In this document: positions 1 through 64,000 of the stretch, piece after piece | Position numbering within the stretch: position 1 is the first letter of the stretch | Layout of the letters: every line of letters starts with the position of its first letter | From: Thermodesulfobacteriota bacterium | GTDB lineage: Bacteria; Desulfobacterota_D; UBA1144; Nemesobacterales; UBA2774 | Assembly: GCA_965216785.1 (NCBI GenBank) | Contig: OZ244197.1 | Span: 256,001-320,000 of the forward strand | DNA length: 64,000 bases | Reading direction: 5' to 3' | Made by a program: the position numbers and the translations under genes | Notes under the pieces: model-generated | The model's database searches: none | Told to the model about the DNA's origin: nothing | The model's input: only the letters and a program-made list of their open reading frames with translations

Positions 1-2
1 TT

Positions 3-473
3 CAGACTAAGCTCAAGTATCCTGAGCAGAGAAGAGTGTTTCGCATGATCCCCGGTCTTGAGCACGCCGAGTTCCTTCGCTACGGGAGTGTCCACCGAAA
101 TACCTACATACACTCACCCTCGCTTCTTCGTCCCACTCTGCAGATGAAAAATGACGATTCTATATACTTTGCCGGGCAGATAGTAGGTGTGGAGGGTTAT
201 ACTGAATCGACTGCCATGGGATTGATTGCGGGAATTAACGCCGCGCGTTCAGTGCTCGGGCTGGACTCTATAACCATACCTCCTGAGAGCTCTATAGGCT
301 CACTCCTTACGTACATAACAGATGAGAGCGTAAAACAATTCCAACCTATGAATATCAATTTTGGCTTATTCCCGCCGATAGGTAAAAGAGTGCCTAAAAA
401 TATAAAGAAAAAGCTCATCGCAGAGCGCGCGCTGTCTCAAATTGCAGCTATACGGGTGCCTGGCAACGATTGA
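3..473 (+). CDS. trmFO: tRNA (uracil-5-)-methyltransferase TrmFO (Gid), 5' end truncated by the window edge
   Basis: Frame is open from the window start ([20 protein letters not shown]). [24 protein letters not shown] and FQPMNINFG are TrmFO C-terminal motifs. Confidence 0.95.
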
Positions 474-640
474 CCTAGATTTATTACCGGGTGCTAATTA
501 AGGGCAATAACGAGATATGAGCATTTATAACTTTTTACCAGCCCACAGTTCATGTAAGAGTTGAAAGAACGTTCAAGAAATAACTGACTTAACATTAAAA
601 ACACTTGACAACCGTCTGAAATTGATCTAATTTTTAACTA

Positions 641-985
641 ATGTTCCAGAATAGAGCTGAGATTCAATTACCGGATAAAATTTATTTCCGGATCGGTGAA
701 GTTAGCGATTTCACAGGCATAAAACCCTATGTACTTAGGTACTGGGAAAGTGAATTCGAGGAAATTAATCCGATCAGGAGAAAATCGCAGCGCCTTTATG
801 ACCGTGAGGCTATTCATACGATAGCAAAGATAAAAAACATGCTTTATGAGCAGAATTTCACGATCGCGGGCGCAAAGAAAAAGCTTAAAGAAGAAGCTAA
901 CCAAAAACGGGTCAGTACCAAAGTAAACGTTTTATTGCACGAAATCCTGGGCGAGCTTAAATCTATAAAGCAGAATCTGGGTTAA
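641..985 (+). CDS. MerR-family HTH regulator (type normally linked to ihfA and tRNA-Pro)
   Basis: PDKIYFRIGEVS..IKPYVLRYWESEF..R-Y..LYEQNFTIAGAKKKL. Lies directly upstream of tRNA-Pro. Confidence 0.9.
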   Translation: MFQNRAEIQLPDKIYFRIGEVSDFTGIKPYVLRYWESEFEEINPIRRKSQRLYDREAIHTIAKIKNMLYEQNFTIAGAKKKLKEEANQKRVSTKVNVLLHEILGELKSIKQNLG

Positions 986-1029
986 ATCTTTTATCCGCAC
1001 TTTCCACAATATATATTTTTTGTACTAGA

Positions 1030-1106
1030 CGGGGTGTAGCGCAGACTGGTAGCGCATCGGCTCGGGGAGCCGGGGGTCGCCGGTTCGAGTCCGGCCACCC
1101 CGACCA
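1030..1106 (+). tRNA. tRNA-Pro(GGG) with atypical C33
   Basis: Folded by hand: acceptor CGGGGTG/CACCCCG, D stem GCGC/GCGC, anticodon stem TCGGC/GCCGG with loop TCGGGGA, T arm GCCGG-TTCGAGT-CCGGC, discriminator A and encoded CCA. Confidence 0.95.
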
Positions 1107-1223
1107 TGAAAGTCGTTGAGGATAAGCTATGGAGCTTTTGCGTTTACCCTCTTGCCGTTAAGCCCTATTAGTGTATTGTGTATTGCTTTGTAAAATATAT
1201 TCCTCCGAGCAGGCGCAAACGAA

Positions 1224-1985
1224 ATGCACCCGAGAATATTGATATCAAATGACGACGGTATTAATTCCAAGGGACTTCACAGGCTTCACGAAGCTCTAAG
1301 TGAGCTTGGCGATGTGTTTGTCGTTGCTCCTGACCGTGATCAAAGCGCTGTTAGCCACTCTTTAAGCCTTTACAGACCCCTTCGTCTCGAGCAGGCGACA
1401 GAGCGGGTGTACACAGTGGACGGAACCCCGACCGATTGTATTAACCTTGCGATAAACGGGATAATGAACGACCACAGGCCCGACCTTGTGGTTTCGGGTA
1501 TAAACAAGGGCGAAAACCTGGGGGATGACATCACATACTCCGGAACGGTGAGCGCAGCGATGGAAGGAACACTACTGGGAGTGCCTTCGATCGCAATCTC
1601 ACTTGCGGGAAAAAATGACTATAATTTTGACGCCGCCTGTTACTACTCACTTAAAATATCAAAATACGTTCTTGAGAATAAACTCCCTAAAGACACCCTT
1701 CTGAACGTAAACGTACCGGGCATCGATAAAGAAGAGATAAAAGGTGTAATGGTTACGAGACAGGGTAAGCGCTTATATGAAGAGCCGGTTGTAGAGAAAA
1801 CAGACCCAAGAGGTAGAAAGTACTACTGGATTGGAGGGGATGCGCTTGATTTTATACATATAGAGAATTCAGATATTGTCGCTGTCAACGAGGGTTACGT
1901 ATCGGTTACTCCTATAACGCTCGATCTTACTGATTTTAATTTTATGGACAATCTCAGAAAAGGCCTCGTAGGTGAAAAAGCATGA
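1224..1985 (+). CDS. surE: 5'/3'-nucleotidase SurE
   Basis: ILISNDDG, DGTPTDC, SGINKGENLG and YSGTVSAAMEG motifs. Confidence 0.97.
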   Translation: MHPRILISNDDGINSKGLHRLHEALSELGDVFVVAPDRDQSAVSHSLSLYRPLRLEQATERVYTVDGTPTDCINLAINGIMNDHRPDLVVSGINKGENLGDDITYSGTVSAAMEGTLLGVPSIAISLAGKNDYNFDAACYYSLKISKYVLENKLPKDTLLNVNVPGIDKEEIKGVMVTRQGKRLYEEPVVEKTDPRGRKYYWIGGDALDFIHIENSDIVAVNEGYVSVTPITLDLTDFNFMDNLRKGLVGEKA

Positions 1986-2566
1986 TCAGAAGACTCTATG
2001 ACTGGGTTCTCAGCTGGGCGGATACCAGGTTTGGCGTGCCGGCGCTTGCGGCGGTTTCGTTTATCGAATCCTCATTCTTTCCTGTACCGCCCGACCCCTT
2101 GCTCATGGCGCTCTGTCTGGGTAAACCCAAAAAGTCGTTTTGGTTCGCTTTTGTATGTTCTGTCAGCTCAGTGCTTGGCGGTATTCTGGGCTATTTTATA
2201 GGCCTCGCGTTGTGGGAGCTTTTGAGCGGATTTTTCTTTACATACTTATTTACTCCAGAAGCGTTTACGTATGTAGGCGACAGGTATGAGGAAAACGCGT
2301 TTATAGCTATATTAGGAGCGGCCCTTACCCCTATACCCTATAAAGTATTCACAATAGGCGCAGGGGTATTTAAAATCAGCCTGCTGACTTTGATTGCGGC
2401 TTCCGTCATCGGACGCTCTGCGAGATTCTTCATTGAAGCGGGGCTTATATTCTTTTTGGGCAATAGAATAAAATCATTTATAGACAGATACTTTAATATA
2501 CTTGTAACACTATTTTTCATACTCTTGGTACTCGGATTTATACTCGTCAAGTTCTACATGAAATAA
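1982..2566 (+). CDS. YqaA/DedA-family membrane protein
   Basis: SFIESSFFPVPPD and LTPIPYKVFTI motifs; start overlaps the surE stop (ATGA). Confidence 0.9.
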   Translation: MIRRLYDWVLSWADTRFGVPALAAVSFIESSFFPVPPDPLLMALCLGKPKKSFWFAFVCSVSSVLGGILGYFIGLALWELLSGFFFTYLFTPEAFTYVGDRYEENAFIAILGAALTPIPYKVFTIGAGVFKISLLTLIAASVIGRSARFFIEAGLIFFLGNRIKSFIDRYFNILVTLFFILLVLGFILVKFYMK

Positions 2567-2666
2567 TTGGACTTTATAAAACTATCCACCCCGATTCGAG
2601 GGATTAATGCGCAAGTGATTAGAATCATATATTTTATGTGTTATTATATTTACAGGGGGTGATTAT

Positions 2667-3875
2667 ATGGGTGATTTTTACCAGTCAACAAAAATTTCAA
2701 CTCTACACAGGTTAAACAGGGACAATCTTTCTCAGCTCGAAGAGGAGTTAAACGATTACTCCAAGAACCGTCCTATTGCCCTTGTGCTCCCTTGTCTTTA
2801 CTCTGAGCTCGAGCGGCAGGCGCTCAGAGACATACTGGAGAAATTAAAAGACGTTACATACCTAAACGAAATCATAATAACGCTTGGAAGAGCCGACAAG
2901 GAAAAATTTAAGTACGCACAGGAATATTTCTCCATACTTCCGCAGAACTATAAACTCATATGGGACGACGGCGAGAATATCACATCGCTTTTTAATCTCC
3001 TTAAGGAAAACGGGCTTTACGTAGGGGATCCCGGGAAAGGCAGAGCCGCCTGGATTGCGTATGGATACGTGCTTGCCAGGGATGAGAGTGAAGTTATCGC
3101 GCTTCATGATTGTGACGTTTTGACGTATAGCCGGGAGCTCCTGGCCAGACTCTGTTACCCGCTTGTAAACCCCAATATGGATTATGAGTTTTGTAAAGGA
3201 TACTACCCGCGCGTCACCGACAGGTTATACGGCCGCGTAACAAGGCTGTTTATTTACCCTATCATAAGCGCGCTCATTAAAATGGTCGGCCACCTGCCCT
3301 TCTTGGACTATCTAAGCAGCTTTAGGTACCCCCTGGCAGGAGAGTTTTCAATGAAATCCGACCTGGCCAGAATCAACCGGATCCCCTCTGACTGGGGACT
3401 CGAGGTAGGCTCTCTGGCCGAGGTTTACAGAAACGTCTCTCTTAAGAGGGTATGTCAGGTGGACCTTGCAGATAACTACGATCATAAACACCAGGACATA
3501 TCGGCCCACGACCCCACCGGAGGGCTCCTTAAAATGTGCGCCGATATATCCAAATCGCTCTTTAGAACCATCTCTTCAGACGGCGTAAGGTTTCCGGAAA
3601 GCTTTTTCAGCACTTTAATCGGCACCTATCTGAGGATCGCTCAGAACACTATTAAAATGTATGATGACGACGCTGCCATTAATGGTCTGTTTTTTGACAG
3701 ACACGCCGAAGGACTTGCGGTTGAGACATTCGTGGAGGGTATAAAAATCGCGAGCGTAAGCTTCCTTGAAGATCCGTTGGGCTCACAGTTAATCCCAAAT
3801 TGGAGCAGGGTAACATCCGCAATACCTGACATTTTAGAGCAGCTCAAAGAAGCTGTTGATGAGGATAATGCCTGA
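2667..3875 (+). CDS. gpgS: Glucosyl-3-phosphoglycerate synthase (GpgS-type GT-A glycosyltransferase)
   Basis: MGDFYQ N-terminus, PGKGRA, HDCD (DxD), FCKGYYPR, GRVTRL, FRYPLAGEF, DWGLEVG and YDHKHQ motifs; coupled to a HAD phosphatase. Confidence 0.8.
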   Translation: MGDFYQSTKISTLHRLNRDNLSQLEEELNDYSKNRPIALVLPCLYSELERQALRDILEKLKDVTYLNEIIITLGRADKEKFKYAQEYFSILPQNYKLIWDDGENITSLFNLLKENGLYVGDPGKGRAAWIAYGYVLARDESEVIALHDCDVLTYSRELLARLCYPLVNPNMDYEFCKGYYPRVTDRLYGRVTRLFIYPIISALIKMVGHLPFLDYLSSFRYPLAGEFSMKSDLARINRIPSDWGLEVGSLAEVYRNVSLKRVCQVDLADNYDHKHQDISAHDPTGGLLKMCADISKSLFRTISSDGVRFPESFFSTLIGTYLRIAQNTIKMYDDDAAINGLFFDRHAEGLAVETFVEGIKIASVSFLEDPLGSQLIPNWSRVTSAIPDILEQLKEAVDEDNA

Positions 3876-4683
3876 GAATTATCTTGTCTATACAGATCTA
3901 GACGGGACACTACTCGACCACGATACCTATTCATTCCAGCCGGCCCGTGAGGCGATCGGGCTCATTCAGGAAAAAAACATACCGCTTATTGTATGCACCA
4001 GCAAAACCAGAGCTGAAATAGAGTTTGTCAGAAAACTGCTTAGCAACAAAGAGCCTTTCATTTCTGAAAACGGCGGAGGGATATTTATTCCTGAAGGGTA
4101 TTTTAAGACCGAATTTAAGTATGACAGAGATATAAAAGGCTATAAAGTAATAGAGTTCGGAACCCCAGCAGGCCTACTCCGTAAGGCGCTTTCCGAAATA
4201 TCCCGGGAAACCGGGATCGAGCTCAAGGGGTTTTCAGACATGAGCGTGAGCGAGCTGTCCGGGCTCACAGGCCTTGACGAGCATACGGCCGGGCTATCTC
4301 AGGTACGTGACTACAGCGAGCCTTTTCTTATTTGTGGAAATGATAAAGACACGGAAACTCTTATAGAGAAAATTAATCTAATAGGATATAGGCACACCAG
4401 AGGGGGCAGGTTCCATCATATACTAGGTGAGAACGACAAGGGCAAGGCTGTAAGGACACTAACAGATATATACGTAAAAGAGCTTGGGGACGTAACTACA
4501 GTAGGGCTCGGAGACAGTTTGAACGATCTGCCGATGCTTAAAGAAGTGGATATCCCGGTACTGGTACAAAAACCCTCTGGCGGATATGAAAAGGACATCA
4601 GTATTAAGAATCTAGTTTACGCACAGGCTCCCGGCCCTTACGGCTGGAACGCGGAAATATTAAAGATATTGATGAACTCCTAG
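3868..4683 (+). CDS. Glucosyl/mannosyl-3-phosphoglycerate phosphatase (HAD IIB, GpgP/YedP-like)
   Basis: TDLDGTLLD, TSKTRAE, ISENGG, RGGRF and GDSLNDLPML motifs. Start moved to ATG 3868, which follows GAGGA. Confidence 0.88.
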   Translation: MPENYLVYTDLDGTLLDHDTYSFQPAREAIGLIQEKNIPLIVCTSKTRAEIEFVRKLLSNKEPFISENGGGIFIPEGYFKTEFKYDRDIKGYKVIEFGTPAGLLRKALSEISRETGIELKGFSDMSVSELSGLTGLDEHTAGLSQVRDYSEPFLICGNDKDTETLIEKINLIGYRHTRGGRFHHILGENDKGKAVRTLTDIYVKELGDVTTVGLGDSLNDLPMLKEVDIPVLVQKPSGGYEKDISIKNLVYAQAPGPYGWNAEILKILMNS

Positions 4684-4739
4684 TCCAAAGCTGCTAATAT
4701 TAATAGAATCTGAACACTAAAGTGGTATCATTATAAGAT

Positions 4740-5705
4740 ATGGCAAGGTTTCCGATACGATCTAATAGAAGGAAAAGAAGAAGTAAGATCCTTCCCTTTA
4801 TACTGGGTTCGATATTATTCCACCTTCTGCTTCTGGCCATTTTCATCCTAACCAATATCGAGCTTATTGACCAGCACGCCAAAGAGGAGAAGGAAGAGCC
4901 TGAGTATATTGAAATCACCGAGCTTCCCGTACCTAAAGAGAAAGAGACAAAGCCGCCTGAAAAACCAAAGCGCCTAGCTGAGAGGTCGCACATAGCCCCG
5001 GAGGAAAAAACCAGGGACGATTTTACCAAGCAAACCCCTGCAGTCCCTCCGCAGCCACCTGTTCAGGCCCAGCCGAAGCCAAAACCCCAAGAACCTAAAA
5101 AAGCTGAAAAGAAAGAAGAAACTAAAGTCGCGAAGAAACCAAAAGAGGCAGAAAAGAAAGAACCCTCGGCCAGAGAAACACTCCTTAGGGACGATAAGCT
5201 CGCTTCACTTCCGAGAGAAGAGCTGAAAAAAGAATCTAAGAAATCAAAACCCGCAAAAGACCCTTCCGAGATCACAAGGGAAGACCTTTTCAGAGAAAGC
5301 CCAAGCTCGGCGCCTCAGAGACAAAGAAACCCGCAGGACTTTCTGGGAGCAAGAGACGTAGAGAAAAAAGAAGACACGGTTGATCTGAGCACGACAGAGT
5401 TTAAATATTTGTCTTACTTCCTGAAACTAAAGAGCAAGGTTGAGTCCGTATGGACATACCCCAAGGAATCGCGCTACAGGGGTGAGCAGGGAACCCTGTT
5501 CTTAGTCTTTACCTTGGCAAGTAACGGTGAGCTGATCGATATACAGCTAATAACATCCTCAGGACACGCAAGGCTCGATAACGAAGCATTCCGGGCGCTC
5601 AAAGCGGGCTCAAGGTATGCCCCGTTCCCAAAGAGCTGGGGCGGGCTTGAAAGGCTTAATATCAGGGCTTCATTTACATACGGTTACGGCGGGTTTATCA
5701 GATAA
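4740..5705 (+). CDS. TonB-family energy transducer
   Basis: TM helix with SxxxH, Pro/Lys/Glu-rich linker, and a TonB C-terminal domain (WTYP..GEQG..SSGHARLD..APFP). Confidence 0.85.
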   Translation: MARFPIRSNRRKRRSKILPFILGSILFHLLLLAIFILTNIELIDQHAKEEKEEPEYIEITELPVPKEKETKPPEKPKRLAERSHIAPEEKTRDDFTKQTPAVPPQPPVQAQPKPKPQEPKKAEKKEETKVAKKPKEAEKKEPSARETLLRDDKLASLPREELKKESKKSKPAKDPSEITREDLFRESPSSAPQRQRNPQDFLGARDVEKKEDTVDLSTTEFKYLSYFLKLKSKVESVWTYPKESRYRGEQGTLFLVFTLASNGELIDIQLITSSGHARLDNEAFRALKAGSRYAPFPKSWGGLERLNIRASFTYGYGGFIR

Positions 5706-5709
5706 CGCC

Positions 5710-6753
5710 TCACAGTACTGTGAGGGTGCTTTCAAGCTTTTTATCATCTACAATGTGACCAATGATGTAAGCTTTTTCCCTCATACGGCGTATTCTCTTG
5801 ATTACATCCTCCGAATCCTTTTTACTCACTACCAGTACGAACCCTATGCCGCAGTTAAAAGTCCTTAGCATCTCGTCCCTGTCTACAGAGCCTCTTTTCT
5901 GAATGAGCTCGAAGATGGGGAGATAAGGCCAGGTTGAAGAGTCCAAAACGGCACCGCACCCCTCGGGCAGTACCCTGGGTATATTTTCCAGAAGCCCGCC
6001 TCCTGTGATGTGAGCCATTGCCTTAATCTTGAATTCTTCTTTTAGCTTCTTAACGGTCTTAACGTATATCTTTGTCGGTTCTAAAAGCTCTTCTCCCAGC
6101 GTACGTTTAAGGGCAGGGTGCTTTTTTTTGAGTGCATTATTATTCTTTTTGATGAGAACGTGTCTTGCGAGCGAAAATCCGTTTGAATGAAGCCCGCTTG
6201 AGGAAATACCTATCACTGCGTCTCCGGGTCCGACTTTACTCCCGTCAATTACTTTTCCTTTATCGACTATTCCGACAACGAAACCGGCAAGATCAAAATC
6301 TCCGCGCTTGTAAAACCCGGGCATCTCCGCGGTCTCGCCTCCTAGAAGCGCGCACTCAGCCATTTTACAGCCCCTCGCTATGCCCTTTATTACCTGGGCC
6401 GCCTCTTCAGGGTCGAGCTTAGAAGTCGCAAGGTAATCAAGGAAGAAAAGAGGCTCTGCGCCGCATGTGATTATGTCATTTACATTCATCGCCACAAGGT
6501 CAATGCCGACCGTATCGAGCCTTTTCATATCTATTGCGATCTTAAGCTTTGTGCCGACACCGTCCGCGGCCGAAACCAGAACAGGGTTTTTGTACTTCCC
6601 TTTGGGAATCGAGTATGCGCCCGAAAAACCACCGAGTTTACCCATTACGTTCTCATCTGCTGTGGCTCTCGCAAGCGGTTTTATTAGATCTACAAGACGG
6701 TTCCCGGCGTCTATGTCCACACCGGAGCTTTTATAAGAGGATTTCTTTGCCAT
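5710..6753 (-). CDS. purM: Phosphoribosylformylglycinamidine cyclo-ligase (AIR synthetase)
   Basis: YKSSGVDIDAG, DGVGTK, GGETAEMPG, SSGLHSNGFSL and HITGGG motifs. Start trimmed to MAKKSSY (ATG 6753). Confidence 0.97.
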   Translation of the reverse strand: MAKKSSYKSSGVDIDAGNRLVDLIKPLARATADENVMGKLGGFSGAYSIPKGKYKNPVLVSAADGVGTKLKIAIDMKRLDTVGIDLVAMNVNDIITCGAEPLFFLDYLATSKLDPEEAAQVIKGIARGCKMAECALLGGETAEMPGFYKRGDFDLAGFVVGIVDKGKVIDGSKVGPGDAVIGISSSGLHSNGFSLARHVLIKKNNNALKKKHPALKRTLGEELLEPTKIYVKTVKKLKEEFKIKAMAHITGGGLLENIPRVLPEGCGAVLDSSTWPYLPIFELIQKRGSVDRDEMLRTFNCGIGFVLVVSKKDSEDVIKRIRRMREKAYIIGHIVDDKKLESTLTVL

Positions 6754-6905
6754 TACGGTGTGGAAACATACCTGAAAGAGAGTGGTTGATAAAATATATA
6801 ATATTCCGGCCTGCAAAAATTTGAGTTTATTTGAATATCGAATTCCCAAAAAATCTGAGTATGGTATTATTCTCCCTCAACTTTAAGGAGTTCTAAAACA
6901 GTAAA

Positions 6906-7793
6906 ATGACATTTCAGGAAGTGATACTCGGGCTTCAGGAATTTTGGGCCAAAAAGGGCTGTATTATCATGCAGCCTTACGACGTGGAGAAGGGAGCGGG
7001 TACGTTCCACCCGGCCACGTTTCTCAGGTGCCTTGGGCCAGAGCCGTGGCACGTGGCATACGTTGAGCCTTCGAGGCGACCCACGGACGGGCGTTACGGA
7101 GACAACCCGAACCGTCTACAGCACTACTATCAGTTTCAGGTGATTATTAAACCCTCTCCCAAGGACATACAGGAACTATACCTCGAGAGCCTTAAGTATC
7201 TGGGCATAGACCCACTGGTACACGACATAAGATTCGTAGAGGACGACTGGGAGTCGCCTACACTCGGTGCATGGGGACTTGGGTGGGAAGTGTGGCTCGA
7301 CGGGATGGAGATCACACAGTTCACATACTTTCAGCAGGCGGGCGGAATTGACCTTAAGCCCGTATCGGCCGAGATAACATACGGGACAGAGAGAATCGCG
7401 ATGTATCTTCAGGGAGTTGAGAGCGTATATGATCTTGAGTGGACTGAAGGGATTACTTACGGCGAGATACACCACCGCGATGAATACGAATTCTCAAAAT
7501 ATAACTTTGAAGAATCAAATGCGGACATGCTCCGCGATACGTTCGACAAGTTCGAGCGGGAATGCGGACATTTAATCGACAAGAAGCTCCCTCTCCCAGC
7601 TTATGATTACTGCCTTAAATGCTCACACACTTTTAATCTCCTAGATGCCCGTGGGGCGATCGGAGTAACCGAACGCGCTTCTTACATAGGGAGAGTGAGA
7701 GCGCTTGCCAAGAAGTGCGCCGAAGGATATCTGGAGCAAAGGGAGGAGATGGGATTTCCCCTCGCAGTGAAGAACCCATGGAAAAAGAGCTAA
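6906..7793 (+). CDS. glyQ: Glycine-tRNA ligase alpha subunit
   Basis: [39 protein letters not shown] and EITYGTER motifs. Confidence 0.98.
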
Positions 7794-9865
7794 TACTGGA
7801 AATAGGTACAGAAGAGATACCCGCGGGCTTTATCGAGTTTGCGCTTGCCGATTTAGAGCAGGACGCCAGAAAGAAACTTGATGGAGCTTCTCTCAAATTT
7901 AAGGGAATTTCGACCTACGGCACCCCAAGAAGGCTTACGTTAAGGGTTAGCGGTCTTGCCGATAAGCAACAAGACCAAACAAAAGAGGCCTACGGTCCGC
8001 CTGTTAATATCGCCTACGATGATAAGGGGAATCCTACTAAACCCGCCCTCGGCTTTGCGAAGTCACAGGGAGTCGATATAAAAGACGTCGTTAAGGTCAA
8101 ACGCGACAGAGGCGAATTTCTAGCGGTAATAAAAAAATTCAAAGGGCAGAAAACCGAAAAGCTTCTAAAAGATATACTCCCCGATCTGATACTTTCGATA
8201 CCGTTTAGAAAATCCATGAAGTGGGGAGACGGGGATATCACATTCGTAAGACCCATAAGATGGGTGCTTACGGTATACGGCGGGAAGACCGTAACTTTTG
8301 AGCTTGAAGGCTTAAAGAGCTCGTCAAAGAGCTACGGGCACAGGTTCATGCACCCCAAGGGATTTAAGGTTACGAGCTGGGAAGACTATACGGAAAAACT
8401 TAAAAAGGGATACGTGATATTAGATCAGGACAGAAGAAAGAGTGATATTGTAAAAGGTATAGACGCTCTCGCAAAGAAAATCAGCGGCAAGATTACAGAG
8501 GATGAGGAGCTTCTAGAAACCGTTACAAATCTTGTTGAATACCCGCTAGTACTTAAAGGAGATTTCGAAAAGGAATTCCTGAATCTCCCAAAAGAAGTAC
8601 TAATTAGCGTAATGAAGAACCACCAGAAATACTTCCCGGTAAATAACGCTAGAAATAAGAGCAAGCTGCTCCCTCATTTTATTTTTGTTTGCGGCACTCC
8701 CGTTAAAGACCCGGACGTGGTAGTCAAAGGAAACGAGAGAGTAATCAGGGCGCGCTTTACTGACGCCCGCTTCTTCTTTGACGAGGACAAGAGCGCTCCA
8801 CTCGGGGATAAAGTGGAAGAGCTTAAAGGAATGGTATTTCTCTCAGACGTAGGTAGTTACTATGATAAAACCGAGAGAATAAAAAAATTAGCCTCAGGCA
8901 TAGCAAAAAATATCGGCTTCGAAGGCCCTGTAAAAGACGTAGAGACTGCGGCTTTTCTGTCGAAAGCCGACCTCGCAACGCAAATGGTTTTCGAGTTCCC
9001 AGAGCTTCAGGGAACTATGGGAAAATACTACGCCGAGCTTTCAGGAGAGAAGAAAGAAGTCGCCCAGGCGATAGAAGAGCACTACATGCCCGTCTCACGT
9101 GACGGGGAGCTTCCTGGAAGTGACATAGGCTCTATCGTGAGCATAGCGGACAAGGCAGACTCTATATCCGCGTGCTTCATTTCAGGACTCATACCCACGG
9201 GAACTCAGGACCCCTATGCACTCAGACGCCAGGCAATCGGAATAATAAACATCATTCTTGAAAGAGGCTATCACCTGAACCTGTCAGAGACATTCAAGAC
9301 GAGCATTGAGACAATTACACAGCAAACGAACAAAAAGTTTAAAGAGTCAGAGGAAAACGTGCTCGGCAGCATATTAGATTTCCTCACCGAGAGGTTCAGA
9401 AATATTATGATTGATAAAGGCTACTCCCAGGACGTTGTGGACGCTGTGGTTTCCGTAGAGCTCGATGACCCACTCGAAGCGCAGAGGAAGATAGAGGCCC
9501 TGTCCGAGTTTAGAAAAGCGCCCGACTTCGAGGCTCTGGGAATAGCGTTTAAGAGAGTCGTGAATATAGTAAAGGACCATACCAAAACAGCGGTTGAGGA
9601 AAGCCTCTTTTTAGAAGCTGTGGAAAAAGAGCTCTATGAGTCATTCAACAAGGTCAGGATAAAAGTAGACTCCGAAATCTCAGAGAAGAACTATGAGAAG
9701 TCCCTATCACTAATGAAGAACCTCAGAGAACCCGTCGATAAATACTTTGAGGGCGTAATGGTAATGGACAAAGACCCTAAGCTTAAGAAAAACAGATTAT
9801 CCATGCTTTCTCATATAAGGGAGTTGTTTTTCAAAATCGCGGATTTCTCGAAACTCAGCACCTAG
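7778..9865 (+). CDS. glyS: Glycine-tRNA ligase beta subunit
   Basis: [29 protein letters not shown] and DPYALRR motifs. Start trimmed to MEKELILE (ATG 7778). Confidence 0.97.
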
Positions 9866-9920
9866 GACAAAGCACAATTCAATCCTGCCCTACCCCCTTT
9901 CTCTAAACAAGCTTTAAATC

Positions 9921-9955
9921 CAAAGAGAGCCTAAATTTTATTCAGGCCCCCTTTG
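9921..9955 (-). terminator. Probable hairpin terminator after rny
   Basis: The minus-strand arms CAAAGGGGGCCTGA and TTAGGCTCTCTTTG pair using G-U wobbles, which would be A-C mismatches on the + strand. Lies between convergent glyS and rny. Confidence 0.55.
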
Positions 9956-9971
9956 ATTAGTCTCAGATCTT

Positions 9972-11528
9972 TTAGTTAGCTACGGCAGTTGCGCGTACTT
10001 CCCTAATAACAGTAATCTTCACCTGCCCGGGATAGGCAACTTCACGCTCTATCTTCTGGGCAATCTCATGTGAGAGGAGCGCCCCTTCTTCATCATTCAC
10101 CTTGGTGCTCTCCACAATAACCCTCACTTCGCGCCCGGCCTGTATCGCGTAGCATTTTTCGACTCCCCTGAAGGAGCCCGCGATGCTCTCAATATCTTCT
10201 ATACGCTTTACGTAGGCTTCATAGGTCTCGCGCCTCGCCCCCGGTCTTGCGGCTGAGATGGCGTCTGCGGCCTGTACGAGAATGGCCAATATGGACTGCG
10301 GCTGCGGGTCGTGCGCAAGCGCTACCGACTCTATGATGTCGTCAGACTCACCGTACTTTCTAACAAGGTCTTCACCAATGTCCACGTGAGAGCCTTCGAT
10401 CTCGTGGTCGACCGCTTTTCCTATGTCATGGAGCAAGCCCGCCCGCTTGGCAAGCTTTATATCGTAGCCGATTTCAGCTGCCAGTATCCCGCATATGAAC
10501 GATACTTCAATTGAGTGGTTCAGTATATTCTGTGAATAGCTCGTTCTGTATTTGAGCCTGCCAACGAGCTTAATAAGCTCGGGATGCATGCTGGCGATTC
10601 CTAGATCGAAGAGAGCTTCCTCGCCCGATTTCAGAATCGCACGGTCAACTTCTTTTTCCACGCTAGAAACGATCTCTTCGACGCGCGCCGGGTGGATCCT
10701 GCCGTCTTCGATTAATTTCTCAAGCGACATCCTGGCAACTTCACGCCTTATGGGATTAAGGGACGAGATCACAACGGTCTCGGGAGTATCGTCAATTATG
10801 ATATCCACGCCGGTTCTCGCCTCTATGGAGCGTATATTTCTCCCTTCACGTCCGATAATCCTGCCTTTCATATCGTCGTTTGGCAGATTGACTACGGATA
10901 TCGTCTTTTCGCTCGTATACTCACCCGCGTACTTTTGAATTGCCATAGCAATGATGTCTTTGGCTTTGCGCTCGGCGTCTTCATGAAGCTGGTCTTCCAT
11001 CTGTTTGAGTTTCTTGGCGGCTTCATGACGAGCTTCGTCTTCAATGATGTTTATAAGCTCGCTTCTGGCAGCCTCCTGGGTCATGCCGGCGATTTCCTCA
11101 ATCTTTTTCTTCGCCTCTACAATAACCTGATCGAGCTCTTCTTCTTTTCCGGCAAGAGAGGATTCCTTTTGAGCGAGCTCACGCTCTTTTTTCTGCATAT
11201 CGGCCTCTTTTTTATCAGCCGCTTCGAACTTCTTGTCCAGAGTTTCCTCTCTTTTCTGGAGCTTTTTCTCTATTCTCTGATGCTCTCTTTGTCTGTCTCT
11301 TGCCTCATTCTCAATCTGAGAGCTTCTTTTCTCTACTATCTCTTTGGCTTTAAGCTCTCCCTGAATTCTTATCTTATCGGCCTGCTGCTTTGCGGATTCG
11401 AGAATAACCTCTGCTTCATCTTTTTTAATACCAATTTTCTTTTTGAGCTGAATGAATCTGTAAAGGTAATGTACTGCGAACCCTAAAACAAAAGCTATGA
11501 CAGCAGCCGCAATTATCGACATTGTCAT
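9972..11528 (-). CDS. rny: Ribonuclease Y
   Basis: N-terminal TM helix, coiled coil, KH domain (KGRIIGREGRNI), HD domain (LLHDIGK) and SAARPGARRE; GGAGG SD. Confidence 0.97.
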   Translation of the reverse strand: MTMSIIAAAVIAFVLGFAVHYLYRFIQLKKKIGIKKDEAEVILESAKQQADKIRIQGELKAKEIVEKRSSQIENEARDRQREHQRIEKKLQKREETLDKKFEAADKKEADMQKKERELAQKESSLAGKEEELDQVIVEAKKKIEEIAGMTQEAARSELINIIEDEARHEAAKKLKQMEDQLHEDAERKAKDIIAMAIQKYAGEYTSEKTISVVNLPNDDMKGRIIGREGRNIRSIEARTGVDIIIDDTPETVVISSLNPIRREVARMSLEKLIEDGRIHPARVEEIVSSVEKEVDRAILKSGEEALFDLGIASMHPELIKLVGRLKYRTSYSQNILNHSIEVSFICGILAAEIGYDIKLAKRAGLLHDIGKAVDHEIEGSHVDIGEDLVRKYGESDDIIESVALAHDPQPQSILAILVQAADAISAARPGARRETYEAYVKRIEDIESIAGSFRGVEKCYAIQAGREVRVIVESTKVNDEEGALLSHEIAQKIEREVAYPGQVKITVIREVRATAVAN

Positions 11529-11529
11529 A

Positions 11530-12321
11530 TTAAACGCCTCCTAATTTACTACTACAAAAAACTATACCCTGCTCATGCACCAAAGTGCCTACATTAATAT
11601 CGTGGCATTGGGTAGGAATACTTTTCTGCAATTGAAATTTATATGAGATACCTATCCTTCTCTGTAGGGGTATAGAGTGTGCGAATCGGTCGTAGAACCC
11701 TTTACCGTACCCGAGCCTCGAGCCCGCGCTGTCAAATGCGACTCCGGGGAGCAGGAGAAGATCAAGCTCGCCGGGCTGAACCCGAGGAGCGCCGGAGTCA
11801 GGCTCCGGAACCCCGAATTTTCCCGGAGTAAGCTCGTCTAGACCAAACACCCTGTGAAAGGATAGGGAACTGCCTGAAACTTTTGGGAAATAAACCTCTT
11901 TTCCCAATTCTAATGCTTTAAAGAAAATGGAGTCGGTCCTTACCTCGCCTCTAATGGGAGAGTATAGAGCGATCCTATGAGATATCTTGAAACTATCTAA
12001 AGAGGTTAATTTTAGATATATTCCGTAACTCTTTTTTACTTGGTCACTTAAGGAGAGTGCAGAGCGCTCAAGCAACACACGCTCACGAATACTGTCTTTA
12101 TCTTCTGAAAGACCGCCGTTCCCTTTACTTACTCTTGAGAAAAACTCCTTTTCATTACATACATCATCTGTACTTGAATGTATCTTCCAGTTCTTCTGAT
12201 CTAAGTTCTTCTCTTTGAATACCTTCTTGATAACTAAAGGGTTCGCTGTCTTTAAGGGATCCTTCCAATATTTGAACCAATCTATTTGATCTCTGCTCAG
12301 ATGCGTCTTTGAATTCATCAA
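11530..12321 (-). CDS. ygfA: 5-formyltetrahydrofolate cyclo-ligase (YgfA); true start unresolved, see findings
   Basis: KDSIRERV, ALYSPIRGEV, GKFGVPEP and LLPGVAFD..GSRLGYGKGFYDR motifs; zapA-ygfA-rny gene order. Confidence 0.88.
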   Translation of the reverse strand: MMNSKTHLSRDQIDWFKYWKDPLKTANPLVIKKVFKEKNLDQKNWKIHSSTDDVCNEKEFFSRVSKGNGGLSEDKDSIRERVLLERSALSLSDQVKKSYGIYLKLTSLDSFKISHRIALYSPIRGEVRTDSIFFKALELGKEVYFPKVSGSSLSFHRVFGLDELTPGKFGVPEPDSGAPRVQPGELDLLLLPGVAFDSAGSRLGYGKGFYDRFAHSIPLQRRIGISYKFQLQKSIPTQCHDINVGTLVHEQGIVFCSSKLGGV

Positions 12322-12526
12322 AGTCTCTTCCTAACTTGAAGTAATCATCGGTAATCTTGAGCATGGCAACAAGAAATGAACGAGGTACCGCTATATTGCT
12401 CTCCTTTTCTGATATTTCTTTTACTTTTTCCTCGAGAAAAGATGCAATCTTCTGGACGTACTCTTCGTCCGCGTCGGTTTTAATAACGTACTCGGTATTT
12501 AGAAATTTTATGGTAAGCCTTTTCAT
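12164..12526 (-). CDS. zapA: Cell division protein ZapA
   Basis: TIKFLNTEYVIKTDADEEYVQKIASFLEEKV..VAMLKITDDYF pattern; gene order. Confidence 0.85.
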   Translation of the reverse strand: MKRLTIKFLNTEYVIKTDADEEYVQKIASFLEEKVKEISEKESNIAVPRSFLVAMLKITDDYFKLGRDFDEFKDASEQRSNRLVQILEGSLKDSEPFSYQEGIQREELRSEELEDTFKYR

Positions 12527-12527
12527 A

Positions 12528-12737
12528 TTAAGCTTCGGACCTGCTCAAATAAATTTCTACCTTTTCAATAACGCTATCTAACTTGGTTTTCATATCGTCA
12601 CGCTCTTTCTCCAGCTTCTTAATACTATCCCGAAGCTTAGAGACCTCTTCCATGAGGTTTTTATGCTCAACCTCAAGCTTTGTCTTCCTGGACAAAGCTT
12701 CTTTTATTTTGCCTTCAAGAATATCCATTGTTTCCAT
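12528..12737 (-). CDS. ZapB-like coiled-coil protein
   Basis: 69-aa continuous coiled coil ending 1 nt before zapA. Confidence 0.7.
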   Translation of the reverse strand: METMDILEGKIKEALSRKTKLEVEHKNLMEEVSKLRDSIKKLEKERDDMKTKLDSVIEKVEIYLSRSEA

Positions 12738-12805
12738 TGTCTTACCTGAACAAGTTTAATATTATCTTGAAATTTTTGCAAGTTATGTGAATATAATAAC
12801 CGAAA

Positions 12806-13879
12806 ATGGCAGAAGTTGGAATGTTAAAACGACTTGAAGAAGTCGAGAAAAAATATCTGGATATTGAGCAGTCTCTCAGTAAACCCGACATAAGCCCTCA
12901 GGAAATTCATAAGTTTTCAAAAGAGCTTTCAGACCTTGAGGAAGTTGTGAGCATATACCGGGATTACAAGAAAGTGCTCGAAGGCATAGAGGAAAATACG
13001 CCGCTCCTAAAAGACGAGGAGCTCGGTGAGCTTGCGCGCACGGAGCAAGAGGGGCTCGAAAAAGAGCGTGACGATCTTGAAAGTAAGCTTCATCTGCTGC
13101 TGCTCCCCAAAGACCCGAACGACTCTAAAAACGTGTTCCTGGAAATAAGGGCCGGCACGGGAGGGGACGAAGCCGCTCTATTCGCTGCGGACCTTTTCAG
13201 GATGTACTCACGATACGCGGAAGAAAAAAAATGGAAAGTCGAAGTAATCAACCTTAGCGAGACCGGCATCGGGGGGCTTAAAGAGGTCGTAGTCGCAATC
13301 GAAGGCAAAAACGTTTACAGCAGGCTTAAGTACGAGAGCGGAGTACACAGGGTCCAGAGAGTCCCCACCACCGAGACAGGCGGCAGGATACATACCTCTA
13401 CGGCAACGGTAGCCGTGCTGGCAGAGCCTGACGACGTCGAAGTAGAAGTAGACGAGAGAGAGCTTAAGATCGATACATACAGGGCTTCAGGTCCCGGCGG
13501 CCAGCACGTAAACAAGACCGACTCCGCAATAAGGATCACTCACTTACCGACAGGAATAGTAGTACAGTGCCAGGACGAGCGCTCGCAGCACAAAAACCGC
13601 GCGCACGCAATGAGGATGCTAAAAGTGAAGCTCTATGAAATAGAGGAGCAAAAGCGCCTGAGCGAAATTGCCGACACCCGTAAAAGCCAGGTAGGCACGG
13701 GAGAGCGCAGTGAGAAGATAAGGACCTATAACTTTAAAGACGGAAGGATCACCGATCACAGAATCGGTCTTACTCTCTATAAAATTGAGGCTATACTCGA
13801 AGGCGACCTGGACGAGATTGTAGATGCGCTCACCACCTATTATCAGACCGAGAGCCTAAAAGAAGCCGTATATTCTTAA
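12806..13879 (+). CDS. prfA: Peptide chain release factor 1
   Basis: GGQ motif (SGPGGQHVN), RF1-specific PxT motif (RVPTTE) and [11 protein letters not shown]. Confidence 0.97.
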
Positions 13880-14150
13880 CTGAGTAAATTATGCTCTTAA
13901 CAAGCTTAATTAAGTGAGGAAAACGCGCGGTCTCTCCCCGGTAATAAATCATTTATTACTCCCTAACAGCACCAAGTAGTTCTAAAGATCGATTTCCCGG
14001 CAATCTTTTTCTAAGAAATTCAAAATAATTAATTGCATCGAACAACCAACTTTGTTAGAGTGGTATTGATGGGGTTTGTTTTAATACCTTAAATCGTATT
14101 GAGTATCACGGAGAAGGGGTTATATATCATATTTCTCAGGAGGTGTACCT

Positions 14151-14525
14151 ATGTCAACCATAGGAAAGACTCAAATCACTATTATCTTTATAGCCCCTCC
14201 GGAACATGTAGCCGAAGGCGACCGCATTTTCCAAAGCCATGCTGCTTGGATGGAGAGAACACATCATAGGGATGGTGAGCTGGCACTGCTACGATACAAC
14301 ATTATCAAAGCACCCGAGCTTGAAAACCCGCTTGATCCGGGATCGGCACCGACCGGTAACACGATGTTCGTGCTGGACGAGATGTATGAAAACCAGGCCG
14401 GTCTGGACGATCACTGGAAACAAGCAGCTGAAAGCTGGGAAGACCTGGGAGCCATAGTAGAGTGGTCCAGTCAGTGCAAAGTCATAACTGCACACAACGG
14501 TGTAGCCATTCAAGGACTATGGTAA
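14151..14525 (+). CDS. Hypothetical protein, possibly dimeric alpha-beta barrel (ABM/Dabb-like)
   Basis: Strong AGGAGGT SD. FVLDEMYENQAGLDDHW resembles the E-x-Y/W...H segment of ABM folds. Confidence 0.7.
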   Translation: MSTIGKTQITIIFIAPPEHVAEGDRIFQSHAAWMERTHHRDGELALLRYNIIKAPELENPLDPGSAPTGNTMFVLDEMYENQAGLDDHWKQAAESWEDLGAIVEWSSQCKVITAHNGVAIQGLW

Positions 14526-14754
14526 GTTCGTAGTTAAACGCGCCCGGCATCAAGGCTAGAGGAACGAATACTTCAATACTACATTCAGCAAATCTTCTTC
14601 TGATACATGCCCGTTAACATATCACAACGAGAGTTAGAAGCAGGCTTTCTGTCGAAAACATATTTCTGAAAACACAAACCGATTGCAATTACACAATTTA
14701 AATCACGTATAGTTAGTAATAGTAAAATTTATCGTCACTACTTGGAGGAGAGGT

Positions 14755-15402
14755 ATGAAGTATATCATTCTACTTGCCGTTATTACTGCTCTATCATTTC
14801 AGCTTACCGGGTGTGAGAACCAAAGCAGCGCCCAGAGCGAGCAAGACGAGCTGGACCTGCTCAGGATCAATACTGATCTTACCCTAATCGGGATATACGC
14901 CCCCGAGGGCTCTGACCTGCTACTATGCAATCAGCCTTTTGCCCTATGTGCTGCCGCATTTTGCGAGGTTGAGCCCGGAGGTGAAATGGCCACCTGCACC
15001 TGCCCGGTGCTCACTGGGCCCGCAATCGGTGACCCTGAGGCTATGAGCATGTTCCAGCCCGAAGGTGGGAGCGGTTGCGACGCACCTGAGGAGCCCTTTA
15101 GCATATGGTCTTTCTTTCAGCCCAGGGAAAGAATCCCGCAAGCACCTAATTTTATGAACGAGCCTGCTCTCGGCATGGCCTGTCCTGCAGGGAACTTTGT
15201 AAACTGTTTCGGCTATCCATGTAAATGGGATGGGCAGTCGAGTCTTGCCACATGCACCTGTGAGGTTCTGAGTGGAGAATTCGGCACTCAAGCAGGGAAC
15301 TGCGACCCGAGTAACTGCGATGATAGCCCTTTTGGCATACCTTCAGGAGCCTCAACGCTCAACCCTTCGTTTGTGGCCCCTACAATGAGCTGCGGATTTT
15401 AG
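14755..15402 (+). CDS. Cysteine-rich lipoprotein of unknown function
   Basis: GGAGGAG SD, lipobox LTGC, 14 further Cys and two ATCTC repeats. Confidence 0.8.
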   Translation: MKYIILLAVITALSFQLTGCENQSSAQSEQDELDLLRINTDLTLIGIYAPEGSDLLLCNQPFALCAAAFCEVEPGGEMATCTCPVLTGPAIGDPEAMSMFQPEGGSGCDAPEEPFSIWSFFQPRERIPQAPNFMNEPALGMACPAGNFVNCFGYPCKWDGQSSLATCTCEVLSGEFGTQAGNCDPSNCDDSPFGIPSGASTLNPSFVAPTMSCGF

Positions 15403-15536
15403 GTTTTATATAAAATAGAGGATGAGAGACTTATTCATTCCGGATTCTTAGTTGGAAACATGGTTCTTGATGACAAAAACATCTTCAATTTTATAGGTTT
15501 CTTGTATTTAAAGAATGCGCCAAATACAATATAGCT

Positions 15537-16352
15537 ATGGATTTTTACTGGGCTACGGCTCTTTTGTACTTAATATCTTCAATTTTCTATACGAGTCATT
15601 TCTGGACTCAAAACGAAAGGGTGTGCACTTACGGATTCTACGCGATAGTGATTGGGGCATGTCTTCAGACCGTGAGTCTGATCATAGCGTATTCGGGGGG
15701 CGTATTAGTCACGGGAGGACTCGACAGCACACTATATATATTCGCGTGGCTAATAGCACTTGTATATATCGGCTCACAATTCGTGTTCAAGGCATCAATA
15801 TTCGGAGCGTTCGTTGCGCCCCTGGCGTTCATTATGACGCTCCCGCATGTGATATTGCCTCAGGGAATCATCGAGCACAACCCCACGCTATCCAATCCCT
15901 GGATATTGATACATATATTACTAATACTTCTTGGAGAGGCTTTATTTACCGTCGCATTCGTTTCGGGGATTTTTTACATCTTCCAGGAAAACAAGATTAA
16001 ATCTAAACACGTGGGAAGCTTTCTGAGGAAATTTCCTTCTCTCACCACTCTCGACAAAATAAACCACATATGCCTTGTTGTGGGGTTCCCGCTTCTCACC
16101 CTGGGGCTTGCGCTCGGACTGTTGCTTGCAAAAGAGATCTGGGGAAACGCGTGGACATGGGGATGGAAAGAGACTTGGTCGATTGTCACGTGGTTTCTGT
16201 ATGCGGTACTCATTCACGGAAGACTGGCTTCAGGGTGGAAAGGACGTAAGGCAGCCATTGGCGCGGTGCTCGGATTTTGCATCATACTCTTTACGCTTTT
16301 CGTAATTGGATTTCTTGCTCCCGGCCAGCACGACTTTCTGGGGAATTACTGA
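15537..16352 (+). CDS. Cytochrome c assembly / heme-handling membrane protein (CcsA/HemX/YpjD-like)
   Basis: About 8 TM helices, WILIH, FPSLTTLD, a Trp-rich WGNAWTWGWKETW loop, GWKGRKAA and a C-terminal His. Confidence 0.85.
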   Translation: MDFYWATALLYLISSIFYTSHFWTQNERVCTYGFYAIVIGACLQTVSLIIAYSGGVLVTGGLDSTLYIFAWLIALVYIGSQFVFKASIFGAFVAPLAFIMTLPHVILPQGIIEHNPTLSNPWILIHILLILLGEALFTVAFVSGIFYIFQENKIKSKHVGSFLRKFPSLTTLDKINHICLVVGFPLLTLGLALGLLLAKEIWGNAWTWGWKETWSIVTWFLYAVLIHGRLASGWKGRKAAIGAVLGFCIILFTLFVIGFLAPGQHDFLGNY

Positions 16353-16389
16353 TGCCGGCGAGAAGGCAATATCCACCGGCTGACAAGTG

Positions 16390-17538
16390 TTACCTGACCC
16401 TGTTTATTTCTGATAATTCACCGTCCGCAACCGATAGTATCAGGTAACGGGGAGAGACCTGAATACTGCCGTTTCTTTCCTTTTTAATTATGTATCCCGG
16501 ATCACCGTGGAGTGCCGCAAGCTTTTCAATAAGCCCTTTGCCCGGATTAGATATAGAATCAACCGATAGAATGAGCCTCGTAGCCAGATAGGACTGATAT
16601 TCAAGGTATGAAGGCTCTTTTTTAACTTTTGCACCAAAGCTTTTTAAGAACGCTTCCCAATCAGAGCCTCCATAGTAGAAAAAATCAGTGAATATCGCCC
16701 TATATACAAACCCGTCAATCTCCTCTCCGGCAAGGTCCTGAAACAGCGAGCCGTTCCAGGTGCTCGGACCCAAAAAGAGCACGTCGCTGAGCCCCCCCTT
16801 CTTTTTCAGCTGAACGATGACCTCTGCAGAAGCGCTCGAGCCGTCCGCAATGAAAACCCCCTCCGGCTTCTCTGAAGCAATCCACATTACCTCTTTCTCT
16901 ATATTTCTTTCTTTACTATCGTAGGAGCTTTCGTAAACCGTATTACCACCGTTTGTCCTGAGTGATTTTATAAACTCGTCTTTCATACGTTTCCCAAGAG
17001 AGGTATCCGGGTAGAGCACCGCGTATGAGCGTACGCCGAGCTCTTTTACGGCATACGAGGCGAGCACCCGGGCCTGCTCTTCCACGGGATAGTAAAATTT
17101 GATGATGTAAGGCCCGCCCGCGGACTCGTTCTCTGAAATAGGAAACACGAGTGTCGGGATTTTCTTATTGTTCACACCCGCGCTCACTGCGGGAATGAAT
17201 TTACTCGGCAGAGGCCCGATGATAAAAGACAGGTCGTCTATCTTTGTAAGGCTTGAAAGAGCGCTACTGAGCATAGCCTCGGAGTCACCTATATCCTTAA
17301 CTATCACACGGTACTCAACACCCGGGGGCATGGAATCGGTTGCGGCGAGTATTCCCCGGAGCGCTTTTTCTCCGACAATTTTGTATTTTCCGGACATAGG
17401 CAAAAGACAGCCAAAGGTTTTACTTGAAAGCACAACCGAAGGAGCAATGTCGTCCTGGGCTTGAACAACAGGGATTAATACATGGCTTGTTAAAACTGAG
17501 ACTAGAAAAAGTAATAGTATTTCTGGCAAGAATTTCAA
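16390..17538 (-). CDS. Periplasmic binding-protein type I fold protein (LpoA C-terminal/LppC-like)
   Basis: Signal peptide; GCLLPMSGKY..G, IIGPL and AVLYPDTSLG motifs. Confidence 0.7.
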   Translation of the reverse strand: MKFLPEILLLFLVSVLTSHVLIPVVQAQDDIAPSVVLSSKTFGCLLPMSGKYKIVGEKALRGILAATDSMPPGVEYRVIVKDIGDSEAMLSSALSSLTKIDDLSFIIGPLPSKFIPAVSAGVNNKKIPTLVFPISENESAGGPYIIKFYYPVEEQARVLASYAVKELGVRSYAVLYPDTSLGKRMKDEFIKSLRTNGGNTVYESSYDSKERNIEKEVMWIASEKPEGVFIADGSSASAEVIVQLKKKGGLSDVLFLGPSTWNGSLFQDLAGEEIDGFVYRAIFTDFFYYGGSDWEAFLKSFGAKVKKEPSYLEYQSYLATRLILSVDSISNPGKGLIEKLAALHGDPGYIIKKERNGSIQVSPRYLILSVADGELSEINRVR

Positions 17539-17732
17539 TCTATCGTCCTCAGTCGGAAATTATACAGCAGCAGAGGCGGCATTTAAATAAATCCGTAAAT
17601 TCACTAAAGCCCTTTTAAGTATTGAACTATTCGGCAGCCAAAATACGCTAATGCTATTAACTTCAACTTGTCTACCATGCAAGATGCTGTCATTACTTGA
17701 TAATATAATTGTGCACTTGCTAACAAATATGC

Positions 17733-17760
17733 TTGACAAAACCGGGCGGCATTTTATTAT
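17733..17760 (+). promoter_or_regulatory. Sigma70-type promoter of the pha operon
   Basis: TTGACA-N16-TATTAT. Confidence 0.55.
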
Positions 17761-17799
17761 TAATGTGATGATATACTTAGGACGAAGGAGTGATAACCC

Positions 17800-17907
17800 G
17801 TGCGCGTTAAGAAGCCAAAAATATGCAGTACTCCATCAGATAAAGAAGGCGCGCGCTCACTCATATCCGATGCTTTCTTTATTAAAATCCGCTTGGTAAA
17901 CTACTAA
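17800..17907 (+). CDS. Candidate 35-aa upstream small protein (MRVKKPKICSTPSDKEGARSLISDAFFIKIRLVNY)
   Basis: AAGGAG ends 9 nt before GTG 17800; lies between the promoter and the first pha gene; absent from the ORF track. Confidence 0.35.
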   Translation: MRVKKPKICSTPSDKEGARSLISDAFFIKIRLVNY

Positions 17908-17940
17908 ATATTATGAAATACTTTGCCCAGGGAGATTGAG

Positions 17941-18324
17941 TTGGAAAAGAAAAAGGATCACGAACAGCTTTATTACTTCGGCTATTTCAAGAAGCTCTAC
18001 GAGTCGTGGGAAGAATCCACCAATGTGATGATGGATATCTGGCTCAACAGCCCCTATATGGAAAGGGCCTTCGATAAGTCTCTCGAATTTAAGAATTACG
18101 TACAAAACTTCATGGAAGACACTTTGGAAAGCCGCTGCGAACCAAAGAAAGCACAGAAAGAAAGTAAAAACGATAAAGATAAACTAGTAGAATATATAGA
18201 TTCCCTCGAAGATAAAATACGCGAGCTCGAAGACAAAGTGAAGGAGCTCGAATCCAAACCCAAGAAAAAGACCCCGACGAGAAGGAAAAAGACAAAAGAC
18301 GCGGCGGTTAAGGAGACTAAATAG
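17941..18324 (+). CDS. PhaE/PhaR-like small protein with coiled coil and basic tail
   Basis: AGGGAG SD 6 nt before TTG 17941. FKKLYESWEESTNVMMDIWLNSP aligns with the next gene; tail is KPKKKTPTRRKKTK. Confidence 0.65.
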   Translation: MEKKKDHEQLYYFGYFKKLYESWEESTNVMMDIWLNSPYMERAFDKSLEFKNYVQNFMEDTLESRCEPKKAQKESKNDKDKLVEYIDSLEDKIRELEDKVKELESKPKKKTPTRRKKTKDAAVKETK

Positions 18325-18758
18325 TGAGCGATAAATCCTCTGATCAGGCAGAGCAGTACAAGAACTTTTACCAAGCCTGGGAAAAAACTATGACCGAGGC
18401 TATGGACATCTGGAAATCTAATCCTCTATTTAACGAAGACGCTAAGGAAGGCGCCGATAGCGCGGCTCATTACAAGAAGTTCTATGAAACATGGGAAAAG
18501 TCTTCATCAGAGATTATGGAGAAGTGGGTCAGCAGCCCTCTATTCGCCGCTAATATCGGTAAGGCTGTAGAGAAATCCTCGGAACTTAAGAAATATTTCG
18601 ACGAAGCGGTAGAAAAGACTCTTAAGAATATGAGGTTTCCGACAAAGAACGATGTAGACAGATTACACGCGTCCATCAACAACCTTGAAGAGAAGATAAA
18701 CGATCTCAATGATAAGATAGACGATATGAATAAACCAAGGAAAACATCAAGGAAATAG
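18324..18758 (+). CDS. PHA synthase accessory subunit (PhaE/PhaR-like)
   Basis: AAGGAG SD. LKNMRFPTKNDVDRLHASINNLEEKI matches the PhaE / class IV PhaR C-terminal PT-x-x-D motif; lies directly before phaC. Confidence 0.8.
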   Translation: MSDKSSDQAEQYKNFYQAWEKTMTEAMDIWKSNPLFNEDAKEGADSAAHYKKFYETWEKSSSEIMEKWVSSPLFAANIGKAVEKSSELKKYFDEAVEKTLKNMRFPTKNDVDRLHASINNLEEKINDLNDKIDDMNKPRKTSRK

Positions 18759-18785
18759 ACAAATTTAGGAGACGGGAAAAATTCG

Positions 18786-19853
18786 ATGACAACTAATCAA
18801 TTAGACGCAACAATGCAGGAAGCGGAGAAATTAAGGGATAAACTAAGCAAGGTAATAGAGCTTACAGTGACAGATCCGCCTGATGTCAAGATCGGAACAA
18901 CTCCCCATGACGTCGTATTTACGGAGAACAAACTCCGTCTGCTTCATTACCGACCGGTAGTGAAAAACCCAACGGCAACTCCTCTGGTAATGATTTTCGC
19001 GCTCATCAACCGTCCATCCATACTTGACCTTAAACCCGGAAGAAGTGTAGTCGAAGTACTTCTCAATAAAGGTATAGATCTTTATTTAATTGACTGGGGA
19101 GCTCCGGGGGATGAGGACAAGAACCTGGACATGGATCACTATATAAACAGATACATAAAGAAAGTCGTCGAGAAGGTGAAGAGAATTTCCGGATCCGATA
19201 AGGTCAGCATTCTGGGTTATTGCATGGGCGGCACTATGTCTGCTATATATACGGCGCTTTACCCCGAAGATGTAAAGAACCTGATTCTACTCACAGCCGG
19301 AATAGACTATAAAGTTGACGGGACACTCGCTCTATGGGGAGATAAAGAGAACTTTAATGTAGATAAGTTCGTGGATGCCCACGGCAACGTTCCGCCCGAG
19401 TTTTTACAGTCGGGATTCCTGTTTTTAAAACCTGTAGAAAACATGATCTCTAAGTATGTGAATTTTTATGAGAACGTAGAGAATGAGGCTTTTGTTGACA
19501 ACTTTCTCGCAATGGAGAAATGGCTTAACGATAACATTGCGGTCCCGGGAGAAGTGTTCAGAGAATTCATAAAATATCTTTACCAGGAAAACCAGCTCGT
19601 TGAAAATAAGCTAGAAGTAAACGGTAAGCTGGTAGAGCTAAAAAATATTAAATGCTCTGTAATGAATCTAATTGCGGAGCGCGACCATCTAGTGCCGCCT
19701 GAATCGAGCATTGGCTTCAATGATCTAATATCTAGTAAAGATAAAGAGACCATTGTTTTCCCCTCAGGGCATATTGGGCTTTCGGTTAGCAGTAAGTCCT
19801 TAAAAGGTCTCTGGCCTGATGTAGCCGATTGGATAATAAAAAGATCAAAGTAA
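18786..19853 (+). CDS. phaC: Poly(3-hydroxyalkanoate) synthase PhaC, class III/IV size
   Basis: 355 aa; GTTPHDVV, ALINRPSILDL, YLIDWG, lipase box GYCMGG, catalytic Asp (ERDHLVP) and His (GHIG). Confidence 0.95.
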   Translation: MTTNQLDATMQEAEKLRDKLSKVIELTVTDPPDVKIGTTPHDVVFTENKLRLLHYRPVVKNPTATPLVMIFALINRPSILDLKPGRSVVEVLLNKGIDLYLIDWGAPGDEDKNLDMDHYINRYIKKVVEKVKRISGSDKVSILGYCMGGTMSAIYTALYPEDVKNLILLTAGIDYKVDGTLALWGDKENFNVDKFVDAHGNVPPEFLQSGFLFLKPVENMISKYVNFYENVENEAFVDNFLAMEKWLNDNIAVPGEVFREFIKYLYQENQLVENKLEVNGKLVELKNIKCSVMNLIAERDHLVPPESSIGFNDLISSKDKETIVFPSGHIGLSVSSKSLKGLWPDVADWIIKRSK

Positions 19854-19884
19854 AAATTCGGTTTTAAAACTTATAGTGGGATGA

Positions 19885-19929
19885 CCGTGTTTGTGAACCC
19901 TCCTTTACACAGAAGAGCCACAAACACGG
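19885..19929. terminator. Inverted repeat between convergent phaC and the phaB-like gene
   Basis: Perfect 11-bp arms CCGTGTTTGTG / CACAAACACGG. Confidence 0.6.
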
Positions 19930-19942
19930 AATAATCTTATTT

Positions 19943-20698
19943 TTAAATGTAGTTTCCGCCGTTAATCCTGAGAGTAACACCGGTAATCCAGCTTGCGGCT
20001 GGAGAGCAAAGATATACAGTGGCTAGAGCAATTTCCTCAGGAGTTCCAAACCTTCCTAGTGGAATATCTTTCTTGATAGTCTCTCTTATGTCTGCAGGTA
20101 CTGTGCCCAGCATGTCTGTCTCCACAAACCCCGGAGCAATCGCGTTTACGCGGACATTGCTTGCGGCAAGCTCTCTTGCCATAGTTTTTGTAAAACCGAT
20201 TATGCCCGCCTTTGTAGACGCATAGTTAGCCTGCCCGATATTCCCCATTTCACCGATAACCGAGGATACGGAAACAATTACCCCACCCTCTTTAGATAGT
20301 GGGTCTATAACTGCTTTCGTACAATTAAAAACGCTCGAAAGATTGGTGTGTATAACTTCCTCCCACTGCTCGTATGTCATCCTTTTTAACATGCGGTCTC
20401 TGTTGACTCCAGCATTATTTATAAGGATATCGACTTTCCCGAAATGGTTCATTGCAGCTTTGCCGATATTCTGAGCCTGCTGGAAATTCCCGACGTTGGC
20501 CCTAACCGTAATGCATTTCCTGCCGAGTTTCTCAATCTCTTTTTTGACTTTATCGGCTTCCTTATCGCTTCTTGAGTAATTAAGTAATATGTCTGCGCCC
20601 GCTTCGGCTAAACCAAGAGCTATTGCTTTCCCTATGCCTCTTGACCCGCCTGTCACGACAGCAACCTTACCGCTCAAATCGTACATTTGCTCTAACAT
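19943..20698 (-). CDS. Acetoacetyl-CoA / 3-oxoacyl reductase (PhaB/FabG-like SDR)
   Basis: TGGSRGIG, NNAG, GNIGQANYASTK and APGFVETDM motifs; adjacent to phaC. Confidence 0.85.
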   Translation of the reverse strand: MLEQMYDLSGKVAVVTGGSRGIGKAIALGLAEAGADILLNYSRSDKEADKVKKEIEKLGRKCITVRANVGNFQQAQNIGKAAMNHFGKVDILINNAGVNRDRMLKRMTYEQWEEVIHTNLSSVFNCTKAVIDPLSKEGGVIVSVSSVIGEMGNIGQANYASTKAGIIGFTKTMARELAASNVRVNAIAPGFVETDMLGTVPADIRETIKKDIPLGRFGTPEEIALATVYLCSPAASWITGVTLRINGGNYI

Positions 20699-20755
20699 GT
20701 ATAATTGCCTCCCGGAGGCTGTAAGTTACTTGCCTCATTAAATTAGGTTTAATTG

Positions 20756-20783
20756 ATTTTATTCCTATTTGCTTTTTTGTCAA
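20756..20783 (-). promoter_or_regulatory. Sigma70-type promoter of the phaB-like gene
   Basis: Minus strand TTGACA-N16-TAAAAT. Confidence 0.55.
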
Positions 20784-20845
20784 ATAGACTGTGGGCGCGC
20801 AAAGTTAATGCATGTAAGATACCGTAATTAAAAACTAATTGGGCA

Positions 20846-20876
20846 ACCCGGCATTCTAGGGAACTAAATGCCGGGT
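20846..20876. terminator. Hairpin downstream of the crotonase gene
   Basis: Perfect 10-bp arms ACCCGGCATT / AATGCCGGGT; no clear U-tract. Confidence 0.5.
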
Positions 20877-20948
20877 AGTGGATAGAATCTTATTTTTGAA
20901 TTATCCTCTTAGACTCTGAGAGCATAGTAAGTTCAGAGCAGGTCACTA

Positions 20949-21734
20949 TTACTCTCCTGTGAAAGAAGGCTCTCTCTTTTCGAGGAACGACTGCATGCCC
21001 TCGACCCGATCTGCCGAGTCAAAACAAAGGGACACGAGAGTCTTTTCAAGAAGAAGCGCTTTTTGGAGGTCCATTTCAGAGCCCGCATTAATTGCGGTCT
21101 TTGATAGTCTTACCGCCAGAGGCCCCCTCTTAGCTATCGAGCCCGCAAGTGCGAGCGCCTCTGCCATGATATCGTCGTGCGGTACTATTTTTTCTACGAG
21201 ACCTATGCGAAGAGCCTCCTCGGCGCCTACCATCTCCCCCGTAAACACAAGCTCCTTGGTCTTTCCGAGCCCGAGTACCCTGGTGATCCTCTGAGTGCCT
21301 CCCCAGCCCGGAAATATCCCCAGCTTAACCTCGGGGAAACCCATCTTTGCTTTTTCAGACGCGATACGTATATCACAGGCAAGCGCCAGCTCACAGCCCC
21401 CGCCCAGGGCATAGCCGTTCACAGCGGCAATAGACGGGCATGGATCGTCTTCCAAAAGCGCGTAAACCTTGTGTGCATAGTCCACATAGTGCTTAAACTC
21501 TTTTGTGCTCATACTATTCATCTGCGCTATATCAGCGCCTGCGACAAAGGCTTTGTCTCCCGCGCCAGTAACTATTAACGCTTTAAGATCTTCTTCCGGA
21601 AGCGCCTCTTCAAAAAACTTCCCGAGCTCTTTTAATGTTTCCCAATTAAGAGCATTCAGCACTTTGGGGCGGTTTATGCTTAAAACCCCGATTCCGTCTT
21701 CTTTTTTTTCATAAGTAATATTTTCAAATGACAT
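20949..21734 (-). CDS. Enoyl-CoA hydratase (crotonase)
   Basis: NRPKVLNAL, FVAGADI, NGYALGGGCELALACD and PEVKLGIFPGWGGTQR; both catalytic Glu present. Confidence 0.93.
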   Translation of the reverse strand: MSFENITYEKKEDGIGVLSINRPKVLNALNWETLKELGKFFEEALPEEDLKALIVTGAGDKAFVAGADIAQMNSMSTKEFKHYVDYAHKVYALLEDDPCPSIAAVNGYALGGGCELALACDIRIASEKAKMGFPEVKLGIFPGWGGTQRITRVLGLGKTKELVFTGEMVGAEEALRIGLVEKIVPHDDIMAEALALAGSIAKRGPLAVRLSKTAINAGSEMDLQKALLLEKTLVSLCFDSADRVEGMQSFLEKREPSFTGE

Positions 21735-21972
21735 TTCACGCCTCCTGTCCCGTTTGATAAGATATTAATACAGGGTCAGAGGGGCTTGTCAACGGGTTTT
21801 CTTAGCAGATGCGAAATGAGCTTCTAAATCGTTATCAGGTTCTAATTCACTCCGCCTCATAAATTCGGACGCGTAAATAATAAAGTGGCGACTGGATAAA
21901 AAATCGGTTAATATTTTCCACGTTGCTGAATTTATTTCTAAGCTACAATCCCTAAACATTACGGAGGTTAGT

Positions 21973-22431
21973 ATGTCTATAAGCAGGACGAACGTATTAT
22001 CAATATCATCATTCATGCTTGTTCTGATGATGCTATTTGTAGGCTTCACAATATCCGCAAGCTCAAAGGAGGACAAAAAGGTGTCCGAAACACAGAAAAC
22101 AGATTCAGGTCTGCAGTACATAGTTATTGAAGAAGGTACCGGAGATAAAGCCGTTACCGGTAAAAAAGTAAAAGTCCACTACACAGGAAAGCTGGAGGAC
22201 GGGACAGAGTTTGACAGCTCCATTAAAAGAGGAGAGCCCATAGAGTTCACACTTGGCATTGGACAGGTTATAAAGGGGTGGGACGAGGGGATTGCCCTTA
22301 TGAACGTAGGAGATAAATATCAGCTGATAATCCCGCCCGAGCTTGGTTACGGCGCTGCCGGAGCCGGCAATGTCATACCACCGAACTCAGTGCTCATATT
22401 TGACGTTGAGCTCGTTGAAGTGGAGAAATAG
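21973..22431 (+). CDS. FKBP-type peptidyl-prolyl cis-trans isomerase with signal peptide
   Basis: SGLQY, VHYTGKL, FDSS, VIKGWDEG, IPPELGYG and LIFDVEL motifs. Confidence 0.95.
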   Translation: MSISRTNVLSISSFMLVLMMLFVGFTISASSKEDKKVSETQKTDSGLQYIVIEEGTGDKAVTGKKVKVHYTGKLEDGTEFDSSIKRGEPIEFTLGIGQVIKGWDEGIALMNVGDKYQLIIPPELGYGAAGAGNVIPPNSVLIFDVELVEVEK

Positions 22432-22441
22432 TAAAATCAGG

Positions 22442-22486
22442 AGCGCACATAACGGGTCGGATAACCATACCGGCCCTGCGCTTTTA
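22442..22486 (+). terminator. Probable intrinsic terminator after the FKBP gene
   Basis: AGCGCA..GGGTCGG pairs with CCGGCCC-TGCGCT and is followed by a short T run. Confidence 0.5.
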
Positions 22487-22505
22487 CTTACAGAGCCATA
22501 AAATA

Positions 22506-23117
22506 ATGAACTATCTTGCTCATCTTTACCTGGCAGAGGATTCGGACGAGTCGAGGCTCGGGAACCTGTTGGGCGACTTTGTTAAAGGCCCTGTCGCTGC
22601 ATCTCCTTATAGCCAGGGGATCAGAGAGGGTATTAGAACTCACAGATTAGTTGATAGATTCACCGATTCGCACCAAAAGTTCCTCGAATCCAAAAAACTT
22701 ATCAGCCCCGATAGAAGAAGGTTCGCAGGTGTAATTCTAGACCTTTCATTCGACCACTTTCTGGCCAAGAACTGGGAGTCTTATTCAGACTCCGAGCTAA
22801 GCTCCTTTACTCAGGGCGTATACGAGATGCTCCGAGATAACAGATCCATACTCCCGGTAAAGCTCGCGTCATTTCTACCGCGGATGATTCATGAGGACTG
22901 GCTCGGCTCATACGAGAAACTAGAGGGGATCTCACTCGTAATCGAGAGGATATCTAACAGGCTCGAGAGAAAATTCGGGAGAAAAAACACCCTTCACGGA
23001 GCGGCACGGGAGATAGAGAAAAACTACCAGGAGCTTGAACGCAATTTCGAAGAATTCTTCCCGGATGTAATAGAGTTTGTTGATAATTACCGCGATACAG
23101 CCACTAACCCCTCCTAG
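22506..23117 (+). CDS. acpH: ACP phosphodiesterase AcpH
   Basis: MNYLAHLYLA, GNLLGDFVKG, HRLVDRFTDSH and DHFLA motifs. Confidence 0.9.
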   Translation: MNYLAHLYLAEDSDESRLGNLLGDFVKGPVAASPYSQGIREGIRTHRLVDRFTDSHQKFLESKKLISPDRRRFAGVILDLSFDHFLAKNWESYSDSELSSFTQGVYEMLRDNRSILPVKLASFLPRMIHEDWLGSYEKLEGISLVIERISNRLERKFGRKNTLHGAAREIEKNYQELERNFEEFFPDVIEFVDNYRDTATNPS

Positions 23118-24203
23118 CTACCTGCGGCTGATCTGGCTTCCAACTAAAGAAACGGCTTTATCCCAAGAGCTGTTAAAATCAGATATTCCTACAAAATCAG
23201 GCCAATTTAATTCTTTGTGCTCCTCTATATATCTGAAAAGCTCTACTTGTCTCGGGGATAAAAAAGTATCGGGCGACTGAAAACTCCCGATTGCCGCGTT
23301 CACCCGGGCAAGCTGTAGATTTGTCATCGGCACGTGGCGGTATAAAGTACGTGACAAATAGTACTTCGGACTGCTGTCAGCTCTGAATGTGCCGAGCTCT
23401 GAAATATGGCCCTCCCCCGCAATCTCTTTCGCAGCTGCGCTCTGCTCGGCGTTAACCGTAAAAATATGACTCGCGACATTATTTAATCTCGCTTTTTTAA
23501 GTAGATCCTCATATGAGATAACCCCGGGATTAAACTCAAGCTCTACGACTTCATACCCTCCCATAAAACCTGGCTTTGTAGATATAACCCCTTTGACGTT
23601 AGCGAGCTTCCCCTCCCCAACCCAAAAACAGTGCATAGCGAATACGGCCCTTTCTTTAGTCCCCGAATTAACGTTTAACTCCTGTGCCAAGAGACTCAGA
23701 TACTGAGGAACTTTCCGATTGGAAGCGTTAAGAGCCGACACCATGGCGTTTACCAATCCCGCCTTCGTATAATTACCGCTCAATCTGGGCGTAAGCTCTA
23801 TACGCTCAGGTGTAATGATCCTTACAACAGGGTTATTCCAAGAGGGTTCGCCAAATGATTTGAGCACCTTAGCATCTTCCCCGTCTTTATTGTTATATAT
23901 CGCGACAGGAACGAACAGCGTTTCAATCGCCTCGACTATGAGAGGGTGGCTCAACACATTTTTCCCATATCCAGACGAAGTGCTGCACCCGGGGACTTCC
24001 TGAAAGAGAACCAGTAGCGGCTTTTCCCGACTCTTTGCTAACTTTACACCATTGTCAAAATTCCTTATCCACTCCACCTGTCCGAGCACCATGGGCTTTG
24101 TGCTGTCAGGCATTTGCAAATCCTGGGAATGTACTCTAGCACTTAAAAATAAAGTCATAGTCAGCAGCAACGCTAGGCTAAGCAAGTAAGTAGATATATT
24201 CAC
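23118..24203 (-). CDS. Exported thioredoxin-like protein of the VPG(C/U)xxT type fused to an MsrA-like domain
   Basis: Signal peptide; LFQEVPGCSTS, LSHPLIVEAIE and EPSWNNPVVR in the first domain; FAMHCFWVGE..EVVELEFNPGVISYEDLL in the second. Confidence 0.75.
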   Translation of the reverse strand: MNISTYLLSLALLLTMTLFLSARVHSQDLQMPDSTKPMVLGQVEWIRNFDNGVKLAKSREKPLLVLFQEVPGCSTSSGYGKNVLSHPLIVEAIETLFVPVAIYNNKDGEDAKVLKSFGEPSWNNPVVRIITPERIELTPRLSGNYTKAGLVNAMVSALNASNRKVPQYLSLLAQELNVNSGTKERAVFAMHCFWVGEGKLANVKGVISTKPGFMGGYEVVELEFNPGVISYEDLLKKARLNNVASHIFTVNAEQSAAAKEIAGEGHISELGTFRADSSPKYYLSRTLYRHVPMTNLQLARVNAAIGSFQSPDTFLSPRQVELFRYIEEHKELNWPDFVGISDFNSSWDKAVSLVGSQISRR

Positions 24204-24377
24204 AAGATCACCTCTTAACGTAAAAGTTTATGTTTCGTACTAATGATTAGATTATCAGGTCTTAAAAAAGTCGCTTAACCTGATAAATAGAAGAATTTTC
24301 ATAAGCAAAAAATTTTTCGACCTATACGGCAATAAAGGCATTATAATTAAGTCAAATTCACTTTACACGTATTTTTT

Positions 24378-24581
24378 ATGAGTAATTCAGAGTCAGACAA
24401 GAAGCAGTTAAAGAATATATTTGAAGAATCACTCAAGGAAATCTCCTCTGAGGGAACGGACGAGTTCCGCCGTGCGGTAACTGAGGTATTGGATGAGAAG
24501 AAACCCGCAGGAGAAGTGAAGAAGGATGAGCCGGTTAAGAAAGAACAAAAACCCGGTGGCCTAAACACATCCAAAATATAA
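24378..24581 (+). CDS. Small charged hypothetical protein
   Basis: 67-aa ORF filling an intergenic gap, with TATAAT upstream; no SD and no recognisable family. Confidence 0.45.
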   Translation: MSNSESDKKQLKNIFEESLKEISSEGTDEFRRAVTEVLDEKKPAGEVKKDEPVKKEQKPGGLNTSKI

Positions 24582-24688
24582 AACTGAGATAGAAAACAAG
24601 TAATAACCGCCCTATATAAGATTGAAACCCTTCCTAAGTTGATATAGTATTTATACGATTTAAATTCTCCCTTAAACAAAATGCTCAA

Positions 24689-25060
24689 TTGAATAAGAAA
24701 AAGTTTGAAGAACTTGTAGAGAAGGCGTATGACAGAATCCCTGAAGAGTACAGGGATAAGATAGAAAACGTTGTTATCACTGTAGAAGACTACCCAACAA
24801 AAGAAGACCTGGAGAAGTTGGAGATAAGGGGAAAGGGCCTGTTATTGGGACTATACCGCGGCACCCCGCTCCCGCAAAGGAGCATATGGCAAGGCGTAAG
24901 AACGCCTGACGAGATAGTGCTTTTTCAAAAGGATATAGAGAGAGTATGCCGAAATGATAAAGAAATTGAAGAAAGAGTTGACGAAGTATTAAAACACGAG
25001 ATAGCCCATTACTTTGGACTTTCAGATGATGAAATCTACGAGCTTATGGGAAGACACTGA
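24689..25060 (+). CDS. Zincin-like metallopeptidase (DUF1025-type)
   Basis: LLGLYRGTPL, PDEIVLFQ and HEIAHYFGLSDD motifs. Confidence 0.88.
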   Translation: MNKKKFEELVEKAYDRIPEEYRDKIENVVITVEDYPTKEDLEKLEIRGKGLLLGLYRGTPLPQRSIWQGVRTPDEIVLFQKDIERVCRNDKEIEERVDEVLKHEIAHYFGLSDDEIYELMGRH

Positions 25061-25085
25061 TTCGGGTTTGATCGACTAAAACGCT

Positions 25086-25967
25086 ATGAGCAACCAGGAT
25101 ACCAATACACCAAGCAGATCTGCCATACTTCTTATCCACTGCCCTGACCGTCAGGGGCTGGTCGCGGCGATTACGGAGTTTATATATAAGAACGAGGGCA
25201 ACATTATATTCCTCGAACAGCACGTGGACTCGGACCAGGAAATTTTCTTCATGCGCGTAGAGTGGGACTTAGCTACGTTCAGCGTCCCGTCTGAAAAGAT
25301 AGGGGAGTATTTCCAGACGCTGATCGCTGAGAAATATAATATGAAATGGACCCTCTACTTCTCAGACTACACGCCCCGGATGGCGATCTTCGTATCTAAG
25401 CTCTCTCACTGCCTCTACGACATACTATCCAGAATTCAGGCTGAAGAATGGAATGTAGAGGTGCCGCTAATTGTAAGCAACCACGCCGAGCTTGAAGAGG
25501 CGGCACAAAAATTCGGGATTGATTTTCATGTTACCCCTAACGTAAAAGAAGACAAGCAGAAAGCCGAGAAAGAGCAGCTCGCGCTACTGGAGAAATACAA
25601 TATCGATTTTGTAGTGCTGGCAAGGTATATGCAAATACTAAGCGACAACTTCGTAAGCCACTACCCGAATAAAATAATAAATATCCACCACTCCTTCCTT
25701 CCCGCTTTCCCCGGAGCAAGGCCATACCATTCGGCTTACGAGAGAGGGGTAAAGATTATAGGGGCTACGAGCCACTACGTTACACCCGAGCTTGACGCGG
25801 GACCGATAATAGAGCAAAGCGTCGTCGGTGTTTCTCATAAAGACAGCGTGGAAGACCTGATAAGAAAAGGAAGGGACCTTGAAAAAGCAGTCCTATCTAA
25901 AGCAATCTGGTACCACCTGGAACGTAAAATACTGGTCTACGGCAACAGGACCCTTATATTCGACTGA
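25086..25967 (+). CDS. purU: Formyltetrahydrofolate deformylase
   Basis: CPDRQGLVA, VLARYMQILS, INIHHSFLPAF and GVKIIGATSHYV motifs. Confidence 0.97.
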   Translation: MSNQDTNTPSRSAILLIHCPDRQGLVAAITEFIYKNEGNIIFLEQHVDSDQEIFFMRVEWDLATFSVPSEKIGEYFQTLIAEKYNMKWTLYFSDYTPRMAIFVSKLSHCLYDILSRIQAEEWNVEVPLIVSNHAELEEAAQKFGIDFHVTPNVKEDKQKAEKEQLALLEKYNIDFVVLARYMQILSDNFVSHYPNKIINIHHSFLPAFPGARPYHSAYERGVKIIGATSHYVTPELDAGPIIEQSVVGVSHKDSVEDLIRKGRDLEKAVLSKAIWYHLERKILVYGNRTLIFD

Positions 25968-25991
25968 GAAAGTAAGTACTATTCTTTCTGA

Positions 25992-26558
25992 ATGTATATG
26001 AGAACTACATCCGCCCTTTGTAAATTGAAACTGATCATTACCTGCGTGACGTTACTGCTGCTCACACATTTCGCCCGGGCTGAATTATATGAATGCAGGG
26101 ACGAAGAGGGAACGGTGACCCACCACAGCAGAGTCCATTGCCCCGAAGGGTACAGCGGTACCCTTATTCAAGATGACGGCTCATCAAACTCCGCCCCCAA
26201 GTCATATTCGAACAATAATGTCGGTAAGAATCAAGATAATGTCGAGGTTATTAGTGAGGGGAGATTGGTAGACCTAATCGACCATATAGACTATGGGAAA
26301 TACACAGTGTTTTTATTCTATGCGGACTGGTGCGCGCCGTGCAAAACCATAAAGCCCGAGCTTGAGAAGAGCGCCCGAGGTAATAATACTTTTGCCCTTA
26401 AGGAATTAAATGTCTTAAACTGGGAAAATCCGCTCGTCACATATTACAACCTGGCGGGACTCCCTTACTTTATCGTATACGGACCAAAGGGAGAGTTTGT
26501 CGAGAGAGGTCCGGTATTGTCTAAAGATATAAAGGCAAAATTAACCGGCGCAAACTAA
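25992..26558 (+). CDS. Exported DUF4124-like / thioredoxin-domain protein
   Basis: Signal peptide, LYECRDEEGTVT..CP module, FYADWCAPC active site and cis-Pro (GLPYF). Confidence 0.75.
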   Translation: MYMRTTSALCKLKLIITCVTLLLLTHFARAELYECRDEEGTVTHHSRVHCPEGYSGTLIQDDGSSNSAPKSYSNNNVGKNQDNVEVISEGRLVDLIDHIDYGKYTVFLFYADWCAPCKTIKPELEKSARGNNTFALKELNVLNWENPLVTYYNLAGLPYFIVYGPKGEFVERGPVLSKDIKAKLTGAN

Positions 26559-26578
26559 ACTCACTCTGCGAGACGCAA

Positions 26579-27214
26579 ATGAAATTCCTATCCGAGTTGG
26601 GAAACTTAAAGAATTTTTGCATACGCTACTACCAAGAAATTATAGTAATATCGTTTTCAACTTTATTCATAATCCTCCACCACCATCACAGGATCGGTAG
26701 TTTCTGGCTGAGCGCCTTGATATACTTCGGGGTCTTCCCGATACTGACGATTCTGATTTTACTCCGTAAGAACCCGCTTAATTTCGGTCTCAGGATTGGT
26801 GACTACAGAGTTTGGATACCATACGTCGTTATATTTCTAGTAATAGCCATACCCGTCCTGTATTTCACCTCCGAGGTTTCCTCCGTAGAGAGGTATTACC
26901 GTCATAGGGGCGATTTCGATCTAATTGGATATGCGCTTACAATGGCGGTCTATATGCTCGGATGGGAGTTTTTGTTCCGGGGTTTTATGCTGTTCGGCCT
27001 TAAAGACAGATTCAGGGAAGGGAGCATAGTGATACAGATGATCCCGTTCGTGCTCCTTCATCTCGGGAAGCCCGAGATAGAGACCATCAGCACCATTTTT
27101 ACGGGGCTACTGTGGGGATATATATGCTACCGCGGGAATTCCTTTTGGCCGGCGTATATTATGCACGTGGTAGTAAACGTGTCGAACAAGGCGTTTGTTC
27201 TGGGATTGGTATAG
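26579..27214 (+). CDS. CPBP (Abi/CAAX) intramembrane glutamic endopeptidase
   Basis: WEFLFRG, FVLLH and HVVVN motifs; multiple TM helices. Confidence 0.88.
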   Translation: MKFLSELGNLKNFCIRYYQEIIVISFSTLFIILHHHHRIGSFWLSALIYFGVFPILTILILLRKNPLNFGLRIGDYRVWIPYVVIFLVIAIPVLYFTSEVSSVERYYRHRGDFDLIGYALTMAVYMLGWEFLFRGFMLFGLKDRFREGSIVIQMIPFVLLHLGKPEIETISTIFTGLLWGYICYRGNSFWPAYIMHVVVNVSNKAFVLGLV

Positions 27215-27673
27215 TTAGCGGTACTCGGCAATTTCTAAAAGCACGCCGTCAGGGTCGTGAAAGTAGCAAAGAGTTTTACGAACGGGGTTTTGGGCCATAA
27301 GAGTGGCAGGAACCGCTATGGGCTCGCTCAGGAGTTTTACTCCGGCAGCCTTTAGCTTCTCAGAAGCAGCTTGAATATCATCGACTCTAAAAGCTATATG
27401 CCGTAGCCCGATTGTATTTGCCAGGGAATTTACGGGAACCTGATCACCGGTAGGAGATTTATAACATAGAAGCTCGATCTTGGGCTCTTCTTCGGGAGCT
27501 ACAATGAATACCACGTCCGCAGCCACCCCCTTAAGCCCTACTATGTCCTCTATCCACTCCCCTTCCAGATGGACTCTGTTTATTTCCTTAAAACCCAGAA
27601 GCTCTGTATAAAACTTTACTGACCTCTCAAGGTCTGAGACTACTATGTTTATGTGGTCGATTGCGCTTATCAT
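27215..27673 (-). CDS. VOC / glyoxalase family protein
   Basis: DHINIVVSDLERS..FY, IELL, GLRHIAFRVDD and DPDGVLLE motifs. Confidence 0.9.
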   Translation of the reverse strand: MISAIDHINIVVSDLERSVKFYTELLGFKEINRVHLEGEWIEDIVGLKGVAADVVFIVAPEEEPKIELLCYKSPTGDQVPVNSLANTIGLRHIAFRVDDIQAASEKLKAAGVKLLSEPIAVPATLMAQNPVRKTLCYFHDPDGVLLEIAEYR

Positions 27674-27684
27674 GTCTGAAAACT

Positions 27685-28887
27685 TTAGTGGCTCTCTAGC
27701 TTTATTTTCTTATCCTTAAGCGCCTGCACCGCGAGCTTAAGACCCCCCAGTGTGAGCGGAAACATGCGGTCTTCCATAAACTCCCGCACCATTCCAATTG
27801 ACTCAGTGTAGCCCCAGTCTTCATAAGGCACCGGGTTCAGCCATACAATATCGGGGAACTGGGTCTTTAGCCTCTCCAGCCACACAAACCCCGCCTCGTC
27901 GTTATTGTGCTCAACGCTCCCGTTCTGATACAAAAGCTCGTAAGGAGACATGGAAGCGTCCCCAACCATAATAACCTTGTAGTCGCTGTTATAGGTGTTC
28001 AGTACTTCGAGTGTTGGGATTGTTTCTTCCCAGCGTCTTCTATTATCTCTCCAGACAGACTCGTAAAGACAGTTATGAAAGTAGTAATGCTCAAGGTGCT
28101 TAAATTCGTATTTTGCCGCGGAGAAAAGCCTGGAGCATAGCTCTATGTGATCGTCCATTGAACCGCCAATGTCGAGGAACAAAAGCACTTTTACGTTATT
28201 CTTTTTTGCCGGAACCATCTCAAGCTCGAGCAGCCCGGCGTTTTTTGAGGTCGTTTCTATAGTACGGTCAAGATCAAGCTCTTCATCGACCCCTTCGCGC
28301 GTGAGTATACGGAGCCTTCTTAAAGCCATTTTCATATTCCTCGTCTGAAGCTCTACGCCATCGTCAAGATCACGGAACTCGCGCTTGTCCCACACCTTAA
28401 CAGCCCTTCGGTGCCTGCTCTCTTCCTGCCCTATCCTAATGCCTTCAGGGTTATAGCCGTACGCGCCGAACGGGGAAGTACCCCCGGTGCCTATCCACTT
28501 GTTCCCGCCCTGGTGGCGCTTTTTTTGCTTTTCCATAAGCTCCTTCAGTCTATCCAAGAGCTTATCGAGCCCGCCCATTTTTTTAATCATCTCCTTTTCT
28601 TCATCCGTAAGCGCGTTAACGAAGCTCTTCCTGAGCCAGTCCTCGGGAATCTTCATAAATTCTTCAGTATCGATTGTCTCCACACCTTCAAAGAAATAAC
28701 CGAACAGTAAGTCAAAGCGGTCGAGTTGATGCTCATGCTTTACGAGTGAGAAGCGGGAGAGGTAGTAGAAATCATCTACGCTGTACTCTACCACGTCCTT
28801 GTCGAGGGCTTCGAGGAAGGTTAGGTATTCTCTTATAGTGACCGGGAAACCGTCATTTTTGAGTAGAAGAAAAAAGTCCAGAAACAT
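27685..28887 (-). CDS. vWA-domain partner of the MoxR ATPase
   Basis: RHQGGNKWIGTGGTSPFG, MIDAS-like DIGGSMDDH, YFHNC and VGDASMSPYE. Start trimmed to MFLDFF (ATG 28887). Confidence 0.88.
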   Translation of the reverse strand: MFLDFFLLLKNDGFPVTIREYLTFLEALDKDVVEYSVDDFYYLSRFSLVKHEHQLDRFDLLFGYFFEGVETIDTEEFMKIPEDWLRKSFVNALTDEEKEMIKKMGGLDKLLDRLKELMEKQKKRHQGGNKWIGTGGTSPFGAYGYNPEGIRIGQEESRHRRAVKVWDKREFRDLDDGVELQTRNMKMALRRLRILTREGVDEELDLDRTIETTSKNAGLLELEMVPAKKNNVKVLLFLDIGGSMDDHIELCSRLFSAAKYEFKHLEHYYFHNCLYESVWRDNRRRWEETIPTLEVLNTYNSDYKVIMVGDASMSPYELLYQNGSVEHNNDEAGFVWLERLKTQFPDIVWLNPVPYEDWGYTESIGMVREFMEDRMFPLTLGGLKLAVQALKDKKIKLESH

Positions 28888-28906
28888 TAATATGCCCCTA
28901 TAAACC

Positions 28907-29743
28907 CTAGCGTCTAAACCTGAGCCTAATACGTTTAAGAAGGTCCTGGTCCTGCTCATTCTTGAGAAGCGCACCCGCGTATGGCGGCAGCTTTTCAGAA
29001 AGGTCAACTTCGCCGAGCTCCTGCTCTGTGACCTTGCCGACCATAAGAAGCTTTAGCCAGTCTATAAGCTCGCTTGTGGTGGGCTTTTTCTTAAGCCCGT
29101 CTATCTGCCTCAGGTCATAAAAGATACTCATGGCGTTCTCGATCAGCTTGTTTTGAAGCTTGGGGTAGTGGACCTTTACGATAGCCTTAAGCGTCTCTCT
29201 TTCGGGGAAGCTGATGTAGTGGAAGAAACAGCGTCTAAGAAACGCGTCCGGAAGCTCTTTTTCATTATTGGACGTGATTATTACTATAGGACGTTTATTG
29301 GCCTTTACAGTAGCTTTAAGCTCATAACAGTAAAACTCCATCTTATCGAGCTCTAAGAGAAGGTCGTTCGGGAACTCTATATCGGCCTTATCTATCTCGT
29401 CGATCAACAGCACGACTTGCTTTTTGGATTCAAAGGCCTCCCAGAGCTTTCCTTTGTTAATATAATTCGCGATATCACTTACACGCTCGTCCCCAAGCTG
29501 GGAGTCGCGGAGCCTGGACACCGCGTCGTACTCGTATAGTCCCTGCTGAGCGGACGTAGTGGACTTAATGTGCCAGGTAATGAGGTCCATCCCCAGCGCG
29601 CCCGCAACTTCATAGGCAAGCATCGTCTTACCCGTTCCGGGCTCGCCCTTTATCAGCAGCGGTCTTTCCAGCGTAACCGATGCGTTTACAGCAAGATTTA
29701 AATCCCGTGTGGATATATAATTCTCTGTTCCTTCAAATTTCAT
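28907..29743 (-). CDS. MoxR-family AAA+ ATPase
   Basis: Walker A GEPGTGKT, Walker B LLIDEIDKAD and ELPDAFLRRC. Confidence 0.93.
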   Translation of the reverse strand: MKFEGTENYISTRDLNLAVNASVTLERPLLIKGEPGTGKTMLAYEVAGALGMDLITWHIKSTTSAQQGLYEYDAVSRLRDSQLGDERVSDIANYINKGKLWEAFESKKQVVLLIDEIDKADIEFPNDLLLELDKMEFYCYELKATVKANKRPIVIITSNNEKELPDAFLRRCFFHYISFPERETLKAIVKVHYPKLQNKLIENAMSIFYDLRQIDGLKKKPTTSELIDWLKLLMVGKVTEQELGEVDLSEKLPPYAGALLKNEQDQDLLKRIRLRFRR

Positions 29744-29858
29744 ATTAAAACCTCTTTATCGCTTTCATATTACGTATACGCAAATCTTAGCGCCGCGATC
29801 ATTATTCAGTATACGTTTGGGCAGATCATCAATCAAATAACACTATATGAATATTGTA

Positions 29859-30230
29859 CTAAATAGCATCCGAAGGGTTTACATCTTCAGCATGCCAGGG
29901 AGGTATGCTCATAACCATAAGCCTGTTTTTTGAGGAGGCTTCCAGAATCTTATGGTGCACGCCTTTTCGAACAACTAACATGTCACCCTCGGACAACTCT
30001 TCTGTCCAGGTTTTTCCGGATTCCGGATCGTGGAACTTACAATTCATACCGCCTTCGAGTACATAAAAAATCTCATCGAATGTTTTATGAAAATGGGTAG
30101 CCATGGGACCAAGGTCAACTCCTATGGCGAGTCCCATTTTATCGTATTCACTTGCACCCAGTATCTCCCTCATTTCCCTTGCGTAGTCACATTCATGAAT
30201 TATCTGGTCTTCTGGTTTTTTATGGATCAT
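29859..30230 (-). CDS. Cupin domain protein
   Basis: HFHKTFDEIFYVLEG and GDMLVVRKGVHH metal-binding motifs. Confidence 0.85.
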   Translation of the reverse strand: MIHKKPEDQIIHECDYAREMREILGASEYDKMGLAIGVDLGPMATHFHKTFDEIFYVLEGGMNCKFHDPESGKTWTEELSEGDMLVVRKGVHHKILEASSKNRLMVMSIPPWHAEDVNPSDAI

Positions 30231-30326
30231 TCAATTCCTCCGTCTTTGAAAACTCTTTTCTGATGCACCGCGCATTCAGTACAATAGCCTAAGAATACAT
30301 AAGCTTTTCGTATAAACCAGGCGGAT

Positions 30327-32180
30327 TTACTTCTGAGCTACGCGCTCTAGCAGCTTATAAACGCGGTCAACAACGCTTCGTGGGTCGTCCATAAAGCCTG
30401 CGGAAATGAGAGTGTTGTCGAATATCTGCTCCGCTACGGTTTTTGCCAGGTCTTCATCACTACTCCTGAGTGAGGACAAGTTCTTAATCAGCGCGTGGTT
30501 AGGGTTTATCTCTAAGTTTATAGAATCACTCAGACCGTCGTCCTTTTTCATCGCTTTCATCATCCTTCGTATCGAAGGCGTTATATGCTTATCCGCGTAC
30601 ACCGCGATTGCGGGGCTGTCTACGAGGCGCTTACTCACAGCTACCTCATTTACCCTCTCGCCCAAGGCGGCTTTTATCCACGTACATAGCCCATCTGACT
30701 CTTCATCGGGCATAGTGTCGCCTTTTTGCCCGGCATCCTCTTTGCCAAGCTCGATCTCAGCGCTATCGGCAGAGACGAGAGGCTTGTCTAAAAATTTTCC
30801 AAGCCCTGTCATTACAAACTCATCCACGGGCTCATAGAGATACAGCACCTCAAAGCCCTTGGCCTTAAACGCTTCGAGCTGAGGGCCTGACTCCAGGGTC
30901 TCGCGGTTTGGTGAATAGAGGTAGTAGATCTCCTTTTGGTCCTCACCCATGCGGCTCACATAATCTTCAAGCGTTGTGAGCTTTCCTTTCTCTGTCGCAG
31001 AGGATTCATAACGGAGGAGCTTTGCTAGGGCTTCGCGGTTCTTAAAATCCGCTGCCACCCCTTCTTTAATGAATATCGAGAACTCGCCGTAGAATTTCTC
31101 ATATTTTTCAGGGTCTTTTTTAGCTTCCTCTTCGAGGAACTTAATAAACCTTCCAGTTATTACCTGCCCAATTTTATGGGCAAGCTGGCTGTCCTGCATC
31201 GTCTCGCGCGATATGTTTAGCGGGAGATCAGCGCTGTCCACGACCCCTTTAAGAAAGCGCATCCAGTCGGGCAGCAATCCCTGTGGGTGCGAGTCGATCA
31301 GGATTTTTTTACAGTAAAGACTCACCCCCGGGTCGAGCTTGCCAAAGCCCAGGCGCTCGGGGTTTTCTCCGGGCACGAAAACGAGCGAGTTTATTTCAAG
31401 CGGGGCTTCAGAGCTAAACTGCATTGTATACATAGGCTCGTCAAAGGCGTTTGACTGAAATTTATAAAACTCCTGATACTCCTCGTCCGTGATCTCGCTT
31501 TTGCTCCTCATCCATATAGGCTGGACATTGTTTAGCTGCTCGCCGTTTAATTTGAGCGGGAACTGAACGAAGCTCGAGTAGTGTGCGAGTACTTCTCTCA
31601 CGCGGGCTTCAGAAGAAAATTCCTTTTCTTCTTCCTTAAGGCGAACAACGATTTTTGTACCGCGTCTTACGCCCTTTACGGTTTCGAGCTCATAAGTGCC
31701 CGAGCCGTCGCTCTTCCAAAGCAGGCTCTTTGATGTCTTTTTCCAGTTGTGCGAGTAGACCTCGACCTCAGCTGCCACCATAAACACGCTGTAGAAACCG
31801 ACTCCAAACTGTCCGATCAGGTTTTCGCCGACTTCTGCACCTTCTTTGAGAGCGTTTAAGAAAGCCTTTGATCCCGAGTGCGCGATAGTACCCAGGTTCT
31901 CCACGAGCTCATCACGTGTCATACCGATCCCGTGGTCCTCTATCGTAATGGTATTTTCCTTCTCATCCGTATGTATGTTTATCTCCAGAGGCAACTCTTC
32001 ATCATATATATCCTTCTCTGTTAGCTGGAGGTAGCGGAGCTTTTCAAGCGCGTCAGACGCGTTTGATACGAGCTCACGTATAAAAACCTCTTTATCCGTA
32101 TAAAGAGAGTTTATAACAATGTCCAGAACCTGTTTTACTTCCGCTTTGAATTCATGTTTTTTTGCCGCAGTTTCAGCCAT
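30327..32180 (-). CDS. htpG: Molecular chaperone HtpG (Hsp90)
   Basis: FIRELVSNASDA, DHGIGM, LIGQFGVGFYS and DLPLNISRE motifs. Confidence 0.97.
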   Translation of the reverse strand: MAETAAKKHEFKAEVKQVLDIVINSLYTDKEVFIRELVSNASDALEKLRYLQLTEKDIYDEELPLEINIHTDEKENTITIEDHGIGMTRDELVENLGTIAHSGSKAFLNALKEGAEVGENLIGQFGVGFYSVFMVAAEVEVYSHNWKKTSKSLLWKSDGSGTYELETVKGVRRGTKIVVRLKEEEKEFSSEARVREVLAHYSSFVQFPLKLNGEQLNNVQPIWMRSKSEITDEEYQEFYKFQSNAFDEPMYTMQFSSEAPLEINSLVFVPGENPERLGFGKLDPGVSLYCKKILIDSHPQGLLPDWMRFLKGVVDSADLPLNISRETMQDSQLAHKIGQVITGRFIKFLEEEAKKDPEKYEKFYGEFSIFIKEGVAADFKNREALAKLLRYESSATEKGKLTTLEDYVSRMGEDQKEIYYLYSPNRETLESGPQLEAFKAKGFEVLYLYEPVDEFVMTGLGKFLDKPLVSADSAEIELGKEDAGQKGDTMPDEESDGLCTWIKAALGERVNEVAVSKRLVDSPAIAVYADKHITPSIRRMMKAMKKDDGLSDSINLEINPNHALIKNLSSLRSSDEDLAKTVAEQIFDNTLISAGFMDDPRSVVDRVYKLLERVAQK

Positions 32181-32311
32181 ATTACTTTAATTCCCCCTGA
32201 TTAATAATTATTTATATGAGTTTTATGATGATTTTGAACGGTTAAAAAATATTCATGTTTCGGAAAAATTCAAGGTGTTGTGAGAGTGTTTGGATCCATG
32301 GGTAAAGAATA

Positions 32312-33334
32312 TTAGTCGAATGGCTCGTAAACGTGAAGTGTGGGACTCTGACTTATATGGCTATGCCAATTCGACTCGAGCTTGTCAAGACCGCCCGGAT
32401 AGTATTTGTTAATTACATCAATCGATGTAACAGAAGGGTTGTCCTTCTTTTCTCTCAGAATTCGTATTACAGTATCCTGCCCATCCTGCGTAGACATGAG
32501 GTAATGCACAAGCGACCAGGCAATCGAGCGTGTCTCATCGTCCTGAGCCTGACCGCCGCGTTTCCAGGCGCTGTCCCAGGAACCGAGATATGAGCTCAGT
32601 CCCGGAAGCTTGTTGGATGCGAGGTCTTGTCTTAGCTTATAATATCTTGCGTCCTGATGACCTACCGTGACGTTTTCGTCCTCGGGAACGATTCTCTCGA
32701 AATACTCCGCGAGCCCTTCATTAATCCAGAGGGGAAGATCGGGAGCTTTTTGAGTGAGTATTGAATGGTTAGCTTCGTGGTATATTGTGGCTATCACTTC
32801 ACCTTTATCCCTCTGGCCGTTAACTACGGCTTCGTTATACATCGGCGAATAGAACCCCACTTCAGAAACTACCGGAGATACATCCCTTTGGTAGCTCATA
32901 AAATGGCGTTTATTACCGAATATGCGTATCCTGACCGGAACGTCTTCATTGTAATTGAAAACCTGCTTGTAATAACCGAGGATAAAGTTAACCCCGCTCT
33001 GGATCTGCGAGCGCTCCTTGGGAGTCAGCCTGTAGCCTTCGGTCAGGATTTCAAGACCTACCACACCCCCGTTTTCATACCCGTTAACAGGGTGTTCGTT
33101 ATTGCCCCGCGTATTAGACTCAGTAGCCTGCGGGTCTTTTGATTCTTCTTTTTCCGAACCAGGCATAGCAAACCTTTGATTGTCCGCGTCGATAGGACAG
33201 CCGGTATTGGTGTATATATGCACTCCGTCCTCACCTATACACTTATAGTACTGCGCGTATAGAACGTCAGGAGCTATAAGCATTAACATCAGTATTGAGA
33301 ACAAAACTATCCAGCTACGCATTGGCGCGCGCAT
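32312..33334 (-). CDS. Exported DUF4124-like / DUF1570-like zinc metallopeptidase
   Basis: Signal peptide, YYKCIGEDGVHIYTNTGCP module, HEANH, PLWINEGLAEYF and AWSLVHYL. Start uncertain (33334 or 33322). Confidence 0.75.
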   Translation of the reverse strand: MRAPMRSWIVLFSILMLMLIAPDVLYAQYYKCIGEDGVHIYTNTGCPIDADNQRFAMPGSEKEESKDPQATESNTRGNNEHPVNGYENGGVVGLEILTEGYRLTPKERSQIQSGVNFILGYYKQVFNYNEDVPVRIRIFGNKRHFMSYQRDVSPVVSEVGFYSPMYNEAVVNGQRDKGEVIATIYHEANHSILTQKAPDLPLWINEGLAEYFERIVPEDENVTVGHQDARYYKLRQDLASNKLPGLSSYLGSWDSAWKRGGQAQDDETRSIAWSLVHYLMSTQDGQDTVIRILREKKDNPSVTSIDVINKYYPGGLDKLESNWHSHISQSPTLHVYEPFD

Positions 33335-33434
33335 AGTAACTCTGTAATAAATGGACAAACAGGAGGCCGCCATATTATCTAAATAATAATGCCTTTAGCA
33401 CCCGGGGAAAAGAAGAATTTTAAATTTGAGGCAG

Positions 33435-34166
33435 CTATGTAACTATCTTTACCTCACCTGTGTGAAGATCGTAGTTTGCACCTACGATTTTTAATTTTCC
33501 TTCCTTTACTCTGTCAGCTATAACCGGAACAGAGCCATTGAGCTTGTCTACACCGAACTTAACATTGGAAACAATCGAGTTTTCAAGAAGGTCTCCGGGT
33601 TTGTCTTTGACAGCTTCAACTGCGGGCCCTATTGTAGTTACGATGTTGTTTATAGAACCGGGGAATTCAGTGCCCTTTTGAAGAGCTTCGATAGATCCGG
33701 CAATAGCTCCGCATTCAGTGTGTCCGAGAACCATTAGAACTGAAGCACCGAGCGCCAAGGTACCGAATTCGAGGCTACCCAGCACACCGTAATTTTCAGG
33801 ATTAACTATGTTTCCGGCAACCCGCACGACAAATAGGTCCCCTATGCCCTGGTCGAAAATGATCTCGGGGGCTACTCTTGAATCAGCGCAGGCTAGAATT
33901 GCGGCAAACGGCGTCTGACCTTGTGCTACTTCCTTACGCACTTCAACGGTTCTCCTGGGACTCTTTTTTAAAGATTCCACAAAGCGGGCGTTACCATCCA
34001 TAAGCTTCTTCAAAGCTTCATCAGGTGTAGCGGGCATCGAAGAATCGGCATGAGCGTGAGGTACAGACAATGCGTTACTCCCGAGCGTGATCAGAGAAGC
34101 GCCTAAAGCCGCAGCGCCTGAAACCTTAACAAAATTCCTTCTGGATATAGATTTATCGTGAGCCAT
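33435..34166 (-). CDS. Beta-carbonic anhydrase with Tat signal peptide
   Basis: SRRNFVK twin-arginine signal; CADSRV and GHTECG zinc ligands; AGGAGG SD 6 nt before ATG 34166. Confidence 0.92.
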   Translation of the reverse strand: MAHDKSISRRNFVKVSGAAALGASLITLGSNALSVPHAHADSSMPATPDEALKKLMDGNARFVESLKKSPRRTVEVRKEVAQGQTPFAAILACADSRVAPEIIFDQGIGDLFVVRVAGNIVNPENYGVLGSLEFGTLALGASVLMVLGHTECGAIAGSIEALQKGTEFPGSINNIVTTIGPAVEAVKDKPGDLLENSIVSNVKFGVDKLNGSVPVIADRVKEGKLKIVGANYDLHTGEVKIVT

Positions 34167-34252
34167 CATTTTCCTCCTGAGTATGTTTTTAGAAGTTAAT
34201 ATAACTAGAACTAATAATACTATCACTTAACAAAAAACTGTATCAGATTTTT

Positions 34253-34900
34253 CTATGTAACGATCTTAACTTCACCTGTATTAAGATCGTAGCATGCGCC
34301 GACAATCTTTACCTCGCCGTCTTTAGCCATTTGAGATATCTGCGGGGATGACGCTTTGAGATCCTCTACGCCTGTTTTCACATTGGAGACTATAGAGTTA
34401 TACAAAAGATCACCCGGATCATCTTTAACCGCCTCAACAACAGGGACTATTTTCTCTACCACTTTATTTATTGATCCTGGAAAATCTTTATTGTTTTCAA
34501 TAGCATCAATAGTACTGGCTATTGCCCCGCAGCCTGTATGCCCCAGAACCATTATAAGCTTTGCGCCGAGCTCAAGAACACCGAATTCGAGACTTCCCGG
34601 TACGCTGTAGTTTGAAGGGTCAACGACGTTACCGGCAACCCTGACCACAAATATATCTCCGATACAGCAACTAAAGATAATCTCCGGCGCCACTCTTGAA
34701 TCGGCGCACGTGAGTACCGCCGCATATGGTACCACTCCGGGAGAAAGCTCAGTATGCACCTCAACCGTGCTCAACTCAACCGATTTCCCTTTTGTTTTAT
34801 TAAACGATTCTACATATAGTTTGTTCCCGTTCATCAGGACGTTTAGAGCTTCATTTGGTGTTTTGAGTCTCCGCGTTTCATGATTTTGCTCCTCTGACAT
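34253..34900 (-). CDS. Beta-carbonic anhydrase, cytoplasmic paralog
   Basis: CADSRV, VRVAGN and GHTGCG motifs; no signal peptide. Confidence 0.92.
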   Translation of the reverse strand: MSEEQNHETRRLKTPNEALNVLMNGNKLYVESFNKTKGKSVELSTVEVHTELSPGVVPYAAVLTCADSRVAPEIIFSCCIGDIFVVRVAGNVVDPSNYSVPGSLEFGVLELGAKLIMVLGHTGCGAIASTIDAIENNKDFPGSINKVVEKIVPVVEAVKDDPGDLLYNSIVSNVKTGVEDLKASSPQISQMAKDGEVKIVGACYDLNTGEVKIVT

Positions 34901-34950
34901 AACTTTTCCTCCGATTAATTTGAATATGAGTGTGTATGACAGTCCGGAAT

Positions 34951-35511
34951 TTATTTCCCTAGCTCCATATAGGATACGGGATCAGCGGGACATTGTCCCG
35001 TCCCGCACTCAAGGAAAGTGGTAATCACGTTAGATAAAGTGATAAGCACAATAAGAAAGAATACCGCTGTTATTAATGGCGTTTTGCGCGATTTTGCCTC
35101 TGTGCTGTCAACTTTTTCAAACTGACTATCAAACAACAACATTATGCCAATGAGTAAAACAGCCGCTGCGAAAACCACAAATGCCCAGGAATATAGGTGT
35201 ATACCTAACACCGAAGAGCCATAGCCGCTCGGTCCCGCGCCCGGGACAATGTGCAAGAGTATCTGCCTCACGGAGACTGAGGCTCCGAATACCGCGCTTA
35301 TGAGAGATACTCCGTAATGGGCGGGTCTCAATCCGTAGCGTATGTTCAGCATAGCTCCGAGGGCAACTCCAAGCATACCGAGCCTTTGGATCAAACAAAG
35401 GGGGCAAGGCACCTCCCCTTTACCAAACTGTACGTAGTAAGCTCCGAGGAGAACTCCTGAGATTACGAGTATGCCCGCGATATTTATTCTGACAGCGAAA
35501 TAAGGGGTCAA
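34951..35511 (-). CDS. Disulfide bond formation protein B (DsbB-like)
   Basis: EVPCPLCLIQR, VRQILLHI, GIHLYSW and C-terminal ECGTGQCP. Confidence 0.88.
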   Translation of the reverse strand: MTPYFAVRINIAGILVISGVLLGAYYVQFGKGEVPCPLCLIQRLGMLGVALGAMLNIRYGLRPAHYGVSLISAVFGASVSVRQILLHIVPGAGPSGYGSSVLGIHLYSWAFVVFAAAVLLIGIMLLFDSQFEKVDSTEAKSRKTPLITAVFFLIVLITLSNVITTFLECGTGQCPADPVSYMELGK

Positions 35512-35524
35512 AAGACGTCACCTG

Positions 35525-35680
35525 CTAAAAGTTAAGATTTAGCGGCTCAGTCATGTGGTGGATGAACAAAAGCGCGCATAGTATGATTGTAATAAAAAAT
35601 AATCCTATTGAGGCCTGTCTCTTGCCGTACCAGGCGAGTATCATGGTTATCGCGAACAATAGGAAAAGTCCTGCCATCAT
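35525..35680 (-). CDS. Small 2-TM protein, DUF5993-like DsbB partner, 51 aa
   Basis: Translated by hand: MMAGLFLLFAITMILAWYGKRQASIGLFFITIILCALLFIHHMTEPLNLNF. GAGGA SD; ends 13 nt before the dsbB-like gene; absent from the ORF track. Confidence 0.8.
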   Translation of the reverse strand: MMAGLFLLFAITMILAWYGKRQASIGLFFITIILCALLFIHHMTEPLNLNF

Positions 35681-35719
35681 GGTTAAAATGTCCTCTGTAT
35701 ATCTTATAGCCGGCTGAAA

Positions 35720-36181
35720 TTATGACTGGTTCAAGAGCTTAATTCTGCGGTTGAGTAAAAGCCATTTGCCCTCTTCCCTGACCCATACGCTGTAGACCTC
35801 GTAATCACCGCTATGGTCTTTACCGTTGTAAGTCTTCGTCATGTTGATATTCACAACTGACTTTGCGACGTTACCTTTAATGTCGACCTTCACATGCTCG
35901 ATCTCCTGCCAGGCGATCACTTGCCCCGGCATAGTAGCCAGGAACTCATCTTTATTAAGGTCCGGGTAGGCAGGTCTATCCATACCGGAGATAACAAAGT
36001 TCTCATGCAGTATAGTAGCCATAAGCTCCTGATCCTGCGCCTGAAGAGCTTTAAAATACTGACGCTCTAAATTGACTACTCTTTTTTGGGACGCCGTCCA
36101 TGGGTGAGACAAGGCTAAGTTTGAACCTAAACATATAATACCGAAGAATAAAACAACAGATATAATAAGGTATCTATTCAT
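35720..36181 (-). CDS. Exported NTF2-like (DUF4440-type) protein
   Basis: GGAGGAG SD before ATG 36181; signal peptide; LERQYFKAL..ILHENF and VWVREEGKWLL patterns. Confidence 0.8.
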   Translation of the reverse strand: MNRYLIISVVLFFGIICLGSNLALSHPWTASQKRVVNLERQYFKALQAQDQELMATILHENFVISGMDRPAYPDLNKDEFLATMPGQVIAWQEIEHVKVDIKGNVAKSVVNINMTKTYNGKDHSGDYEVYSVWVREEGKWLLLNRRIKLLNQS

Positions 36182-36314
36182 ATCTCCTCCATCTATAAAG
36201 TATATATTCAATATTTTAATGCGCTCTTATTAATAATCAATCACGCGCTTCCCTTTGCTAAGAGGGAATAAAAGTATAGTATAATCTTTTTGATTCCAAG
36301 AGAGTCTATGCAGC

Positions 36315-37688
36315 ATGAAAAAATCAAGAATAGTGACACAGTTCGTCTGCCAAAACTGCGGGAACTCATCCCCCAGGTGGCTCGGGAAATGTCCGGGGTG
36401 CGGCGGCTGGAACACATATGTCGAAGAGCAGCAGGAGAGAACTAAGCGGGCATCGAAATCAGGTACTGTCTCAGAGCCTGTCCCAATTACGGAGATAAAA
36501 AGCAGCAGCGAGGACAGAGTTCCTACTGGAAATACCGAGCTCGATAGAGTGCTCGGAGGCGGGTTTGTCCCCGGCTCCGTAATACTTGTCGGCGGAGATC
36601 CCGGGATCGGGAAATCCACCCTGGCGCTTCAGATGCTCAATAACATAAGCGCTGCATCAGGGAATAAAAACGGCAACTTGCTATACGTCACAGGGGAAGA
36701 GTCGCCCGAGCAGGTGAAGATAAGGGCGGAAAGAACCGGGGTTGCCAGAGAAAGCGTTTATGTACTTTCAGCTACATCGGTTGAGAGCATCATTCAGGAG
36801 ATCAGCAGCCTGTCCCCTACCCTGGCGGTGATAGACTCGATACAAACTATGTATACCGAAGAGCTTGCTTCCGCCCCGGGGAGCGTGGGGCAGATAAGGG
36901 AGTGTACGGCAAAGCTCATGCAGCACGCTAAATCCAAAGGACCCGCTGTGTTTCTCATAGGACACGTTACAAAGGAGGGGGCCATTGCAGGCCCCAAAGT
37001 GCTTGAGCACCTTGTGGATACAGTCTTATATTTCGAGGGCGGTAAAGACCACCCGTTCAGGATTCTTCGGGCTGTAAAAAACAGATTCGGCTCGACAAAC
37101 GAAATAGGCGTTTTTGAGATGACGGACGGCGGGCTTAAAGAAGTTAGAAACCCTTCTGAGATATTCCTTTCGGAGCGTCCCGAGGGGGCATCAGGGTCTG
37201 TAGTAACGCCGAGCATTGAAGGTACAAGGCCTATATTGGTCGAGATACAGGCTCTCGTTTCGCCCTGCGGTTTTGGAATGCCCAGAAGGACGACTATCGG
37301 GCTTGATAATAACCGTGTGTCTTTACTACTCGCCGTGCTGGAAAAAAGAGCGGGTCTACAGATCCTCGGGCAGGACGTGTTCATGAACGTCGCAGGGGGG
37401 GTAAAGATTGAAGAGCCCGCCATTGATCTTGCGATCACCATGGCGCTCGTATCGAGCTTTCTAAATAAACCCGTAGACCCCGGGGTTGTAGTTTTCGGAG
37501 AGATAGGTCTTGCGGGCGAAATCAGGGGCGTGTCGCAGATAGAGATGAGGCTAAATGAAGCGGAAAAGCTAGGCTTCAATAAGTGCGTAATCCCCAAGAT
37601 AAACCTTGACAGGATCGGATCGTACGACAATGCTATAACGCTTGTCGGAGTCGATTCCGTAGAGAGCGCAATAGAAGAATTCTTCTAA
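36315..37688 (+). CDS. radA: DNA repair protein RadA/Sms
   Basis: CxxC..CxxC zinc finger, GGDPGIGKST, KNRFG and Lon-like C-terminus. Confidence 0.97.
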   Translation: MKKSRIVTQFVCQNCGNSSPRWLGKCPGCGGWNTYVEEQQERTKRASKSGTVSEPVPITEIKSSSEDRVPTGNTELDRVLGGGFVPGSVILVGGDPGIGKSTLALQMLNNISAASGNKNGNLLYVTGEESPEQVKIRAERTGVARESVYVLSATSVESIIQEISSLSPTLAVIDSIQTMYTEELASAPGSVGQIRECTAKLMQHAKSKGPAVFLIGHVTKEGAIAGPKVLEHLVDTVLYFEGGKDHPFRILRAVKNRFGSTNEIGVFEMTDGGLKEVRNPSEIFLSERPEGASGSVVTPSIEGTRPILVEIQALVSPCGFGMPRRTTIGLDNNRVSLLLAVLEKRAGLQILGQDVFMNVAGGVKIEEPAIDLAITMALVSSFLNKPVDPGVVVFGEIGLAGEIRGVSQIEMRLNEAEKLGFNKCVIPKINLDRIGSYDNAITLVGVDSVESAIEEFF

Positions 37689-37727
37689 TCCGCATCGGTA
37701 CAGAGACTAAACATAGAGCAGACAATC

Positions 37728-38552
37728 ATGAGTACAAAGAACAAAGAAGCGGCCATAGGTGTATTTGACTCGGGGGTGGGCGGACTTACGGTCGCAAGAG
37801 AAATAATGAAGAGACTGCCCAGAGAGAACCTGATTTATCTGGGTGATACGGCAAGGGTTCCTTACGGTACAAAATCGGAAAGGACCGTGATCGCGTATTC
37901 AAAAGGCAATGCCGGATTTCTGGTCTCAAAGGGAATAAAGCTATTGGTAGTAGCCTGCAACACTGCCTCCTCAGTATCGCTTCCCGCGCTCTCGGAGGAG
38001 CTTAATATACCCGTTATCGGAGTCATCGAGCCCGGAGCAAAGAAAGCCGCCGACTTAACCAAAACCGGCAAAGTGGGCGTAATCGGAACCTATTCTACAA
38101 TCAGGAGCAGTGCTTATAAAAACGCATTAGAGAGTATATCCCCTGAGATAGAAGTCTTCTCAAAACCATGCCCGCTTTTCGTAGGGCTCGCCGATGAGGG
38201 ATGGACCGAAGGTGAGATAACGGAGCTTATTGCCAGGCAGTACTTGAGTAATCTAAAAGAAACAGGGATCGATGTACTCGTACTTGGATGTACGCACTAC
38301 CCGCTGCTGAAAGCAGTTATTCAGAAAATTATGGGGGAGGAAATCGCCCTTGTGGACTCAGCCGAGGAGACTGCCCTTGAGATAGGGAGCGTACTTGACG
38401 GACTCGGAGAATTGAATAATGGCACGTCTAACGGGGCAAGGGATTTTTACCTTACAGACGTCTCAGACACATTCGTTTCGATTGCAGGCAGATTTTTAGG
38501 TGAGAAAATAGAGAATATAGAGATGGTGGATATTGCGGGAACGCCTAGCTAG
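37728..38552 (+). CDS. murI: Glutamate racemase
   Basis: FDSGVGG, RVPYG, ACNTA and LGCTHYP motifs. Confidence 0.97.
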   Translation: MSTKNKEAAIGVFDSGVGGLTVAREIMKRLPRENLIYLGDTARVPYGTKSERTVIAYSKGNAGFLVSKGIKLLVVACNTASSVSLPALSEELNIPVIGVIEPGAKKAADLTKTGKVGVIGTYSTIRSSAYKNALESISPEIEVFSKPCPLFVGLADEGWTEGEITELIARQYLSNLKETGIDVLVLGCTHYPLLKAVIQKIMGEEIALVDSAEETALEIGSVLDGLGELNNGTSNGARDFYLTDVSDTFVSIAGRFLGEKIENIEMVDIAGTPS

Positions 38553-38575
38553 ACGCTCCCGGTTCTTTGTTCAAT

Positions 38576-39571
38576 TTAACCTTCTGATACTAAGCTTTTT
38601 ACTTTAGCAGTAAATGGCGGAAGCACATCGAATAGATCACCCACAATACCATAGTCGCATTTCTGGAATATCGGGGCCTCCGGGTCTTTATTGATAGCAA
38701 CAATAACCTTAGACGAGCCCATTCCCGCAAAATGCTGTACCGAGCCTGAGATTGCAATCCCTACATAAAGATTAGGTGATATGGCCTTACCCGTCTGCCC
38801 GATCTGCATGTCGTATGGACAGTAGCCCGCGTCAACGGCGGCTCTTGTGGCGCCAGCGGCAGCTCCCAATATGTCAGCAAGCTCGTATATGTGTTTAAAG
38901 TTCTCTTCGCTTCCGAGTCCCCTGCCACCGGCAATGACTCTTTCAGCCTCAGTTAGCTCGGGGCGGTCGGACTCTTTCGTTTCAACCTCTATTACCTTAA
39001 TCTTTATATCAGACGGGTTTATTTCCACGCCGCCATCTACGATTTCAGGGTCCTTGGGGTTTTCCACTGCTTTAAATGAGTTCGGCCTTACCGTGGTCAT
39101 CATCGGGTAATTCTGGTGGAACACCTGTGTGGGGATAGCTTTACTCGAATGTGAATAGCGCTCGATCTTAAGGGTGTTCTGATCGCTCAAGTCTATATCT
39201 ATGGCGTCCATTGTGACTCCGGCGCCCACGCGCGCCGCTACCCTTGGGAAGTAGTCCTGACCGAACACAGTGTTTCCACCTATAACGACTGCAGGCTCGT
39301 GCTTTTTAATAAGCTCACTAAGAGCGATGGTATAGCCTTCGGTATTAAAGTCTTTTAATAAATCATTGTCCACGACGTAAACCTTCTCAGCACCGTACTT
39401 GCCAAGTGATGCCGCGTGCCCCGAAACTCCAGAGCCAATTAGCACTCCGCACAGCTTACCGCCGAGCTTTCCAGCTATCTTCTGTCCGGCCTCTGAAAGC
39501 GCCTCATAAGTAACCTGTCTTACGCTGCCGTCTATTTTTAAATCAGCTACAACCCATACTTCGTTACTCAT
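38576..39571 (-). CDS. etfA: Electron transfer flavoprotein alpha subunit
   Basis: GGRGLG, GATRAAVDAG, QIGQTGK, ISGSVQH and AINKDPEAPIF motifs. Confidence 0.95.
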   Translation of the reverse strand: MSNEVWVVADLKIDGSVRQVTYEALSEAGQKIAGKLGGKLCGVLIGSGVSGHAASLGKYGAEKVYVVDNDLLKDFNTEGYTIALSELIKKHEPAVVIGGNTVFGQDYFPRVAARVGAGVTMDAIDIDLSDQNTLKIERYSHSSKAIPTQVFHQNYPMMTTVRPNSFKAVENPKDPEIVDGGVEINPSDIKIKVIEVETKESDRPELTEAERVIAGGRGLGSEENFKHIYELADILGAAAGATRAAVDAGYCPYDMQIGQTGKAISPNLYVGIAISGSVQHFAGMGSSKVIVAINKDPEAPIFQKCDYGIVGDLFDVLPPFTAKVKSLVSEG

Positions 39572-39601
39572 AGTATTCCTCCTGAAATTTGGACAATAAA
39601 G

Positions 39602-40441
39602 TTATATAACCTTGGCCTCTTCCCTAAGGAGCTTTATCAGCTCTTCAGCGGCTCTCTCTACCTCTTCCCCTTTTACCATAGGCTCGTCGCTTCCTTTGAT
39701 TATAGTCAGTTTTCTTTCGATCTCAGGCACTTTCATCTGAGTAGTCTTCACCCTCGCGCCGTCTTTTCCGAGCGCTTCAGCGCTCAGCCCGAGCTCTCCG
39801 AGGTTAATATCCCCGGCTTCGACTACCGTAAGAGGTTTTTTCTTTGCCTTCATGATCCCTGGGAGCGAAGCGTAGCGGGGTTCATTCATTGCGTCAGGGC
39901 ATGTAATGAGACACGGGAGCGGTACTTCCACCGTAACGTGTCCGCCGTCGATCTCTTTTTGGCACACGGCCTTTTTCCCAGCGGGGTCAACTTCGATAAC
40001 TTTACTTACGAGCGATACGTGAGGTATTCCGAGCTCCTCGGCTACCTGAACGCCTACTTGTCCCGATTCTTCGTCGATAATCTTCATTCCGGTAAATACG
40101 ATGTCGAATTCCCCAAGCTTTTTTATCTCGCTGCCAATAACTTTACCGACAGTGAATGAATCCGTATCCGCAAAACCCTCACCTTTAATATGAACAGCGC
40201 TGTCGGCACCCATTGCCAGGGCCTGCCTAATGGTCTCAAGCACTCTGTCAGGACCGATGGAGATGATAACTACTTCCCCGCCGTGTTTTTCTTTTGTCTG
40301 AATAGCCTCTTCAACAGCGAACTCGTCGTAAGGGTTCATGATCCATTTCATTCCGCCCGTGTCTATCGAATCACCGCTTGAAGAGACATGTATTTTTGCC
40401 TCAGTGTCCTGTGTTTGACTCACCAGTACGAGTATTTTCAC
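39602..40441 (-). CDS. etfB: Electron transfer flavoprotein beta subunit
   Basis: NPYDEFAVEEA, ALAMGAD and NEPRYASLPGIMKAKKK motifs; AGGAGG SD. Confidence 0.95.
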   Translation of the reverse strand: MKILVLVSQTQDTEAKIHVSSSGDSIDTGGMKWIMNPYDEFAVEEAIQTKEKHGGEVVIISIGPDRVLETIRQALAMGADSAVHIKGEGFADTDSFTVGKVIGSEIKKLGEFDIVFTGMKIIDEESGQVGVQVAEELGIPHVSLVSKVIEVDPAGKKAVCQKEIDGGHVTVEVPLPCLITCPDAMNEPRYASLPGIMKAKKKPLTVVEAGDINLGELGLSAEALGKDGARVKTTQMKVPEIERKLTIIKGSDEPMVKGEEVERAAEELIKLLREEAKVI

Positions 40442-40579
40442 TTGTTTCTACCTCCTTTAAAAATCTGAAAAACTAGAATGAAACACTACAGTTTGATAGC
40501 ATATTGTTGTTAAACTTAAAAAATTTCCCGGAACATAAAACTCAATACTTTACAGATGCAAAATAACCGGGGGTAGGTA

Positions 40580-40607
40580 ATTATAAATATTGACATTTCC
40601 TTGTCAA
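40580..40607 (-). promoter_or_regulatory. Consensus sigma70 promoter of etfBA with an overlapping palindrome
   Basis: Minus strand TTGACA-N16-TATAAT; positions 40590-40607 form TTGACA-N6-TGTCAA. Confidence 0.65.
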
Positions 40608-40725
40608 GAAAATAAGAACCCTGCGCTCGGAACGTCGTGTCGTCCGAGAGACAGGTTTGTAAGATTGTTACTAATAGAGTATAAGTAGGAGGCTTAAACC
40701 TTGGGTTTTCTGACGGTAAGATGAA

Positions 40726-41595
40726 ATGAATATAACCGTTCTATACATAATACTGCTTGTATTCACTATCACTACCTGGGGATACTCATGGGTGCTGATG
40801 AAAATGGGGCTCGGATACAGTGAGCCCTTCACTTTTGCTGCTTGGAGGTGCGCCATTGGAGCTGTGTCCATGATGATCTACCTCAGCCTCCGGCCCGTGA
40901 AATGGCCCACTTTAAAAAAACTACCCGACTACATAGCCATCGGGCTTTTTCAAACTACCTTCATGTTCGGCTTAATGCTTTACGGCATGAAGTACGTGAC
41001 AGCCGGAAAGACCTCTGTGCTGCTTTATACAATGCCTATCTGGACGATCCTCTTGGTGAACTTTTATTTAAAGGAAAAACTAAGTTCGCGTAAGTGGATC
41101 GGCGTAACACTCGGAACCGCGGGGATCATCTGCATCCTCGGCTGGGATACGCTCGTCAATCAAAACTTAACGATACTTATGGGAGAGCTGTTGATATTGG
41201 CAGGCGCGGTATCCTGGGCAGTCTCGAATATCTGGATTAAAAAGCGGATGGTAGGAGAAGATATCTATGCCATGAGCGGACTGCAGCTAGCGTTCGGGGC
41301 CTTGGGACTCGTGCTGCTCGCGGCCCCAACTGAGGGTGTTTTCAATGTGGACTGGAACGCGCACTCTATATATATACTTTTATTTACTGGGATAATCGCT
41401 TCAGCAGTCGATTTTACAATATGGTTTTATCTACTTAAGAAGATGGATATCAGCATACTGACTTTTTCATCAATGTTGGTCCCGGTTTTCGGCCTTTTAT
41501 TCGACTGGCTTTTATTGGGAAGCCCGCTTGACCCCGGAATTATCGTCGGGGGACTTTTGATCCTGAGCGGAATATATAAGGTGTCTAAAGCTTAA
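40726..41595 (+). CDS. DMT (EamA) family transporter
   Basis: Ten TM helices in two EamA repeats (WGYSWV, YTMPIW, LKEKL). Confidence 0.92.
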   Translation: MNITVLYIILLVFTITTWGYSWVLMKMGLGYSEPFTFAAWRCAIGAVSMMIYLSLRPVKWPTLKKLPDYIAIGLFQTTFMFGLMLYGMKYVTAGKTSVLLYTMPIWTILLVNFYLKEKLSSRKWIGVTLGTAGIICILGWDTLVNQNLTILMGELLILAGAVSWAVSNIWIKKRMVGEDIYAMSGLQLAFGALGLVLLAAPTEGVFNVDWNAHSIYILLFTGIIASAVDFTIWFYLLKKMDISILTFSSMLVPVFGLLFDWLLLGSPLDPGIIVGGLLILSGIYKVSKA

Positions 41596-41730
41596 CTTCC
41601 GCCACTAATTGATAAAGCGCTAATTTGCCGTGTAATTTAGCGGGGCCATTGGGTATACTGTGAAATGGTTTGAAGAGGGCAAGTGAAATTCTTATCGAAA
41701 ACTAATTTTAGTCCCGAATAACATTTAATT

Positions 41731-44700
41731 ATGCGCCGCAAAATCTTACTCACCGTACTTATTTTCTTCATCCTCGTAATAATCCTTTTAGTAGGCGCTT
41801 TTTTCTTCACCCAGACCCAGTATTTCAGAGATTTCGCCAGAAGGACTACTGAAAGTATCGTAAGCTCAACCACAGGGCAGGAGTTTACGATAGGGAGCCT
41901 TGAAGGAAACTTCTTTAACAATATAAAGCTTACAGACGTCTCATTCAAAGTGGAAGGTGAGAGCTTCGTTACGGTAAAACAAGTCTCTCTCGATTACTCT
42001 ATTCCGCAAATGCTGGATGGCTCTTTACTGTTCAGCAAGATCATTCCCATTTACGATCTGAAAATTAACGAACTTGATGTAAATATGGTGAAGTACAGTG
42101 ACGGTACGTGGAACTTCGCAAAGATCGGAAGCAAAGAAGAGAAGGAAGAAGAGGAAAAGAAAGAGGAGAAGGAAAATACTTTCCCCGATTGGACTATAAA
42201 CCTAAACAAATTTCTTCTTACGAAAGGCGAGATAAAGATTGATGACAGAGAGTCGGGAAAGGTCAGCGCGTTCACGATACCCGAAATAGATTTGAGTGTT
42301 AACTTGATCGACATATTCCGGGAAATAGAGCTTGATTTAAAAAACGCGGATGTCTACGCAACCTCCCCCGAGCTTCGTGTCGAGGACCTCTCCGTTAAAG
42401 CCTACTATTCCCAGGAAAAAGCGGACATAGATAATCTAACAGTATTACTTAACGGCTCTGAGATTAAGCTCAACGCGAAAGCCTCGGCTCTTGAAACGAG
42501 CCCGGAGTTCTCTTACGATGCTTCGGTCTCAAATTACACGCTTGAGAACCTGGGAACTGTAAGCGTAAATACTAAAGGAAGCGGAGAGTTTAAAGATAAG
42601 AAGGAACTGAACGCTAAAGCTAGTATAGAAATTCCGGAGTCCGAGATGCTGGGGAGAAAGCTCACGGGAGAGATCGAGGAAATAAGTGTGAGCGGATCAT
42701 CGCTCAAGATCGGCGGCGGCAATATAAAAAGTGAGCTTGGTGAAATAAAAATTAGCGGAAGCGGCAACCTGTCGCGCTTAATAACAAAAGAGGGCGCGAA
42801 CAACTTCAGCCTCGACGTTTCACTTAACGACGTGAAGACCAAAGAGATATTCTCACTATTAAAAGAACAGAAAGAGACCCAGCCAAAGGGGCTCAACACA
42901 GAGCTCGGCGCGACTTTAAACGCGACTCTACACGCCGAGGCCGATTGGGTCGAACCGAGTGATATGATCGTCAAAGGCAACATAGACGAATTTGAGATAA
43001 AAGGTGATAAAGCAGGTGACTTGAAGTTAGACGGTTTAGTAGAATATACCAAAACGAATCTCGGTATCGACATTACGTCGAGCTTAAGCAAAGTCGATCT
43101 GTCCCAAATACTTGATAACGGCGGTCTCGCGAGCCAGATCACTTCTGAGCTTGCTATTAAAGGTAATATTCCCCTTGAAGGGAATGTCCTTCAAAGCTTA
43201 TCGGCCCAAGTGAAGGGGGATATTGAGCCCTCAAGCATATTCGGTATCGATATAACAAACGGCAACGTGGATATATCGCTTGAAAATGAGTTTCTGGACG
43301 TAAAGGCACTAGCTATAAACTCGAACGATTTCACTCTCACAGCACGAGGCAATAAAGCGAGCGGACAAGGTGTTGATCTGAACTACGAGCTTGAAGCTAA
43401 GGACTTGAGCTTCGTCTCAAGCTTTGTATCGGACACCGAGTTTGCAGGAGCTTTGAAAGCCACGGGGGACGTAAAGGGTGAGCTAACCAGCCCACAAGTG
43501 AGCATCGATCTTGAGGCAACTGAGTTGAACGTAAAAGAAGGAATGGGCGCAGAGAACATGACTCTTAAAGGAAACGGCACTATTGATCTTGCAAACCCTG
43601 ATCTGAAAGCTGAATTAAAGATAACTAACGCCATGGTCGACAACAGAGTTTTTGAGAGCATCGATGTTAATGCCCGGAGTGAGGCAGGGGGAATTAACAT
43701 TGTCACTGATATAAAAGAGAACGATCAGTTCATTTACGATATTGATGCTTTAATAAGTGGATTGAGCGATCAGCAGAAGAGGATAGAGATAACCGAATTG
43801 AAATTATTTGTAGAGGGCCATGAGCTTGATAACAAAGACAACATAGTCGTCAAATTTGACCAAGAACAGCTGATAGTAGAGAACTTTAACCTTTACCGAG
43901 ATACAAGCTCTATGACAGTAGATGCAAACATTGACTATGACGGCGCTATAAATGTACAAGCAAGGCTTAATAAAATAAGCCTAGACAATATTAGTAAGGC
44001 GCTTCAACTAAAAAAACCGTTTCAGGGCACACTGTCGGCAAACCTGAATGCACAGGGCACTATGGAGAGTCCCCAGATTAACGCGGATATTAAAACCCAA
44101 GGCTTTAGTTATGAAGAATTCCAAAACGATATCTCGCTTAATCTTTCCTACCTCTCTCAGAGCCTAAACCTGAAATTTCTGCTTACAGATGGTTCTTCGA
44201 CAATTATGGACGCAACGGGTAGCGCTAACGTTGATTTAAATTTGACGAAGATCGGTGAGAATCTCGAGAAAGGAACATTCAATCTCTCAATAACATCCGA
44301 GGGTGTAAACCTAAGCCCGGTTGCAAGCCTTGTCGATGAGATCGAAAAGTCCGAAGGGACATTGATAGTGGACCTAAGGGCTTCGGGCAGCTTAACGAGC
44401 CCAAACGTAAACGGGACAATTAGATTAGATGAGGCAACTTTTAAGATAAAGTCTCTTAGAAACGAATTTACATTCACAGACGCGGTAATCGAAATGAACG
44501 GGCAAAGGGGCACATTTAAGAATATGGAGATCGTCTCCGACGGAGGAACCGGGGTTTTCGAAGGCGACATCAACCTTTCCCCGCTCTCTTATACGATTAG
44601 CGGAACCATGGATAAATTCATTATCAAACCCGAGAGGATTAAATCCGCTCTTAGCGGGGATATAAAAGTTAGCGGTGACTCTGACAAACTGGACGTAGCT

Positions 44701-45558
44701 GGGAAGATAACTATAAGCAGAAGTCGCATTACTATTCCCGACGAGCCTCAAAAGGAGGTCGAGGATATCCAGTTTGTAGATGAAGACTCAGAAGAGGAAA
44801 TTCGTATCGGTGAAGGAACGAAAACGGATTTCTTTAAGGATAACGTAGCTCTTGATCTCGAAGTGACGATGACAAAGAACAACTGGGTAAGGGGGCGGGG
44901 AGCCAACATCGAGCTTAGAGGTAACCTTGATATAAAGAAAAAACAGCATGAAAACGTAAGAATTGTGGGTGATATCAGAACGGTTAGGGGAACCTATGAG
45001 AATTTTGGCAAGCTGTTCAGAATCGAAGAAGGCAACGTAAGTTTTTCTGGTGGAACGGAAATTAACCCGTTTCTTGATATAAAGGCTCTCTATAGGGTGT
45101 CTGACAATAATATATATATAAATATCGGGGGAAGAGCTAAATCACCCGAGATAAAGCTGACAAGCGACCCTGCGATGACTGAGACAGACATAGTCTCTTA
45201 TCTATTATTTGGTGTTTCCTCCTCCGATATCGGCTCGAATGAAAGACAGTCCGTTCAGAATGTCGCAACCGGAGTGGCGGGCGGAATTGCCGCAGCTCAG
45301 CTGGAAAGGCTGCTGGGACCCGCAATCTCGCTTGATGTAGTGAGCGTTGACGCAAATCAAGTAGAGGTGGGCAAATACCTGACTCAAGATCTCTATATTG
45401 CCTACAGACGCGCTGCATCCGAATCAATAGTAGACTCCACCAATATAACCACAAATATTGTGCTAGTAGAGTATCAAATATTCAAAAACATAACCATCGA
45501 CGCGGAAGTCGGCGGGGAAAACCCGGGCGCCGACCTATTCTATAATTTCAACTACTAA
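41731..45558 (+). CDS. tamB: Translocation/assembly module TamB-like protein
   Basis: N-terminal TM anchor, long beta-rich region and DUF490-type C-terminus (LTSDPAM..DIVSYLLFG, VEVGKYL, DLFYNFNY). Confidence 0.85.
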   Translation: MRRKILLTVLIFFILVIILLVGAFFFTQTQYFRDFARRTTESIVSSTTGQEFTIGSLEGNFFNNIKLTDVSFKVEGESFVTVKQVSLDYSIPQMLDGSLLFSKIIPIYDLKINELDVNMVKYSDGTWNFAKIGSKEEKEEEEKKEEKENTFPDWTINLNKFLLTKGEIKIDDRESGKVSAFTIPEIDLSVNLIDIFREIELDLKNADVYATSPELRVEDLSVKAYYSQEKADIDNLTVLLNGSEIKLNAKASALETSPEFSYDASVSNYTLENLGTVSVNTKGSGEFKDKKELNAKASIEIPESEMLGRKLTGEIEEISVSGSSLKIGGGNIKSELGEIKISGSGNLSRLITKEGANNFSLDVSLNDVKTKEIFSLLKEQKETQPKGLNTELGATLNATLHAEADWVEPSDMIVKGNIDEFEIKGDKAGDLKLDGLVEYTKTNLGIDITSSLSKVDLSQILDNGGLASQITSELAIKGNIPLEGNVLQSLSAQVKGDIEPSSIFGIDITNGNVDISLENEFLDVKALAINSNDFTLTARGNKASGQGVDLNYELEAKDLSFVSSFVSDTEFAGALKATGDVKGELTSPQVSIDLEATELNVKEGMGAENMTLKGNGTIDLANPDLKAELKITNAMVDNRVFESIDVNARSEAGGINIVTDIKENDQFIYDIDALISGLSDQQKRIEITELKLFVEGHELDNKDNIVVKFDQEQLIVENFNLYRDTSSMTVDANIDYDGAINVQARLNKISLDNISKALQLKKPFQGTLSANLNAQGTMESPQINADIKTQGFSYEEFQNDISLNLSYLSQSLNLKFLLTDGSSTIMDATGSANVDLNLTKIGENLEKGTFNLSITSEGVNLSPVASLVDEIEKSEGTLIVDLRASGSLTSPNVNGTIRLDEATFKIKSLRNEFTFTDAVIEMNGQRGTFKNMEIVSDGGTGVFEGDINLSPLSYTISGTMDKFIIKPERIKSALSGDIKVSGDSDKLDVAGKITISRSRITIPDEPQKEVEDIQFVDEDSEEEIRIGEGTKTDFFKDNVALDLEVTMTKNNWVRGRGANIELRGNLDIKKKQHENVRIVGDIRTVRGTYENFGKLFRIEEGNVSFSGGTEINPFLDIKALYRVSDNNIYINIGGRAKSPEIKLTSDPAMTETDIVSYLLFGVSSSDIGSNERQSVQNVATGVAGGIAAAQLERLLGPAISLDVVSVDANQVEVGKYLTQDLYIAYRRAASESIVDSTNITTNIVLVEYQIFKNITIDAEVGGENPGADLFYNFNY

Positions 45559-45572
45559 GCACTATAAAATAA

Positions 45573-46001
45573 TCACTGTAAGCTTTCATTAGATGATACT
45601 TCTCCGCCTGGAGTGGGCATAGGGGAAGCGTGATGGACGCTAAGAAGCCACGAGGTGCCGGAGCGTACGAAGATATTGGTAGACTGAGCAAACCCCGACT
45701 GTACTTCGTCTCCCAGCCTGTGGCTTATTTTTTCAATGCATATAACCCAGGCCACATCTCCCGAGACCTCTGCCCTCACATCCGAAAGCTCGATTCCGAT
45801 CGGCCCGCCGTTTTCAAAAATACTTTTCCAGCTCTCACCCACCGCTTCCCATCCGTAGAGCATCGGCCATCCGGGATGAACACATTTGTCTTCCTCACTT
45901 CCTACCCATAGCTCTTCCATTCGCGTAAAGTCACTTTCTTCAATCGCCCGGTAGAAATTCTCATTCGCTGAAATCACTTCTTCTTGTAATTTTTCTTTCA
46001 T
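45573..46001 (-). CDS. NTF2 / SnoaL-like protein
   Basis: ANENFYRAIE, CVHPGW, TNIF and HHASP motifs. Confidence 0.88.
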   Translation of the reverse strand: MKEKLQEEVISANENFYRAIEESDFTRMEELWVGSEEDKCVHPGWPMLYGWEAVGESWKSIFENGGPIGIELSDVRAEVSGDVAWVICIEKISHRLGDEVQSGFAQSTNIFVRSGTSWLLSVHHASPMPTPGGEVSSNESLQ

Positions 46002-46086
46002 ATAACCTCGCCAGACACTCTCTTAAAGAAGGTGTTTGTTCTTATATTTTAACGAAGTATGCGGCAATAAACCATATCGCAAGCTC

Positions 46087-47217
46087 CTAAGCGGAGTTAT
46101 TAGTTATTATTTCAATCTCATCCAATACGGATTGGTCGGACTCATTTTCCTTATGCTCCAGAAGCGTATTCAGCGCCTCAGCGCCTTGAATTTTGTAAAG
46201 CGCCCAGACTGCGTGGGCCCTAACGAGTGGCTCCTCATCCGTAAGAGCGTCCTTTAAGACCGGTATAAACTCTGACTCTCCCGAATTTCCTATAGCAACC
46301 ACAGCGTTTCTGAGCAGCCCTCTTCTCTTGGTCCGCTTTACGGGGCTGCCTTTAAAGAGGAACCTGAACTTTTCCACATCCAAACCCGCAATAGTTGAAA
46401 GCTCCGGGTTGTAGAGCCCTTCTCTAGGCTGAAAAACCGGGTCCGCTGTGGCCTCAGCTTTTCTGTTCCATGGACATACGTCCTGGCATATGTCACACCC
46501 AAACACCTGGTTCCCTATGGCGTCTCTCAGCTCTAGTGGGATTTTGTCCCTCAGCTCTATAGTTAGATATGAAATGCAGAGTCTTGAATCAATCTCATAG
46601 GGCGCTTTAATCGCATCTGTCGGGCACTCGTCTATACACTTCGTACATGTACCGCATCGCTCGGGCGCTGGATTGTCATACTCAAGCTCAAGGCTCGTTA
46701 TGATCTCCCCGATAAAAATCCACGACCCGATTTCCTGGTTTATCAAGCACGTATTTTTACCTATCCAGCCGATGCCGGCGTATTTTGCATAATTTCTCTC
46801 CAGCACGGGGCCCGTGTCTACATACAAACGCATCTGCGGCTCTTGGGGAGTTATCGATTCGATATACCGCCGTAAAGTACTGAGCCTTTCTTTAATTTCT
46901 TCGTGATAGTCATCACCCCAGGCATAGCGAGCGATCCAGCCCCTTTTCTTATCATCGGTCTCAGTTGAGTAAGGGTTGTCGGTGTTGTAATTCAAGCCGC
47001 ATGATATAACAGATTTGGCCCCGGGGATAAAGCTTTTGAGGTCCTCTCTTTTCTCAGGATGTTTACCCATGTAGCTCATGTCCGCCGCATGCCCCTTTGC
47101 AAGCCACTCTTTATAGAACTGGTTTTCGGGGAAAGGACCCACAGAGGAGATGCCCACAAGGTCAAAGAGAGACAGCGCTTTGTCTTTTATAGAGTTCGTT
47201 AGCTCTATAGTATCCAT
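46087..47217 (-). CDS. queG: Epoxyqueuosine reductase
   Basis: ARYAWGDDYH, VDTGPVLE, CGTCTKCIDECPT, CISYLTIE, GCDICQDVCPWN and HEAT-like C-terminus. Confidence 0.96.
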   Translation of the reverse strand: MDTIELTNSIKDKALSLFDLVGISSVGPFPENQFYKEWLAKGHAADMSYMGKHPEKREDLKSFIPGAKSVISCGLNYNTDNPYSTETDDKKRGWIARYAWGDDYHEEIKERLSTLRRYIESITPQEPQMRLYVDTGPVLERNYAKYAGIGWIGKNTCLINQEIGSWIFIGEIITSLELEYDNPAPERCGTCTKCIDECPTDAIKAPYEIDSRLCISYLTIELRDKIPLELRDAIGNQVFGCDICQDVCPWNRKAEATADPVFQPREGLYNPELSTIAGLDVEKFRFLFKGSPVKRTKRRGLLRNAVVAIGNSGESEFIPVLKDALTDEEPLVRAHAVWALYKIQGAEALNTLLEHKENESDQSVLDEIEIITNNSA

Positions 47218-47281
47218 AGAAACCTATTTTATCACACATTCGTTCGTAGTAGGGTAGTCTCGATATCAATCTGCGGCTTAG

Positions 47282-47797
47282 CTACTCAGACCAGCCGCTC
47301 GGATAGTTCTTAGCTTTGCTAATAAGAAAAGCAATCTCGGTAAGGGCCAGCTGCCCAGTGCCGTACGCCGCGTAGTAAGACTCTTTTTTGACGTCCAGCG
47401 GGGCATCCCCGGTAACGGCGGAAAAACTTACCCTTTGAATTATGGGGAGATCAGAATCATCTCTGCAAATAAAGGCAATCTCACTATCTGTGACAGAGTA
47501 TTCCTCTTTAATTTTATTGTAGAAAGTGATCCTTTGTGTAACGCCTTGATGAAGCATAACTCCCAGGCTTTCCGCGACAGTGGAAATCTCTTCGGATGAG
47601 GACTCGGAAAACGCTATACACTCGACCTCTGAGTCTCTGAGATCTTCTAAAGCGTTGCCATTACTGACTGCCGTGCCTTTCTGTCCTGAGCCGTTAAGTG
47701 AAAACCCTTCGGCATTTACCAAAAGCAGCTTTATATTTGATAGCTTGAGTGTGAGGTCGGATCTTAGCTTTTGAAACAATTTTGCACCTGTGAACAA
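47282..47797 (-). CDS. KdsC-like HAD protein with degenerate catalytic motifs
   Basis: NIKLLLVNAEG aligns to IKLLxxDVDG; EIAFICRDDSDLP aligns to GDDxxD; DAPLDVK also matches. Confidence 0.7.
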   Translation of the reverse strand: MFTGAKLFQKLRSDLTLKLSNIKLLLVNAEGFSLNGSGQKGTAVSNGNALEDLRDSEVECIAFSESSSEEISTVAESLGVMLHQGVTQRITFYNKIKEEYSVTDSEIAFICRDDSDLPIIQRVSFSAVTGDAPLDVKKESYYAAYGTGQLALTEIAFLISKAKNYPSGWSE

Positions 47798-47883
47798 ACT
47801 TTAAGACTTCAAGGAGTTTAGTCCAGATTATACTCTTTTCAAGTAGAGGGGAGTGTTTACGCTATGTATAATCTTAAACAGAC

Positions 47884-48582
47884 ATGATACCGCTTAGAGA
47901 TACTACGAAATCGGGCTCGTTCCCATTTGTCAACTTAACCCTGATTACAATAAACATTTTGGTTTTCTTATACGAGGTTTCGCTAGGGGAAAATATTCAT
48001 AATTTTATTTTAGAATACGGCCTGATACCCGCCAAAGTGTTCTCATCGGCAAATATTGATTTCGGCGACAGAATGCTGCCCTTTATATCCTCGATGTTTA
48101 TTCACGGGGGATGGCTGCACATTATAGGTAATGCTCTATTTCTGTTTATATTCGGAGATAATGTGGAAGCGAGGATGGGCCACTTTAAATATTTAGTGTT
48201 CTATATTGTGTGCGGTCTTGCAGCCGCACTCTTTCAAATAATAACCAACCTAGGCTCTGTGATCCCTATGGTCGGGGCAAGCGGCGCGATATCGGGAGTG
48301 CTCGGCGCATATATTACATTCTTCCCAAAATCAAAAATACTCACACTGATACCAATTTTTTTCTTTATCCAGCTCATACACATACCAGCCGCGATATTTA
48401 TATTCGTATGGTTCATCATACAGTTCCTAAGCGGAGTGGGGTCGCTTGGAGCGGCGCAGGACACCGGAGGGGTCGCGTTCTGGGCACATATCGGAGGGTT
48501 TGTAGCAGGGCTGATACTCGCCCGCTTCTTTCAGAAAGGGGGCCTCAGGGTAGTGGGGAAAGGGGACAGATATTACCACTAA
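47884..48582 (+). CDS. Rhomboid intramembrane serine protease
   Basis: MIPLRD, MFIHGGWLHIIGN, FGDNVE, catalytic GASG and AFWAHIGGF. Confidence 0.95.
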   Translation: MIPLRDTTKSGSFPFVNLTLITINILVFLYEVSLGENIHNFILEYGLIPAKVFSSANIDFGDRMLPFISSMFIHGGWLHIIGNALFLFIFGDNVEARMGHFKYLVFYIVCGLAAALFQIITNLGSVIPMVGASGAISGVLGAYITFFPKSKILTLIPIFFFIQLIHIPAAIFIFVWFIIQFLSGVGSLGAAQDTGGVAFWAHIGGFVAGLILARFFQKGGLRVVGKGDRYYH

Positions 48583-48661
48583 GCCCCTTACTAAAAATAG
48601 AGCCGATTCAGGCCATGCGTTCTGCTCTTATGAGTTACACTATAGTCCCCCGTACAAATGT

Positions 48662-49861
48662 CTACCCGCTTGTCATTAAGAACATAGGCTGCATTTCAAA
48701 GCTCTTATAGTAAGGGCGGAGACGCTCTTTATTGTAATACTTCTCAACATCGACAATTTTATTTGAACTCGTGACTACATTTATCGGTACGTTTTCGTAT
48801 CTTCCGTCTCTCATAACCACAAGTAGCCCATGCATTCCTTTCAGAATTAGATCAAGTGCCAAATTCCCGTATGCCATCGGCACAATCGAGTCAATAGCGT
48901 CCGGGTCTCCGCAGCGTACCAAGTAACCGAGCTTCTGCTCTATGACGTTGATTGTCCTTCCTTTATTGTACTTAGGGGAAAGAGCCTTTAGCTGTGATGA
49001 CACCATAGCACCTATACCACCTAATTTCGCATGTCCGAACGCGTCTTTGGCTGCATCCTGAAAAATCATTTCGCCGCCTTCAAACATGGCTCCTTCAGAG
49101 ACGAGCACGACAGAGTAATTGCTTGGATTTTTATCACGGTCCTCTACCATGAGCTCCGTCAGTCTCTCCATATCGAATTTGTACTCGGGGATGACACACC
49201 GGTTGGCGGCTCCCGCCATTGCCGGCAGCATAGCGGTAAAGCCAGCATAGCGCCCGAACACCTCAAGCACGAGGAACCTTTCATGAGAGCCAGCGGAAGT
49301 CCTGAGGTTATTTATCATCATTATAGTTCTGGTCACGCATGTGCTGAAGCCTATACAGTAATCAGTGCCGGGGACGTCATTATCCATGGTTTTAGGTATA
49401 GCAACGACTTTGACTCCCTCCTGAGACAATCTCACACCGTAGCTCAGTGTATCGTCCCCTCCTATCGGAATCAGATATTCCACACCCAGAAATTCAAGAT
49501 TTTTCAGCACTTCAGGGGTGAGATCGTTTATTTCATCTTTATATTTATCCCTTAGGTGCCCAGGGACGTCCGCCTTTTTAACATTGCTGGGACGAGTACG
49601 GGAGCTGTGCAGGAAAGTCCCGCCTGTCCTGCCCACCCTATTAACGAGCTCTTCAGTGAGAACAATATAGTTCTCACTATTGTCGGCGTCTTTATCCCGT
49701 ATTATCTCAAGCGCGCCTGCCCAGCCCCTGCGAATGCCGATTACCTTATACCCTTCCTTGATCGCCCTGATGGTAACGGCCCTGATGGCCGGGTTAAGAC
49801 CCGGGACGTCGCCGCCGCCCGTGAGTATCGCGATGACACGACCATTTTTTATTTTTTCCAT
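48662..49861 (-). CDS. 6-phosphofructokinase, probably PPi-dependent
   Basis: TGGGDVPGLN, GGTFLHSSR, IGGDDT, PKTMDND and EVFGR motifs. Confidence 0.92.
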   Translation of the reverse strand: MEKIKNGRVIAILTGGGDVPGLNPAIRAVTIRAIKEGYKVIGIRRGWAGALEIIRDKDADNSENYIVLTEELVNRVGRTGGTFLHSSRTRPSNVKKADVPGHLRDKYKDEINDLTPEVLKNLEFLGVEYLIPIGGDDTLSYGVRLSQEGVKVVAIPKTMDNDVPGTDYCIGFSTCVTRTIMMINNLRTSAGSHERFLVLEVFGRYAGFTAMLPAMAGAANRCVIPEYKFDMERLTELMVEDRDKNPSNYSVVLVSEGAMFEGGEMIFQDAAKDAFGHAKLGGIGAMVSSQLKALSPKYNKGRTINVIEQKLGYLVRCGDPDAIDSIVPMAYGNLALDLILKGMHGLLVVMRDGRYENVPINVVTSSNKIVDVEKYYNKERLRPYYKSFEMQPMFLMTSG

Positions 49862-50086
49862 AGTTTGGCCCTCGATGGTGATAGTTATTTACCCTTTTAA
49901 ACCGTGCGGAACTGCACATCTTATGATTATAACTCGAATTTGCAACTGGCCAAGTTTTACAATAATTTGTTAAAGTCCTTGGACTTCACATAGACAAATC
50001 CGGTATACTCTTAGGAATTAATTTAAGCCTGTTACTTAAAAATTGTGCTGTCTTGATTGACATTCAACTTAAAGTGTGATAAATAA

Positions 50087-52450
50087 ATGCCAATGTTTTA
50101 TAAGTATTTTATGCTCCCGGCGGCCTTAACGCTCCTACTCTTAGGATGCGGCGGCAGATCTATCACTTCAAACAATACAGAATCCACTTTTCCGGGAATC
50201 AATATTGATCCAGGGAGCACAGATTCAGAGATCGTTTACGTAGATAACCATAACCAACAAGAAGCTGTTATAGACGTAAAATCGAGCTTCTTTCTGATGA
50301 ACCCTCACCAGCAAGCCTGGACCAGTTATTACCTATTCGAGAGCACTCTGGCTGAATTCCCGGACGTAGCGCCAGAGACCGAACAGGAAATACCGGTTGT
50401 GTACAATGCCCGGGTCATGCACTACGTGAATCAATACCAGAACAGAGGACGCAGATCATTCAGCATTTGGCTTGAGCGCTCGGGGAAATATGTCCCAAAC
50501 ATGAAGACTATTCTCCAGGAAAGGGGGATGCCTACCGACCTCGTGTACCTCTCTATGATAGAAAGCGGTTTTCAAGTCAAGGCTAAATCACATAAAGCCG
50601 CGGTCGGGCCCTGGCAGTTTATTAAACCCACAGCCAAAAGATACGGCCTCAGAGTGGACGCGTGGGCGGATGAGAGGATGGACCCGAAGAAATCTACTAT
50701 TGCCGCGGCAAATTATTTAAGCGACCTCTATGCTATGTTTCAGAACTGGGAGCTCGCGGCGGCAGGCTATAACTGCGGGGAAGACAGGGTGCAGTCTGCC
50801 ATAGACAAGTACGGGATTAACGATTTCTGGCAGATTTCCGAATTCACTCTACCCAAAGAAACAAAGAACTATGTACCAAAGCTTATGGCGGCTCTAATTG
50901 TCGCAAAAAACCCTGAGAAATATGGATTCGTTGGAATACAGTATCAACCTTCCCAGGACTATGAGGTCGCATTCGTACCAGGACAAAAGAGCTTAAAGGA
51001 TATTGCCCAGGTCATAGGAGTTAGCCAAAACACTCTTGTAGAGCTTAACCCCGCGCTTAAATTAAAGGCAACACCTCCGGGAAGTTCATACGATATTAAC
51101 GTTCCTCCCGGCTACGGCGTAGTCGTCGCGCAAAAGAGCGCAGAGCTTCAGGGCCTTAAAAGTGTAAGCACTCAGATAGCAAGAGCCGGAGGAGGCGGAA
51201 CAAAATGGCATAAAGTGAGAAGAGGAGAAACTCTAGGCAAAATATCCGGCAGATATGGAGTAAGTGTTTCCAAGATTAAAAGAGCTAACGGGCTCAGAAG
51301 CTCAACTATTCGTACGGGCCAGTCGCTTAAGATCCCAGGTGTGGCCGGAGGAAGCTACAAGACGCCTTCTCATCACAATACCAGCACAGTGAAATACAAA
51401 GTACGCTCTGGAGATACTCTTGGTGCAATCGCAGCCAGACACAGAGTGAGCATAAGCTCTGTAAAAAGGGCAAACGGGCTCAGAGGATCTCTGATAAAAA
51501 CCGGACAAGTGCTTACTATCCCAGGCTCTTCGGGACGTTATTATGATACGGCGAGAAGCTCGGGTAAATCGACAAAGACCGCAAAATATAAAGTTAAATC
51601 AGGCGACACACTCGGCCTGATCGCATCAAAGCACAATGTGAGCGTTTCTACGATAAAAAGGGCAAACGGGTTAAAGGGCTCGATGATCAGATCGGGTCAG
51701 GTGCTTACAATCCCTTATATATCAAACGGCACGTCCGGCGCGTCAAACCAAAACTATGCCAGAGCCACCAGCACTAAATATAAAGTTAGATCCGGGGACA
51801 CCCTGGGGACTATAGCACAACGTCACGGAGTAAGGCTCTCTACGCTCAAGAGCGCGAATAATATTCACGGCTCTACAATCAGGTCCGGACAGGTGCTTAC
51901 CATACCGGGCTCTTCAAACGCATCCTACAGGGCAAGCGCAAGCAATCACTCTGTGAAATACAAAGTGAAACCGGGAGATACTCTTGGGAGTATAGCCCAG
52001 AGACACGGCGTGAAAACCGCATCGCTCAGATCCGCCAATAATATAAAAGGCTCAACGATCAGATCGGGTCAGGTGCTCACAATTCCAAACGGAAACTACT
52101 CAACAACGAGTAGCTCTAAAAAAAGTAAGCCCAGCAAATACACTGTGAAATCCGGCGATACACTCGGCTCAATCGCACAGCGGCACGGCGTGAAACTTGC
52201 TTCACTTAAGAGCGCGAACAATATAAAAGGCTCAACTATCCGATCGGGCCAGGTGCTCACAATTCCAAACGGAAATTATTCCTCTTCCACAAACTCGAGC
52301 AGTAATGTAATCAGCTATAAAGTAAAGAACGGGGACAGCCTTTGGGGAATCGCCAACAAGCACGATGTCTCGGTAGCCAGTATTAAGAAATGGAACAACC
52401 TTAAGTCGAACAACCTTCAGGCCGGAAAGAAGCTGACTATATATAAATAA
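50087..52450 (+). CDS. mltD: MltD-type lytic transglycosylase lipoprotein with 7 LysM domains
   Basis: Lipobox LLGC; catalytic IES, GPWQF, AGYNCGE and ETKNYVPK; repeated Y-x-V-x-x-GDTL units. Confidence 0.9.
51205..52445 (+). repeat. Tandem LysM-coding repeats with a period of about 180 nt
   Basis: 52040-52095 and 52220-52275 are identical at 53 of 56 nt. Confidence 0.85.
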
Positions 52451-52494
52451 GAACTCTCTTATAGGGTGAGAACTCCCGCCCTTCTCAGCAAACT

Positions 52495-53145
52495 ATGAAT
52501 ACAGATCCGTTTAACAAACTAAGGAATTCCTACGCCGAAAAAAGAGAGCAAATCAGAAACAGGCTTTCGGAATTTAGAGAGATTTATGATTCCGGGACGG
52601 ACGAAAGTATATTCGAAGAGCTCGTATTTTGTATTTGCACTGCGGGGGCAAGCGCTAAGATGGGGCTTAAGTCTGTAGAGGCGGCAAGGGATGTTTTAAT
52701 AGAGGGGAGCTTAAAAACGCTCAGGCAAAGGCTCACCGGGGCGCATCGTTTTCCGAACAAGAGACCCGAATACATAATACACACAAGGGAGTATCTTAAA
52801 GCAGAGCATGGATTTAAATTAAAAGAGCTTATAAATTCCCTTGAAGACCCGCTGGAAAGAAGAGAGTTTTTCGCAGCTAACAAGAATATCAAAGGTATTG
52901 GATATAAAGAGGCAAGCCATTTCCTGAGAAACATCGGATTTTCAGGATACGGTATTTTAGACAAGCACATACTGAACACAATGCATGATTACGGAATTGT
53001 TAAAAGCCCGAAACCTCCTGCAAAGAGGGACGATTATCTTTCACTTGAAAGAAAGCTGATAAGATTTTCTGAAGATATTGGCATACACATAGATGAATTT
53101 GATTTACTTCTATGGAGCGAGAAGACGGGAGAGATACTTAAGTAG
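52495..53145 (+). CDS. ogg: 8-oxoguanine DNA glycosylase / AP lyase (Ogg2 type)
   Basis: FEELVFCICT, HRFPNKR, HhH KGIGYKEASHFLRNIG, ILDKHI and C-terminal LLLW..KTGEILK. Confidence 0.88.
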   Translation: MNTDPFNKLRNSYAEKREQIRNRLSEFREIYDSGTDESIFEELVFCICTAGASAKMGLKSVEAARDVLIEGSLKTLRQRLTGAHRFPNKRPEYIIHTREYLKAEHGFKLKELINSLEDPLERREFFAANKNIKGIGYKEASHFLRNIGFSGYGILDKHILNTMHDYGIVKSPKPPAKRDDYLSLERKLIRFSEDIGIHIDEFDLLLWSEKTGEILK

Positions 53146-53165
53146 CGAACAGCCGAGTTAAGTTG

Positions 53166-54539
53166 TCATTTACCCATACTTCTGGCGCTCTTACCGCTCC
53201 GCCAGTGCTCCTCGATTTCTTCCAAGCTCAGCCCCTTAGTCTCCGGCATAAAATAATAAACGTAGAGCCAGGCTACGACACATAATACGGCATAAAGCCA
53301 GAAAGTGTAAGACCTGCCGATGGCCTCAATCAGGCTAAGAAACGTGAGCGTAACGAGTAAATACATAGCCCAAATGACCGCTGTTGCCACACTCATCGCA
53401 ATAGCCCTTATCTTAAGAGGATATATTTCGGCTATTACGAGCTGAACGATAGTACCCGGACCGATCGTCCAAGCCGCTACAAAAAACAACAGGCTAGCTA
53501 CCGCAATGTAGCCCAGCAGGTTTCCCTGAGACTTTGGCAGATAGAACGTAAGACCCAAGACAGCCAAACCTATAAGCATGCCCACAAGCCCAGTAAGCAT
53601 AAGCGGTCTTCTGCCCAATTTGTCCACAAGCTTCATAGCAACTAAAGACATAATGACGAATACAACGCCAAGCGCTACTGTCTCAAGGATCGCCGTTGAT
53701 GCCGAGTGAAACCCCGCAAGCTCGAATATGGTCGGAGCATAGAATGTCGCTAGACTAAGGCCTGTCAGCTGTCTTATAGCCGCAAGCCCTAGCCCAAGTA
53801 CGAGTGCCGGTTTTACTACAGGGCTTAAGAGCTCGCGCCAGCCGTGCTGTGACTGTTTTAAGACATTCTCTATACAAGATAGCTCTTCCTCAACATCGTT
53901 AGTCCCCCTTAAAAGGACAAGGGCGTCCCTTGCTTTATCCTCATAGCCGTGTTTAAGGAGCCATCTGGGGCTTTTAGGGAGAAAGAACATGCCTATAAAC
54001 AGGAAAAAAGCGGGGATGAGACCCACTGCAAACATAAGACGCCACCGCCCGTAAGCCGAAAATATGTAATCCACAAGGTAGGAGATAAGCACGCCTGAAA
54101 GGATTGCTACCACAAAAATGGAAACCAGCATTCCCCTACTTTTAGGAGAGGAGATTTCAGATATATATAGCGGGACGGCAAACGAAGCCAGGCCGAAAGC
54201 GGCGCCGACCACGATCCTTGAAATAATGAGCCAAAACGTATCCGGAGTTAAAACAGTGCCTAAAACCCCTATGAATGAAATTACGGCGCTCAACATTAAA
54301 ACCCTCCGGCGCCCTAAACGGTCGGCCAGTCTACCCCCGAGCCCCGCGCCGATCATAGCGCCGAACAATGTCGAGCTTAACACTAGCTCCTGCATCCATG
54401 TGGTGAGCCCAAATTCTTTCTTAATGAATAGGATTGCCCCTGCAACGCCGGCAAGGTCGTAGCCGTAGATCATCCCGCCGAGTGAAGAGACGGCCGCCGC
54501 GAATATAAGGATTTTATTGTTGTTTTTAGAATTTGGCAT
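53166..54539 (-). CDS. MFS sugar porter
   Basis: GYD, DRLGRR, PLYISE, PKSPRWL, QLTG, EIYP and PETKG motifs. Confidence 0.95.
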   Translation of the reverse strand: MPNSKNNNKILIFAAAVSSLGGMIYGYDLAGVAGAILFIKKEFGLTTWMQELVLSSTLFGAMIGAGLGGRLADRLGRRRVLMLSAVISFIGVLGTVLTPDTFWLIISRIVVGAAFGLASFAVPLYISEISSPKSRGMLVSIFVVAILSGVLISYLVDYIFSAYGRWRLMFAVGLIPAFFLFIGMFFLPKSPRWLLKHGYEDKARDALVLLRGTNDVEEELSCIENVLKQSQHGWRELLSPVVKPALVLGLGLAAIRQLTGLSLATFYAPTIFELAGFHSASTAILETVALGVVFVIMSLVAMKLVDKLGRRPLMLTGLVGMLIGLAVLGLTFYLPKSQGNLLGYIAVASLLFFVAAWTIGPGTIVQLVIAEIYPLKIRAIAMSVATAVIWAMYLLVTLTFLSLIEAIGRSYTFWLYAVLCVVAWLYVYYFMPETKGLSLEEIEEHWRSGKSARSMGK

Positions 54540-54612
54540 GAAAGATACAATAACAGCCCGGAGAACAAATTGGAATAATATCGTTCAGAGCAGAAATTAA
54601 TTTACCGGGAAC

Positions 54613-55977
54613 CTATTTTTTATGCTTCCAGTTCTGCTGTATATCTTCAAGTTTCTGCCCCTTTGTCTCGGGGATAAAGAAGTAGAAAAGTAGCATAGTC
54701 AGAACCGCGAACACTCCGTAGAGCCAGAAAGCTCCGGAAACCCCTATAAATTTTGTAAGTGTGAGAAAAGTAAGCGTGACAAGAAAGTTCGTAGCCCAGT
54801 TGGTGAGAGAGCCGAGACTCATTGCCTTACCCCTTATTTTTTGTGGATAGATCTCAGCTATCAAGACCCAGAACACAGGCCTCGGCCCGACTGACCAGCA
54901 GCCTATATATAGAAGTAAAGCGCCAACGGCTATCCACTTTGCAAAGCTGGCGCCGCTTGGATAGAGGAATGCAATTCCGAGAAGTCCGAGACTCAAGGTT
55001 ATTCCGCAAAGACCGAAAATCATTAAGGGCCTCCGGCCTACCCTGTCAATTAGCGGAATAGCGACTGCCGACATTATCGTATTCACAACCCCAACTCCCA
55101 CAGTTGCAAGAATTGCGATCGAGGCCGATTTAAAACCGGCAAACTCAACAATAGTGGGTGAATAACCGTATAAAACCACGCTGAACCCGGCAAGCGAGCG
55201 GACAAAAGCAAGTCCTATACCTATGAGTAAAAGTCTTCTTATTGAAGGGTTTAATAGCTCGCTCCACCCACCCTTTTCGCTCACCCCTATTTGAGATAAT
55301 GTCTCTATTTCTTCTTGTTCGTCCACGTTGCCCCTCAGACGGTGAAACGCTTTCCGAGCCTTTTCCTTAAACGAATGGCCCGCAAGCCACCTGGGTGTCT
55401 CGACGCAACGGAGCATCCCGAAAATCAGAACAACCGCCGCAACGGCCTCTAGTCCGAACATTGTGCGCCAGCCCTCTGAAAACGAGAGCACGTAGTCGGC
55501 AAGATACGCGGCAAGCGTTCCCAGGGTTATGGCGAGCGTGTTCACGGTGACCATGCGCCCCCTGACAGAGGCCATTGTAATTTCCGAGATATAAATAGGG
55601 GATATAACAGAGACCATGCCGAGTGAAAGCCCGGTCATGATGCGCCCCGCAATGAGAATAGGTATCGTAGGAGAAAACGCCATAATAAGCGAACCCACCA
55701 AGAAGAGAGCACCCACCCCTATGAGCACTACCCTGCGCCCGATCCTGTCGGCGATTGTACCGCCAAGTGGAGCGCCCACCATGGCGCTTATGAAGAGCGA
55801 GCTTATAACCACCTCTTCCATACCGGAAGACAGCGAGAACTCCTGCTTTATATATAGAATGGCGCCTGAGATTACAGCCGTGTCGTAACCGAATAGGAAC
55901 CCGCCGAACGATGCGATTACGACTGAAAAGTAGAGAAAGAAATTTGGTGTGGATACACTACCGCTATCATTTGCCAT
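54613..55977 (-). CDS. MFS sugar porter
   Basis: FGYDTAVISG, DRIGRR, ETPRWL, EIYP and PETKG motifs. Confidence 0.95.
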   Translation of the reverse strand: MANDSGSVSTPNFFLYFSVVIASFGGFLFGYDTAVISGAILYIKQEFSLSSGMEEVVISSLFISAMVGAPLGGTIADRIGRRVVLIGVGALFLVGSLIMAFSPTIPILIAGRIMTGLSLGMVSVISPIYISEITMASVRGRMVTVNTLAITLGTLAAYLADYVLSFSEGWRTMFGLEAVAAVVLIFGMLRCVETPRWLAGHSFKEKARKAFHRLRGNVDEQEEIETLSQIGVSEKGGWSELLNPSIRRLLLIGIGLAFVRSLAGFSVVLYGYSPTIVEFAGFKSASIAILATVGVGVVNTIMSAVAIPLIDRVGRRPLMIFGLCGITLSLGLLGIAFLYPSGASFAKWIAVGALLLYIGCWSVGPRPVFWVLIAEIYPQKIRGKAMSLGSLTNWATNFLVTLTFLTLTKFIGVSGAFWLYGVFAVLTMLLFYFFIPETKGQKLEDIQQNWKHKK

Positions 55978-56062
55978 TTTTATTCCGATATACCACTGCC
56001 GAGCCGCATAATTGTAGCTAAGATACGTGACTCAGTAAATCTCCCGGGATATGGAGATAAAT

Positions 56063-56872
56063 TCAACCCCCCGTTCTAAAAGAGGGATAGAGCATCATGC
56101 CGCCGTCTATATAGAGAGTTTCACCGGTCATGTAGTCTGACTGATCAGACGCTAACCATACGACAGCTTTGGCTACATCCTCGACCTCGCCTATACGTCC
56201 TGCGGGGACGAGCTTTAGGAGACCTTCCATCCCTTCGGGGTTTCCCCAGACAGATTTGTTTATATCGGTTTTAATGGCGCCGGGGGAAACGGCGTTTACC
56301 CTGATGAGCTCGGGGGCAAGCTCCTGCGCAATTGATTTCATGAGCATCCTTACACCCCCCTTGGCTGCCGTATAGTTGGCGTGCCCCGCCCAGGGGATAG
56401 TGTCATGCACAGATGAAATGGCTATGATTTTACCAAGGGCGCGTGATAGCTCAGGGACCATCCCTCTTCTCTTAAACTCACGAACTGCTTCGCGCGAGCA
56501 TAGGAAATGCCCGGTGAGATCAACGGCAAGAGCCTTGTTCCACTGCTCAAGAGTCATTTCGTGAAACGGAGCGTCTACCTGAACTCCAGCGTTATTGACA
56601 AGTATATCTATACTGCCCCACGCATCTACCGCTTGCCGAAACATCTCCTGCACTTCTTGTTCGACGCTCACGTCGGCCTGGACGGCTATTGCCTCTCCGC
56701 CTGCGTCTTTTATCTCATTCACTACGAGAGCGGCTTTATCACCGCCGGCTCGATAGTTTACGACTACTTTGGCCCCTGCCCTGGCCAGCCCAAGAGCAAT
56801 GGACTTTCCTATTCCCGAGCTCGCCCCAGTAACAATGGCGCGCTGTGAGTCAAGAAGCTTCTTACCTTCCAT
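56063..56872 (-). CDS. Glucose 1-dehydrogenase-like SDR
   Basis: TGASSGIG, SSVHDTIPW, YTAAKGG, PGAIKTDIN and C-terminal DGGMMLYPSF..G, typical of the GDH subfamily. Confidence 0.85.
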   Translation of the reverse strand: MEGKKLLDSQRAIVTGASSGIGKSIALGLARAGAKVVVNYRAGGDKAALVVNEIKDAGGEAIAVQADVSVEQEVQEMFRQAVDAWGSIDILVNNAGVQVDAPFHEMTLEQWNKALAVDLTGHFLCSREAVREFKRRGMVPELSRALGKIIAISSVHDTIPWAGHANYTAAKGGVRMLMKSIAQELAPELIRVNAVSPGAIKTDINKSVWGNPEGMEGLLKLVPAGRIGEVEDVAKAVVWLASDQSDYMTGETLYIDGGMMLYPSFRTGG

Positions 56873-56892
56873 GTAGACAACCTCCAGTGAGT

Positions 56893-59800
56893 TTAAGCTG
56901 CCCTTTTTGATCCGTGCTCTCTGAGATTCTCAATAATCACATAAAAAACCGGCACTACAATCAAGCTAAGCATAGTGGAAAGAATCATACCGCCGAACAC
57001 CGCCGTTCCTAGAGAATGCCGGCTTGCAGCCCCCGCCCCTGAGGCTATGACGAGCGGGAACACACCCAGGATAAACGCGAACGCCGTCATAAGAATTGGA
57101 CGGAGCCTGATCATCGCGGCCTGCATGGCGGCATCTGTGATAGAGAGCCCCTCTTCCCTTCGTTGTTTAGCGAACTCTACTATTAGGATTGCGTTTTTAC
57201 TGGCGAGACCTATTAACATTACTAGCCCAATCTGACAGTAAACGTCATTTGAGAGCCCCCTTAGGTACTGTGCGAATACCGCGCCCAGAAGCGCAAGCGG
57301 AACTGCTAGCATTACCATAAACGGCATGGCCCAGCTCTCATACAGGGCCGCAAGGAAAAGGAATACGAATACGATAGACAGCGCGAAGATCAGCGGCGCC
57401 AGGTTCCCAGCCTTTATCTCCTGATAGGACACCCCGGACCACTCATATCCCATCCCCTCAGGCAATATCTCGTCAGAGAGCTTCTCCATGGCTGCTATAG
57501 CCTGCCCTGAGCTGTACCCCGGGGCAGAGTCGCCGTCTATCTCTGTAGAGCGGTAGAGGTTATAGTGGCTAATAGTCTCAGGACCTACGATCTCACTTAT
57601 CTCAATGAGCGTACCGAGAGGAACCATCCCCCCAAACTCGCTCCTTACGTAGAGCCTGGAGATGTCCTCAGCCGTCGTCCTATAACTGTCCTCAGCCTGA
57701 ATGAACACCCTGTACACCCTGCCGAACTTATTAAAATCATTCACATAAAGAGAGCCCAGATATGCCTGCAGGGTGTCAAACACATCTGTTATGCTGACGC
57801 CTTGGGTCTTTGCTTTTGTACGGTCAAGGGTGATGTAGATCCCGGGGACGTTTGCGGTAAAAGTGCTGAAAAGGCCGACAAGCTCATCGCTCGCATTCCC
57901 TTTCTCGACCATCTCGCCCATGATTTCAGCCAGCTTTTCAAGTCCTAAGTCTCCCCTGTCCTGAAGCTCGTACTGAAAACCACCGGTCGAGCTTAGGCCT
58001 TGGATAGGCGGTGCGTTAAAGGGGACGATAATAGCGCCCTGAATTGAGGCGAACTCCTTTCTCGCCTGCGCAATCAGAGCGGTCACTCCGAGAGACTTCT
58101 TCTTTCTCTTGTCCCACGGTGCGAGCACCGCGAACATAGCGCCCGAGTTTGAATCAGAGCTTGAGGTAAGAAAGTTAAGCCCGACGATCTGAATCACGTG
58201 ATCAACACCCTTCATGTTCTTTAGCATTTCATAAGCTTTTTCCATAGTTTTCTGGGTCCGCTGAAGGGAAGCCCCCTCAGGCCCCTGGACATTAACGATA
58301 AAATAGCCTTGGTCTTCTTCGGGCACAAACCCCGTCGGGACAATGGTGAACATAAGGTATGTGCACACCATGAGCACCGCGAACACAGCAACCACGATCT
58401 TCCACCAGTCAGTAAGATACTGAAGCCACTTTTGGTAACGGTCCTTAAACCAGTCAAAACCCTGGTCGAATTTCTTATATAGGTAGAATTTCTCGCCCGT
58501 TGTTTTCCTTAGGAACAGCGCGCAAAGAGCGGGACTCAACGTCAGCGCGTTAATAGTAGAGATACCGACAGCGCATGCGATAGTGAGCGCGAATTGGCGG
58601 TATAGCTGTCCAGTAATGCCGGGCATGAAAGAGACGGGGACAAACACGGCCATCAACACGAGCGAGGTAGCCACGATCGGGCTTGTAACCTCTTTCATGG
58701 CGGCGCTTGTGGCCTCTTTTGAAGAGACCCCCTCCTCATCAATTAACCTAGAAACGTTCTCAACCACGACGATTGCATCGTCCACCACAAGACCGATCGC
58801 CAGCACTAGGCCGAAAAGAGTAAGCGTATTTATAGAAAAACCCAGGGCGTTTATGAGTGCGAACGTACCTATCAATGACACAGGAATAGTGATCGCGGGA
58901 ATAAGAGTCGCCCTGAAATTCTGAAGGAATACGAACACAACTATGAATACGAGTATGAAAGCTTCAAAGAGGGTGATAATCACCTCTGAAATAGAGGCTG
59001 TTACGAACTTTGTAGTATCGTATATGATGGCGTAATCAACACCCGAGGGGAAGTCTTCCTTAAGATCCTCCATCTTGGCCCTGATTTCAGTAGCAACATT
59101 AAGGGCGTTTGCGCCGGGAAGCTGGTAGATACCGATGCCCACCGTCTGACCGCCGTCGAGTGTAGCCGAAGTCTCGTAGTTCTCGGCGCCAAGATCTACC
59201 CGGCCTATGTCGCTTATCCTGACTACCGAGCCGTCCGGATTTGCTACGACGATTATGTCCTCGAACTGCTCTACGTTTTCAAGCCTGCCGAGGGTCGTTA
59301 TCGTGTACTGAAACTGTTGGCCTTCGGGTACGGGGGGCTCGCCTATCGAGCCTGCGGCCACCTGGGTGTTTTGCTCCGAGATGGCGTTTGTAACGTCTGT
59401 AGCGGTCAGGCCCAGAGATGCGAGCTTATCGGGATCCATCCATACGCGCATCGAGTACTCGCGCTGGCCCCAGATGGTTATATTCCCGACGCCCGGGATA
59501 CGCTTTAAGACGTCTGAGATGTGAATGTCTATGTAGTTACTTAAGAATAGGTCGTCCCTAGTGCCGTCGGGGGAGATCATGTTTACCGCGAGAATAAGGC
59601 TCGTCGACTGCTTATCAACGGATATACCGTACTGGCTTACCTCCTGGGGGACTCTCGGTGTAGCGAGCTGTACTCTGTTCTGGACGTCCACGGCGGCGAT
59701 GTCCAGGTCATAGCCTATCTCAAACGTCACGTTAAGGGACATAGTGCCGTCGTTTGAGCTGTAGGACTGCATGTAGGTCATGCCCTCAACGCCGTTTACC

Positions 59801-60003
59801 TGCTCTTCAATAGGGATGGTTACGGTCTCTTCGACCACCTCGGCGCTCGCTCCGGTGAACGTGGCGGACACGTTTACCGTGGGGGGGCTGATCTCGGGGA
59901 ACTGGGCAATGGGGAGTATAGGGATAGAGATACCGCCTATAAGTGTTATCAGGATTGCTACTACGGTAGCTAGTACGGGGCGGTTAATAAAAAAATCAAC
60001 CAA
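56893..60003 (-). CDS. HAE1-family RND efflux permease (AcrB/MexF-like)
   Basis: FFINRPV, QFPEISPP, VDDAIVVVE, KNAILIVEFA and RLRPILMT; proton-relay residues intact. Confidence 0.97.
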   Translation of the reverse strand: MVDFFINRPVLATVVAILITLIGGISIPILPIAQFPEISPPTVNVSATFTGASAEVVEETVTIPIEEQVNGVEGMTYMQSYSSNDGTMSLNVTFEIGYDLDIAAVDVQNRVQLATPRVPQEVSQYGISVDKQSTSLILAVNMISPDGTRDDLFLSNYIDIHISDVLKRIPGVGNITIWGQREYSMRVWMDPDKLASLGLTATDVTNAISEQNTQVAAGSIGEPPVPEGQQFQYTITTLGRLENVEQFEDIIVVANPDGSVVRISDIGRVDLGAENYETSATLDGGQTVGIGIYQLPGANALNVATEIRAKMEDLKEDFPSGVDYAIIYDTTKFVTASISEVIITLFEAFILVFIVVFVFLQNFRATLIPAITIPVSLIGTFALINALGFSINTLTLFGLVLAIGLVVDDAIVVVENVSRLIDEEGVSSKEATSAAMKEVTSPIVATSLVLMAVFVPVSFMPGITGQLYRQFALTIACAVGISTINALTLSPALCALFLRKTTGEKFYLYKKFDQGFDWFKDRYQKWLQYLTDWWKIVVAVFAVLMVCTYLMFTIVPTGFVPEEDQGYFIVNVQGPEGASLQRTQKTMEKAYEMLKNMKGVDHVIQIVGLNFLTSSSDSNSGAMFAVLAPWDKRKKKSLGVTALIAQARKEFASIQGAIIVPFNAPPIQGLSSTGGFQYELQDRGDLGLEKLAEIMGEMVEKGNASDELVGLFSTFTANVPGIYITLDRTKAKTQGVSITDVFDTLQAYLGSLYVNDFNKFGRVYRVFIQAEDSYRTTAEDISRLYVRSEFGGMVPLGTLIEISEIVGPETISHYNLYRSTEIDGDSAPGYSSGQAIAAMEKLSDEILPEGMGYEWSGVSYQEIKAGNLAPLIFALSIVFVFLFLAALYESWAMPFMVMLAVPLALLGAVFAQYLRGLSNDVYCQIGLVMLIGLASKNAILIVEFAKQRREEGLSITDAAMQAAMIRLRPILMTAFAFILGVFPLVIASGAGAASRHSLGTAVFGGMILSTMLSLIVVPVFYVIIENLREHGSKRAA

Positions 60004-60039
60004 AATAAATCTCCTTAGGTTTTATAATAAAGCGCTTAT

Positions 60040-61260
60040 CTACTTCTTATCATTGCCCGTGGGCTTTGGTGAAGCCGAAGGTTTTTCTTTCATTTCTTTT
60101 GCCTTGGCCTCTGCCTGAGCTTCGGTCTCGGTCTTAACGGTGAGTCCGGGCTTAATCCTCTGAAGCCCGTCTATGACTACCATCTCGCCTTCTGTAAGAC
60201 CCTTTTCTATGATCCGCTCCTCCTCGACTGAAGAGCCCGCGGTTACGGCCCGGAACTCGATCTTATTGTCCTTTCCGACGACGTAAACGAACGTATCGCC
60301 CTGCTGCTCACCCACAGCATTTTGGGGTACGACTATAGTGTTCGGGCGCTCTTTTAATAGAAGCTTTACCTTCGCGTACTGGCCCGGAAGAAGAGTCTTG
60401 GCAGAGTTTGGGATAATGGCCCTCATCTCCACGGTGCCCGTCGTGACGTCGATCTGGTTGTCTATGAAATCCACCTCTCCGTCTTCTGGATGGGTGCTGC
60501 CGTCTGATAGGATTATGCTCGCCGTAAGCGGCTTTTTATTCTGCTCCGTAAGCACCTGTGTGGTGTCGCGCTCGGCGACGCTGAAGTATACGTATATGGG
60601 GTCCAGCTTTACCAGGGTGGCAAGCTCGGTTGCCTCGCTCGCCCCTACAAGGTTCCCCACGTCCACCATACGCCTTCCAATGCGGCCGTCAAAGGGGGCA
60701 TTCATAGTACAGTAGCTGAGGTTAAGCTCGGCCTGTATCACGTTTGCGCGTGAGGCCTCTACCAATGCCCTCGCCTCTTTAGCCTGGGTTATAAACTGGT
60801 CGTATTCGTCCCTCGTTACGTAGTCTTTTTCCACGAGCGGCTCATAGCGTACCACCTGCTCCTTAGCGTAGGAAAGCGCCGCAAGGTTTTCGGCAAGCTC
60901 GGCCCGGGCCTCAAGCAAAGAAGCCTCAAAGGGCCTAGGGTCTATGACGAATAGAAGGTCCCCAGCCGAAACGTCAGAGCCGTCAACGAACGCTCTTTCT
61001 ATTAAGAAACCCTCGACGCGGGCGTTGATCGTAACTGACTCGATCGACTGCGCGAGCCCGACGTACTCAAGGTAGATGGGGACGGTCTCTTTTTTCACCT
61101 CGGCCACGGTCACGAGAGGCGTCGGCATCTTCTGCTCCTTATCCCCCTTGCCGCACCCTACCGGGACGATCAGAGTTACGAGCAGGCCAAGCACTAAAAA
61201 TAACGTAAGTCCCGCGCCCACCCATTTAGAAGCTCTAAATTTCTTACCTAGATATTTCAT
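60040..61260 (-). CDS. RND periplasmic adaptor (membrane fusion protein)
   Basis: ARVEGFL, GDLLFVIDPRPF, APFDGRIG and LLPGQY motifs. Confidence 0.95.
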   Translation of the reverse strand: MKYLGKKFRASKWVGAGLTLFLVLGLLVTLIVPVGCGKGDKEQKMPTPLVTVAEVKKETVPIYLEYVGLAQSIESVTINARVEGFLIERAFVDGSDVSAGDLLFVIDPRPFEASLLEARAELAENLAALSYAKEQVVRYEPLVEKDYVTRDEYDQFITQAKEARALVEASRANVIQAELNLSYCTMNAPFDGRIGRRMVDVGNLVGASEATELATLVKLDPIYVYFSVAERDTTQVLTEQNKKPLTASIILSDGSTHPEDGEVDFIDNQIDVTTGTVEMRAIIPNSAKTLLPGQYAKVKLLLKERPNTIVVPQNAVGEQQGDTFVYVVGKDNKIEFRAVTAGSSVEEERIIEKGLTEGEMVVIDGLQRIKPGLTVKTETEAQAEAKAKEMKEKPSASPKPTGNDKK

Positions 61261-62752
61261 CCGTAGTCTCCAATTCCTCTACTTGTTCTACTTGAACTTC
61301 TTCTACCTCTATCTCGGGCGAGGGTAGCTCCGTACCTATGGCATTGATCAGATCCGCATAGGAGGTAAATACCGAGGTTTTCGCCCCTACCTGCTCGGCG
61401 CGGGCCTCCGCAAGCAGCGTTTGTGCGTTAAGCAGCTCCACTATGTCACCCACTCCCGAACGGTAACGGGCAAGTGAGGCGTCGTATGACTCAATTGAGC
61501 TTTCGAGCAGTGTAGTCGCCGCGTCGAGCGATTGCACTGCCGTCCTGAAATTGTAGTAAGCGTCCCAAACTTCTTCTATGACAATCTGCTCCTGAAGCCT
61601 TAGCGCGGCGCGCGCGGATTCAAGCTCAGCGTCTGCTTCACGTACAGAGTTGATTATCGTAAACCCTTGAAAGATAGGCATTGTGAGCTGAAGACCGAAA
61701 AGATAATTTGTGAAAAAGTCGTCTGATCCTCCGTCAGGTCTCACCCACCACCTAAACGCCTGCGCGGTAGCTGAAATCTCGGGAAAGAACTCGCTCCTGG
61801 CCTCCCTTAATTCGGCCTGTCTCTCCCTTACTGTAGCCTGTACGGCGGCGACATCGGGTCTGTTTTCCATTGCAAGGTCTATGAGATCGTCAACGTTATC
61901 CGATAGGGCCTGCGCGGGGAGATCGTCAATGTCCTGCGCCACATCAAAATCGGTATTAGCGGGCCAGCCTACGTCGGTCGCAAGCTCTCCCCTGAATATT
62001 TCTACGTTCCCTCTGTCCTCAACTAGATCGAGCTGGACCTGGGAGAGAGTCGCCCGTGCCTGGAGCACATCGGGAAGCGTGCCCACTCCCGCCTCCAGCC
62101 TGAGCTCGGCGGCCTCGAGGCTCGTCTGGGCCTCTTCCATGTTAACCTCATCAGCTATCACAAGCGCTTTACTGCCAATGTAGTTATAGAAAGAGACCGC
62201 CACTTCATTAATTACGTCCTGTATAGCCTGGTTCTGGTTCCAGTTGGCGTTCATTAGAGCCATTTTTGCCGCTTCGACTTCAGCCTCCCTGCCGCCAAAA
62301 TCAAATAGCAGATAGTTTAACGTAGCGCCTACGTTTCCCGACTGCTCATCGAAAGCGCCGATCCCTGATGTTGAGCCTCCACCCCTTGAATATCCATAGT
62401 TTGCGGTGCCGCTTATTTGTGGATAGTACAGACCCCTTGCCTGAGCCCACGCGGCGGCGGCGGCCCTGGCCTCTTCCCAGGCTTGCTGAGTAGTGGGATT
62501 GTGCACGAGCGCTTCGTCGATGAGCTGAGAAAGTAAAAGCTCATCCGACTGTGGTTCGAGCTCTTCAGGAAGCGTGGGTAATTCCTCAAGAATGAAGGCC
62601 TTTTCACGCTCCTTCGCGCTCGGCTCCCACTCTTCTCCCGGCTCGGGGGAGGCTTGCTCATAGGGGTTAAGCTCGGGAATACCGTCGGCACAGGATTGCA
62701 GCAGAGCCGTAGCAAATATAGTAAAAACTAGAAAAGCTATTAGCCTATACAA
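61244..62752 (-). CDS. TolC/OprM-family outer membrane factor lipoprotein
   Basis: Lipobox LLQSC; two OEP repeats (YYPQIS, LLFDFG, FFPEIS, PIFQG, RYRSGV). Confidence 0.92.
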   Translation of the reverse strand: MYRLIAFLVFTIFATALLQSCADGIPELNPYEQASPEPGEEWEPSAKEREKAFILEELPTLPEELEPQSDELLLSQLIDEALVHNPTTQQAWEEARAAAAAWAQARGLYYPQISGTANYGYSRGGGSTSGIGAFDEQSGNVGATLNYLLFDFGGREAEVEAAKMALMNANWNQNQAIQDVINEVAVSFYNYIGSKALVIADEVNMEEAQTSLEAAELRLEAGVGTLPDVLQARATLSQVQLDLVEDRGNVEIFRGELATDVGWPANTDFDVAQDIDDLPAQALSDNVDDLIDLAMENRPDVAAVQATVRERQAELREARSEFFPEISATAQAFRWWVRPDGGSDDFFTNYLFGLQLTMPIFQGFTIINSVREADAELESARAALRLQEQIVIEEVWDAYYNFRTAVQSLDAATTLLESSIESYDASLARYRSGVGDIVELLNAQTLLAEARAEQVGAKTSVFTSYADLINAIGTELPSPEIEVEEVQVEQVEELETTDEISR

Positions 62753-62896
62753 ATCGAATCTCCAGATTGAGTGAAAGGTTGAGAGTACATAAATGAGCTT
62801 ATATATCTTACTTTGAAACTCTGCAGAATTACACGAAATAATAATATGTTTCCGTGACTATTGTCAAGGAGGGCGTTTTAAGTGAAAAGAGGCGCG

Positions 62897-63211
62897 TTAC
62901 GGGGCCCCTGTATCTTTATTGATCCTGTCTGCTGTTTGCTTGGCGTCGATCATTGAGACGACCACAAGTACCGTGCCCGCAAACCCGTACGCTAGAAATA
63001 AGAAAATATCGGGTCTATCCATTAGTGGGCCGCTTGAGCCGAATACAAGCGCGAACGGCTCGCTGATGAGATAACTAATACCGAAATTAAGGGCGAGAAG
63101 AAGTAGGCCCTTTAGAATCTGGTTATTATATATCTGCCCGAGTCCGGGCAGTACGGCGGAAAGCAAGAGGGCAAGTATGGGATTTTTTAGTTTAGATTTG
63201 TTATTGCTCAT
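62897..63211 (-). CDS. Small membrane protein (TM2/DUF5683-like)
   Basis: KNPILALLLSAVLPGLGQIYN..KG motif. Confidence 0.75.
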   Translation of the reverse strand: MSNNKSKLKNPILALLLSAVLPGLGQIYNNQILKGLLLLALNFGISYLISEPFALVFGSSGPLMDRPDIFLFLAYGFAGTVLVVVSMIDAKQTADRINKDTGAP

Positions 63212-63250
63212 TTAGTGTATGGACTCTAAATTCATTTCATTGATATAGTT

Positions 63251-64000
63251 TCAAGCCGAGGAGCTTATCAGCTTACCCAGCTCTTGACCGGGGTCGGGAG
63301 TCTTCATAAAAGTCTCACCTATGAGAAAAACGTGGACACCTTCGGAGCGGAGCTTGGCAATGTCATCACTTGTGCGGATTCCGCTTTCGGCGACTACGAT
63401 GGTTTCGCCGGGGACTTTCTTGGATAGATTCAATGATACATTCAAATCAACTGTAAATGTTTTCAGGTCTCGGTTGTTTATGCCTATAATTTTAGCCCGG
63501 GCGCTAAGAGCGCGCTCAAGCTCATGTTCGTCATGCACCTCTACCAAAGCGTTCATACCGAGAGCTTCAGTAAGCTCGAGAAGCTCGCAGAGCTCATCCT
63601 GCTTGAGTGCGGCCACTATGAGTAATAAAGCGTCTGCACCGAAGTGCCTGGCTTCATATACCTGATACGGTTTCATTATAAAATCCTTTCTAAGAAGGGG
63701 AATATCCACCGCATTTCTTATCTGACTTAGGTACTCAAGGCTTCCCTTAAAAAACTTTTCGTCAGTCAGAACAGAGAGGGCGGAAGCTCCTGAAGAAGCA
63801 TAGCTTCGGGCTATACGCACGGGGTCAAAATCCTTTGAAATGATCCCCTTTGAGGGTGAGGCCCTTTTTATCTCGGCAATTATTCTAAGGTTTCCGTGAG
63901 GCTTTAGGGCCGCGTAAAAATCCCTAACGGCAGGGGCGCTGCCGAGCCCGTCTGCAATTTTCCCCAGTGGAAAAGTTTTTTCCGACTGCTCGATTTCAAT
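63251..64000 (-). CDS. trpC: Indole-3-glycerol phosphate synthase, 5' end outside the window
   Basis: Frame is open from the window end (IIAEIKRASPSKG); SVLTD, LRKDF, GINNRDL and VAESG motifs. Confidence 0.96.
   Translation of the reverse strand: MEIEQSEKTFPLGKIADGLGSAPAVRDFYAALKPHGNLRIIAEIKRASPSKGIISKDFDPVRIARSYASSGASALSVLTDEKFFKGSLEYLSQIRNAVDIPLLRKDFIMKPYQVYEARHFGADALLLIVAALKQDELCELLELTEALGMNALVEVHDEHELERALSARAKIIGINNRDLKTFTVDLNVSLNLSKKVPGETIVVAESGIRTSDDIAKLRSEGVHVFLIGETFMKTPDPGQELGKLISSSA

Follow-up and report, generated by a model that had tools for sequence, protein, structure and literature searches.

The Class III synthases of PHA have been described with one PhaE partner in the available portions of three accounts (PMC8312272, 10.1101/693432, PMC7137286), and the role of PhaE is poorly understood. 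The locus analyzed here places two related small genes before phaC and so raises the question of what the additional protein does. In the window, the whole 64,000-nucleotide stretch of DNA that was analyzed, gene 1 (17941-18324, forward strand) begins with TTG behind an upstream GGAG and encodes 127 residues, and gene 2 (18324-18758, forward strand) begins with GTG and encodes 144. The one-base overlap between them (TAGTG) and the intact phaC downstream (18786-19853, forward strand; 355 residues, catalytic triad present), both noted in an earlier sequence-only reading, are borne out. A sigma-70-type promoter, TTGACA-16-TATTAT (17733-17760, forward strand; 11 of 12 consensus matches), precedes the operon and is an element kept in relatives. 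Just upstream of its -35 box lies a palindrome-like operator, YGCA-NN-TGCD (17712-17721, forward strand), the likely site of the PhaR repressor. Behind phaC follow, on the reverse strand, a short-chain reductase gene (19943-20698) and a crotonase (enoyl-CoA hydratase) gene (20949-21734) with its own operator motif and -35 box upstream (21787-21813, reverse strand). The reductase scores as an SDR, short of the curated cut-offs for PhaB and FabG; synteny and its joint loss with phaC in all 4 genus-g2 genomes that were tested make it the likely PhaB. A structured RNA in the 180-nucleotide leader was considered and rejected (z-score 0.51, no Rfam match there, unconserved beyond the genus).

PhaC exceeds the TIGR01836 cut-off (417 versus 365.3 bits), which places it in class III; it contains a lipase box, its 355 residues fit the size of about 40 kDa expected for the class, and none of the 22 aligned orthologs departs from its triad of C146, D300, and H329. 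The search against PhaE models proposed from the sequence alone proved positive for gene 2, which passes the gathering score of PF09712 (38 versus 25.7 bits) in an alignment confined to the C-terminal third of the model (positions 195-309 of 311). Gene 2 also passes PF05597, and several of its orthologs carry the NCBI name PhaE; at 144 residues it stays below the cut-off for full-length PhaE (TIGR01834, 38.3 versus 154.95 bits). The two partners had been called PhaE/PhaR-like, and only the first half of that label holds. The class IV PhaR subunit of Bacillus (TIGR02132) shows a weak likeness to the helix-coil module of gene 2 (E = 1.4e-6) far under its cut-off (28.3 versus 148.4 bits) and has no match to the window's gene 1, and the synthase is class III. 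The locus thus shares with class III PhaEC systems a short PhaC over the cut-off, the lipase box, the Cys-Asp-His triad, and a PF09712 gene directly upstream, and differs in that gene 2 covers only the C-terminal third of that profile and is preceded by a diverged second copy. Available parts of two sources give PhaE as 20-40 kDa, and as 20 kDa in haloarchaea (PMC8312272, PMC7137286). Gene 2 is likely a working, unusually short PhaE subunit, which would activate PhaC. Solved structures matched by the search included no class III synthase chain, and the gene-2 profile retrieved generic coiled coils only.

Genes 1 and 2 are PhaE-type paralogs, as had been held. Their alignment spans 102 columns and shows 36% identity (E = 1e-17), and the profile-profile comparison reaches 99.7%, a match through which gene 1 qualifies as a homolog of the PhaE C-terminal module. 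The window's gene 1 itself has no significant match in Pfam or NCBIfam, PF09712 included; PF09712 weakly matches 5 of 30 gene-1 orthologs (best E = 0.0012), and a full-length PhaE (P0039) is among the proteins found with the gene-1 profile. The motif of 24 residues described in three copies is present once in gene 1 (17986-18057), as an amphipathic aromatic helix, and twice in gene 2 (18357-18428 and 18471-18542, the latter being the copy that aligns with gene 1; all forward strand), with 9, 11, and 13 of 24 residues shared. The internal helix repeat of gene 2 scores 82, and none of 1000 shuffles scored above 50. The further matching segments quoted for both proteins, and the gene-1 tail, all occur in the sequence. 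A quick tree groups genes 1 and 2 with a support of 99, one long-branch outgroup row falling inside, and places gene 1 in a clade with a support of 92 and longer branches, a topology consistent with an old duplication and subsequent faster change of gene 1.

The P-T/S-K box, which in gene 2 precedes the coiled coil (18630-18653, forward strand), is found in 24 of 24 gene-2 orthologs versus 1 of 30 gene-1 orthologs. The reported loss of PT from gene 1 is therefore correct for the window and not quite general, as that one ortholog has an intact box and most of the others a Pro; the six-residue insertion beside the lost PT occurs only in the window's genus. The Lys/Arg-rich tail of gene 1 (18256-18321, forward strand; 10 Lys or Arg in the last 20 residues) is likewise real, with the qualification that gene 2 also has a short basic end; the rule used to call a basic tail is passed by 28 of 30 gene-1 proteins versus 1 of 24 gene-2 proteins. 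The model of gene 1 predicts helices at residues 2-35, 38-66, and 69-105 followed by a disordered tail, with pLDDT under 50 at residues 109-127 and a pTM of 0.30 that leaves the packing unsettled. A Foldseek search with this model gave no match at E up to 0.001, and the ESM Atlas returned leads below 0.9 only, with one cluster containing 12% PF09712. Complex prediction for PhaC, gene 2, and gene 1, in which residues 1-108 of gene 1 were scored, yielded a score of 0.02, a value that speaks neither for nor against such a complex.

Small PhaE modules are not confined to this locus. The gene-1 profile finds a wide family of stand-alone PhaE C-terminal modules of 100-200 residues; many match PF09712 among the 53 scanned of the 150 listed, and 22 of 78 stand-alone mini-PhaE proteins that pass the filter used have basic tails. 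At both outgroup loci that reach phaC (L117 and L118, metagenome loci from outside the group), a lone mini-PhaE with a single module stands before a class III-type phaC, and a phasin-like gene is also present. Since tailed stand-alone modules are common and single mini-PhaE genes occur in outgroup loci, neither feature is new, and the tandem pair is what sets this locus apart. The suggestion of an undescribed PHA architecture survives to that extent: no report of two tandem phaE genes, or of a phaE paralog without phaC, was found in a literature search that covered subscription journals thinly.

The gene 1-gene 2-phaC order is conserved in 38 of 120 genomes of the phylum (Ca. Dadabacteria), all of them unfinished or MAG-type assemblies. 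Adjacent genes 1 and 2 always lie beside phaC (38/38, with phaC in pieces in G002, G034, and G100), gene 2 is never found at the locus without gene 1 (38/38), and the two genes overlap in 21 of the 24 loci examined, which fits a joint complex. The reading frame of gene 1 is open in all 30 orthologs aligned. The gene changes faster than gene 2, and in streamlined families it is either shortened or was not found; in family f5, it and the PhaR repressor are both strongly diverged. From the 52 genomes listed for gene 1, two were set aside: G067, whose match (E = 7e-4) covers the coiled coil alone, and G049, whose mini-PhaE is a separate one that lies in another context. Full-length gene 1 is accompanied by phaC in 38 of 48 genomes, the other 10 having no TIGR01836 match.

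Genus g2 (10 genomes, 79-98% complete) keeps gene 1 without the synthase. Neither a class III phaC (TIGR01836) nor a phasin-like gene is found in any of the 10 genomes, gene 2 is not found in the genus, and a phaB ortholog is missing from 4 of 4 genomes tested. A class I synthase was not detected in 4 of 4 tested g2 genomes beyond one weak 56-residue match, DUF3141 was found in 0 of 4 phaC-less genomes, and a search for wax-ester/TAG synthase, as a possible substitute lipid store, gave no match in g2 and none in the controls either and so carries no information; a very divergent synthase is conceivable in these unfinished or MAG-type assemblies. Gene 1, basic tail included, is kept in 9 of the 10 genomes, and the tenth also has no ccsA match. 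Because ccsA, gene 1, crotonase, and FKBP genes run contiguously on long contigs in three g2 loci, the loss at the locus is not an assembly gap. At L066, L067, and L068 in this genus, the crotonase gene has the opposite orientation to that seen in other genera and lies downstream of gene 1 on the same strand. The genus is nested among phaC-positive genera, so its lack of phaC represents a loss; starred branches of the tree, which contains all but one of the 23 rows planned for it, force two such losses, the second of which covers G038 and G058.

Gene 1 is under strong constraint in g2, with a median dN/dS of 0.041 (17 unsaturated of 36 pairs from 9 genomes) and a value of 0.021 in the motif region; synonymous sites are near-saturated (mean pS 0.74). 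Its neighbors ccsA and crotonase give 0.065 and 0.061 in the same genus, and gene 1 gives 0.060 and 0.057 in two phaC-positive genera; these values come from simple codon counting over non-independent pairs with partly trimmed tails. The constraint on gene 1 in g2 thus equals that on its neighbors and that in genera with phaC. The prospect that gene 1 would prove absent or decaying in relatives is not borne out in g2, where its copies are intact and constrained. Its retention under purifying selection indicates a selected function without a detectable PHA system, and the earlier view that gene 1 has diverged in role from gene 2 is upheld. It follows that neither a third synthase subunit nor a granule tether can be its only role.

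The distribution of the PhaR repressor (PF07879) tracks that of gene 1. The repressor is found in 47 of the 48 genomes with full-length gene 1 and in 9 of the 10 g2 genomes, and where it is not found, gene 1 is either cut to about 65 residues (G038 and G058) or not found. Those two remnants have no coiled coil or tail, and neither PhaR nor phaC was found in their genomes. Five PhaR-positive genomes are without gene 1, four of them also without a ccsA match, and in these four the locus is probably unassembled; in the fifth, G052, a recombinase gene comes after ccsA. Syntenic gene-1-like frames of 64-66 residues precede a dodecin gene at L101 (5856-6056, reverse strand) and L102 (5876-6070, reverse strand); G054, in which phaC and PhaR were not found, has a gene-1-like cut-off end before a dodecin gene (L149, 6609-6680, reverse strand).

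The operator YGCA-NN-TGCD stands directly before the -35 boxes of the pha operon, the crotonase gene, and two phasin-like paralogs, and its copy before the operon is conserved in relatives. Its half-sites match the PhaR motif of S. meliloti, given as YGCR-N-YGCR in the available text of one study (PMC12542648), and the spacer here is one base longer; the element is on these grounds a putative PhaR site. The pattern was derived from these promoters, so that counts there are partly by construction, and g2 sites were not used. It occurs four to five times per genome in 4 g2 genomes and 0 times in controls, 0-1 times in 5 PhaR-less genomes, and once and not at all in two f5 genomes. The g2 matches precede genes for a sigma-70 factor, serA, metK, and an SLT transglycosylase. 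Examples are at L127:1501, L137:1501, L123:1501, and L125:1501, and PhaR itself is encoded in L104, L105, and L110. Gene 1 lies directly behind ccsA in g2, and none of the operator matches in the 4 genomes precedes it. A PhaR regulon thus seems, by these motif counts, to survive without PHA and alongside gene 1.

The explanation we prefer, to which as a whole we give slightly less than an even chance, is that gene 2 is the working PhaE and that gene 1 is an old duplicate with a polymer-independent job, for which the role of an adaptor to PhaR and DNA is the most plausible candidate. Its components differ in strength. That gene 2 is the PhaE and that gene 1 has a PHA-independent function is quite probable; that gene 1 acts as a partner of the PhaR repressor is possible and on balance doubtful; and that this partner arose from a duplication of the synthase subunit dating to the base of Dadabacteria is a little more doubtful still. 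The PhaE gene would have been duplicated long ago, with gene 2 kept as the synthase subunit and gene 1 repurposed as a helical adaptor alongside the repressor. Gene 1 would contact DNA through its basic tail and, where granules exist, may in addition use its coiled coil to pair with gene 2, by analogy with PhaF and PhaI. Binding of gene 1 to PhaR or DNA is suggested by co-retention and by precedent: in the accessible parts of the respective reports, PhaR regulates central metabolism without PHB (PMC12542648) and PhaF binds the regulator PhaD directly (PMC7590123). Comparison of the gene-1 profile with the C-terminus of the PhaR repressor gives a weak 54%, equaled by gene 2 at 52%. The position of gene 1 in g2, behind ccsA and with no operator match before it, speaks against the partnership. 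So does the persistence of the 65-residue core in the PhaR-less G038 and G058, which means that this conserved core does not strictly depend on PhaR; the co-occurrence, which reflects few independent events, may also stem from genome streamlining.

If the adaptor explanation is true, the PhaR regulon (sigma-70 factor, serA, metK, and lytic transglycosylase) is still controlled after the loss of PHA, the titrant of PhaR. The locus provides a natural minimal PhaE of 144 residues together with a paralog uncoupled from the synthase by evolution, and genus g2 amounts to a natural deletion of phaC in which the paralog, PhaR, and the operator motifs are retained. Two questions become directly testable: the part of PhaE responsible for activating PhaC, and the signal to which PhaR responds in a PHA-less cell.

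The main rival, which we consider unlikely, accepts a function independent of PHA and assigns gene 1 instead to lipids or membranes, as a PhaE-derived adaptor like BMFP/YqiC whose partner is neither PHA nor PhaR and whose co-retention with PhaR is incidental. No part of gene 1 is better conserved than the aromatic amphipathic helix, the core persists without PhaR in G038 and G058, with a cut-off end in G054, and the BMFP profile PF04380 weakly matches 5 of 30 orthologs (E up to 0.01) and two distant mini-PhaE proteins at about 1e-6 to 1e-7. All of these matches, however, fall below the curated cut-off, both Trp residues are gone from most of the remnants, which also lack the coiled coil and the tail and are perhaps in decay, and the partner is hypothetical.

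Less probable again is a granule-to-nucleoid tether of the PhaF/PhaM type, a role that gene 1 may hold in second place and not as its sole one. The predicted amphipathic helices, zipper, and disordered basic tail of gene 1 match the layout described for PhaF, which binds both granules and DNA according to the available portion of one source (PMC9049629); PF05597 weakly matches 12 of 30 gene-1 orthologs, a PAKKA motif occurs in 2 of 30, and AAKP occurs in 1 of 30. Like Pseudomonas PhaI and PhaF (PF05597), the pair consists of tandem related helical proteins, one of them basic-tailed, but here it derives from a class III synthase subunit, its tail of only about 20 residues in the window has neither PAKKA nor AAKP repeats, and its tailed member is retained where no PHA system is detectable. 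Cupriavidus PhaM is also a small synthase-linked protein with a Lys-rich C-terminus, yet is given in the same partial source as a 32-kDa protein with PAKKA motifs that serves a class I synthase (PMC9049629); no model named PhaM was matched in NCBIfam or Pfam. The window protein has no PF05597 match, basic tails are common on stand-alone mini-PhaE proteins, and genomes in which neither a synthase nor a phasin-like gene was found still retain the helices and the tail. The tether proposed in the sequence-only reading is accordingly right about the layout and too narrow about the function.

That reading also offered an obligatory three-component synthase in which PhaC needs both small proteins, a possibility that we regard as improbable and that fails as the only role of gene 1, kept as it is in g2 without phaC. 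The constant company of gene 1 wherever gene 2 occurs at the locus, the probable translational coupling at the 21 overlapping loci, and the helix-coil module kept in both proteins favor it. Against these stand the unchanged selection on gene 1 after phaC loss, the loss of the P-T/S-K box in 29 of 30 gene-1 proteins, and the single one-module PhaE that precedes phaC at L117 and L118. A functionless relic carried along by inertia is very improbable: despite faster evolution than gene 2 and truncation or absence in streamlined families, the low g2 dN/dS of about 0.04 at near-saturated synonymous sites and the open frame in all 30 orthologs largely refute it for family f1.

Several observations concern the surroundings of the locus. 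A gene of about 138 codons whose product is weakly phasin-like (Phasin_2, E = 5e-4 at best) lies upstream in 16 of 24 loci; this unannotated family (for example, L034:3113-3529) reaches as many as 9 matches in one genome, and its loss accompanies that of phaC. The window's lineage has no such gene at the locus, and three paralogs lie elsewhere in its genome, near positions 2410129 (forward), 1691032 (reverse), and 2256797 (forward) of C1. Membership of gene 1 in this local family was considered and discarded, as no profile likeness was found. G052 carries a serine-recombinase element after ccsA (L152:2374-3809), where the pha operon normally sits; it and G042 have stand-alone phaC copies, and neither of the two small genes was found in these genomes. 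Family f7 genomes carry additional class III phaC copies without a PhaE-like neighbor (L146:5472-6527, L147:3432-4493, and L148:4338-5399).

The gene for 6S RNA is often located between zapA and the 5-formyl-THF cyclo-ligase gene. These two genes adjoin in the window (11530-12526), where no Rfam match for 6S RNA was obtained at E up to 1. The genes prfA and ccsA, adjacent in relatives, are separated in the window by two open reading frames without a Pfam match (14151-14525 and 14755-15402), the second of which encodes a Cys-rich protein that appears lipoprotein-like by eye.
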